Below, piece after piece: positions 1 through 64,000 of a stretch of DNA of 64,000 bases (its first letter is position 1; every line of letters starts with the position of its first letter). The position numbers were made by a program, and so were the translations under genes. The notes under the pieces were generated by a model, which saw only the letters and a list, made by a program, of their open reading frames with translations, was not told where the DNA came from and did no database searches. The DNA is from Auanema rhodensis (lineage: Eukaryota; Animalia; Nematoda): the NCBI GenBank assembly GCA_964057225.1, contig OZ059900.1, positions 5,704,001 to 5,768,000 on the forward strand, written 5' to 3'.

Positions 1-561
1 ACATTTAAAATATTAAGAAAATCAATAATTATTTAGAAAAAAACAATAAATATTCAAATATTCAAATTTTCGAAATGTCCAGAATATTGGCACTGGACCA
101 CATATTCCTAATTAACAATGTTTAAAAAATTAATTAATTAAACAAAGAGGAAAAAAATGTGGAAGACAGATGACAAACATCTCAATGCGGAGAAAATAAC
201 GGAAACATAACAGGATGACTGTAGCAGACAGTATATACCCATTTGTCTGCATATTTTACCATCTACAGTCGTAAAACAGACAATCTTGATAAAGCTTGAA
301 GAATCCCAGAAGGGTTTGTTCAAATACGAAATATTTTTTTTGAAATTTACAGAAAGGTTAGTTGTAAAATAAAGTACAGATAATCTTGGATGAAACCAAC
401 ATTACTACAAGACAATTGATATCAGTGATACAATAAGAGTTTCTTTATTATAACAAGAACAACAAGAAAACAAATATTAGCCTGAGGCCAAAACAAAATA
501 AAAAGTCTTGTAGACTTATGCAAACATAAAACGTGCAACAAAAAGTTTTCAACTGATTCCA

Positions 562-2369
562 TCAACAATCACTCTTCCAAACACGAATGGTCGTATAAGG
601 TTCAAGTCCGCTGGTAACAATCGAATTTTCAGTTGGATGACAATCCATGGCTCCAATAACTTCTGAACAATAAACTATGCTCTTACAATCGTAATAATCA
701 CAAGCCAACCAGACATTCCTGTGATAGCTTGTACCACATTTTGGCTTTCCATATCCCAAATCAAGAGTTTCTTATCTTCAGATCCACACATTATAAACTG
801 AATGAATTCATGCAGCATGCAACAAAGCGTGCCTATTACCTGTCCTGATGTAAAAGAGAAGCAGCAGTCAAGTTTATATCCCTCGTTTTTATGTCCCTTG
901 TAGAGTTTCAAACAATTTTCTTCTTGCCAATCCCATAATTTAATGAAACTAAATTTCATAAATAAAAAAGCAAACATCCAATAGAAAACTTTACCCGTCA
1001 AACGTAGCTGACAAGATATATTTTCCATTAGGAGAGAATCTTGCAAAAGACACAGGATATGAATTACCGTCTGCAGTCATTAGGTAAGATAGATAAAAAA
1101 TTACATAAACAACAATCCTGAGATCCGTCTGCAATTATCGACTTTACACATAAGCGAGTATTGGAATTCCAAATACGGATCAATCCATCGTAAGCAGCAG
1201 TGCAGAAGTGAGTTCCATCACTGCAAATCAAAACAGTTTCACAAGCAACAAAACTAAAACTCACAAATTGAAATAAACAGCTGATACAAAACCACAATGA
1301 GCATCTAACTGATGGAGACACAGCCCTGTGTTAACACTCCAAACACGTACAGTACCATCAATTGAGCCTGATATAACAAGCTTGCAAACAAAAGATTATG
1401 TCTAAAACAGCCAAACCTGATAAAGCTAACTTTGACTGCGGACACAAACTACAGCACAAAGCTTTCTGTTCATGTCCTTCAAAAACGCGAATACACTTGC
1501 CGGACAATTGCTCCCAGAGCTTAAAAACGAAAAATTACAAGAATTTTCAATGTTAAATACCCTGCAAGTGCAATCGTCTGATGCTGAAAACAACAACTTA
1601 TCGTCCGAGCTCCACACAAGATCATTAACTCCTAATTTATGACCAGACATCTGGATAAAAATATTGTACCACCATATATATGCTTACGAACCGTTTTCAT
1701 AACTGCGCCGTTTATATAATTCCAAATTTTAATCATGCTATCGGAGGAAGCGGACGCAATGAAACTACCACAGTATGAGAACTTAACCGCATTTACTGCT
1801 CTAGTGTGGCCATTCAAAGCAATGAATTCAACATAGTTCGGGCTTTTCTTTTTTTCGACCTAGAACGAATGAAAACTGTTTTTCGTTCTAATGATAACAC
1901 ATTTCCTAACCTCTAAGTTATCATTCCTAGAATTCGCAGTTCTTTCCATCATCTCTTCATACACTTCATTACATTCCATTTCTTCAGGTATAATGATGAA
2001 TTCCTCCATAATATCATCGTCATCCTGTAATAAACAGTTTAAATTTGCAATTTCGAGAAAGAAACCTCATCGATAAGGTGAGATTCTTCTGATTTTGTGC
2101 AAGATAGCAAATTCGCTGTATTACTTTCACTCTTACTGTTGTTCTGAGAACTAAAATCTGAATGGAAGCCAGATTCCTTGTTTTCAGCATCAGCAGCATT
2201 CAAATTCTGAACAGCTTACGACATAAGATAAAACATCTAAAGTAAAATAGTCTTACTGAGCTTTCAGAACAGTTCAGATTAATTTTCTTTGCTGCCACAG
2301 AAGAAAGATGTGGTGCATTTGAATCCTAAATCATCAAACGGTGAAAATATCTGAATAAGTTTATACCAT
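562..2369 (-). CDS. wdr-5: WDR5-like WD40 protein, divergent paralog with acidic N-terminal extension (copy A, multi-exon)
   Basis: Spliced translation gives LNGHTRAVNAVKFS, SGHKLGVNDLVWSSD, SASDD, LSGKCIRVFEGH, YDGLIRIW, FSPNGKYIL, YKGHKNE, GSEDKKLLIWD, CHPTENSI and ends WKSDC*, colinear with WDR5 including its C-terminus. ATG at 2369; the introns checked are GT-AG, ~40-55 nt. Confidence 0.9.
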
Positions 2370-3325
2370 TTTAAAAAACGTTTGTGATGTTAATTTGAGT
2401 GAGAAATGTAAACCTGAAAAGAAAAAAAAATAGGTTTGGAATAATGAAAATAAAATTATTTCCCATAAGCTAATTGTATAGAATAGTTTGCAAGTTATTT
2501 AAGTATTCACAACATATAAAACGTTTACCTATCCAAACAGAATAAACTAAACAGCAACATGTCATAGAAATACCAAGTATTACATAAATGAATATTAGGA
2601 TGTACAATCATATCCGATCCTACACGCTGAGAAAACCCAATGAAACCAACAATATCATTACTTCCGCCATGTTACAACAATCAGTTATCTCATAAACAAA
2701 ATAAAATTATGTTCTCCTCAAAAGAAAATTGGAAAACAAAGTATACTAACCTATAGCTATGATGACATTTAAAATATTAAGAAAATCAATAATTATTTAG
2801 AAAAAAACAATAAATATTCAAATATTCAAATTTTCGAAATGTACAGAATATTGGCACTGGACCACATATTCCTAATTAACAATGTTTAAAAAATTAATTA
2901 ATTAAACAAAGAGGAAAAAAATGTGGAAGACAGATGACAAACATCTCAATGCGGAGAAAATAACGGAAACATAACAGGATGACTGTAGCAGACAGTATAT
3001 ACCCATTTGTCTGCATATTTTACCATCTACAGTCGTAAAAGAGACAATCTTGATAAAGCTTGAAGAATCCCAGAAGGGTTTGTTCAAATACGAAATATTT
3101 TTTTTGAAATTTACAGAAAGGTTAGTTGTAAAATAAAGTACAGATAATCTTGGATGAAACCAACATTACTACAAGACAATTGATATCAGTGATACAATAA
3201 GAGTTTCTTTATTATAACAAGAACAACAAGAAAACAAATATTAGCCTGAGGCCAAAACAAAATAAAAAGTCTTGTAGACTTATGCAAACATAAAACGTGC
3301 AACAAAAAGTTTTCAACTGATTCCA

Positions 3326-5133
3326 TCAACAATCACTCTTCCAAACACGAATGGTCGTATAAGGTTCAAGTCCGCTGGTAACAATCGAATTTTCAGTTGG
3401 ATGACAATCCATGGCTCCAATAACTTCTGAACAATAAACTATGCTCTTACAATCGTAATAATCACAAGCCAACCAGACATTCCTGTGATAGCTTGTACCA
3501 CATTTTGGCTTTCCATATCCCAAATCAAGAGTTTCTTATCTTCAGATCCACACATTATAAACTGAATGAATTCATGCAGCATGCAACAAAGCGTGCCTAT
3601 TACCTGTCCTGATGTAAAAGAGAAGCAGCAGTCAAGTTTATATCCCTCGTTTTTATGTCCCTTGTAGAGTTTCAAACAATTTTCTTCTTGCCAATCCCAT
3701 AATTTAATGAAACTAAATTTCATAAATAAAAAAGCAAACATCCAATAGAAAACTTTACCCGTCAAACGTAGCTGACAAGATATATTTTCCATTAGGAGAG
3801 AATCTTGCAAAAGACACAGGATATGAATTACCGTCTGCAGTCATTAGGTAAGATAGATAAAAAATTACATAAACAACAATCCTGAGATCCGTCTGCAATT
3901 ATCGACTTTACACATAAGCGAGTATTGGAATTCCAAATACGGATCAATCCATCGTAAGCAGCAGTGCAGAAGTGAGTTCCATCACTGCAAATCAAAACAG
4001 TTTCACAAGCAACAAAACTAAAACTCACAAATTGAAATAAACAGCTGATACAAAACCACAATGAGCATCTAACTGATGGAGACACAGCCCTGTGTTAACA
4101 CTCCAAACACGTACAGTACCATCAATTGAGCCTGATATAACAAGCTTGCAAACAAAAGATTATGTCTAAAACAGCCAAACCTGATAAAGCTAACTTTGAC
4201 TGCGGACACAAACTACAGCACAAAGCTTTCTGTTCATGTCCTTCAAAAACGCGAATACACTTGCCGGACAATTGCTCCCAGAGCTTAAAAACGAAAAATT
4301 ACAAGAATTTTCAATGTTAAATACCCTGCAAGTGCAATCGTCTGATGCTGAAAACAACAACTTATCGTCCGAGCTCCACACAAGATCATTAACTCCTAAT
4401 TTATGACCAGACATCTGGATAAAAATATTGTACCACCATATATATGCTTACGAACCGTTTTCATAACTGCGCCGTTTATATAATTCCAAATTTTAATCAT
4501 GCTATCGGAGGAAGCGGACGCAATGAAACTACCACAGTATGAGAACTTAACCGCATTTACTGCTCTAGTGTGGCCATTCAAAGCAATGAATTCAACATAG
4601 TTCGGGCTTTTCTTTTTTTCGACCTAGAACGAATGAAAACTGTTTTTCGTTTTAATGATAACACATTTCCTAACCTCTAAGTTATCATTCCTAGAATTCG
4701 CAGTTCTTTCCATCATCTCTTCATACACTTCATTACATTCCATTTCTTCAGGTATAATGATGAATTCCTCCATAATATCATCGTCATCCTGTAATAAACA
4801 GTTTAAATTTGCAATTTCGAGAAAGAAACCTCATCGATAAGGTGAGATTCTTCTGATTTTGTGCAAGATAGCAAATTCGCTGTATTACTTTCACTCTTAC
4901 TGTTGTTCTGAGAACTAAAATCTGAATGGAAGCCAGATTCCTTGTTTTCAGCATCAGCAGCATTCAAATTCTGAACAGCTTACGACATAAGATAAAACAT
5001 CTAAAGTAAAATAGTCTTACTGAGCTTTCAGAACAGTTCAGATTAATTTTCTTTGCTGCCACAGAAGAAAGATGTGGTGCATTTGAATCCTAAATCATCA
5101 AACGGTGAAAATATCTGAATAAGTTTATACCAT
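3326..5133 (-). CDS. wdr-5: WDR5-like WD40 protein (copy B)
   Basis: Same exons as copy A shifted by 2764; ORF-track translations overlapping the gene are identical. Confidence 0.9.
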
Positions 5134-6113
5134 TTTAAAAAACGTTTGTGATGTTAATTTGAGTGAGAAATGTAAACCTGAAAAGAAAAAAAATAGGTTT
5201 GGAATAATGAAAATAAAATTATTTCCCATAAGCTAATTGTATAGAATAGTTTGCAAGTTATTTAAGTATTCACAACATATAAAACGTTTACCTATCCAAA
5301 CAGAATAAACTAAACAGCAACATGTCATAGAAATACCAAGTATTACATAAATGAATATTAGGATGTACAATCATATCCGATCCTACACGCTGAGAAAACC
5401 CAATGAAACCAACAATATCATTACTTCCGCCATGTTACAACAATCAGTTATCTCATAAACAAAATAAAATTATGTTCTCCTCAAAAGAAAATTGGAAAAC
5501 AAAGTATACTAACCTATAGCTATGATGACATTTAAAATATTAAGAAAATCAATAATTATTTAGAAAAAAACAATAAATATTCAAATATTCAAATTTTCGA
5601 AATGTCCAGAATATTGGCACTGGACCACATATTCCTAATTAACAATGTTTAAAAAATTAATTAATTAAACAAAGAGGAAAAAAATGTGGAAGACAGATGA
5701 CAAACATCTCAATGCGGAGAAAATAACGGAAACATAACAGGATGACTGTAGCAGACAGTATATACCCATTTGTCTGCAGCAGCAGATAAAAAAAATATTG
5801 TAATGAATTTATTTTTTGAAATTTTGAAATTTTGTTTGTTTTGCATTAGGTCAGACTTTCAGTTTGGTGCATAATGTAATATCTAATTTAATTTTTTTCC
5901 ATAATTTTATATAATTTGAATAGATAAAGATAATAGAAAAATAAACATAGCCATCGTTAATTTTGCAATCGCGTATTACGTCCTTTTGTTTTTTGTCATT
6001 CTTACAGTTTTTCTTTTATTCAGATGTTGGAACAAATACATTAAAAAAATGTTTATTGGTCGACTATGTAGCGTTAAAAATGCCATTATATGATTTCTTT
6101 TTTTAATAAAAGT

Positions 6114-7973
6114 TTAGGCTTGAACGGGCTCAGCTGCAGTCTCAGAGTCAGGGACAACCTGTCAAAATTAATATTAATGCATTAAGGAATTTTTAAAACT
6201 ATTACTTCGGCTACGGGCTGATCTGGTTCATCCTCAAACTCTTTTTCAGGCACAGACAGAGGGACTGGATCGACAGGTGGACGAGCAGCATCTCCTTCAG
6301 CTTTAACTTGTTCGATGTACTTTGGAGGCTCAAGATTTTTTCTAATAATGTTTCTTTTTTCTGTATATACATTGTTTTGAAACGTTTACCTGAGTTGCTC
6401 AAGTTCTTCGTTTTCTTTGCGTCCCCACTCAGCTGGTGGGCGAGCTGTTCCACGAACAAGAGTGTAAGGCTTCTTTGTTATAGGGTTTTCAAACAAGTAA
6501 CGACGATCTCCGTAAGATCTGGTAGCCAAAAATTGCTTATTTTTCAAATGATCATAGTTACCTGCGATCAGTTTGTCTGTCAAATTTAGAAGATACGGTT
6601 ATCTTTGGTGGGTGGAGTGAACGAGCAGCTTCTTCGGGATCCAATCCCTTCTTCAAAGCCTTGTTACGAGCAACTTGGCGCTGACGCTCATGAAGCTCTT
6701 TTACCTCAAATGATACTACATATCAATAGTACTCATACAAGCTTACGTCATATTCTTGGCGTTCATGTCTCTTCTCGAGATCGTATTTTTCAGCTTCAAG
6801 CTTGAGAATACGATCATAAAGATTCTTAATCCTTTCTTTAAGATCGTTTGGCAAAAGTCCAGAAATATCTGTCGATCTGCAAACGGCATTCAAGAATGCC
6901 TTCTTGGCTTCAGCAGCTTGTTCAGGAGACATTCCACCAGCAGTTTTGGTCTGAAAATAAATTTGAATATATATTTTTGTCTTCATATGTAACACCTGAG
7001 CCAAATTTCCAAACTGAGAGGCTTGGTCTCCCTTGCTGTTGATAGTGAAATTTTTTCCACCATCAGCAGTAGCAGCAGCAGCAGCAAAGGATCCAGCCAT
7101 CATTTGTTGGCGTCTAGCCTTCTCCTCGTTTTTACGTAGTTTTTCAGCATCAGCACGGTTTTTGCGATCTTCCTGAAATCTTATGAAAATAAAATTTAAT
7201 ACAAAAGAAAGAGATGGTGGCTGGTTTTTGACCATCTGATATCATTTAAAAGATTTGAATTTTCTAATGTACCTCGTCTTTACGACGTCTTTCTTCGTCT
7301 TGACGTCTGCGTTCAGCAAATTCGCGTTCTTCTTGTTCTCTTTCAGCTCTTGAATATCAAATAGCTAATTATAAAAATCATAAAACATACCTTCTCTTTT
7401 CTTGCTTAACTTTGAGTTCACGGAGTTCGTCTTCGATTTTTTGACGCTCAAGAACACGACGTTGTTCGTAATCAAGCATTTTAGCTGCTTCTTCTTCTTC
7501 GTGACGTTTCTTAGCTGCCTGCAATTTACTTTTGTTATCAATTTTTAAAATTTTTTTTTACAAGCATAGCAGCTTCAGCTTCCGTCATTTCTGCGGGAGG
7601 CTTCTCATCTTGAACTGGAGGTGGTCTGGGCTTTGGTCTATAAAGTTCAAATCATCATAACGATTCTTAATATATTGTTGTACTTCTCTTCTTCGACTGG
7701 AGCTGGTTCAGCTTCAGCAGCTTCAGAAACTTCTTCTTCTTCCTCTCTTAAAAAATGTATAAATGTTATCAAAATTGTAAAAGGAGTTCAAACTTGTCTT
7801 CTTCTTCAACTGCGTCAGCAGCCTCAGACTCTTCAACCTCTTCAATCTCTTCTTCCTCACCAGAACTGAAAAAGCAGAATATTTTGTTGTTGATAAAGAT
7901 ATAATGATTAGAAAATATGATTAAAAATGAAGCATTGGATTTAGACTTACAGTACTTCCTCTTCGTCAGACAT
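6114..7973 (-). CDS. Troponin T (mup-2/tnt-2 type), multi-exon
   Basis: MSDEEE acidic start; [28 protein letters not shown]; [32 protein letters not shown]; [24 protein letters not shown]; [19 protein letters not shown] are nematode troponin T motifs. Paralog identity not resolved. Confidence 0.93.
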
Positions 7974-10900
7974 AATTTCTGAAAAAAAAAATTAAAAAAG
8001 AAATTTCAAGAGAATATGAAAAACTTTCTTATTATAAGAACAGCAGGAATAAGAAAAATATTAATTAAGTTAGTATATGAAGCCCTGATTTAGAATAAAT
8101 TTTATCGATAAATTCATTAACAAACAAAACTGCGGAACAGTTCCAGTATACATATCAAAACCAAAAAAAAATATATGATGTGTATAAAATTAAAAAAAAG
8201 TTGTTCTGGAGCTAGTATCTGCGAAGCTCGAACATTTCGAGAATAAAATTCTGCTTGTGAGAGGTAAGGATGGCATATGTGTTGTAAAGTTGCCTGCCGA
8301 CACAAAAATAAAGATTTCGACCAGCAATTGGCGAGCAGACATCTGGTAAAAGTTTGAGAAGCAGAATTGAAAAAAAAGATAGAGGATAATGAAAAAGAAA
8401 AAGAACAGGAACGAGAATGGCTTGAAGGGAGAGAGTATGTTAGAGAGATAGCTTAGAATAAAAGAAATGTGAAAAATAGAAAAGTTAAAACTGAGGTATT
8501 TTAAAAGATAGCGAGAGAAGCAAGAGTTAATAGACAAAAAATTTAAAGATATAGTATTGATGTTCATGTGTGGGTGATATGTGAAATAAACAGCAGCATT
8601 AGACCAATGAAGTAAAGTTTAGAACAGTCATTGAAGTAGGATTCAGTGTGAAAGTGAGGAAAAACAAAAAAACAAAATTGAAAAGTTTTTTTTGAAGATG
8701 AACGTTTGTGAGAGGTGTGAAATCACGTAACAAGGAAGCATATTTATCACACTACTTTTACGTGTTCTCATTTAAAACAAAAATCGGATAATATTCTACA
8801 GTTTTTATCTTTAATACTAAATTGGTTAGAGAAATATAGAACTATAGTTCATTACATCATGAATACTGAGTATTCGTGTATTCCTGTAGTGTTAACATCG
8901 AGGGGAGAAATACAGAAAGGAATGTTAACAATGAGTTTCGGAAGCTACACTGCTTTTCATTTAAATGAAGAATTGAAAAAATATAATTCATCAGTTTCAT
9001 AGCTTTCTATTTGAATATAAGCAAGGAGTTTAAAAGCGTTGAACCATCTGGTGAGATTCTTTTATCGCCTATATATTAAATTAAGTAAAACAGGAGAACT
9101 AATGCAGATTTGATAAAAAACAGATCATAATGTGAAAATGTAAGAGTCACTAGATGTGTTCATAGTTGAGAATACTGCTGTATTGGAGTAGGCGGATGCA
9201 TGCATAGCTGATCGCTTCAATGTACAACAGACTGAAATTGAAAAACCGAGTGGGAGGATAGAAATAGAACTGAAAGCAAGGTTTAGACTGAGACTTGGGA
9301 AAACAGCAACAAGAAGGCAACAATGATTTTCAGAAGAATAATTATCAATGAATAATTATGTGAATGAAATAGTTATAAAAATATGATATTTGCCTAGGAG
9401 AAATTGTTCAAAAAATCATTGAAAAATAAAAAAAATGAACTGGCATAAGTTATTTTCTTGATACACTAAGGGTTTTGATTTTTTCGATGATAAAAAATTG
9501 AAAAAAAAAGTTCAGTAAGAGTAATTTTGAGATGAACAGAAAAACTATTTTGTGTTCAGTTTGAAAGAGGAGAGTGCCAGCTTCTTTGAAAAGTAAAACT
9601 TAAAGACAAGAGAAGATATTCTTAAAGCTTGGTTAGAGTTCACAAATTGAATGTTGCTAGCATGACAAACGTGGGCAAGTTTCAATAATTATTTGAAATT
9701 TGATATCAGTGTAATTCTTTATGAAAATTGGCAGCCTTATAATGCTTTCCTTCACATATACTGGTTTGACAGACTTCTAAGAAATGAAAAAATTTAAACA
9801 ACAGAAATCTAAAGAAAGACTAACAGAAGTTACTGATATTTTGTGAGCTTGATTACATGATTCAAAGCACATGAGGATACAATGTGTGTAATTGTAATGA
9901 AAGTGCCATATGTAAACGAAAAAATCTTCTATATTACACTTTCGAACCAAACTATCAGAGCAAAAAGCGAAGAACAGAAATTAAATGAGCTGTGATTACA
10001 TTCATGAGAGAAAGTCTATAAGAATCGTGTGTTCGTGTAATTGTTATTAAGATATAAGAAAGTAGTGTATTTGAGGGGCAAAGAAGTTTTGCTTACAAAT
10101 ATTTTAATTTTTTCAAGTTTGACCGGTAACACTATAACCAAAGTAATTTTGCATGAAATAAACACAACAACAAAAATTGTCAACAAACTCTTTTTACTTG
10201 TTTTTGATCATAGTACAAATAATTTTGTGTGTTCCTCACATTTCTTAAGTATAGTGATCATAAATATAATGAGATGTACTAACTAATTTAAAAGATTTGA
10301 TCAAAAATATCAAATGTTATCTTAATCAATCAAGAAGATGACTAAAACAGAAATGTTTCATATACTTTTGAATTATTTGATAAATATGGTTACAAACAAC
10401 AAAAAAAGTTATTGTCAATTTAATCAATATGTATAGTATATACATCTATAATCCTACAATGTTTTATGATTTTTTGCATTTGTTGTTATTTCTATTATCG
10501 CCTAAAGTATTGTGGAACATTATCATGATGATATAGCCGGTCTAGTCAATTGAATTATTGTTCACATAATGACAGTTGTTCAGTCATTGAATCAACGACT
10601 CAAGTTGTAATTTGAAGTTTACTATCTGCCAGTTGTTTCGGTTTTCTAGTCAATCGAGAGTTGAATAGATTCAGCAGCCGTTCAAATCACAGGCTTTGAC
10701 AAAAAAAAATGTGACCAGAGAAAACATACTTGATAAATTGCAGGTTTCCCTTTTCAAAACTTCATGAACATTGTTGGCAAGTTATGAATTTATAAAGAGA
10801 ATACTTAAAATATACATATAAAAATCTTGATGCGAACTTTTATTAAAAAATAATCTGAAAGTATCTCATGGGAAATATGAATAATACGTTTCCCTCAAAC

Positions 10901-13900
10901 ATTTTCCATAAGAATATATTTTCTTAGATGCTAGCTATAATCATTTTATTGGGAAAAACAAAAATGTACAATGTTTGAATGAGATATGTCTTTAGCAACT
11001 TAATTTGAAATAAAAGAAAAGGATCTCACTACTAATCAATTAGTTTTTTTTTTATTTTTTCACAGAAAGGAATTTGAAACATACGTACATACGTCAAGGA
11101 GTATATGTATGTATATGCATCTATATTTTTATTTTGTTTTAAATATTCATTTAGAAACAAAAATGTATTTGTTTATCCTTTTTATTAATTTATATTATTA
11201 TAACTATTTATATTATTATTATTTTGAAAAAAGGTTACGAAAGATGATTGGTATGAAGAATAGCAGCTTAGACTCATCGTATTCTTTACAACCTACCTTG
11301 ACATCCTGCATCTGTTTTCTTCGCCACAATTTTCAAGATATATTATCCAATGATTTAGAAAATCATATTTTCTTTTTAGTACACGTTGTTACCTTAATAT
11401 CTGATTAATAATGCATTTGCATAAATGCCATTTCAAAAAAGTTTCCCATGTAATTGATTAGACATATCGATTTTTATATTTCTTATCTTTTTTTTTTTCA
11501 TTTTTTTTTCATTTTTTTAATTTTCAGTTGCAAATCAAACACTCTTATTTTGCTTGAAATGCTTATATTTATGATATGATGCGAATATGATATAATTATC
11601 ATTTGATACTTAAATGCTAATTGAGCTATATTTCATGCCTAGTTTTATAACTTGCTCATTAAGCCATCTTCCCAAATATAGGATCACACGTCGTCTCATA
11701 ATCTTTTTCCTCTTGTTGCCATCAAACCACATATCTGTAATTTCAGTATGCCATAAGTGAAGAACACTTGAAAGGCTATGATCTTACTGCCGCCGATAAT
11801 TGAAATGTAAACATTTCCCGTGTCTCCTAATTGGAGCTCCTATTATTGCCCGTCTCGGCTTTCCACTGTCTTTTATCCAATTCACTATCGTTTGCTCTCT
11901 TTCACGTACAAACTTATTCGTGTGGCGTATACGCTTACGCCTATATTTCATTTAATATAGAAATAAAGAAATGTTCAGTACTTTTGTATAAAGACACCTA
12001 TTTTTCTAAAATTTGTCACCTTTAAGTTGAAACTTTTCATCAGATCGTTTTTACATATTTATCACTTGTATGTTCTTTTAAATTTCAACGCACGTGTACA
12101 TTAAACATTTGGTTTTATGAACTTCCACGCATATCATTTACAGCACATGGTTTGTCTTCTCTATTTTTGTATTCAACTAATTTCCTAACCCTATAAATTA
12201 CTTATTTATTTTTTATAAGTGTGGCTCAAAATATAAATAAAATTTTCAAATATAAAATTGAAAAAGAGTGAATATTAAATTTCTTCAGTCATTTTCCCAA
12301 CTTTTCTTAATAGAAGATAGAGTACTGCATACGTGTTGCTCCAAATTCTATGAGCTTCATATAGTAATTTTGCATATAAGTTAAACTTCGAATAGCTAGA
12401 CATGTCCAATTTGGCGCGGGTGGCCAAATAAATGACATGCAAATCACTTACTTCAAAGAATGACAACATTTATTCGCACATCATTCCTGTCTCTCGTTGG
12501 CTTCCGTTTCGTTCTTAAGGCACATCCACACGCACTACACAAAATCTTTGAATATGCTTTCGAATTGAAAAAAGATAATCATAAACCTCGTCTTGTAATT
12601 TTTATAAAAAATCTTATTTTTCTATAGTTTTCGGAAATGTTTCTTCGAAAATTTCGAGAACAATTCATAGTTATTAAGAACCCGGCAAAAGGTTAAACAA
12701 CAACAACATACAATATTAAAAAGATCGAAAGCATTCAGTATGTCTTTTAAGTAATTTCTTCATTGAAAACTACATATATATTCGTATTTTTTTTCGCATT
12801 TTCTCTTGCAGTAAATGTCATGAGAGTATCCAATTTATTCACGAAATATGATTCTCAATAGAAGATGGCAAAAGTTTCAAAAAAAAATTCTAAGATGTAA
12901 ATATTTTTCTTTGAACATAAGAAAAGGATATATTTCTTCTTCATCTATAAAATTTTGAAACTATGAAGTGTTGATCATATGCTTGTTTACTCTTTAATAT
13001 TCATTTGAAAGTAATGCTAAAAGTAAATAACTTCATTATATAGTCATATAATATAATATATAATAAAAAAGTACATTTAGATACAATTTTTAGAAGTTGG
13101 GACGAAATCCTTCATTTCCATAAGCTGAGATTTAACGTTGTCGTTAAATTTTCTCAACGCACTTAAAGCACATACTCCAATTGAACTGAGATAAAGCTGA
13201 TTCAATGAAAACTTTCAACAAAATCGTAGACTCATCGCATTTTTCTCTTTATGGGAACTTTATTGTCAAACAACTGGCAGTACATTTCTTTATCTGTTCG
13301 CACAGTTTTTTTCTTAAATCTTACTAGATTTTCCATTTTTCTTCGATTCATTAATAGTTCAGTTTTTTTACTCTTATTGTGTTTATATAAATAAAATTTA
13401 TTTCATAATTCTGGTGAATTTTTTCTTATTCAAAAAAATAAATGTTGATCTTACTTTCTCTAAAAGCTGATTTCTACGACTTGTGTCCTCATACAATTTC
13501 CTTTATTCTATCATGTAGCCGGAACTGAATGACGAGTATTCAAATGATAGCTTACGCTCGTGTAGTATATCGCATAAAAAGTTATAAACAAATGTTTTTT
13601 TTCTACAACATTATAAAGCTAAAGGATGATTTTTTTAAATTTAAACGTATTTCGCAAAGTTGCAATTTTTCTGAGTTTAACAACTATAAATGATTGTTAC
13701 AATCTTAAATCTGATTTCATGTGTGCTTTCAATTCAAAAGAATGGCATATTTAGAAAAAATTCCGCATCTTAAAAAAATAATTCAAATTGAAATGTTTCA
13801 CGGATTCCAGATCTACTACTAAACTTTACATTTAGATTTAAGAAGCAATTCTAAAGAATATACTTCTCAAGTATCAAATTCTAAGTAAAGCTTTATCGCA

Positions 13901-15621
13901 TTCAAAAAAAATTTGACTTTTGAATTGAATTTAAATGAGATTCTCATAATTTTACTGGATAAGAGCATGCAATTTTAATGATATCACAATTGCTTTTCCT
14001 CAATTTCATCTCGTAATACATTTTATAGATTACTTTACTTCAATTAGCTAATTAACTGTTTGACGATGACATCTTCATTTTCTCAGTATCCCTTTCATTT
14101 TGCTTTATTCTCTGTATTCGCATAATACTTCACTCAAATTTTATTTTTTTTATTTCTCCAAGTTCACTCTCTCCATTTTTACTATATGTTGGCACGTTCT
14201 TCTACTTTTGTTGGAAGTCATGTTTACTCACCGTACACTATATTCTCTACTATAGCTTTTTTTCCCATCATCTTCTTATTTCTCACGTTCTCTCACGCAG
14301 TTTTCAACCGCCTTCTTTTGTGTTATCTCTAACAAGCTTTTTTCGAAATACTTTTTCATTATAATTCCTCTGTTTTCACGTGCACTTCAAAATCATTCAA
14401 TTATTTATTTATATTCTTTCATCTCCTTTTTTCAGTACTTCAAAATTCTTTCTTTTTTTTTTGAAGAAAAGAGATATATATCAATATCGATATCACATCC
14501 CGAATTATAGCAAATCTTTTCCGTTCATTTTGCAACAATTTTCTTATTGTTATTAACCGAATATATTATTAGCGCAATTGCTTCATTATAAAATCATGTG
14601 CATACGTTCATGTTGAAGCCTATCGGATTTCAGTAGTTTTACAGACATAATGTTAATGATAGCTAAACTTTATTCTGTTTTTTTAAAGACTGATGTTTTC
14701 TATTTTTTGCAAGTTTTAGTAATAGATTTCATACTTGTATCACATCAAGTCCGTCTTGAGTCGGCAATAAATAGTCATCCTCACTTGTAAAAGAAGCCGC
14801 TCTTTACTTCCTGTTAGCTGGCGCATTTCATTCCGTTCGTTTCCCTTGATTTAAGTTAAGTAATCCAAAAAAGAATAAATGTTCATTTTTACTTCTATAT
14901 TGTACGCTTGTTTTCTTAATTTGCGTTTTTTCTATATCCTTCGACTTTTTCTGTTTTCAGCTTTTCAGCTTTTCAAAATGTAAATAGAGAGTATTATTTA
15001 ATGAATCAATTGAAAATCCACTATTATCCTTACATTCAATTTAAGTTAGAGTAGGATATGAAATATCTTCATCTGAAGAAGTCATGAAATTTGCCAGAAT
15101 TTTTCTTACTCAGTACTCATGCATACCTCTCGTGTTGGAATTCGTTTTCAGAATATCATTAGATTCTATTTCTTTTTGTTGGTTTCTATGTTCCTCTATG
15201 CTTTTAATGATCTCTTATACCGATTATTTCTTTTCAACTATCTCAATACTCTTTTAATATTTTATACTAGCACACTTTCTCTTTGTTCTTGATCAACTAA
15301 CATCTCTCTACTAACTGCGTTTATCAGTTTTCTCTCTATTCTATCCCGCATCTCTCTATCTCATTTGAGCTCACTTATATTCATATTCTTTTTTTTTTCG
15401 CCAATGGTGGTCTTTTTTTCCTTTTTATCCACTTTCATACTTTTGATGCTCTTGCAGGCCATTCGCTTTTTCAAATTCTCGAGAGTCATATAGCTCAGCT
15501 CTAGTTCTAGCTCTCAATCCCGCTGAACAAGTCGTTTGTTCTTGTTGCTCCTCAATATTGTTAGATTAGCTTTCAACATGCAACAACTATTATTTTAGGT
15601 TCACAGTCAGTTAAACTGACT

Positions 15622-20650
<5,029 letters not shown>

Positions 20651-21173
20651 ACGGAACCCTTTCTAAACAATACACGGACACAGTTTTATGGAATGATAAT
20701 GACCCTTCACATACTTTGTTAATATAATTTCTGTCTTCACTGCATTTTCACAGTAGTTTTATTCCTCACATATCTTCCGCACATATTTTATTTCCACACT
20801 TTCTTGTGCAATGGGCTTGTACTATTGTAAAACCTGATCTCATTCTTTTTTATAATAATTACATACAGATTTGTTATTATATGTATAACTTATTATTGCA
20901 AAACTAATTGATGATTTTGCTATTTTTATTATAACTATACTTGTTTATATTCAGATTGGTTTAAGATGCTTATAGCAATGATCTCGTGCAGTGCTTCCAT
21001 ATTATATTTCACAATAAATACTTGAATACCTTATACGTTTTTTCCAAAATACAAAAATCTTTATTGAAGTAACATTAAATATTTTAACACAGTTAAATAT
21101 AAATATGAAAATATGTCTATATTCTTCGTAGTTTAAAGTTAGATAAAATACGATAAAAATTAGATATACTAGA

Positions 21174-24100
21174 TTAGGTTTGAAAAGCGTCAGCTTGTAT
21201 CGCCCTCAAAACTTGAATAACATCGAATATAGAGAAATCAAAGACTATATTTTTATCCGAATAATTATTCACTAATATCATATGGAAAAATTCCATTTGT
21301 TTTACAAATAGGTCCTGAAATAAATATTTTTGTAGTTTAATATTTGATATAAAATATTGATATTACTTCTACTTCTTTCCATGCTGTGTTCAAAGTATAT
21401 CTCGAAGTTCCCAAATGTTTTTCAAGTTTTCTAAAAGATCGTTTGGCACATCTATCAAAAAATGTTAAAGTATAATTGTCCACAATCTGAATAGTTGAAA
21501 TAAATGATTAAACAAATTAAATTACCTGTTTGAGACGGCACGATTCAAACTTTGGGTTTTTACTGACATCATCTACGTTGTCGTAGAAAACCGCACAGTA
21601 AATATCATGGAAGATGCTCTAAAGCAATTCGAGCCTATTACATGAACATTCTGCATTATGCGTATTTTACCACTATATTATCGTAATGTTCTCCCCAGTC
21701 TTCCGTTACAAATCTGAGAATATGAGTTTCTTTCTCCTTTTTCAGATAAAGTTTCATTTCGAAGAGGCAGCTGAACTTGAACTCACAAATAATCACTAAA
21801 TATTGAAATTATTCAAAAATTTTTTTCTTGGTACCATAGATTTGATTATAATTTTGATATATAATCAAACTATTAAGATCCCGGTTCTTGAGGCTATTCA
21901 AATAGTTAGATATACCGGCAAGAAGACTTTTGCCTAGAGTCTTATACCTTAATTAGAATTATTTATTTCAGAAATTGCAAAAAATCTTACCATGTATCAA
22001 TGAAAGACCGATCATTGCAATCTTTCAACAAATCTTCTGCTGCTGTGAGAAAATCATTGAATCTTTTAACAACTGGAAGTATTCCCTTTTCAAGCGTTTT
22101 TTTCAAATTCATTTCAGAATATATTGTTTTCTCATTAACCTAAAAATAATATGCACTCAGTAATGATTCTGCGAAGCTAACCAGAAACTTTTCTAATCTT
22201 TTTTTTAAGGATTTTTCCAATCTCTTGAAATAAACAAGAGCAATTGAAAATGAATTACCAGCGTTAAAGCATTGATCAGTAACGTATGAATATATTGCAA
22301 GTATATTGCTAAAAATGTTGCATAAACTAATAGCCGATTGCTTTTTACCCTGGAAAATGTTTGCATATATCGTCAACCAAAATTTCGAGATGGTCTTCCA
22401 TAACATCAAAGATCTTATGGAAAAGTAGTCTGTTTTCGTTTCCCACTTCTTCATTCTGTTCTCCTAAACATACTAATTGGCTATGAAGCTTTCATATGTG
22501 AAGAACCGTCAATAAAATCCTCAACTCGTTCTTGCACTATATCTTCCATATCTTTTTTAACAGTGTGAAAGTAAAAGTTTTGTTCTTGTTCCAAAGCTCT
22601 CACTAACTTATCCGATACAGTTGCAAAGAACTAAAAACAGTTAAAATGACTTTAAAAAATTGAATATTTACCCAAAGAACTTCATCGAATCTGCCTGGAA
22701 TATCAGAAATCAATGAACTACTTTCATGTGCTAAATTCATTGAATATTGATTGAAAAACTGGAGAAATGGTTAAACTTACACTTAGATACTTTCCATTGT
22801 TTAATTTCTAATGTACATTGATCAAAAAATGTTTTCAAAAGTACGGTGTACAAAGCTTTTGTTCCTCGAACATAGCTTTCTAATAGTCGATGATAACACT
22901 TAGGCCTATTAAATTGAAGAGATGTTACATATGATATGATGTATTCATGTACTTGTTTATTTTAAGCCATCCAATTAAATCCGATAGAGATATGATAGAC
23001 TCAAAACGATCAGTTTGATATAAAATATTCTGCCAATCAACATCGAGTTTGGCTGTTATTCCCTGAAATAGTTATTGAGAAATTATTGTGATTGTAAGTT
23101 TTAGTTATGTACACAATTTCTGAAAACGGTGCAGATATAGTTGGTGATTCGATCAGCGAACATTTCCATCAGCTGTTCCAAGTTTTTACGGCATTCCTTG
23201 TACGACTCCATGTTTGATAAAAAATCAGGTAAGGGTGCTTTTAAAAAATTGGATATTTCCCAAGCATCTTCAGCATATGTAGGAAAGCTGTAAAGACCAA
23301 ATTAATTATATACTAAACTACAATTTTACTTTTTGCATTCTTGAAGCAAAATGACTTCAAATGATTTGACCTTATCTTCACTGATTGTACCCAAATGATG
23401 CAAATAGTTCTAAACAACTTTGTTTTTATTGATAATTTTTATAAACTAAATCAGACTATAAGTACAAGCTGTAGACGTTCCAAATTCTCATTGCGCACCT
23501 CTTCTTGATGATCCAGTTGCCAACCAGCATTCATTCTCATATTCTTTAGATGCTTATTTCTAATACATATTTTTAATTTTAAAACTTACCATTTCAAACT
23601 CATCTCCAAATTCCAGTATTTCTTCCGCAACGGGATGAAATTCTTGCAAAACTTCCTTACTAAGTTTGGCTGTACGAACTGCTGCACGCAGTTGATCACC
23701 GTCATGCCCAAACAGTATGTTGTATACATCATAATCGAAGGAATCCACACATTCAAAAAGGAACTAGAACATTGTACAATAAAGATCACACGGCTCAGTT
23801 TATGCAACTTTTTCCATTGATGTAGCATCCTCTAAACATAAATTATGCTTCTTCATTATTTCCAGAAAATTGTTCTCCTCTTCCTTGCTTAATTTCTACA
23901 ATTATGTATTATGAATTTATGCATAGATCAGTAGTTACATTCTCCTTTCTCAAAATTTGTTTTTGCATCTTGTCCGACATATAAGGTAGAACTAGTTTAT
24001 AAAAGCTTTCAGTTTGAGCAGCAACTAACAGTTTCACTTTGTTGCTCTCTTTGGAATCAGCTTCAGAAGCTTTCGTTTCTTCCTCTTTTTTATTTTCCTG

Positions 24101-24341
24101 AACAATAATTTTCATGAATGTTTTAAAAAGTTAATTACTTCTAAATCACTTGGATTCAATCGGAAAGTATTCATCCAATCGTTGTAAGGCTGATCGGAGT
24201 TGTTCGTCGTATTTTGCTTAAACATTCGGATATAGTGCTGAAGCTATTATGACCTACTTCATTTGTTACTACTCTTGTGCTTCTTCGAAAGTTTAGAGTT
24301 TTAAAAACTCTAGAGGTGGTACGTTTTAAATAGGTAGACAT
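21174..24341 (-). CDS. Uncharacterised multi-exon protein, no family recognised
   Basis: Phase-compatible GT-AG exons from MSTYLKRTTSRVF through QPYNDWMNTFRLNP, KLLVAAQTESFYKLVLPYM, FDYDVYNILFGHDGDQLRAAVRTAKL; last exon ends VLRAIQADAFQT*. Middle exons not all checked. Confidence 0.75.
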
Positions 24342-24980
24342 TCAGAGAGCAGAAATATGCAGACAATAAAAATCGTCGACGGAGGGCAGAACATTTTCCT
24401 AATCATTACTGACTCAATTTCAAAAAATTCAACAAAAGCTTCGTCATGTTTACATATTTTTATTAATTGACCTTTCTATTTCACCAAATTCAATTGTTCT
24501 ACACGGACTAATGATAACATAAGTATTTGTCGCCGAAAAGAATTTACGAAAAAAACAATAACATTCGAAGTTCATTTTGAAGCTGTCTCATATCTTCAGC
24601 ATTTTTAATAAAAGGTCAATAAACATCGATTCAGCCAGCGCTGTCTTTGTTAAAAAATTTTATTGAAAGAATTGGTATATTAGTATATTACCTAATATTC
24701 CCTACATATAGACAAGCTCAATCATTGAAAGTTAATCTCACTGAGTTATAAGTATATTAAAACAAACACAGGATTAATAAAAAATAAATAGTTATATCAC
24801 AGGCCAAAGCAAAAATTTCTAATAATCACAATGTAAATAAATATTTGATTCTGGATATAGAAGCATTTACATCACCAAGGAATCTCACACAAAAAAAAAG
24901 ATAATACAGCAAAAAATGATTTGAAACGTATATTACAACTTTTAAAGGAATGCTTCTCATGCATATTAATTCTAAATATC

Positions 24981-27900
24981 TTAATGTTGTTGAGCAATAC
25001 TAGAAAAGAATGATAATATATCGTTGATAGATACATCTAAATCTACTTTAGCACCCGGATAACAATCAGCCATTATATTTTGATAGCCTTGTAACTGTTT
25101 AATAAACTGATCCTGAACGTTTAATTTGAGATAATAGTTTGTTTCTTTATAAATAACCTGTATTTCTCTCCAAACAACTTGAAGTAGAGACGAATTTTCG
25201 CCAAGATGTTTTTCCAATTTTTTATATTGAAGTTCTAAGCCTTTTTTTACTTCTTTGGCTGGATATTGACTGATCACCTATAATTGAAATAGTTGTGAAT
25301 GAATTAAAAATGTTCTTATCAATACTTTCTTTAACTCTGGTCTACTGAACTGAGGCTGGTAGGAGATTTCTTCGGGTCTTATTCCACCGAATGTTATAGC
25401 ATTTGCAATATTTTCAAAGAAAATCTAAAGAAATATGTTCAAAGAATATCGTTTCTAATAAAGACTCACATTTACTTTTTCCAATGGTTTACCGAGACTA
25501 TCTCGAACATAGTTCATAATTTGTTCTTCTTTCTCTTTTTTTGCTAGCTTTCTCATGTCATCTAAGCAACTAAGTTTTAATTCCGAAAGCGTAACTGAAA
25601 TGTAATCTATTGATTGTTGGCACCTTATTGATTCTCACGATATAACTGATGGTAATTTTCGAATAGTACTACGCAAGCGGGTGATTTGCTATTTGGATGC
25701 AAAGCCACTTTTTGAATTCCATCAATGACACTCCGACATAACAGTGAGTACCTAAGACAAGCATTTTTTCCAAACGGTTTACTTTGATTTACCATTTTTC
25801 AATATCTGCACGCCTTTCTACATCTTTGAATATTACTTCAGCGTTGAATACAAAAGCTTGAAAACGACCAATATTAGGTAAGATTCCAACCCGAACTCGT
25901 TTTGTTAGTTTGATATCAGTATAAACTCTTCGTTCGGTTTCCTATAACAATACTCAATTATGTAAATCCTTTTGGGTGTTTATAGTTGTACCATGAATAT
26001 ATCAAATTGACGCTTGACAAGTACAACTAAAGTGCCAAATGTGACGGCGAAATAAGATCCGGAATCTTGGGGTGCTAATATTTTCTTAGAAAGAATGACA
26101 AACAATACCAATACATTACTATAAATGATGTTCAAATTATTTTGTTCAGAATTATTGAACCTGGAATTTTGTTTACAAATGGCATCTGCAAACTTTCTGA
26201 GATGATCATTTAATGAATCGAACAGGGGCGACATCATGGCTCGCACTTGTTCATTTATCATTTTTTCAACATTGCGACTTCCTAAATGCATTTTGCTAAC
26301 GTGATGAAATATATTGATAAGATTATTGAAACCTAATATAGAACTATCACCAGATCCGGTTGAAGCGACTTCGGCCTGCATTAAGAGTTCAGTTGTTATA
26401 TGGAAAAATCGAAGACAGAATTTTTGTTCTCTGTCTACAACAGGGCCAAGCTCTCCAAGTACTGTTTCAATCAACTAAAAAAATATTCATGAGTAAGATA
26501 AACGAAAGTAGTACCACTTTTGCAATATCTTCGAATTCACTTGGAAGATCGGCTACATTGATGCTACTAGCAGTAGAAAGCTTTGCGGTATTAATGCTTT
26601 CTATAAGCCAATGTTATTATAACAAAGGTGAATTTATTATAATGGCATTACCTGATCTTTTATAATTCAGTTTGTTAATTTCAATATGAAGTTGATCAAA
26701 AAATTGATCAAACAATTTCTTATACAAAAGCTTGGTAGCATCAACGTATCGTTGTATAACCGCATTATACGGAGCAGGCCTGCAAAGATTAATTTTTATT
26801 TACTTGTGCATTTTGATTTCTAAGTACTTGTTAACTTTGAGCCAACTAACTAATTCCGATAAAGGAGATAATGCATGGAAACGTTGAGATTGTTTAGGTA
26901 TACTTAATGAATGCCAATCAGAAACCATTGAAATATCATTCTAAATAGTATCATACATTAATAATTTAAAAGTTATAACGAAATACCAAGTTATTAAATA
27001 AAGCAGAAAGATGAGATACGAGTCGATCAACAAAAAGGTCAGTTATTTCTACTAAATTGCTGCGATCCTGATAAGATTTCATGTTCAATAATGGTCTCGA
27101 GAAACGGCCATTCCAAAACTGTGAGACAGCACGGGCAGCTTCTGCACACATAGCTATGCTGTAAGTAGATTATTAAATTAATATCAGGTTATAAATCACC
27201 TTCGAGAATCATCAAAACGAGAAGCCTCTAACGTACGGATATGATCTTCTGTGACAGCATCTAGACCAGCAATATATTCCTAAATGATCACGTGAAAAGT
27301 AGTAGGTTTAGTATTGTACAAACAGATAGTTCTTCTCTAAGTCTTTCTTTGTTTTTTCTTTCAACCACTGCAAGTGAATCCTTTTCTTCCATCAACTCAA
27401 AACTATTTCGTACATCCTGAAGTAGCATGTCAATGTACAATCATCATTACAAATTCTTACCAAGAAAATGTCATCACATCTTTTTAAATTCTTTTCCAAT
27501 TTATCCACTTCGTCTACAGCTCCATTGAGCGATGTTAGTAATTTGTTCACAGCCGTTTCACACCCTAACATTGAATTGATGTTAGCTCCATCCAATGATT
27601 GTAAGTGATTCGATAGTATCTGCAAAAGAAAAACAATTCAACAACTTCAAAAAGATGTCATTCAACCTCGGATAGAACATCAGCATCTCCAACAGTTAAA
27701 TTATTTTTTTCAAGTAATGCTCGAAAATCTGCTTCTTCTCTAGCAGTTATGGGCTAAAACAAGAAATTATCAAATACACTTCTGATATCATTGTTACCTG
27801 ATAATTCTGATGAGAATGCTCATTAGTTGTATCATCGTGGTCAAATGCTATGATTATATTCTCCTTTGAATCAACTGGTAAGGATACATTACAGAAATCA

Positions 27901-28430
27901 GGCATCTGTACAGGCAAGTAATGTGATGCAGTCTATAGCACAAACGGATTAGGATCTGATATCTTATGTTATAATATACTCGATATAGTTCACGTATAAA
28001 TTCTTCTTTTTCTTCAACTGTCGCTGCTACAACAGCACACGTTCTATCATTAAATGTTATTAAAAAATCGGGAATCGCCTATAATAAATTACAAAAAATT
28101 AAAAAATATATTCATGAAATACTTTTTTAGGATTGACGCCATCGATGCCACGCAATTCTCGTAAATTATATCGATCTTTCTTCTTATAAGTATCATCTCT
28201 GTCAGCTCTGACAAAATACAATCGCACCGATATTGGATGTTCAATAGTAACTACAATAATCTTGTATTTAAATGAGGCATAATGCTCTGTTATTCCCTAC
28301 CAGCTATACATAAAAATGTCGGCCGCTTTTTCTTCTTACCATCAACTTTTACTAGCTGAATCATTGTGTGAAGCCGCTCATCATCAGCTTGAAAAAGCTG
28401 TCTTTGTAATTCTTTTCTTATGGCCGACAT
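24981..28430 (-). CDS. sec-3: Exocyst complex component 1 (Sec3)
   Basis: [84 protein letters not shown]; the introns checked are all GT-AG. Confidence 0.95.
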
Positions 28431-29320
28431 GCTGCAATAATTTGAGTGAAATCATTCATATCAATTATTCAGCAATAATTCACAAATAAAGACAATAAAC
28501 GATTACAATCGATTTTCTAAATATAAAAGGTTTTTTTCGACACTTGAGAAGCACTAAAAGATTAGTGTATATCGCCAGCTGCATTTCTTTTTGTTCGTTC
28601 ACATAAGAACCTAATTAGGATAAGAAGCACATCTGTGCTGGACTAACGATGATTGGTACCCATATAAATCTTCGACTCATCATCTTGAGGGGCACACGCA
28701 TATACTTATAGCTAAAATGCATGCAATAACAACACCCAGCCTGCATTTTGATTGTTTTTTACGACAGGTCAGCATATCGATCAATTTTGAAATCGTACAG
28801 ATTACAAATAAAAGAAAAGGCAGAGATAACAGTGGCTAAGAAACCGCTGAAACAGATAAGAGTGTTCTTATTATGCAAAAATGTTTATTTAATCCTTCAT
28901 ATATGAACATAGATGCAGCTAAAGAGAAATTGTTAAAAAATCGCAAAATAGCAAGAATCTGTTTGTGAAATGTATCAGCATGTTGCAAAACAACTTTTCC
29001 AGGTCTGGATACATAAAATCTGATACACATCAGGAATAAAAAACAATACAACAGATGAGTGTAGTAGCAAATTAATCCCATCCTACTTAACATAGATTTC
29101 AAAAAAGGCAGTCAAAAAAACTTATACAATATTTGATTAGAATAAGAAAAAGAAAGCGTAGAGGATAAGGCAGCAAACTTTATCTCTTTTACGAAATTAT
29201 ACAGTTTTGTGAGATGAAAACAATAATGCAATAACTAAGCTGACAGCAATGACGAATGATTGTTTAAACGATTTTGACTTCTTCTTCCAAAAGTATTTCT
29301 GTAAGTATATGCAGCAGTTT

Positions 29321-29833
29321 TTAATCTTCACACCAAGCGTTTTCCTTGCGGATCTGTTCTTCTTCCTCAGGAGTAAAATCGTTTATTATATTGAAAGTAC
29401 GACGAATTTCTTCAGGGCTTTTGCCCTTGATGAGATTAGCAACAGATTTGCATGTTACATCCAAAAGTCCGGGAATATCCAAGTAGTTAGCAGCCAAGAT
29501 AATCTCAAACAGTGTAGCTTGGTCAACCTTCAGAAATTCGACATCCCATGATGGAATATCATCCAATCGCTTTTCACGTGAATCCTTATCTTCTTCTGGC
29601 TCATCATCTTTATGGTAAGAACACCATTGAATTACTTTCTTCAAAACAGCACCATTGACACATTGAACTGGCACGGGCTCCATCTCAGTCAAATCGGTAG
29701 CGTCAAGACCCAAATCGATAATCATAGTATTCAAAGTGTTAGAAAGGCGAACAACATCGCGATCTACTTCAAAAACCTCTTGATCAGAAGAGCGAAGTCT
29801 GATTTTAGGAGATGAGTTAGCAACAGCAGCCAT
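29321..29833 (-). CDS. skr-1: SKP1-family SCF adaptor, single exon, 170 aa
   Basis: [79 protein letters not shown]. Likely ATG at 29833 just after a tttctag acceptor-like site; the ORF track's upstream extension looks non-coding. Exact skr paralog uncertain. Confidence 0.93.
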
Positions 29834-31001
29834 TTGGAATTGTCTAGAAAGTAAATAATAAGTGGTATAATAAAGAGAAATTAAAAGAAAAGTTAAAAAG
29901 AAATAAAAGAGATTATGTTTTAATATCAATACTTATATTCAACAAAAAAACATGAGTAGGAAGTAATAATACAATAAACTTGTCGAAATAGAGTTCATGA
30001 ATCGAGACAAAAAAAAATTTGAGATATAAATAACATTTATCGCATTAGAATCATACATATTATCGTAATATTTCGTTATATAAAATATATAAAATGAAAA
30101 TTAATTCATGGTTTATAAATCAAAAGTTTTTAAAAAGGCCAAAAAATATATTGAAAAACTAAGAGCAAAGAACTAGCCTAATTATTTCGGTTAGCTCGTA
30201 CTTAGTCATACACTTAGTCTATAGGTCACATGTGATTCAGAAAATTTGGCGCACAAAAAAGAGGCTAAGAAAAAAACAGTGCACACTCCAGGTCGCAGGG
30301 TGAATAAATGAGGTCAAATCAATAATTCTCATATTGGTTCGTCATAATCAAACAGCAGATATATAATAGTATTTAGCTGAGCCAGGAATTGTAAGCTCCG
30401 CCCATTACGCGACGCACGTTATGCGATCGTGTCAAGACCAATTTCTGTATACGACCTATAGATGCAAAGGGTTATTATATTGGAACGATAAATGCATTTG
30501 AAACAAAGATCTACGGATATGTTCACAACTGCACAGTATCACAAAAAAGAATTAGCTGGCCAATATTATGACTTATAACATAATATTTGGCTTCGTCTAG
30601 TTGCCAGATTCGGTGATTATTGAATGGCTGCAGGCAATGTGTGTGGGCTGTTTTGTTATGTACTAATGCAAAAATCAATAAAGTTTAATGGCATTAGAAT
30701 TAAAAAATATATGATGTAGTTTCAAAGGAATCTGAATGGATATATAGTTCGAAGGTTTTCTTAACGTTTTAATTAAAATAATAAATATTAAATAAGCTTG
30801 GATTGAACAGTATTAAAGTAGCTCGGAACTATCTCACTAACATTACTTCGTGATTTCTTTTTTCACTCTCATATTAAATTATTTTTTAAACTCGGAATTA
30901 AAATGAATATCATAATGATAATATTTGTGTTTGTTTTTAAAATAAAAAATATGCGTAGAATATAAAATGAATTACATATACATATATACATTTAAACATA
31001 G

Positions 31002-31514
31002 TTAAGATAAAATATAAGCTTTTTTCCTGACGATACCTGTTGTCGTCATTGTTGATGGAACGTATTGTTTGGCTAACGCATTCATTGTTGACGCACTATC
31101 AGCCCTATTATTGAGAAAGATGGAGAAAGGATGCAAAGTTTTTTTCAAACAACTTTTCAACAAATGAAGATTCCGACAAGCCTCATGAGAGATTTCACGA
31201 TCACGTAAGCTACAAACTTTGATTTAAGCATTTTTGATAATACTACTATCCTAAATATTAAAATTATAAATAAAACTTTCTTAAAGCAGGCAAAAGATTA
31301 TTATTAGCTTTCATATCATTCAAAAGTACTATCATATTACAACTTATCATGTTTACATTAGCCTATGACAATTTTTCTGTTCTCCAGTTTTACAAACTGG
31401 CAGAGCACAGTTTCTAATGATGAGCGGCACAAGCCATTGGTAGGATGACAAAGAACATGATGCAAATTGCTGAAAATTGACCACAATATGATTAGGAAAT
31501 GCCGTCCTAGCCAT
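31002..31514 (-). CDS. Possible small two-exon orphan ORF (121 aa), unverified
   Basis: Exon 31514-31357 and exon 31209-31002 join in phase across gtaaac...tttgtag; both are GC-richer than flanks. A competing + strand model exists. Confidence 0.25.
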
Positions 31515-34042
31515 TACTTTTCAGATTTTTCATTTTCTTTCTTTCTATTTCCCCATTTCTAATTTTAAAATTTGTATAGCTACTGCTGTATGATTTATTG
31601 TTGGTATTCCTCAAGTTTATGATATATCTAGTTCTGTTGTTATTGAAAATTCATAAATTTAATCTTTTTTCCCGATTTTGCTGATTCTCTTTTTTGATTT
31701 GAATTTTTATAAAATAGAATATCGTAGAGAAGCTGTAGTCAAACTAACCAAATTGTTAGAGAAAGAAGCTGTAACAAAACACCATGACCATTTAGAGAAT
31801 GAGAGAACGGAAAGGAGAGTTGGGCGAAGATGAACCGAACAAAGTCAGAGAGAATACATTTAAAAGAAAAATGGATGAGAAAACTATAGATACACTGCTT
31901 AAAAGCAGGGAGGATAGATGGAGAGGATAGGAAGTGACAGCCAGCTTCTCTCAGCAGAAGGGAAAGGAAAAGAAGATGTTGGAGAGAGGGAACTATTGAA
32001 AACCCTCTTTGGCCTATTGATTCCAGTTATTGGTCTAACTAGCTAGAAGTATTGGGAGCAAGACAGCAGAGAGAAAAGAGACAAGGAAGCTAGAAAAGAA
32101 AGAGAAAATATATAGAGAATAACTTTTTTTAATCCATTTTGGTCACTTTGAAATGCAAGTATGAATTTATGTCTTGTTTTATATTCACTTTAGTTTATTT
32201 AAACATTATTTTACTTATATACATTACCCTATTTTTTGGTATTTTATACTTTTATATCAATCTAAGAGATTTAAATTGAATTAAATTATTTCATTTTATT
32301 TATTGCAAACATATAAATATCATCGAAATGGTGTAATTTTGATTAAAAAAAACGATAAAATATTTCAAAGTGATTCAAAAACCACACAAAAATATAATAT
32401 AATTGAGATGATGACACGTGGAAAAAAAGCGTAAACTATGCCATAATGTGAAAATTCGTATAAGATGACAGAGATTGGTCATATAATTCCTGAATGATAT
32501 TATAATTCTCTGTTTGCTTTATATTTATTACTTATTAAAAAAACTTTTATTTCTATTAATATGAAATGATTATTGAACAATATTGTTCATCGGCTTTTGT
32601 TATCATCTTCTTCTTATTTACTATTTCATAATGCTTTTTCGTATACGGCCTTGTTATCTTGATTCGCTTTGTATTTTCATTTTCTTTTCTAATATGAGAA
32701 ACATTTTATTTTCAATTTTGTTTCACGTTTTTTATTTATTCAAATTAGTAGATATTGCAGGTTATTACATTATTCTCAACAAGTACTGTGTAATAATAAA
32801 ATTGAAATATATGAGTAAATTTATTTATCTATCATTCTCTCACTATCTTGCCTTTCCCACCTTTTCAGTGTTCGCATATCTTGTCGATTTTAATTAATTA
32901 TTCTTCTTTTCCCTCTATCATAATTATCTTTTTATATCTTTACGTTTTCCCTGACATCGGTTGATATTTATCTGTGTTCTGGAATAATATTTTATACTGT
33001 ATTACTATTTTCTTACTTGTTAATTTATTTGATGTAAAAACAAATTTTTCTATTCCTCATATTTTCTTTATATTCACATTGTGACTGTTAAATTAGCCGG
33101 ATGTGGTTGTAAACTTTTGCATCTGTTTCTTACAATTGTGAAATAAGAGTAGTCAACGAATGATTGCCATCGGGACATTGAGCAGAAACCTATAGAAAAG
33201 CTTCAAAAAATTTTGAATAAAAGAAAAAAGGTTAAAATTGGCTTGAATACAGACATCCCACAGATGGTTTCATTGTATTAAAAAAAAGAAAGCAAGAATG
33301 ATGTAATAAAAGATAGAAAACGAGCATATATGATTATATGCAAGGTCAAATAAATATGATTTACATAAGAAATTCTTATTTTAGATTAGGTAATTGGCAA
33401 GATAATTATGATTTCAATGCTTGCCTTTTTTCATAAAAAAAACCGTTCAAAATTCTATACAATTTGATGGGCAAAGAGCGAGATCGAAAAAAGAGAGGAG
33501 GAGGGAATAGAAAGAGTAGAAGATGAAGAGAAAGAGAGATAGAAACATTTACTGAACAAACTCAACAGAGTGATGAGGATTGTCTGTAGGGATGTTAGAT
33601 ACTGGAGAGAATTAAGAGAGCGCAGCTGAAAGAGTAAGTATGCCAGTGAGAGAGGGAGAGACATACGACAGACTTTAGAACTGAACTGCCACTCTATAAC
33701 ATACTCTAGCTGTCTAACCTCTTCATCCGTTGTTTGTCTGCTATCTCTTACGTTACCTTGCATTATTTCGCGGTCTTTGCAATCACAGCATGCCAATCTA
33801 GTTTCTCTGACTCTTATGTTCTCCGTTCAGTTTGTGGGTACATATGTAGTCTCGCACTCTCCTCTCATTCTTTAGTCTCTCATTTCTTCTGACTGTGTAT
33901 GTCATGTATTTGGAGCTATAAAGACAATCGATAGCACTCTGTCTCGCTCGTTACAGCCTCTCACTCTCTGTCTCTCTTATCCGACTCTTCTTCTGTTCCA
34001 CTTTCATCTATCCTCCCGAAACACTACAGCTTAGGAATCGGA

Positions 34043-37000
34043 ATGGGTCAGTTTAACCTTTTCGGAATTATTTTAATCGATAACAATCTAATATTAAAAC
34101 TAGTAAACTATTTCGAAATACTCATCTTGTAAAAATTATTTGCATTAACTATGTAATATTTGGCTTATTTACTTTCATGTAGAATGCGTCATTTATGACG
34201 AGTAGTGTTGTATTAAGTGATATAGTCGATAAACGTTTACACTGAGCAGAAAGTTTCAACAGAAATTTTGCAATTATCATATTTATTGATATATAAATAA
34301 ATTTATTCATATACAGATTTGTTTTTTATAACAAATTCAATTTACAGGAAAGAAATGCGATGTATGTAGAAAGAAGTGTTCGGGAGATGTATTGAAAGTA
34401 AATGATAAATACTTTCATATAGCCTGTTTTCAATGTAAAAGTAAGTAAAACTATATTTTAATTAATATTAGTAAATTTTAATAATTTATTGCATTTTATT
34501 TTAATCTTTTATAATTTACATTTCCATTAAAACATGCATATTCTTGTATTTTGGTCTTATTCATTCGTATTCTAAGTCATAAGCAGATAAGCATCTGGGT
34601 CTCAACCCTCAAATGCCAGTCTAGAACAGCATAGCAATTGAATTATACAAGACAATATGTCACATCTGTAATTTCATAATAATTTTATTTAGTTATGAAC
34701 ATTATATTTTATTCAATTTTCAATTTTTTTTTCTCATATTTGAACAATTCTTTAGTACAATGTCTGTTAAAACAGATATCTATCGCAGTTATTTATTTTA
34801 CAAAAATTCTCTGAAATGAATTTGCAATCTAACCTCTTGGAACCGAAAATCTTTCAAAACCTGTTTGATTTTCTATTATTTACACATATCAATTCTAATT
34901 ATTCTCTAGTTTTTTGTATACAACGCTTTCGTGATGAAAGTTTAAGAAAAATTAAAAGATTCAATCATGAAAGACAAAAATAATGTACTTTCTGAACATC
35001 ATGCATAGCTTTCAAGTTTCTTGATTGATAACACTTTCTTTCTTTTTTTCTCATCTCAAATATATGAGTCAATGTTTTCTAAACAATCTAATCTAGTTAT
35101 TGAAACATATTAATATTTTTCGAGATGAATCTCAGTTATCATAACTTACATATCCATTTTTACAGAATGCAAGCGTCTGTTAGGCGAATCTGGATATTAT
35201 CAAACATCAGATGGTTCATATCTCTGCCCAGATGATTATAGGGGTCTAAGCAAAGAGCAACGCGAAACTGCTCCATCTACACCAGCAAAAACAGTTGAGA
35301 AGATTCAAAGTGGTAAGAGTCGTGATAGTTCGCCAACAAAATCACCTCAACCACCACTATCACCCACCTCAGCATCGAAATCGGATGTATCAACAAGTGA
35401 GTAGTAGATATTTATATTTTTCTCGTTCAATTTGATATTCATGAACAATTTTAAACTAGTTTCTTTTGGTATTTTTAAAAAAATTAAAAAATAGATATTG
35501 AAATACCTACGCCAAATCTCTTCAATTATTGTTGAATTTGGTATGGTTTTTGAATCAATCACGTATATAATCCAATCAGCAATAATCTATTTGTTCACTC
35601 TGCGATATTGAACATTGAAAGTGTCTTGTCTCGAGATGAATACAGTATACTATGTAATTAAGCTTGCGCTGCTTGTACTCAACCACTTGCTCAAGGACAA
35701 GCTTTATTAGCTCTCAATCAGTCATGGCACGTATTCTGTTTCAAGTGCAGGTAATATTTTATATAATAATATAAATAAAACTAAATATATATTTGTGCAC
35801 ATTAATATTAAATGCATTTGAACGTATAGATGGAATATATATTTTTGTAGTGAATGTGCGGCTATTCTTCATGGCGAATACATGAGTCACGATGGACAAC
35901 CATTATGTCTACGTGATTATAACGAGAAGCATGGTGTTAAATGCTATGAGTGTCACAAATTCATTGCTGGGAAAGTTCTTCAGGTAAATTATCATTCATT
36001 ATACGTTTCATTAACTCACTCATAAATATTTTCCCATATCCAAACCAGGAGATATAATTTACATAAATTGTAATAAATCTTAACGTATATAAATATATAT
36101 GTAGATTAATTATATTTTCTAACAATCATTTTATATATACTATGTGTATAAATTAAGAAATATATAATTATTCACCTTTGTAACAATTTAAATATATTAG
36201 TTGTATGTTAAACGGTTAGCCTGCTCTAGGTGGTATGCTACAATACATGATTTTTATAATATCTGATCGCAAAATTCATTCATATTTATTATTCTGAACA
36301 TTATCTACCCACTAATTAATTTTTTTCTTCTTTATGTATAGTTTAACAACCTATAAATATTGCAGGCCGGAAATTATCGTTTCCATCCTACATGCGCTAG
36401 ATGTACAAGATGTGGACTTCACTTTGGTGGAGGGGAGGAAATGTATATGCAAGGAGACGAAATATGGCATCCATCATGCGAACATTCTCGAACAACCGAG
36501 AATATTGCTGTACGTTTATATTTTTATTTGAAAATGCAAAAAAAAACTCTCTAACCAACGTATTGAAAAAACATTAAAATTCAAAAAAAAAAATTAAAAT
36601 ATTAAACTGTAGCAGTAGACAGAAAATTTCTATATTGTGTAAAGCAAGAACACTATGCAATAGCAAAAGAATAAGAATACAACATTTGTTTATAACGATA
36701 TTCAATGAATCATGAGCGCAAGCTTGCTTGGATATATAAATATCATTTTTCTATAAACAGTGTCACAGAGTTTGTATCAAAACAATACGTTTTACATTAC
36801 AGCCAACAGCAAAAGGAACAACTTCGTTCAGTATGAAGGAAGTTAAATATCCTTCTTCATTTGGTCAGCATACCATCTACATGTATTTGATGCCTGAACC
36901 GGAACTCACGTACATTCGTCATCCAGCAACTAACACCAAAGAACCTAATGCTCCTCAGTATCATGTTCCACAAGGTGCTATATTGTATTTTGTTCAATTT

Positions 37001-38404
37001 TTATAGTAACTGGATATTTATAGGTCCAATTAAAATTCGCAAGTCTCGTCTTGCTGTACTGAAGACTGGTATGCAAAGATTAGGTAAGTGAAAATTAAGC
37101 GAATGATTTGTTATATAACAATCTAACATGATGAATAATATAATTTATAATTTGCAGCTGAGGACTTGGAAAAGGACATGCCACGTCCAAAGTCTCCTCA
37201 TATGTGTAATGAAGAGCCAATTGAATTAGCTCACTATCCTGCTGGACATGCACCAGATCCAAATCAAGTATGTTTTTGATAATATTGATGAAACTTGTTT
37301 CTTAACAACCTTGTTTAGCCAGCAGCTATTGAGCGAGATGATTTCCCAGCTCCACCATATCCATATGCTGTTGAAGAACTGAAGAGACGATTATCTACTT
37401 CATCCATTGAGAATGAAATTTCCGATGATGAATCTGATGCTGAAAATGTCGATGAAGAAAAGATGAAGAAAACAGTGAAGGAACTAGAAAAGTATGAGGA
37501 TTCTTCAATAGCACACGTTATCAAACAAAATATTGAAGAAGCTACAAAGCGTCAACGGTTTGTTTTTAATAATTGTTTCTTAACTATACTTTTAATTGTA
37601 GTCTTCCATTGCATTGGGATCCTCGTAATGCTAGTAGAACACCATCAGCCAAAAAAATGCCTCATCTTCGTTTCCGATATGAAGTACCAATCAATGCTTG
37701 TAATACTTTTTCAGATTTTAATAAATCATGAAATTGTTATGTTTCAGCTCCCTCACGACATATGAGTCGACCGAGACCTTGGGTTGCTTGGCAAGGAGGA
37801 GAGAAAAACCAAGGCAACACTTTACCTTGTTTCCATATTCCAGAAAGCGCAGGTAAAAAACTATGGTATTAAAAATGACTATTATTTTCAAATTTAGCGA
37901 ATACATTACGCGCTTCAACTTTACCGGGTCGATGTATGTACGGGCACCAATCGATGGAAAATCTCGAAATGGCTGCAAATGGAAATGCTTATGAAGGTAG
38001 TGTTTGTTCTTTTAACAGGTATTTCAATATTGTATTTAGCATCTGGATCAGCAACTTTGGGAGGCCATTCGGATCAAATGAAAGTTGGTGGCGATATGCG
38101 AACACCATTGCGATCATCACTCCCAGATATGAGCAAACCCGTAAAAACTTACTCCTTAACAGAACTTCAAACAACAAATAAGTCTATGCCCCCAGAAGTT
38201 GATAGGTAAGTATTTTTAAAATGAATCAGCTGCACATATGAATTGCTACAAAATTATTAATGAATTTTAACTTTCAGGCAACACTTGGAACGACATTTAA
38301 CGCGTGATGAATTTGAAAACGTATTTAATATGAGCCCCATTGAATTTTACAAGCTACCTGAATGGAAGCGAATTAATTTAAAGCGCAAAGCTCGGCTTTT
38401 TTAG
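34043..38404 (+). CDS. unc-115: Actin-binding LIM protein (LIM domains plus villin headpiece)
   Basis: MGKKCDVCRKKCSGDVLKVNDKYFH; further LIMs (CAACTQPL..WHVFCFKC, CYECHKFIAGKVLQ-AGNYRFHPTCARC); IERDDFPAPPYPYAVEELKRR; C-terminal LERHLTRDEFENVFNMSPIEFYKLPEWKRINLKRKARLF*. Confidence 0.95.
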
Positions 38405-40481
38405 ATTCCAGTGCAAACCAGATAATAGAAAATCAATAACAATCCTATCATCAATTTTATATATGTTAAACAGCATGCTTGTTCCGCCTAAGCCTTAAAC
38501 AACGTCGTCGAGATTGAAATTGCAAATACTTTTTTCACAAATCTTGAACTAAACGGCATTCTATTTTTAATAGTTTTTAGCACTCCACAGAGATATGATA
38601 CATATAAAAAATTGGATTTGCAGCGAAAAGTCATTAGTTTTGAGATTTTTTTAAAGTTTGAACAAATGATACAAGCTTCAAAATGTTTTCATTTTAGTTA
38701 GTTTTCATGTAATCCTCTGAACATTTTGGAGCTTTTTCTTATTGTTTGCTATCAAACTATAGTCATAATGCATTGTATTTATATACTATAATATTATTTA
38801 TTTCAACATCGTGTAGGATATTTTTAATTGATTTATTTCTTGAAACTAATGATTTGTAGCTATCAAGCCAAAAATAGCTTTATTTTGAATTTTGAATGCT
38901 CATTGCATCGAGTGTTATGGAAAGTATTTGTAACTTCATACATACAATTTTCGAATTTGCTAATTTTGTGGAACAAAATTAGTAATTTTATGTTTAAAAC
39001 ATAGAAACATGAAAATGTCCACAGTGCCCTGTTTTCCTTTGCCAAATATAGCTTTTGTTTGTTATTGAAAATAAAAGGTCTGCCGCGCCAATTTGTTTTC
39101 ATTCTTGAGATATTTGCGAATATTTTAGAGAGTCATTTCAGAAAAGTTGATTATTTGGGCAAAATACTTACTTTGCTCTAAATACAGCTTCTCCTCAACA
39201 AAATTAACGTAGTTTCAATTTGAAGAAAAAAAAACAACATTTGTACTTTAAGTTAGCGGATTGCGTTGAACTAGAATTAATCAAATAATTTGGTACATCG
39301 GAGATCTCAGATGGTAACAAAAGTATAAGATCAATGTCCAAACTCTTGTATGAAAATAAAAAAAAATTGTTTGATCATTGAAGCAATTTCAATATGTTCA
39401 AATAATTAGTAAAAATCTTGGTAGAATGAGAGTACTGAAAGTTTTAACAATTCAATTAAAATTCATCATTTCATTGTTGTAATGCAAACTTTGTTCAAAA
39501 AGTTTTTTTTTGTTGTAAATATTTACTATTCGATCAATTCCAAATCTGTTTGAACAATAATACCCACTTTTCAATTGTTTCGACAAATTGAAGATATTTG
39601 AAGCTGAAGAAGATTCAAAACTATTCAAAACCATTACAAGTAAAAAGTGGTTCATGAGTGAATTCGAAAGCAGAAAATAAACAAAGTTTGTAAGAAAACT
39701 AGTTATATTTCTCATATTTCTCATATTATCTATGTGTCCATGCGTTTTAAAATATAGTTAACTGCTTACTCAAATTGTTTTTGTATTCAACTCCATGTTT
39801 ATCATAAACAAAACAAAAGATTTATCTTCGGCCAGCACAAAGGTTAAAATTTTCATATTTCATATGAACAAAGCTCTTCCGGAAATTTTATTTGTTTTAT
39901 CTAAGAAAACGTATCAAATGAACGTAACTCAAAAATAAAAAAGCTGTACTTTAAGCTTTTATACTGAATACTGAACTTGAATTAATTTTCAGGCTTGTTT
40001 CATTAAATTCTAAAACACTCGAAGATCTCAAGAAAATGTTCTCCAAGTTCTCTCAGATAGATAGAAACCTAAAAGAAAATGTAATTATTCCGTGAATTAG
40101 ATGAAGAATACGGAAAAGTTTCAAATGGCAACATGTGTTATGTTAAGATGAGAAGAGGAACATAGAAATAGAGATATGATGGAAGAACTGAGAGACAACC
40201 GGGAAAATAGTTGTGTCAGGAGGGAGAACAGAGAAAATAGTTGTGAGTTAATTTAGTCGGCAAAAATGGTTCAGTTGGAATCATCTTCCTCAAAAGAGAA
40301 GTTTCTTTTTGAATTCATGTTTCTAGTAGTCCAATAGGTAACAATTAAAGTATTGGACCCTACTTTAACTTAAATATGATATTATAAGCAATTAAGTAGT
40401 CATCTATATATTGTTTTATTATTACATTTATTGTGCTTTCTGCTCTATGCCACTAGAAATATTTTCAGATTTGAAACAAAA

Positions 40482-41682
40482 ATGAAAGACAAAACTAAAT
40501 TTGTTGAAGAAATAATTGCATCCCATAATAAGAGAAGGAAAACGGTATGGTCATTATTTTATAATTATAATTTCATTTTTTTGATGGAATCAAGCTCTTT
40601 TGTAGTAAAAATTTGATTCACATTCAATATTCACATGACAAGTTAAGTATATATTTGTATATACTATATATATGATCTAAGTTTTCTAGTACTCTAAACA
40701 ACTATAAAAACTTTTCCAATTCATGCAACATGTTTCAACTTTGATTAAATTCCAAATGTTCATTAGTGTTCTGAAGAGAATTTCTCAACTTGATGAGACT
40801 ATAAAGCGGAATCAATTTCTTAGGTTGACTGCTAAGTAACAATTCCTATAGATGTTTCAACACTTGCCTTAATTGATTTAGATTGTGTTCTAAATAACTT
40901 GAAATGTTCAATTCAGTTGATATCCATAAAAACGAAAAGAACATAGTGTTTAATAGTTAACGCTGGCTATTACAAATAAATTGTTTGCCTGTTTAAGAAT
41001 GTATTGTGTTTGTTGACATGCTATTATTCGGTGTTTTTATAGCATGGATGTCCAGATTTAAAACATAATTCTGAACTTGGTGAACAAGCTCAAGAATGGG
41101 CAGATAAAATAGCAACTAAAGGCTATGTATCTTACTGTGAAACAGCTGGAGTTGGTGAAAATATCACGATTTTCCCACCAAATCTGCAGCCAGATAAAAG
41201 TATGTTATTTCAAAATTTTGTGAGATATTATCTACGTCATGGTTGAAACTTGTTGGCTGTTTAGTTGTAGAACATTGGTATTCCGAACATGAGAAATATG
41301 AATATGAAACGCCAGGTTGGCAAGAGGGAACAAGCTACTTCACACAAATGATTTGGAAATCCACCAAAGAGGTTTTGATATATAACGCTTCAAAGATCAC
41401 AGCAATATTTCAGATAGGAATTGGTAGATCGGTCATTGATGCCGACAAGTTCAATTCGCCAATCTCCCAATGGTTAGTGAGATTAAATAGATCTATTGTC
41501 ATAAATGTATTTGATTAAGCAACAAAATATTCGATAAATTGGAAGTTATTGTGGCTTTTTATCGACCAGCAGGCAATAACAATCGGGATGGATTATTCGC
41601 TATCAATGTATTGAAACCAAAATATGTGCCAATGAGTATTGTCGATCACATTGTTGAGCCGGCATTAGAAATACCATTCTAA
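40482..41682 (+). CDS. CAP/SCP superfamily protein, GAPR-1/GLIPR2-like, no evident signal peptide
   Basis: IIASHNKRRKTHGCPDL, AQEWADKIA, GVGENI, VEHWYSEHEKYEY, FTQMIWKSTKEIGIG, IVAFYRPAGN. Start codon uncertain (possible upstream exon near 40266-40337). Confidence 0.85.
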
Positions 41683-41752
41683 TATAATTAAACATATATT
41701 TTTTATTATACAAAGTTATATTATATAATATAATTAAGACGAGATTGTTATT

Positions 41753-41769
41753 ATCTATCTATCTATCTA

Positions 41770-41806
<37 letters not shown>
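41753..41806. repeat. Compound microsatellite (ATCT)5(AT)17
   Basis: Read directly, ~70 nt after the CAP gene stop. Confidence 0.95.
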
Positions 41807-41808
<2 letters not shown>

Positions 41809-43937
41809 TAATAATATATATAAAATACTATTTCATACTTGTAATCATACATTCAGTTTTTAATCTGCATTATTTTTTATTTTTTTATTTAATAAATATG
41901 TTCAAATATTAATGTTTATCGGTGCTCAATACAATGAAATACTTCTAGTTAAACAAGGTGTCTTTTAATACTACAAAGGCATGTAGAGAAATTGTTTTCA
42001 TCTCTTCAAAATCCGGACGGATTTGAGTTTTTTTCTCAATTTAAAGCCGATAAATAGATCTTCTTCAGGAAAAAGCGCTTCTCGTTTGCCATACTTCTCG
42101 TTATCCCAATTCTTTCGATTCTAAAATCTTTCGCTAGTTTTCTATTTTTCTCCTATCGTTTTCATGCTGTTAGCCGTCACGCATTCATCGACGAATTGGA
42201 AAAATTGTCGATCTGTTCATTCGCACAACGTTTAGAGTGCGCAGGGCAAGTGGGCGAAACCTGATTGACATGAAGGCGGATGTTTCTCAATGCTACTTGA
42301 TATTGGTCCTGCTTTTCCTGCTTGGGAGTTGCTACTCTTTCAAGTATGGTACAGAGAAAATATAGATAGAAAAGTAACGGAAAAAAATAAGATATTTAGA
42401 GAATGAAAACATGCCGACTAGATAGAGTGATGAAGCAAGAAAATAGAATAAATAGTTATGATGTATCAAAAAAGTTTTGAAGAGAAGTAGTTTTAAACAA
42501 CACAGTCTTCCCAATAAGAATGAACTTCATTGTTGGATTTCATCTTATAGTTGACTTGGATAGACTTGGAAAACACAAGAATTGAGACAAAGTAATCAAA
42601 GTTAACGGGTTTTTCAAAACTTCAATATCAAGCATACTGTTGTTGCTTTTGTTTTCATTTTATTTATCACATGCATGAAATGAATAATTCGTTTATAACT
42701 AATGGTAAGATGATATCATTATATAAACAGTCTTATCATTTAATTTTGTTTCTATACGTATGAATCATACTTGACAAAAGTACTCAGCTGAACATGTTTC
42801 TATTCTGATTATCCATAGTATTCAATAGGTCACACTATCTATTACATACCGTATCTTTAAAATATATATTTATTATGTATTCTAACTGTATTATTACTTA
42901 TATTCAATTTGAATAGTATGTCGATTTTTCTTTCTTATGAAGATTGAATAAAGTAATTTGTACTAAAGAACATTTTGTGACAAATTATATCTGGCAATGA
43001 GAGATGAAGTCAGAACAGTAACGAGACAAAAGAGAGGAAAGAGAAAAGATGAACTAGAAAAGAGGCAACGTGATTGGAAAGATTGTTTATGAAAGCGAAA
43101 TCTATATATGAATACCGATTTCTCTTTCATACGAAAAGACAAATCATAATTCATGACATTCCATTGATGCTACATAGATATTAAACCCATATCGGTTTAA
43201 TTCTATAGTATTAACAGTAATACATGAAAAAATACAACAGAACATGAGATTTGTTTCTAGTTTGTTGAGACTACAAAAAAACATTTAATGAACAATTTTT
43301 GAAACAACGTTCCATATAAATGTATCGAGATATTTTTTCTTGACACAAATATAAATATTTATCAATGATTAGAATCATGTATTATAATCTTTTGGGCTTT
43401 TTTCTAAACTTTTTTTTTGCCTTTGATGTATCATATACGCTTTCCAATTAGAATTGGTTTTTTTAAAAGAAATTGTTTAAGCTTCCTTATTCTTTTCCTA
43501 ATAAAATGTGATAGTTCCAATGACATTATACGGAATCAATAATTAAAATCGAATTTTCATTAATTCGTATTATATGTTTCTCTTCTTGTTGTATAGTATC
43601 TTCCTGAATTCATGTTCACACATCCCCATAATACCTGCCCTATCATGGTGGAATCTTTTTGCGCGAACCATTTCATCTGTTTTCCCATGGCAGTTGTGTT
43701 AGCCAATACTCTCCTCCCCTTCTCCGTCTGCAGGTGATGCTTAATGATCATTTGACTGTAAAGAGACGAGGAGGGTTGGATAAGCAAAGCAGAATCTGAT
43801 CTGTGTGGCTTCAGAATCGTTAGTTCTGGCTTTTCCCTTCGTTCTGCTAGATTTGAAACAACAAGCTGCGGTGTCTGTAATAGAAGACGTAGAGCCGGTT
43901 TGCTAATTGTTCGTCTAGTGACCCATTCGTAAGCATC

Positions 43938-47871
<3,934 letters not shown>

Positions 47872-49014
47872 AACACAATGATATCAATATTAGTATAAAA
47901 GTATATAAATATATTATTATTTGCTTTTACTTGAGCGCACTCTAGCACAGTTTGGCATCAAAGATCATAATGATTATGATCCAAATTCGCTCTCCTTTTC
48001 TTTTCTCCACAATGTTTTTGCCAGTACTATGGATTCTAAGAAAATATATTTAGTTTGATCGACCTTCCAGAGTGTCTTTATTATGTCTTTGTTTATACAT
48101 CTCTATCAATATCGTTATATTTCATCTTACAATAGATATCATAGTATCCCTTTCTTGTAATTATTCCCTTTTATTGTTTTCCACACAGTATTAACCATCC
48201 CTCCAAATGTCTGTCTTTTACTTCTTTTCCTTATCCATTCATATCATTTATTTATCATTTATAAACATCAATAATCTTATATATTCATCATTTGATTTTT
48301 GAGCTTTAGATTAGTCTTCAATATTATTATTTAAGAAAAGAATTGTAAATAATAAATATCATCAAGAGCTAATTTATCATTATTTCTTAGAAATTTTCTT
48401 TAAAATTTATTCCTATTTTTATTTATGATAACATAGATAAATACTACAATACTATATGTTATCAGTATTAACATTTAAAAAGAATACAGATAGATGAAGC
48501 TACATTCACATTGTTCTTACTTCCAGGAAACAAAAAGAATGAACTTTCTAAAATCGAGTATAGATTGGGAAAGAAAGAGCAACATAGATTGACATAAATG
48601 ACGGCCACATTGCTAACATGGGAGAGATGATTGGTGGACTGAGTAACATTAGAGCGAGTAAGATCTCATGCCTTATCACATCTTCATAAACCTCATTTAG
48701 AGTTTAGCTTTAACTAATTCAAAAAGTGCTATCTTGCAATGTACATAGACAACAGTAAAAAATGAAAAAAAATAGATTAGCCGACCAAAAGCACAGCTAT
48801 CTATAAATTACCTATCGGTGCATTTTTTTTTAAACTTTTTCATTCATTTTGTATTTTGTATTTATTTTTCTATTTTATCATAAACGAATTTTCCGCTACC
48901 TGATAGCTAAAAAATTTACATAAGGGCAGGAAGAGAACGTTTGTGAGAGCAGGTAAGAGAGAGGAAGAAAACAGAACACTAAGATTACGGATTGCCTAAT
49001 CGAGATGAATAGGA

Positions 49015-50009
49015 TTATCGTTGGCATTTAGAGCAAGTGTATTCGGTTCCATTTGGACTGATTCCACTAGTTGTTTCTCCTGGCTCGTATCCACTAAATC
49101 CATATGATCCGCTTCCTAGCCCGCTAGTGCTTGGTCCTGGATCTGATCCAGTGCTAGAGCGAGATGATGATGGGTGAAGACCATTTTTCAATAAGAATTG
49201 TTCGCGTTCCGGTTGTAAATCGCCAGTTGTAGCTCGTGGAAATGCTACCCAGCATGGATTGCTTTGAAATAGACGAATAGCTTCAACCATGTTCTATTAT
49301 TTAAAATGTATTATTGAATATTAAAAATTAAAGATTACTTTACGATCAGTAGTGAATCGGTGATATATGCCTGGCGGAAGATAAAGAAAGTCACCTGTAC
49401 TAACTGGAATGCGAATCCAAGCATCCTAAAAGTTTTATATGAGTCTTCCAGACAAATAAGTAATATATAGTTTTATAATATATTTTAAAGATAATATATT
49501 ATAAGTTAAGAGCTATTATAAAGCAATTTCATTACTATTATTATATACCTCAGCACTTCTGACGTCAAAAAATCCACTACCCTTTACTATAAAGCGCAGC
49601 TCAGCATCTTTGTGCAAATGTTCTTCAAAAAAAGTTTTGATCTGAAAAGATATTTCTCAGATGTGTTCTAACATGATAAGTCAAAAAAAAATAATGACGA
49701 ATGACGAATGATAAAACAATTCTCACCGTTTTGTCATAGTTTTCCATTGTCATTGAAATCTTAACCATATCACGGTGGGACATATCATACAGACGTGCTA
49801 ATTTCTCCAGCTGCTCTCCCCATTCTGCAGTTGTTTGTCGGGCGTCACTCAAACTGTATTACCTCTGCTTGCGGCACGGTTACTAACTCAACACCAACTT
49901 TGGCCAGTTCATGAAATGTTGCTTCACGGTGTGGATTTTGCTTATTATCATCACGTTGGTCCGATACTTGTGAACGCATATAGTAGGGCATTCGCTCACG
50001 CAAAGCCAT
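49015..50009 (-). CDS. Acireductone dioxygenase (ARD/ADI1 cupin) with C-terminal extension
   Basis: [77 protein letters not shown]; metal ligands H-x-H-x3-E and distal H present. First splice junction ambiguous. Confidence 0.9.
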
Positions 50010-50219
50010 TTTCTGTGCAGAATCTGTAACAATATTACTTGCAAGAGAAATAAGTGAAGTAAATGTTGTTTTTGATAAAATATATCGGATGAACTAGGCA
50101 AGAAAGAGAACAATGAGAAGGGGGGGTATACTCAGAAAGTCTCGATAACGACTTTGGTTAGCGGCAGTAAATGTCTGAGGCCTGACGATTTGTGCCAAAG
50201 TCTGCTCGGACTTGATTCC

Positions 50220-50272
50220 CCGCCCATCACGGACATAATAAGATAGATCTCCGCCCATCGATAGACCGCCCA
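50220..50272. promoter_or_regulatory. Cluster of three CCGCCCA (GC-box-like) motifs upstream of the ARD gene
   Basis: ccgccca at 50220, 50251 and 50266 in an AT-rich background, 210-260 bp upstream of the ATG. Confidence 0.45.
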
Positions 50273-53200
50273 AAGAGAATTAATGGAGAAAAAAGGAATA
50301 AGGAGTAGACTGAATGCTTAAAATGAATAAAATGTGAGAGAACTGATCACAGCAAAGAATTAGAATATATTTACCAAGATCGGCAATTATGTGGTGAATT
50401 ATGTTTTGAGATGATGAAATAATATATAAAAACAACATAAGATGATGACAACCAAAGCCATAAGAGCAATTTCAAAGATCAGAATATTAATAAAAATGAA
50501 AATATAATTACGGTTATGGAGTCAGCGTTGAGATTGAATAATGAGGAAAACATATAATAAATTTTTATCGTGGATTGAGAAGGGCTTGAAAACGAAATAT
50601 CAAATATAATATTATATTATGTATGCATAGTATACAGTTTAGGGTCTGGTGAAATTTTCAAATCAGGAGAATCTTATATAATAGAAATTTCACTAGTTGA
50701 AGAATAAATTCGAAGATAAATAATATGATAAATCAGATCTCAATGTATTCGAGAGAAACGTGAAGATAAATAAAGTTCAAACAATAAACACAAACTGATA
50801 TTATTTAACAGAAGAATAATATTATATTTCAGAAAGCATGAAAGAAATGAAGACTGATGAATGACTTTCGATATTTCGTTGTGATGATACCAAAGGAAAG
50901 AATAGTGATATCATCATCGATCCATATATTTGAAAAGTGAAGGCGTGAATTAAAACCAGGAAAATTTGTTGAAACACAAAAAATAATATTATTAAGTCAA
51001 CTTTGTTAGTTTTTTATGAAAAAAAGGCAACTCCAATTAAGTCACCCTGAATTAACAAATATTGTTAGTTGATTACCAGAAAATCATGGGATGAGTCAGA
51101 ACAAACGGAGAAAGAGACAGAAATGATAATGACGATAGTGATGAGAATAGTGATGATGTTGATCATAGGTCAAAGAGTTGAAGCGAAATAGGAGAAGGAT
51201 TAATCAATGAGCTGAATGTTGATATAGAAATGGAAAACACAAAAAGTAAATTAAAACAAAAAAAAAGAGATAGGATAGAAAGAGATTGATGATGCTATGT
51301 GCCAAAAATTCTCTCCTATTTTTTTTCACAACATTATAATAATAATCTCAAAAAACTTGGTTCTGGTAGAGAATTGCTAATACTTGAATGTTCATCAATC
51401 ATAAAGTTCAAAATCGAAACTTTCAACAATTTCAAAATATGAGGTGGCTGGAAGTACTTTTTTTAATTTATTAATCATACTTTTCTATAGATTATTTATA
51501 AATAACCTATTTAAATTTTTTTCTTTAAAGGTTTTGATATTTCAAATTCGATTTCGATAATAAAACAATGAGAAAATGATTGGTAACTGATTATTATGAC
51601 ACTAGCTCAACAAGCGTTATTGCAAAAACCTTTATGAGGGATCTCTCTATACACAAGTCAAAACTATAAAAAGTACTTTTCAACTTGAAAACTATGCAGT
51701 AAAAAATACAGAATAAGTATAATAAATATTGAGTAGTAAAGCATTTTTGAACAAACAAAAATGAGCAGTGTGAATCAGGTGTAGTACTACTAGTACAGAG
51801 GAAGAGAGGTAAGAATCTGTTTAAATGAGAGAAACACAAAATGAATGAATTGAGGGAGTAGTTGAATAAAAGAGAGATAAACGATAGAGAAAAAAAGAAC
51901 AAGAGAGCGTTGGCGGGAAAGAGAGAAAAAGAATGATGAGATAGAGAGTGAGAAACAAAGTAACTGAAAAGAAAAATCCAATATCTTTTAATGTTTACGC
52001 GAACTTAAGTAGTATTTCTATCCAATATATTTATACAAATGTTCAAAAGAACAAATGTGCAAACGATACCTATGTCATCACTATTCCATATATTCTCTTA
52101 CTTGTTCTTCTATTCTCTCGTATATTCACTTACTGCCCAATAATCATTGAGCTCTAAATTCTATCAGTTTTACACTCATCATTCTTTAGTTCTCTAACAT
52201 ATTTATATACACAGTTATATTCGTCATATTCACTGGTATTGACATTTATTTCAAATTTTGGAGTGAAAACGTCTAAACTACACAAGTAAATACATCTCGT
52301 TCAAAGGTGATTATATTGAAATCAAAATGTTTCTCATCACTATCTCACTAAGGTCATATGAAAATTATGACGAACTATTTCATTTTTTTTAGAAAGAAGA
52401 AGCACACACATCCATCATCTGACTTCCATAATTTAGTAACTTTAATAGTCATTTAAACAAATTGTAACTACAATAATAACACAGACGATCATTGAAAATT
52501 AATGGAAATGCTAATAGAATTGTTGTATTATAAGTAAAGCATTAAAGGACATGTTCATATCAGATTGTAGCCCTTTAGAGCAATTAAAGGTGGAAACAAA
52601 CATTGACATTGTTGCTTGTGTGATAAGGTGAACACTGATATATTGTTAAATCAAAATATTTTGTGTTTTATAACTTAGATCACGAACAATTTATAAAGGA
52701 AAAAAGTTACGTGCATCATAATATGAAAAAGATGCGTGTTTTTCGTTGTTTCTCTTATATATTTTTTAATAAAATTATATAATGAAAACGATGAAATATA
52801 TCAATCTATGTTTGAATAAGTATTCAAATGAATATATCAAATAGTTATTCATTAGAATACCAAAAAAAGTCATGAGATGATGTGATATGATGAAGAAATC
52901 ATATACAGTTTTATTTTTTTCTTATCTTTCAATTAAATTGATATCTGAGACCTTTTCTATTAAGTATTTAAGGTTAAGAGTAGGATTTTTTTTTTCAGAA
53001 AACAATGCAAGTATTCTTAATAATTTCGTATGCTATTGCTATTATGTAGTTTTTCGTAACCTTCATTCTTCTTCTCTCATAATCTCTTACATAAGTTTTA
53101 ATTTTTCGACTTTGATCTATATTTTCAGAAGAAACGTTACTCAGCTTCTTTTTCAGTAAAAAATTCGAAAAAAAGTCTTAGTATGAGGCCCTGAACTTCG

Positions 53201-56200
53201 CGACTGCACTTCTCACTCATAGATAAAAGTTTACTTTCTTATATAATCCTCTTAATTTTTGTTGTTTTTTTCTTTGTATGACATCAAGTAGGCACATTTC
53301 CGGAGCACAGCAGAACTTCTTTGTTTCAACATATGCATTTCACATGATAAAATTGAATTATGTTCGAAATAGAAACTTCGGGTGGGCTATATACATGTAA
53401 TTTTGGGTTGAAGAAAAAAAGTAATTGGTTTGTATGACTAGCAATTACACCTAAACAACGTGATCATGGCTGAGCAATTGATTAGGCAATCGTGTTATCC
53501 ATGAGCTAGGATTAAGATCCTCTGAATCTGATGCGTTGAAGCTTATTTTTTCCCATTTCAACATGCTTTTCGTATTTATTTTTTTCTGTAGCACGTTAAT
53601 TGAATTGAAATCGGAATGCTTTTTTCAAGTGGTAACGACAGGGATGGAAAGATTTAGTACGTTTAGAAAGCGAAAGAAATTGGCCATACCTGAATATTTT
53701 CTACCAGATTGGCGCCAAAATTTCAAAAGCCAATTCACAAAATAATATTAAAAGACTGAAAGATAGATGACGCTAAATTTTTAATTTATAAATTAAATAC
53801 ATGAGAAAGGTAGATCAACAAATGAGAACGTACATGATAAAAGGAGGCGACAACGATCAACTCATTTTCAACCCAAGTTTATATTTCGATCTTTGGTAGA
53901 AAAATAGAGAAAGTTTGAAATGGATTGAAAAAACAAGAGATTAGTAGAAAGTGGGAGAGGAAAAATGTAAAAGAGATATTGGCGTTTCTGCACTTTATGG
54001 TCAACGACTTTTGTATATGGTGGTTGCAGTTTAAATGGCTTTCGATTATCTGTGTATGAATGTCTTGAATGTCAGAAGAATGATAATGAGGAAAAAATTA
54101 GAGCATTCCTTTCTTATTAGTAATGAAACAAAATTAATTGCTAAAGAACTAATATGAAAATTGAGAAAAGTTCAATCGGCTCAAATGTGCAAAAATAATT
54201 GTTATGAAATATGGATAAGGCTGTCATGTTTAACTTTCTTTTAATGACATTGTGATGGCCTTCTGATATTTTCTTATCAGTAATCATGTTTGAACGAATG
54301 AAGCATAGTGCGATCATATACCGCAGCTCTCATGCTCGCCTTATCAGCTTCTATTTTCTTTTTGCATTTGATATCTCTATACTGGCAATAAGCTCGATGA
54401 TTTCTTTCTCTTTCTCTCTAACTCGTTCTTATTTGCAAGATTATAAATGGCATTATTAATACTTCATAATACAACAATGCCACTTTAAGCCCCTACTACT
54501 GACCTGTTCTTTGATGTCAAAAGAAAAATGTTATCTACGTCCGGTACCAAATATCACTGCCTTATGCAATAGTTAACTAAAATTTTTGAAAAAGTAGAGA
54601 ATGATAGAAAGAGATAAAGTCCAAAATTAGATAGAGCGAGATATGAAATATGTTGGAAAATTCTGTTCAGTTTGATTCCTCGGATAAAAAGAAAAGGGAT
54701 AGAAAGTTTCAAAGAAGTTAGAAGTCGATAAAATGAGATATAGGAAAGACAAAAATAAAACACTGAAAAACAGGAAAATCAGAAAAATCAGTAGTTCTGA
54801 AATAAAGGAATGAGAGCTGAAGACTAGCCATCGATGAGAGATAGAAATGAGGTGAGCGGAAAAGTTCAAATTTCTCAAGAAAAAAGAAAAGAGAGAACAT
54901 GCAATATTGAGAGAATGTTTAAGAGTATGAATTAAGAAGGACAACATGCAGTCGAATGGAATTGACCCAAAACAGGCTAATTTCAGTTAAAAGATACAAT
55001 GAATACGTCATGGTGGTCGAAATCTCCGATTGTCGTTCACCTACTTCTTTGTAATATGCATTTGATGAGGACTAAGTAGGTAAACGTGTTGAGAGAGGTT
55101 AGGGATCGAATCTAATTTCAAACATCAGTTTATTATAAATTGTTGTTTGATGACAAAGAGTTTTAATCTAAGTTTATATTAAAAATAAGTTCATACTATA
55201 TATATGATTCAACAGTCATATTCAAATAGCGAAACAAAAATTAGAAAAGTAAATGAGCAATTAACAGTTTGGATACTGAATATTGACAACTAACAACTGC
55301 GTTGAACAGTTTTTTCACATGGGTTTATCTACTTTTAACAAGAAAATAATTGACTTGATTGAAAATTAAGGAGAAGAAAATTAAATTTCCGTTTTAACAG
55401 TCTGTGTTTAGGGATTGAAGTGAACACAAAGGACAATTGGACCACCCCATGAGGTTTCAAATATTTGTCTCTCACTCATTCATTCGTTTCATACATGTTT
55501 TCCAGAATTTATTCGTTCTGATGATCGTATAATTCTAGCGTTTTGTCTAATATATTTCTTCTTTCTTATCTCAGAATTCCTTATATTCACTCCTATGTAT
55601 CATTGAACTGATACTAATTGCTTCTTTCATTCTTTCAGCCGCTCGTTTTTATTTATTTTCTTCTTTCTCTCTTCCCTTCTTCTGTATTGAAATCTTTTTC
55701 AATCTTTCTCGTTCTTCCTATTCCTTTTCTTCTTTTTGCCCAACCATTTATAAACTCATAGACGCACTCTCTTATCGCAAATCAGTGTCATCTTTCGAAT
55801 TTTATATCGGTCTAACACAAGCTAAGTGATAGGCAGTTTCGCCGTTCAAAAGAAGTTTGCTAGCAACATAAACGAAAAAGACAATATATTCTATATGTAT
55901 TAATCATAATGACTCGAAAAGTCAGTGTTCGTATATGATGCTAACAATTTACTAAAATTGAAATTATTTAACAAGTAGCTAAGTTGCATTGCTTTCTTGT
56001 TCCTGAACAACTTTGATAGATTACATAGATCATTCTGTTGGTTAGCCTTTTTTATTATTTCTCTCAATTTAATCTGAAATAATACCTTTCAGTTTTTATC
56101 CCTTCCTGGCTCTTTTAAAAATTTTCCATGGCAGAATAATGATCATAAGTTTTTTAACTAATTGTTTAACTGAGAATTCAAACAAGAGAAGGTGGGGAAT

Positions 56201-59200
56201 AAGAATAGCAGTGATACTAATCTAATTAGAAATTGGTTCAAAAATTAAATGTTGTCATTACTTGCTAAAAACTATTTTTTCCTATTTCATTCTCAGCAAT
56301 GCCAAACCGAGGGAAAAGATGTAAATATATTCCCTCAAAACAATTTGTAAAGATGATAAATATAACCTGTATTAGTTGTCATTGCTTGTATAGTTTTCCA
56401 GTGTAACTTTCGAGAATCTGAAAAACCAAAGAGCCGTATAAAGTATTTGAATGATGTAGAGCCTAGTACACCGATAAGAGTCAGTAGAAGCAGACGTAAT
56501 GCGATATAAAGTGATCAGACGGTCAGCATATAACAATTAAGAAATGATTTTTTGAATGTGATAATATGATCTCAAGCAATATATACAAGCAGTGAAGTAT
56601 TGAAAAAAGCAGCAGAACGTTCAGGAAAAAATAGAATCGCTGACAAGTATATCTAACTAAGTATCTGGTGTTGTTATATTAATGACTATATCAATAAGTG
56701 TTTGAATTATCCACAACATGATTGAAAAAGAAAAAAAGCAAATTAGTCTTCTTGATTACGATTATTTGAAAAAAAACAAATTGTTAAAGGAATCTCAAAT
56801 AAATAAGATTCATAAACTTGTAGTTAACTTTAAATTTTTACAAAATACATAGCTGGTGATAACAGATAAAATACATAATCATGCGCCTATAAATCAATAA
56901 ATAAACTTAAATAATAAAGAAAAAAACAGAAAACTTTTTTTTTTCAAATTTACTTAATATTATGAATTAAGAAAGCAAATATTTTTTACTTTTTTCAACT
57001 TTTAACTTTTTAAAAATTGAATTTGCTGATGAAATAGTTTTTCAAACATGCATTGGATGAGAGATAAATTTCGTAGATGATGCCATGTATTGAGTACATG
57101 ACGCCTGTTAGTGAATGAGTAATCAAATCTGGAAAATATTACTGAAAAGAACGAATGAGCAAGGGCTTAAATTCAAAACGCTTATTACTGAAAAAAAATT
57201 CAATATGAGAATGCTTATCAGTTCAATCGAACAGTTTGAAATGATTATCTAATGTAAAATGTCAATTAGCTAGTGCCCATCTCAAAATAACTACTGACAT
57301 ATAATTAGATTGAGTTCCGGATTCAAAAAATTTTCCAGATTACAATTATAAAATTAGTCAATTTTCAACTGATTACCCTATATCATTAATATTTTGACAA
57401 TCTGGGCTCCCAGTGATATCAGTAACATTTTTTCAATTTAATTCTTTTTATCAGTAATTTTTAAGTTTCTTATTAAATCTAATCAAATCCTATGTTATCT
57501 ATACTATTGCATTCCGCATAATTATAATAAAGCTATCTTTTAACTATATGATTATACATTGCTTCATTACACATAAAATCTGAAACATATAAAGGAATGT
57601 ACTTTAACCAATAATCAAAAACATTCAAAATTGTGTATGTACATATATTTGATGACAAAATTATTTTATATTATTAAAGCATTTTAAGAAATCACATAAA
57701 TATCTCAAATCGCTCATGTAAACAGTTTTTTTAGTCAGGAATACAAAGAAACAAAGATAGTATTAAAAATCAATACAGAACAGTCATAAGATATACAATC
57801 TATTAACTTTTCCCTTTATATAGAAAATTGAAAAAGGTTGATGCTGAACTTGATGACTAAGTCCAAATTAGTAACTTAAAAATTGTGAAAAATAATGCTG
57901 AAACAATTTTATAGTGACAATTCAAGATGAGTCACAGTATAACGCCCACAAATTTTTATTTATCGTACATTGACATGTATTATGAATAAATTTGAACTTT
58001 GTATAGTTTCTTAACTTAAAAATATAAAACGTTCATTATGAAGAAAAAACGATAATATATATTTTAATATTACAAAACAAGAATAAAATTGACGGTAAGA
58101 CGTCAACAACGATCAAAATCGAAAAAAAAAGTTGTAAAATCAGTATAAATCATATTTATATATTATAAAAAGAAAAAAATTGATAATCTGCCAAGAGATT
58201 TTTAATAACCATATTATAAATTATTGATTAATATTTCTTGTAGTAACATTTTGAAATGGGATGGTTTTCATTCAAATACGTTTCTACGAAGAAATCTAAT
58301 TCTTTTATTTTCTTATTTCCGCTTTCTCTTTTTTTCCACCCGATAAACAGACTATATCTAATCAGATTGCCTTTAGCCAGTTCATTGTCGCTTGGACATA
58401 ATCATAAGATTGGCCCGCTCGTGAAGAAATGTGAAAAATCTATAATTCAGATGACTAACGTTTCTATTTCGCTACATTGGAAATGAATAGGTGGTTTAAA
58501 CTATCCGAAAAAATAGTATTATATAGTTCATTAACTATTTGGAATGTCTTGTGAACTACAAAGCCTGAAACACATGGATTAAATCCTTATTGGGATAAGG
58601 AACAATTTTACTTCTCGTATTACATATTCAGATGAGGATTATCCAGACAATTGATCCAACAACTAACCGGTTCTTTATGTCTCGCCTATGGCTACTTTTG
58701 AATTCGCCCTCTGGGGTCATCTTCTTGCCCGGTTTAAAGCATTTTCACTTTTCTTCTCTGAATGTCGTGTTCTCAGCCTTTCCTCTTGCTAGTTTTAGAT
58801 TCGTAAGCATTCACAATAACTTTACATTGCAAGCATTTCATTTTAACTTGTGGTTTTTAGCTAAAATCAGTTAAAGTTGCAAAATAATTAAGTGAATCAT
58901 TTTTTTCTATTGATGACTTGATAACAAATATTAGAAAAACATTGTTAAATTCTCCTTCAAAATTAATTTTTTTATTTGCTTTCGTTTTATTTCGTTGTTA
59001 TTCTTTCTTTTCTGGTATATTTACTTGACACATGACTAACTTGAAAACTTGAGCTTTTGAGGATCTCGAACTGGTATTGTAATAGTTTTCAGTTCAATTC
59101 ATAATTTATACATTGATTCAACTGTTGTTAACGTGATGTAACGATATATATATATATCTTCAGAAGTTATATTGACCCAGTGATTATTCATTTTTCTTTC

Positions 59201-59977
59201 ATCTTGTTTTGCTTGTTCAAGGCTTATCTTACTCGTAAAAGGCAAATAATTGACTACTTGTCTAAATAACAAGTAAAAGTAAGAGAATGAGAGCAAGGTG
59301 TGACATGAGAAGGCTAATCGTATAACTACTACTTTCACAGTCACTGACTTTGACCTAAAAGGTGAGCGTTGAAATGTACGATGACATGTATCGAAATATA
59401 GACGTACACATGTATTTGATTTCGATATTATGAAAATGAAAAACGGAAAGAAAGAAGAAAGTTAGCATAAAACAACAAAAGTGAATATATGTATATGTTA
59501 TCGTTTATATATAAAATGTATCAAAAAAATATGTATATGAAGCAGATTTTCAGAAATTCTAAATTGAAACTATGATTTTCTTTAATTTCGATTATCTGAT
59601 AACATTCATTTTTCGAAAAAAAGCTGTGCTGTAACTGTTCTAACTTAGGGTGCGTGAATTTGAAATCAACAACAAATGCTATGTGATAATCATAGTCGAT
59701 TAATTAGAAAAGTAAAAGTTGAAAAGGAAATTGCTGTCATTCAGCATTAATTACCAGATTAAGTTGTTCATGCCTTTTACTTTTTTTTCGACTAATTAAT
59801 TTCAATTTCACTTTTTGTATAGGTAAAAGTTGGTTAATTTTCCTTTCTCATTTTACTTTTTTTTGACTTCCTCCTTTTATTATTTTTATCAGTATAACTA
59901 AGTATGCTTGTAACCCATTTTATATCATATAAGTTAAAAATGTTATTTAATTTATACATATATAAATATAAAGATAA

Positions 59978-59981
<4 letters not shown>

Positions 59982-60019
<38 letters not shown>
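59982..60019. repeat. (AT)19 microsatellite
   Basis: Read directly. Confidence 0.95.
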
Positions 60020-60026
<7 letters not shown>

Positions 60027-62588
60027 GGAAAAAGAAAGTTAAAGTAAATGCCGTTAGTATATACAGTTGTTTGACTATAAATGTATGCGTTTGTATCTCT
60101 CATATATAAAAGTATGTAAGAAAGAGATAGGTGAGAGAAATGGATAAAGTAATAGGTGTGAAGATTTGTTTAGAAATAGGCTGAGAGGATACAAAGCATT
60201 GAGACTGAGAGTGAAATGAGGAGAGCTACAGATTTACAGCATTACTGTTGTGTTCAAAATTTGATTACCTATGTATAGGTAGGCAAACGGAAAGAGTTAC
60301 AGAACAAATGATGGAGGTGAGGAGTGAATGGTTTAGAGAAAGATGAGAAGAAAAAGAGAGAAAATGCAATACCTTGCGCTTTTATTCGTTTCCTTTTCAC
60401 TTATCGTCTTGCTCTATATGGTTGTAGATAATCCTAACTATGCTAACTAAATGTTCACACGAACACGACACAACCGAACACGAAGACATACATATGTAAA
60501 TCTTCTGATGGTGGAGGTGTTTCGTTACTTTTCACGACTTTCGCCCTATTATTGTCTTCAACATACGGAGAATACTTTTTCATTTACATGATTGCGTGTG
60601 GTGTGGTCCGTATTGTTTTCTCTTCAACACTTAGAAGGCGTTCAGGCTACTCTAAGTGCTAGTCTTTTCATATCAAATTACATCATTTACTTTAATTTCA
60701 AAGCTTACAACTTGTCAAAAAAAAACTGTTTACGTCGTCTAAGCAGAAAACCTTTTACTGCGACATTGCACTCTTTGTGGATACTGCGAGGTGCTCTTGT
60801 CAAGCATCTCTCTACATTTATTTTCACGCATTCTATTCATTGGTGATGCTACAACATAAGGCAGTCTAATACATTTGACTGTCGTGAAAGTGTTCGCCCA
60901 ACCTATTGTCTGTTTTCCTACGTATTGCAGGCACATGTTGTGCGTCCACAAATGTGTTGTCTGAGTCTAATTTCATCATTAGGCTTAACGTTCTCCATAT
61001 TTCTGAATCTTTTGAGCTATAAGCCAATTTAATAAAGTTTTGTTTGTAATGCGAATAGGTTCACCATATGTTTGTTCAAAATGTTTCTAGTGAACAATAT
61101 TATTCGAGTAGTGCAGTTAAATTAAATTATTATTTATTTCGTGCAATGATTGTCTATTCGTATATCCCGTGGTAACCATGCTTTTAGTATATAAATTAAG
61201 CACTAATTTCCAGATTACTGGACTTTCATAAGATTAGCTATGGAACAGATGGTTGACTAGCTGTATAAGACGATGATTAGCTGTTTTAATTGTAGTCTTT
61301 TCTGAAATCATCAATCATTTGGTTTGGTCATTTTTCTGGTATTTTCTACTACTTCTCAAACGTAGAGTTCCAGTTTCTCTAGACCGGTAGCTAGCTTTTA
61401 TATCATAATGCCTCAAGGCAATTGAAATAAAACTGAAACGAAGATTCCTGACTTTGCTACTTGATAGCTTCGCCCGCACAGCTAGACTCCATTGGACTCA
61501 TTTTGTATCCTCTCTAAGGCTATTCGTAAACGATTTCATTTATTTGCGGCTTATTTCTATTCCAGCGATATTTAGAAAAAAATTCACCATAAGAATTTGT
61601 TTACTGATTTTTTTCAACTTTGTGAAAATTAATTTTTTTTTCTTGCATCTTTGAAGCTTTTATTTATTTACAGGTATGTTTGGTAAACGTCATGTTATTC
61701 GGTGACTTTTTTCTTGTATTCTCTATTCGAAAATATTTTTCGTAGTTCTATCTTAAAACAAGAACGGTTTTTTTGATTCTGCGCGTACAATATATACAGC
61801 TTTTCTGTTTGATTGTTTAGTATATATCTTATAATATCTGCCGGCACGTTTTAGTTCCCAACGATACAGAAGAATATAGAATAGATTAAGCTTCTTGTCG
61901 GCACACTATAATTTTATAAGTGTTACTCGAATAATTAATGAGTGATCATATAAGATCAAATGATTACGTTCTAACTATTGTGAGAGAGAATGCTCTCAGA
62001 TACAATTGAATGAGAGAATGTGAGACAGATAACCGATTCACTTTCGAACGCCTCCGATTCACGCTTTCAAGTGGTCAGTACCTCTTGACGACTCACGCAA
62101 ATACCATTTCAGTGAAAATTAAATTAACGAAAGAGCAATATAGAAAGTCAGAAAAGAGAGGACATGTGAGAATAATGTGAAGAGGACTGAAAGTGACAAA
62201 TGAGGAGAAAATTTGAGAACGAAGATGCTCTCAATCTATGGGCTCTTCCCTATTCTGTTCAACGACGTTTACGGCTCTTTAACAGGCTGAATCAGCTTGG
62301 TCATTTTCAAAGTTCTCACGCATCACCTCTCAGACAACTGTTTTCAACTACAATTTCCCGTCATTTTTTTTAATTATTTGTTCATCACCTTTTGATTTCT
62401 TCAAATAAGAGTTTTATTACTGAAATTGTATTCAATATTCACAATTTTTTTATAAAGTTCTTCAATCTCGCAATATACTTTGTACTTCTTTCTATTTTTT
62501 TTTATTATTTCGCATTTTGGGTCATCAACATATAACACGAAGAAACAAATAAACGATCACGTTTCAATATTGCTAGCGTGAACCTGGA

Positions 62589-63765
62589 ATGGAGGCAATT
62601 GTTGGCACCTCAAAAGCTCCTCATTCCCTTGTGAGCCGTATTTTACAGGTATTTATTATAAAGTTTGCCAATTAAATTCTTATACTTTTCTGAGATATTT
62701 TAAAATCAATTTGAAAAGTAATTAACAACCATGTTTATTATAATTTTTATATTTTATTCTACTTGTCATACAATCAGAAAGTTCTACACACTAACTAAAA
62801 CTTACAATACAACTTGTAAAAAAAATTCTTTAATTCTTATCTTTGGGAAATAAAATAATAAACATATGTCGTATGTATTCGATGATTATTTTGACTAAGA
62901 TTTTTGTTTACTTTAGGTTGCTCTAGGATTGTTTGTCACGACATCTGATTTACCTTCTTTACCAAATAATTATCAGACTTTAACTTATGATTGTTCATTC
63001 GATACAAATTGCAGGTATTATTAATAACCATTATTATCATCAAGTTATAAAAATCAATTATTGATCTTTATTTTACAAATTGAAGATGGCAATCTTTTGG
63101 AAATTCAATCGATCATTGGCGCATTGCCAGAGGCGAACCAGATAGCTTACTTTGGTTAGCTGCAACGGGAACTTTACAATTACCACGTAAGTTGCTACTG
63201 ATAAGTTTATTAACATATCAATTGGATAAATGCAATAGATCATAACTCATTTCATTAAAAGTTTTTTATAATTGCGCAAAACACAGAACTGCTGTATAGT
63301 TGCTAATTAAGGTGAACCTTTCGCTCTAATTGAGACAAGAGGAAATCCTGTAGATGCTTTAGCCACTGACGACATATTATGTCAGAAAGGATATGGAGAT
63401 TTTTCGTTCACCTATTGGATAATAGGTTAATCATATATAAAAACAACTGGTTTTATTTATCTTTTAGGCGATGCTGATCTTGAAGTATGCCTTGCTAATC
63501 AGCATGGTGAGCGATTCAATTGTACTGGAAATTTAGGAGCAAAATCAATGCCCGGAAAAGTAATTCTGAAAATACCTGAAATGCAACGACCTTTCAAAGT
63601 ATTACTAAATTGCAGAAATTGTTCCTTATAAGTACTTGTTCCACTTTTTAGCTCATGATAGTCCCTAGCAATCATAGTGGCGTTCTTGTTGTTGATGATA
63701 TTCGATACGACTCATTACCATGCGAATCTGATGTTAATACAAACGTACTGGGTGGCATTTACACG
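62589..63765 (+). CDS. Nematode MAM-like domain protein, 5' part (continues beyond the window)
   Basis: Phase-compatible exons: YDCSFDTNCRWQS..DHWRIARGEPDSLLWLAATG, LATDDILCQKG..FSFTYW, DLEVCL..FNCTG, GVLVVDDIRYDSLPC; C-x-F-x3-C-x-W start and terminal DDI pattern resemble MAM domains. Start uncertain. Confidence 0.7.
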
Positions 63766-64000
63766 GTAATAATATTTCATCTTTTTCTTAAGCACACTTA
63801 TCATACAATGCGTGATCCATTATATAATACTTCATTATGACAATGAGTGATCAATTATTGACCCGTTCGTCATTTGATCTCTTCTCTTTTTCTCTTATCT
63901 GCACTTCATTTGATATTTCTCGATACCCTCTTCATATCATATTATCTTTTGCGGTTTTATTTAGTGTCGCATTCGGTTTCATCTTGTTCGATTCACATTC

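What the first reader, a model, noticed from the sequence alone, without database searches (positions are those of the whole stretch)
1..5778. Very recent tandem amplification of a whole chromatin-adaptor gene
Each 2.76-kb unit holds one complete WDR5-like gene plus ~645 bp upstream. I saw only three substitutions and one 1-nt indel between copies, none in WD40 coding exons, so the array is young or homogenised. It runs off the left edge, so copy number is unknown. Canonical WDR5 is usually a slow-evolving low-copy gene; an ampliconic divergent copy suggests (inference) dosage selection or a germline/conflict role.
Basis: partly seen in the sequence, partly recalled or inferred. Interest (0 to 1): 0.75.

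Follow-up and report, generated by a model that had tools for sequence, protein, structure and literature searches.

The report
Recent tandem array of WDR5-like gene
A roundworm (almost certainly Auanema rhodense) carries five intact, near-identical head-to-tail copies, plus one broken copy, of a divergent relative of the chromatin adaptor WDR5; the amplification is real and recent, but it is an ordinary kind of gene duplication and its purpose is untested.

Summary
Window 1-5778 is the right-hand end of a head-to-tail array with a 2,764-bp unit. With 80 kb of left flank fetched, the array covers C8:5,689,304-5,709,778. It has five intact units that are 99.78-100% identical to the reference unit. 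A sixth, leftmost unit is broken by a 5.1-kb palindrome carrying 5S rRNA and U2 genes.

Each unit holds one minus-strand gene of 13 exons with 12 GT-AG introns, giving 426 codons. About 825 bp separates consecutive genes. All five copies are intact; the only coding differences are one synonymous change and one N-to-I change in the N-terminal tail.

The gene is a WDR5-type propeller, about 52% identical to the canonical WDR5 on contig C7. It shares all eight propeller intron positions with that gene. Its arginine (WIN) pocket is rebuilt: F133L, F263D, C261K.

Mean pairwise difference between the five intact copies is 0.145%, and variants are shared in a mosaic. The array is therefore evolutionarily recent and has undergone exchange between copies.

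The genome matches the 180.9-Mb A. rhodense germline assembly. The array lies about 189 kb on the gene-rich, probably retained side of a putative DNA-elimination site.

Dosage selection or a conflict role remains untested. The scan had already noted this same array in overlapping windows, not on other DNA. Interest is modest.

The parts
1..251 (-). Last 251 bp (unit positions 2514-2764) of copy c3. This is the distal upstream region of the c3 gene, whose body lies left of the window.
   Evidence: 100% identical to 5528-5778. The left flank shows that the full unit c3 is C8:5,701,489-5,704,251.
252..3015 (-). Complete repeat unit c4 (2,764 bp), used as the reference unit.
3016..5778 (-). Complete repeat unit c5 (2,763 bp), the rightmost unit. 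The array ends at 5778.
   Evidence: The right flank has no significant similarity to the start of the unit.
562..2369 (-). WDR5-like gene, copy c4. It has 13 exons: 2369-2367, 2325-2257, 2206-2066, 2024-1911, 1859-1692, 1650-1561, 1519-1417, 1367-1265, 1220-1105, 1070-995, 948-840, 797-710 and 662-562. The 12 GT-AG introns are 34-51 bp long. The model gives 426 codons.
   Evidence: Phase and stop check by coordinates. Exons 5-13 are colinear with Pfam PF25175 positions 5-296. WDR5 is the best full-length, single-stretch match in the PDB.
3326..5133 (-). WDR5-like gene, copy c5. It has the same model shifted by +2764 and encodes the same protein as c4.
   Evidence: No variant between c4 and c5 falls in an exon.
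1692..1859 (-). Exon 5, covering blade 7/1 of the propeller. It maps to human WDR5 residues 32-82 and carries S49N and A65S.
   Evidence: query 6-56 aligns to 2xl2_A 32-82 without gaps.
1418..1519 (-). Exon 7 (whole codons). It maps to WDR5 residues 113-145 and carries Y131K and F133L, so one aromatic wall of the WIN pocket is lost.
   Evidence: query 1-33 aligns to 2xl2_A 113-145 without gaps.
840..947 (-). Exon 11 (whole codons). It maps to WDR5 residues 238-271. C261K and F263D remove the second WIN wall. L240, K250 and F266 are kept, and V268 becomes F.
   Evidence: from the printed alignment and the range 2-35 to 238-271.
1911..2325 (-). Exons 2-4 with introns 2-3. They encode an acidic, serine-rich N-terminal tail of about 108 residues with no Pfam match. 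The start codon (a one-codon exon 1 at 2369-2367) is the least certain part of the model.
   Evidence: The frames stay open for 58 and 68 codons in 31% G+C DNA.
444..449 (-). AATAAA polyadenylation-type signal, about 115 nt after the stop codon.
   Evidence: Read from the sequence. Not tested.
252..390 (.). 139-bp segment present at every internal unit junction but absent from the left end of the array, which starts at unit position 140. It is either filler DNA from the first duplication junction or original flank later lost at the edge.
   Evidence: It is found only five times in the genome, all in the array.

Best explanation
This is a genuine and evolutionarily recent tandem amplification. 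It lies in what is almost certainly the Auanema rhodense germline genome.

One 2.76-kb segment was amplified to six head-to-tail copies. The segment contains a complete, intron-rich, divergent WDR5 paralogue, 646 bp of its upstream DNA and about 310 bp of downstream DNA. Five copies remain intact. The leftmost copy was later destroyed by a 5.1-kb palindromic insertion that also deleted 1,056 bp.

The parent gene is an old, DNA-level duplicate of the canonical WDR5 gene, which sits on another contig. It shares all eight propeller intron positions with that gene and is about 52% identical at the protein level.

The first duplication was probably non-homologous, because the flanks share no repeat and the junction carries a 139-bp array-specific segment. 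Further copies then arose by unequal exchange between misaligned units, which also explains the mosaic sharing of variants.

The immediate consequence (inferred) is roughly five-fold gene dosage of one and the same protein. That protein is a seven-bladed WDR5-type propeller. Its central arginine-binding pocket has lost key residues, while most of the second (WBM) docking surface is kept. It probably works outside the SET1/MLL H3K4-methylation complex, as C. elegans WDR-5.2 and WDR-5.3 appear to do.

Whether the extra copies were selected or merely tolerated is not resolved.
For: Array structure: searches show five full units at 99.78-100% identity, plus two fragments of a sixth.

Uniqueness: searches found no other copy in the assembly.

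Intact genes: one search gives 12 GT-AG introns and 426 codons with no internal stop. Searches show only two coding variants among the five copies, one synonymous (GGG to GGA) and one N-to-I in the tail. There are no exon indels and all splice sites are kept.

Family: exons 5-13 are colinear with PF25175. Exons 5, 7 and 11 each align without gaps, as a single stretch, to WDR5 chains.

Old paralogy with shared introns.

Recency: nine variable sites among the five copies give a mean of 4.0 substitutions per 2,764 bp, or 0.145%. With a C. elegans-like mutation rate of about 2e-9 per site per generation (general knowledge), this is on the order of 4e5 generations. That is far too old for a laboratory origin. 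It is also far too young for the array to be shared with Auanema sp. JU1783, whose Skp1 protein is only 91% identical.

Exchange between copies: site 58 against 2081 and site 58 against 1637 both fail the four-gamete test, and non-adjacent copies c1 and c3 share a two-substitution block.

Assembly quality: HiFi reads, an inbred line and 236x coverage.
Against: No read-level evidence was available, so the true copy number could be higher (collapse) or lower.

No RNA evidence was available. Expression of any copy, the one-codon first exon and the N-terminal exons are all inferred.

The nine variable sites are too few to separate a young array from an older, homogenised one.

Two of nine variants lie in the coding sequence, against 4.2 expected. 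This is not significant (binomial P about 0.14), so purifying selection on the copies is not shown.

The array is 139 bp short of a whole number of units, which needs one extra event.

No sister-species locus could be fetched, so species-specificity is argued from divergence levels only.
Confidence: 0.7

Rival explanations
1. The array is not young. It is an older multi-copy locus kept nearly identical by continuing gene conversion and unequal crossing-over (concerted evolution), so the 0.15% difference measures the homogenisation rate rather than the age.
For: Variants are shared in a mosaic that fails the four-gamete test. The broken edge copy, which can no longer pair in register across its whole length, is about 2.6 times more diverged: 6 private changes in 1,569 bp, or 0.38%. 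Five of these cluster within 212 bp.
Against: Even the excluded edge copy differs by only 0.38%, so the whole array including c0 is recent on any clock. The nine sites can also be explained by a few multi-unit duplications. No outgroup was available.
Confidence: 0.2
2. The amplification is a neutral or slightly deleterious copy-number variant that drifted to fixation in the inbred APS4 line or its wild ancestor. The extra copies have no adaptive role and may be silenced.
For: Tandem amplifications of whole genes and domains seem common in this genome: six GIT2 copies in the preprint and several unchecked scan notes. There is no significant deficit of coding changes among the copies. One copy has already been destroyed without being replaced.
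Against: All five remaining copies keep an intact 426-codon frame and every splice site, and four encode the identical protein. At this low divergence, however, that is also expected by chance.
Confidence: 0.35
3. The array is an assembly artefact: uncollapsed haplotypes or a mis-assembled repeat of a single-copy or two-copy gene.
For: Near-identical 2.8-kb repeats are hard to assemble, and no reads could be inspected. The A8/A9 homopolymer difference could be a sequencing error.
Against: The units carry nine distinct variant sites in a structured pattern. The array is anchored on the left by a unique palindrome insertion within a sixth copy and on the right by unique DNA. The intact part is 13.8 kb, which I judge to be within the usual length of HiFi reads. 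The strain is inbred and coverage of gene-rich DNA was 236x. No alternative contig holds the locus.
Confidence: 0.05
4. The array is germline-restricted DNA removed from somatic cells by programmed DNA elimination. On this reading the amplification is tied to germline conflict or to the elimination process itself.
For: This species eliminates about 61% of its germline genome. The array lies only about 0.2 Mb from the end of a terminal satellite block. The broken copy has acquired 5S and U2 genes, which the preprint says occur as tandem arrays within germline-restricted DNA. Six tandem GIT2 copies are known to be eliminated.
Against: The 176-bp satellite ends at C8:5,495,842. Palindromes resembling the published break-site motif lie at 5,500,710 and 5,501,277. 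Every sample from 5.50 Mb to the window is non-repetitive. The preprint places break sites at exactly this kind of transition, and its text names no WD40 or WDR gene at all. So the array is most likely retained in the soma.
Confidence: 0.05

Closest known systems
C. elegans WDR-5.2 and WDR-5.3, the divergent nematode paralogues of WDR-5.1
   Same: They are nematode-lineage duplicates of WDR5 that coexist with a canonical copy. [quoted passage not shown] WDR-5.2 has a germline sex-determination role that acts redundantly with WDR-5.1.
   Different: Those papers do not report the C. elegans genes as tandem arrays. Orthology to the gene described here could not be tested, because their sequences could not be fetched under the rules in force. 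The gene here is about 52% identical to its own canonical copy and has lost both aromatic walls of the WIN pocket. I do not know the state of that pocket in WDR-5.2 or WDR-5.3.
Canonical WDR5 (human WDR5, Drosophila Wds, and this genome's copy on C7:8,666,088-8,667,365)
   Same: It is a seven-bladed propeller that aligns without gaps to human residues 32-334, apart from one 7-residue loop insertion, and it ends in the same WKSDC motif. It has the same eight propeller intron positions as the C7 copy. D92, D107, S175, Y191, S218, Y260, N225, Y228, L240 and F266 are kept.
   Different: The changed residues are S49N, A65S, S91N, Y131K, F133L, F149I, C261K, F263D and I305G in or near the WIN pocket, and V268F and Q289E at the WBM site. 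There is an added acidic N-terminal tail of about 108 residues. There are five intact copies rather than one.
Other recent tandem gene amplifications in Auanema rhodense, for example the six tandem GIT2 copies
   Same: These are whole protein-coding genes multiplied head to tail in the same genome (preprint 10.64898/2026.08.27.747507).
   Different: The GIT2 copies lie in eliminated, germline-only DNA. The WDR5-like array lies in what looks like retained DNA, and the preprint's main text does not mention it.
Ampliconic conflict gene families, such as sex-linked, testis-expressed multicopy genes in mammals and flies
   Same: They have high copy identity and a tandem or clustered arrangement, and they involve a paralogue of a conserved housekeeping or chromatin gene.
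   Different: None of the defining features is shown here: sex-chromosome linkage, gamete-specific expression, or co-amplified antagonists. The contig has the layout the preprint describes for autosomes (terminal satellite, gene-rich region, central satellite).

Membership tests
WDR5 family (Pfam PF25175, WDR5 beta-propeller) | A seven-bladed WD40 propeller colinear with WDR5 over its whole length. | tested here: met
   Exons 5-13 match PF25175 positions 5-47, 48-76, 78-111, 113-145, 147-179, 179-200, 203-236, 238-264 and 271-296, in that order. Exons 5, 7 and 11 align without gaps to 2xl2_A residues 32-82, 113-145 and 238-271.
WDR5 family (Pfam PF25175, WDR5 beta-propeller) | A whole-domain score above Pfam's curated cut-off of 250 bits. 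| tested here: inconclusive
   Only exon-by-exon scores were allowed. Their plain sum is about 229 bits. The joined protein was not scored.
WDR5 family, functional sense (SET1/MLL-COMPASS adaptor) | A WIN arginine pocket with the aromatic sandwich F133/F263 and lining residues S91 and C261. The roles of these residues are taken from general knowledge of WDR5 structures. | tested here: not met
   F133L and Y131K. C261K and F263D. S49N and A65S. S91N follows from contiguity with exon 5 and the Pfam register.
WDR5 family, functional sense (SET1/MLL-COMPASS adaptor) | The WBM surface that binds RbBP5, MYC and KANSL2 (N225, Y228, L240, F266, V268, Q289). The roles of these residues are taken from general knowledge. 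| tested here: inconclusive
   L240, K250 and F266 are kept and V268 becomes F. N225 and Y228 are kept and Q289 becomes E, by Pfam-register arithmetic. Binding itself cannot be tested here.
Recent tandem (segmental) gene amplification | At least three head-to-tail copies of one unit at very high identity, each holding a complete gene. | tested here: met
   Five intact units at 99.78-100% identity plus one broken unit. The 426-codon model is intact in all five.
Recent tandem (segmental) gene amplification | Real in the organism rather than an assembly product, shown by spanning reads and proportional depth. | not testable with these tools
   No reads were available. Indirect support comes from structured variants, unique anchors, and a HiFi assembly of an inbred line.
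Ampliconic meiotic-conflict gene family | Sex-chromosome linkage, gamete-limited expression, and copy-number arms race with an antagonist. | not tested
   No expression or population data were available. The layout of contig C8 looks autosomal, but this is weak evidence.
Germline-restricted (eliminated) gene of A. rhodense | A position on the eliminated side of a break-site (SFE) motif, with low somatic coverage. | tested here: not met
   The array is 189 kb on the non-satellite side of the SFE-like palindromes at C8:5,500,710 and 5,501,277. Coverage could not be tested.

The most novel reading that the evidence does not exclude
The amplified WDR5 paralogue, lacking a working WIN pocket, is an Auanema-specific, dosage-driven decoy. 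It keeps the RbBP5/WBM surface but cannot dock SET1/MLL or histone H3. Its copy number is pushed up by selection or conflict acting on germline chromatin, sex determination (compare the WDR-5.1/5.2 and TRA-1 link in C. elegans) or the unusual X-chromosome transmission of this three-sexed worm.
Probability: 0.07. Interest if true: 0.75.

Novelty: new member of a known kind. Interest (0 to 1): 0.35.

Why it matters
WDR5 is normally a single, very conserved scaffold. This case shows a clear two-step history. First, an old duplicate drifted away from the canonical binding chemistry. Second, that duplicate was recently multiplied five- to six-fold.

If the copies are expressed, the worm makes a large amount of a WDR5-shaped protein that probably cannot bind the usual arginine-motif partners. 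That would be a natural experiment in separating the two docking surfaces of WDR5.

It also adds a datable example of unequal-exchange amplification, followed by loss of one copy through palindrome insertion, close to a programmed-DNA-elimination boundary.

By itself, however, a young tandem gene array in a nematode is common biology, and no function is shown.

Tried and rejected
(1) I ran the search of protein representatives with exon 5, a 56-aa single WD repeat. The best 150 hits were all long multi-repeat WD40 proteins whose many repeats sum to huge scores. A single-repeat query was a poor choice.

(2) I ran the search for homologous proteins with the longest stop-free stretch of the gene (133 aa, window 678-1076, minus strand). 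There were no hits. The length filter excludes full-length relatives, so this blank says nothing.

The syntenic locus of Auanema sp. JU1783 could therefore not be fetched, and species-specificity could not be tested directly.

All protein evidence is exon by exon by reference. No structure prediction was made for the same reason.

It was redone with coordinates only.

(6) A genome-wide pattern search for the break-site-like motif with three mismatches was barely above its control (61 matches against 27). Only the exact C8 pair and a few hits sharing the GGCT-N-AGCC core were informative.

(7) I tested whether the right flank is a decayed copy of the unit start. The local score was 19, against 16.5 +/- 2.9 for shuffled sequences, so it is not. 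The left and right flanks share no repeat that could have mediated the first duplication.

(8) I tested whether C5:12,961,502 is a third WDR5 paralogue. It is not: the exons are not colinear, so it is a different WD40 gene.

(9) The Rfam scan found no RNA gene inside the units.

(10) The third word search was left unused, because no permitted query could reach full-length relatives.

Full report
OBSERVATION

A self-comparison of the window aligns 1-3015 with 2765-5778 at 99.83% identity (4 mismatches, 1 gap). It also aligns 1-251 with 5528-5778 at 100%. The period is 2764/2763 bp, the unit junctions fall at 251/252 and 3015/3016, and periodicity stops at 5778.

The two complete in-window units differ by three substitutions and one homopolymer indel. 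None of these is in a WD40 exon.

EXTENT OF THE ARRAY

The window is G000:C8:5,704,001-5,768,000 of a 180,911,798-bp assembly. I fetched the 80 kb to its left and compared the reference unit with it.

- Three more complete units lie there: c1 at 5,695,962-5,698,724, c2 up to 5,701,488, and c3 up to 5,704,251.
- Before them is a partial unit (unit positions 1938-2764) at 5,695,137-5,695,961.
- 5.09 kb further left is a fragment of unit positions 140-881, at 5,689,304-5,690,045.
- The DNA between these two pieces is a palindrome. Its arms are at least 1,249 nt long and 99% complementary, and it carries mirror-image 5S rRNA and U2 genes. It replaced 1,056 bp of the unit.

The locus therefore holds five intact copies (c1-c5) and one broken copy (c0).

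In the whole assembly, exon 5 is found five times and the last exon six times, always in this array. Apart from these, each has one distant match in a gene on C7, and exon 5 also has one weak match in an unrelated WD40 gene on C5. The 139 bp at the start of the unit occur only at the five internal positions. The array begins at unit position 140, so it is 139 bp short of six whole units. Neither flank resembles the unit or the other flank.

THE GENE

The gene lies on the minus strand. Reading the sequence and checking phases by coordinates gives 13 exons between 2369 and 562. There are 12 GT-AG introns of 34-51 bp and 426 codons with no internal stop.

Three parts of the model are less certain:
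- The first exon is a single ATG codon, which is the weakest element.
- Exons 2-4 encode an acidic, serine-rich tail with no Pfam match. They stay open for 58 and 68 codons in 31% G+C DNA, which chance rarely allows.
- Intron 9 has three alternative in-frame GT donors, giving introns of 34, 40 or 43 nt.

An AATAAA signal lies about 115 nt after the stop codon. Consecutive genes are about 825 bp apart, and 646 bp of upstream DNA lies inside the unit.

All protein evidence is exon by exon and by reference.

FAMILY

Exons 5-13 match Pfam PF25175 (WDR5 beta-propeller) colinearly from profile position 5 to 296. The exon scores sum to roughly 229 bits, against a whole-domain cut-off of 250. Membership by score is therefore borderline and could not be settled.

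Against solved structures, exons 5, 7 and 11 each align as a single stretch, without gaps, to human WDR5 residues 32-82, 113-145 and 238-271. WDR5 and Drosophila Wds are the best such matches. The protein ends in the same five residues as human WDR5.

From these alignments:
- S49N, A65S, Y131K, F133L, C261K, F263D and V268F are changed.
- L240, K250, Y260 and F266 are kept.

By register arithmetic on the Pfam alignments:
- S91N, F149I, Q289E and I305G are changed.
- D92, D107, S175, Y191, S218, N225, Y228 and L321 are kept.

Which residues line the WIN and WBM sites is general knowledge of WDR5 structures, not a result obtained here. On that basis, the arginine pocket has lost both aromatic walls, while the WBM surface is largely kept.

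RELATION TO THE CANONICAL GENE

C7:8,666,088-8,667,365 holds a canonical WDR5 gene that retains Y131 and F133. Every propeller exon of the amplified gene aligns to its own block there, in order. The gaps between blocks have intron length, so all eight propeller intron positions are shared. Weighted protein identity is about 52%. The N-terminal exons have no counterpart.

The amplified gene is therefore an old duplicate made at the DNA level, not a retrocopy, and it has diverged strongly. A second candidate on C5 is a different WD40 gene.

VARIATION AND AGE

Aligning all copies gives 15 variable columns. Nine of them vary among the five intact copies, with a mean of 4.0 substitutions per pair, or 0.145%.

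Two variants are in coding sequence:
- a synonymous GGG-to-GGA change in c1, in exon 8;
- an N-to-I change in the tail of c2, in exon 4.

No splice site is touched. Four copies therefore encode the same protein and the fifth differs by one tail residue. Two of nine variants in the 46% of the unit that is coding is not a significant deficit (P about 0.14).

Sharing of variants is mosaic:
- c1 and c3 share a two-substitution block near the 5' end.
- c2 and c4 share the A9 homopolymer allele.
- Site 58 splits left copies from right copies.
- Site 58 against 2081, and site 58 against 1637, both fail the four-gamete test.

The broken copy has six private changes in 1,569 bp (0.38%), and five of them cluster within 212 bp.

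With a C. elegans-like mutation rate of about 2e-9 per site per generation (general knowledge), the intact copies coalesce on the order of 4e5 generations ago and c0 about 1e6 generations ago. That is far older than any laboratory event. It is also far younger than the split from the nearest annotated relative.

ORGANISM AND CONTEXT

A single-exon Skp1 gene at window 29324-29833 is 91% identical to a protein of Auanema sp. JU1783. Other nematodes reach at most 76%.

A 2026 preprint describes a PacBio HiFi plus Hi-C germline assembly of the inbred A. rhodense line APS4. That assembly spans 180.9 Mb, the same size as this genome. In that species about 61% of the germline genome is eliminated from the soma. 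The eliminated DNA is mainly terminal and central satellite blocks. Breaks occur at a 29-nt palindromic motif located at the satellite-to-gene-rich transitions.

Sampling C8 gave the following:
- Satellites cover 96-100% of every sample from 0.1 to 5.45 Mb, with repeat periods of 347/348, 695, 190, 173 and 176 bp.
- The last 176-bp array and a 41-bp array end at 5,495,842.
- Every sample from 5.50 Mb to 11 Mb has almost no tandem repeat.
- A 281-bp satellite is present at 13 Mb.

Two identical palindrome-like sites with a GGCT-N-AGCC core lie at 5,500,710 and 5,501,277. Similar sites occur at 5.3-6.2 Mb on C5 and C4, and the C4 pair is about 0.6 kb beyond a related 176-bp satellite.

The array therefore lies about 189 kb on the gene-rich, most likely retained side of the putative break site. 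The preprint's text names no WD40 or WDR gene at all, including among the eliminated genes it describes.

MECHANISM (shown and inferred)

Shown:
- the structure of the array;
- the intactness of the five copies;
- the old paralogy with shared introns;
- the loss of WIN-pocket residues;
- the low, mosaic divergence;
- the disruption of one copy.

Inferred:
- a non-homologous first duplication, because there is no flank repeat and the junction carries an array-specific 139-bp segment;
- later growth by unequal exchange;
- about five-fold dosage of one protein;
- a role outside SET1/MLL complexes. [quoted passage not shown]

Whether the copies were selected cannot be decided. Tandem amplifications seem frequent in this genome (and unchecked scan notes), so drift is a serious rival.

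LIMITS

- No reads, RNA data or sister-species DNA could be examined.
- The one exhaustive protein search was wasted on a single-repeat query.
- The word search cannot reach full-length relatives from an exon.
- The joined protein was not searched or folded.

VERDICT

It is a real, recent, probably lineage-specific tandem amplification of a divergent WDR5 paralogue. It is a new member of a known kind. The adaptive or conflict reading is untested, and its germline-restricted form is unlikely.

The same array was already noted by this scan in overlapping windows (s1-410091, s1-420955). It has not been noted on other DNA.

Noticed in passing
Left of the window: C8:5,690,046-5,695,136 (L003:6046-10000 and L006:1-1136): A 5,091-bp palindrome sits inside the broken array copy c0 and replaces 1,056 bp of the unit. 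Its arms are at least 1,249 nt long and 99% complementary. It carries mirror-image 5S rRNA and U2 snRNA genes.
   Followed up: partly
C8:5,500,710 and 5,501,277 (L035/L053); also C4:6,191,295 and 6,191,719, and C5:5,339,158: These are 29-nt imperfect palindromes with a GGCT-N-AGCC core and AT-rich flanks, found just beyond the end of the terminal 176-bp satellite. They fit the published description of the A. rhodense break-site (SFE) motif. On C8 and C4 they occur as pairs 567 and 424 bp apart.
   Followed up: partly
C8:5,493,712-5,495,842 (L046/L047): An array with a 41-bp period and about 52 copies forms the last tandem repeat between the 176-bp satellite and unique DNA.
   Followed up: no
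Left of the window: C8:5,695,137-5,695,961 (copy c0b), unit positions 2474-2685: Five private changes (four substitutions and one deletion) cluster within 212 bp of the upstream region of the broken copy, about 540 bp from the palindrome insertion. This could be a conversion tract or mutagenesis linked to break repair.
   Followed up: no
window 1071-1113 (minus strand), and the equivalent position in every copy: Intron 9 has three GT donors spaced 3 and 6 nt apart, all in the same phase. Any of them (introns of 34, 40 or 43 nt) keeps the reading frame. The encoded loop carries an insertion of 4-7 residues relative to human WDR5.
   Followed up: no
window 1911-2206 (minus strand), exons 3-4: The N-terminal tail contains a run of acidic residues mixed with I, L, F and M around the exon 3/4 junction. 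From memory it resembles the acidic-hydrophobic WBM-type motifs that bind the side of WDR5, so it might be an internal pseudo-ligand. This is speculation only and was not tested.
   Followed up: no
window 6200-7235 (minus strand): A troponin-T-like gene, with a conserved C-terminal helix in the 170-aa open frame at 6723-7235, lies immediately to the right of the array. It would make a useful synteny anchor.
   Followed up: no
window 29324-29833 (minus strand): A single-exon Skp1 (skr-1-like) gene is 91% identical to a protein of Auanema sp. JU1783 and at most 76% identical to those of other nematodes. It was used here to place the organism.
   Followed up: yes
C7:8,666,088-8,667,365 (L016:364-1638, minus strand): This is the canonical WDR5 gene of the genome, with Y131 and F133 intact. 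Its introns lie at the same eight propeller positions as in the amplified paralogue.
   Followed up: partly

Follow-up and report, generated by a model that had tools for sequence, protein, structure and literature searches.

Close to the left end of a 64,000-nt stretch of Auanema rhodensis DNA (GCA_964057225.1 OZ059900.1:5704001-5768000; hereafter the window) lies a gene of the WDR5 family that occupies positions 562-2369 on the minus strand. It comprises 13 coding exons with a combined coding sequence of 1,272 nt, which runs from an ATG at 2369-2367 to a stop codon at 564-562 and specifies a protein of 423 aa. From high to low coordinates, the exons as modeled from GT-AG splice sites and RNA joints are 2369-2367, 2325-2257, 2206-2066, 2024-1911, 1859-1692, 1650-1561, and 1519-1417 (exons 1-7), followed by 1367-1265, 1220-1114, 1070-995, 948-840, 797-710, and 662-562 (exons 8-13). 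The 12 introns that separate them are all of the GT-AG type and are 41-51 nt long, and the donor of exon 9 was placed at 1114 by the RNA joints.

Contigs of 1,425 and 1,612 nt from runs X12 and X13, both of which behave as RNA, lack every one of these 12 introns, and the missing segments have CT..AC ends when read on the plus strand. In the DNA runs X6 and X10, none of the joints is present. Because all coding introns are spliced out in RNA contigs, the gene is real, intact, spliced, and transcribed, and is no chance open reading frame. The first-pass annotation of this DNA, made from the sequence alone, had left room for a gene that is not expressed, and the spliced contigs settle this point in favor of expression. 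A pseudogene was also considered and is ruled out by the open frame, the splicing, and the transcription.

The transcript extends beyond the coding region on both sides. Its 5′ leader (2370..2727, minus strand) consists of the remainder of exon 1 (2413-2370), a 115-nt GT-AG intron (2528-2414), and a leader exon that runs from 2727 or beyond to 2529. The leader intron is also seen as an RNA joint at 2411/2527 (cut +2) in an X13 contig, and the acceptor at 2413 is precisely where the X12 transcript contig stops. At the other end, a 3′ UTR covers 455..561 on the same strand, with the RNA contig ending at ~455-465. The cis-spliced leader (2529-2609 plus 2370-2413, minus strand) contains an in-frame ATG 27 codons upstream that would yield a 450-aa protein, and it holds five more upstream ATGs.

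This gene is one member of a tandem array. The array fills positions 1..5778 with 2.09 units of 2,764 bp in head-to-tail orientation, each unit carrying one whole gene, and it continues upstream of the window. Self-BLAST delimits the units as 1-2764 and 2765-5527 (99.86% identical), followed by 251 bp of a third; Tandem Repeats Finder did not find the array because its period limit is 500. The second coding span (3326..5133, minus strand) is that of the first copy shifted by 2764, and the two coding sequences are identical as DNA and as protein, since none of the four differences between the units is coding.

Units that are 99.86% identical might be suspected of being an assembly artefact in which a single copy had been multiplied. 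We consider this explanation extremely improbable. The junction between a unit end and a unit start (2764 to 1) is present in contigs of the independent DNA runs X6 and X10, which belong to two other studies and carry other organism labels, and this argues that the array is not a product of assembly. Moreover, the units do differ at four positions; at unit position 79, different runs yield reads of both variants.

The complete array probably holds ~4.95 units, or five complete genes. On the right it ends at unit position 251. Contigs of X6 and X10 leave the unit at position 391 with the same foreign sequence, and this position is probably the left edge. Several contigs break at 1122-1185, within exon 9, and then continue into unlike sequence; such breaks may represent diverged extra copies or homoeologues in the genomes of the runs concerned. 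The spacer between copies, including the junction of two units, is covered by RNA contigs (2527-2764 continued into 1-388, minus strand; the same is true in unit 2). Such coverage could arise from read-through or from polycistronic transcription of the array, and trans-splicing may take place at 2413.

The GC content is ~31%. The gene next to the array (6211-7235, minus strand) looks like one for troponin I, and a Skp1-like open reading frame of 170 aa from its ATG lies at 29321-29929 on the same strand; the exact product of the latter has no record in the public gene collection. A scan of the 64-kb window with Rfam gave no matches.

The WDR5-family protein begins with an extension of ~120 residues that is probably disordered. 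Residues 1-120 are encoded by exons 1-4 (1911..2369, minus strand) together with the start of exon 5, and are acidic (pI 4.3) and rich in Ser, Asn, and Thr. Pfam has no match in this extension, and a pattern scan of it found neither a WIN motif (A-R-[AST]) nor a WBM motif ([ED][ED][IVL]DV[VT]). The segment EEFIII (residues 78-83; 1989-2006, minus strand) loosely recalls the WBM motif, with no actual match. That EEFIII might serve as an intramolecular ligand of the protein is speculation only.

The remainder of the protein was initially annotated as a WDR5-type propeller, and this assignment is upheld by Pfam, by sequence identity, and by tree placement. All nine pieces encoded by exons 5-13 have PF25175 (WDR5 beta-propeller) as their best specific match, and they are colinear over profile positions 5-296 (in order, 5-47, 48-75, 78-111, 113-145, 147-178, 179-200, 203-264, and 271-296). 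The scores of the pieces sum to ~225 bits, to be read against a gathering score of 250 that applies to the whole domain, whereas only pieces were scanned. Identity to canonical WDR5 proteins is 45-49%, in vertebrates and nematodes alike, and reaches 50.2% to human WDR5 over residues 32-334 in a MAFFT alignment; for other WD40 proteins it is 30% or less. The motifs SGHKLG, SASDD, FSPNGKYIL, GHKNE, CHPTEN, and WKSDC are all retained, the last two in exon 13 (562..662, minus strand), where CHPTEN...RVWKSDC-stop forms a WDR5-type C terminus.

FastTree (LG+gamma) was run on 30 non-redundant sequences, without C. elegans WDR-5.1/5.2/5.3; with plant WDR5B as the root, the topology is (Trichinella,(Elaeophora,(Necator,(A. 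rhodensis protein, P0253)))). Two nodes of the nematode WDR5 clade have a support of 0.96. The pairing with P0253 is weak (0.53) and may reflect long-branch attraction; the terminal branch leading to the A. rhodensis protein measures 0.775 against a median of 0.106, or ~7 times as long. P0253, a 483-aa protein from a Logan RNA assembly (SRR33369744 contig L001 1-1556), carries a Pro/Gln-rich N-terminal extension and is very similar to the C. elegans WDR-5.3 sequence shown in a published alignment. The A. rhodensis protein has in common with Necator WDR5 and P0253 the nematode-specific states FS-x-CG, GSEDKK, DCHPT, and SGLE, which support its descent from the nematode WDR5 lineage.

Relatives were collected by a word search of a 5.8-billion-protein collection with offset rows of exon pieces. 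Each row appears to be read as non-overlapping 5-mers that start at positions 1, 6, 11..., such that row offsets alter the results, and the length limit appears to be taken from the first row of the alignment. The search retrieved 120 WDR5-family proteins. The A. rhodensis protein is not among them, nor is it present among the proteins of 144-507 aa covered by the word search, where the nearest relative is 49% identical. Offline profiles that reproduce the E-values of the search indicate that the protein would score 273 and 352 bits. Because its own score would be 273 bits, neither the protein nor close kin in the range of 144-458 aa appear to be represented in the collection. Judged by this word search, no close orthologue appears to be known.

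Other searches were less productive. A word search with a 133-aa stop-free frame returned no candidate of 73-232 aa, and one with an unrelated 262-aa scaffold plus the nine exon pieces returned generic WD40 proteins only. An exhaustive protein search with the short 79-aa piece from exons 11-12 was dominated by long multi-WD40 proteins, included no match of WDR5 size, and was uninformative. The exon 11 piece, queried against the ESM Atlas, gave scores below 0.9 and was equally uninformative. Metagenome contigs scanned for the exon 11/12 junction gave zero matches.

The feature that first drew attention to this gene is its arginine-binding (WIN) pocket. The first-pass annotation had quoted HEQKALCC, GHKNEGYKLD, FSPNGKY, and WKSDC-stop, all four of which occur in the minus-strand translation of 562-2369 with exact coordinates. 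From the first two segments it had read the substitutions F133L, C261K, and F263D, with the proviso that a proper alignment could restore the aromatic residues. No such restoration occurs, because the exon pieces align to human WDR5 without gaps, and HMMER and MAFFT both keep L133 and D263. In HMMER comparisons with PDB chains, for which the full-length human WDR5 chain 2xl2_A (334 aa) served as the reference, the exon 5 piece covers human residues 32-82 without gaps. The exon 7 piece (query 4-40) aligns without gaps to human residues 111-147 and places L on F133. The piece from exons 11-12 (query 44-123) aligns to human residues 237-302, with only a translated intron looped out, and sets K against C261 and D against F263.

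On the DNA, these changes can be assigned to individual codons of the minus strand. Exon 7 (1417..1519) encodes GHEQKALCC in blade 3, where K stands at human Y131 (codon 1465-1463) and L at F133 (1459-1457). Exon 11 (840..948), which spans blades 5/6, encodes GHKNEGYKLDCC, with K at C261 (875-873), D at F263 (869-867), and F at V268 (854-852). In exon 13, G stands at human I305 (654-652). Relative to human WDR5, the full list of changes at the WIN site is S49N, A65S, S91N, Y131K, F133L, F149I, P173F, C261K, F263D, and I305G. Among its neighbors, N130Q, V132A, D172G, K259G, I262L, A264C, and S306A have changed as well. The residues A47, D107, S175, Y191, S218, Y260, and L321 of the site are retained.

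In WDR5, pocket 1 is formed by the F133/F263 cation-pi clamp on the arginine, with main-chain contacts from S91, F133, S175, and C261; pocket 2 consists of Y131/F149, and pocket 3 of A65/G89/D107 (PMC11094138, PMC7871196). The F133A mutation inactivates the WIN site and phenocopies a WIN-site inhibitor. F133Y and I305V are in use as MLL1-binding mutants (PMC7024586). In the A. rhodensis protein, all four side chains of pockets 1 and 2 are replaced (L133, D263, K131, and I149), as is C261 by K. The pocket is thus indeed non-canonical, and the replaced residues F133, F263, Y131, and F149 have been shown by experiment to matter. With L133, D263, K131, and I149 in place of the clamp and of pocket 2, the canonical uptake of a WIN arginine has most likely been lost, as far as residue identities allow this to be judged. 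In principle, D263 could pair with a basic side chain, and some binding of arginine or lysine could persist.

Changes of this type are not without precedent. In a human-numbered MAFFT alignment of the query and 71 WDR5-family proteins (from the 120 retrieved), F133 is present in 65 of 68 sequences, C261 in 69 of 70, and F263 in 62 of 70. Trichinella WDR5 (P0236, P0255, and P0277) has S133 and V263, and thus both clamp aromatics are gone. Plant WDR5B has T263 and either A or V at 131, three other family members carry C, S, or V at 263, and one WDR5-like protein from a frog has L133. The loss of clamp aromatics therefore has precedents in the WDR5 family, and the A. rhodensis protein is an unusual variant and not a new kind of protein. 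The charged pair is another matter: neither K261 nor D263 occurs in any of the ~97 family instances of the motif, none of which has K-L-D at that place, and the K261/D263 pair is unique among ~100 relatives.

It had also been considered that the same changes might be standard in a characterized nematode paralogue. For C. elegans this is not the case, since WDR-5.1, WDR-5.2, and WDR-5.3 all retain NYVF and C261 and have F, A, and F, respectively, at position 263 according to an OCR-noisy text of a published alignment (Suppl. Fig. S1, Li and Kelly 2014, PMC4027197). The A263 of WDR-5.2 does provide a partial precedent. Natural loss of the clamp in nematode WDR5 proteins seems to be under-discussed.

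The description of this protein as having a remodeled pocket requires some qualification. Although the pocket changes are real, the rest of the protein has not been spared. Taking as conserved those positions that are at least 85% identical in the family set, which is vertebrate-heavy, 94 of 231 have changed. Of the WIN-core positions, 9 of 16 have changed, compared with 85 of 215 other conserved positions (Fisher p = 0.20), in a test that is crude because of the vertebrate-heavy set; for WBM positions, the count is 3 of 12 (p = 0.37). Divergence is thus global, without significant enrichment at the pocket. As there is no such concentration of changes, the pocket may simply have been lost along with much else while the protein diverged rapidly, and a targeted edit of the pocket would explain the sequence data no better than fast evolution of the protein as a whole.

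Taken further, this pattern could mean that constraint has been relaxed, and that an amplified duplicate is drifting toward loss of function with its pocket changes as neutral decay. The global divergence, the long branch, and the absence of the protein and of known close orthologues from the word-searched collection would all be expected of such a gene. However, in both copies no stop codon interrupts the frame of 423 codons across the 13 exons, the splice sites are all canonical and are used, and the structural signatures of WD40 repeats and the C-terminal WDR5 motifs are retained. Furthermore, the only coding difference in the run of another organism, 1324 C>T, is synonymous. We consider neutral decay quite improbable, while recognizing that the amplified copies are too young to tell constraint because they are identical.

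The face of the propeller opposite to the WIN site, which binds the WBM motifs of RbBP5 and MYC, was originally described as kept, along with the segment FSPNGKY and the WKSDC terminus. Both of these strings are indeed read in the translation. Exon 10 (995..1070, minus strand), which encodes PVSFARFSPNGKYILSATFD, supplies the WBM-face residues N225 (1029-1027) and Y228 (1020-1018), and S223, G226, L240, L249, K250, F266, and E279 are also retained in the MAFFT alignment (human numbering). The cleft has nevertheless acquired V268F, L288M, and Q289E. N225A, L240K, V268E, and Q289E are standard RbBP5-binding mutants of WDR5 (PMC7024586), and L240K removes both RBBP5 and MYC (PMC7871196). The original description therefore holds for N225, Y228, L240, L249, K250, and F266, and fails at two of the four RbBP5-mutant positions. 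Because the core of the cleft is retained while Q289E and V268F fall at mutation-sensitive positions, binding of RbBP5-type partners is possible, but would be weakened or retuned. The initial inference that the protein may still bind such partners is therefore not supported by these residues.

A protein with a preserved WBM cleft and a blind WIN site could act as a COMPASS decoy, as the first-pass annotation had suggested beside a reader of new specificity; it would titrate WBM partners away from canonical WDR5, with amplification of the gene raising the dose. The retained core residues of the cleft, the lost WIN pocket, and the presence of identical copies that all lie in a transcribed array accord with this idea. 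Its weakness is that the two changes just described affect positions that define RbBP5-binding mutants (PMC7024586), and that SET/MLL preparations did not yield the C. elegans paralogues. A role as a decoy is therefore unlikely in our estimation.

The altered strand of exon 11 has a counterpart outside of the WDR5 family. A patch of 14 residues, YKGHKNEGYKLDCC (residues 341-354; 861..902, minus strand), matches human WDR83/MORG1 at 12 of 14 positions, human WDR5 at seven, and Necator WDR5 at five. The corresponding human WDR83 motif reads YKGHKNQEYKLDCC in a PDB alignment with the WDR83 homologue P0156, and the string YKLDCC is identical in the A. rhodensis protein and in WDR83/MORG1. When 14-residue segments were compared all along the protein, the WDR83 type clearly outscored both nematode WDR5s at residues 341-354 and nowhere else; the flanks of the patch in the same exon are WDR5-like.

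Such a patch would be explained by convergence on a co-adapted strand or by gene conversion over a very short tract, with the WDR83 gene of the worm as donor. A more elaborate scenario holds that gene conversion from WDR83, or strict convergence on it, closed and charged the channel and thereby created a new specificity at the top face, for example for acidic or phosphorylated ligands, and that the advantage of a higher dose in this nematode lineage then drove amplification to about five identical, co-transcribed copies. We regard this complete sequence of events as a doubtful proposition.

Considering the evidence together, we favor, with moderate confidence, the view that this protein is a fast-evolving, recently amplified member of the nematode WDR5 lineage with a non-canonical pocket, and that it most likely serves as a scaffold that works independently of WIN binding, outside the core H3K4 methyltransferase complex. 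A nematode WDR5-lineage propeller is joined to an acidic extension of ~120 residues in an architecture like that of C. elegans WDR-5.3, and recent amplification has produced the tandem array of identical copies. The residues K131, K261, and D263 would line the mouth of the channel, and canonical uptake of H3R2 or of the WIN arginine of SET1/MLL would most likely be impossible. C. elegans WDR-5.2 and WDR-5.3 are reported to be outside the core H3K4 methyltransferase complex, and it is by analogy with these reports that a scaffold role independent of WIN binding appears most likely.

The placement outside the core complex would be wrong if there were no canonical WDR5 elsewhere in the genome. 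The A. rhodensis protein would then be the only, orthologous WDR5 of this organism, having evolved rapidly and still serving COMPASS by means of co-evolved WIN motifs or WIN-free assembly. Its position in the tree, next to Necator of clade V and inside Elaeophora and Trichinella, fits the species phylogeny, and Trichinella WDR5 (S133/V263) likewise does without both aromatics. On the other hand, in the other chromadorean nematodes sampled (Necator, Ancylostoma, Elaeophora, and C. elegans with its WDR-5.1), WDR5 has remained near-canonical and retains the clamp, the branch is seven times the median length, and a long N-terminal extension combined with tandem amplification is more typical of a derived paralogue. 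For these reasons, we find a sole WDR5 rather unlikely.

WDR5 is among the best-studied chromatin scaffolds and is a drug target via its WIN pocket. Natural members of the family in which the clamp has been abolished show which functions are separable from WIN binding. In the A. rhodensis protein, pockets 1 and 2 have both been lost naturally, in combination with a charged K/D pair that is absent from ~100 relatives. Because the gene is expressed and recently amplified, it offers a ready-made candidate for a separation-of-function allele, and it adds a case to the poorly understood WDR5 paralogues of nematodes (WDR-5.2 and WDR-5.3). Divergent WDR5 paralogues and losses of the clamp were already known. 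The tandem array and the YKLDCC motif identical to that of WDR83 are new.

The protein can be compared with several known systems. With canonical WDR5 (human, Drosophila Wds, C. elegans WDR-5.1, Necator, and Elaeophora) it shares the seven-bladed propeller, 45-50% identity, the signature motifs, and the WBM core residues N225, Y228, L240, K250, and F266. It differs from these proteins by its altered WIN site, by Q289E and V268F, by a six-residue insertion before blade 5, and, at the level of the gene, by the ~120-residue acidic N-terminal extension and tandem amplification. WDR83/MORG1 has YKGHKN-x-x-YKLDCC at the equivalent strand. Its overall identity is only 29.5% (homologue P0156) and everything outside the patch is WDR5-like; with the likeness limited to residues 341-354, membership in the WDR83 family is ruled out.

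Like the A. rhodensis protein, those of the C. elegans WDR-5.3 (ZC302.2) type, including P0253, evolve fast and combine a nematode WDR5-derived propeller with a long N-terminal extension. H3K4 methylation in C. elegans does not require this type. However, WDR-5.3 and P0253 retain NYVF (F133) and YC[IL]F (C261 and F263), and P0253 is only 36.5% identical to the A. rhodensis protein. The nearest parallels to the altered pocket itself are C. elegans WDR-5.2, Trichinella WDR5, and plant WDR5B, in which one or both clamp aromatics are missing. These proteins retain C261 and carry small or neutral residues at the affected positions, whereas the A. rhodensis protein has the K261/D263 pair and K131.
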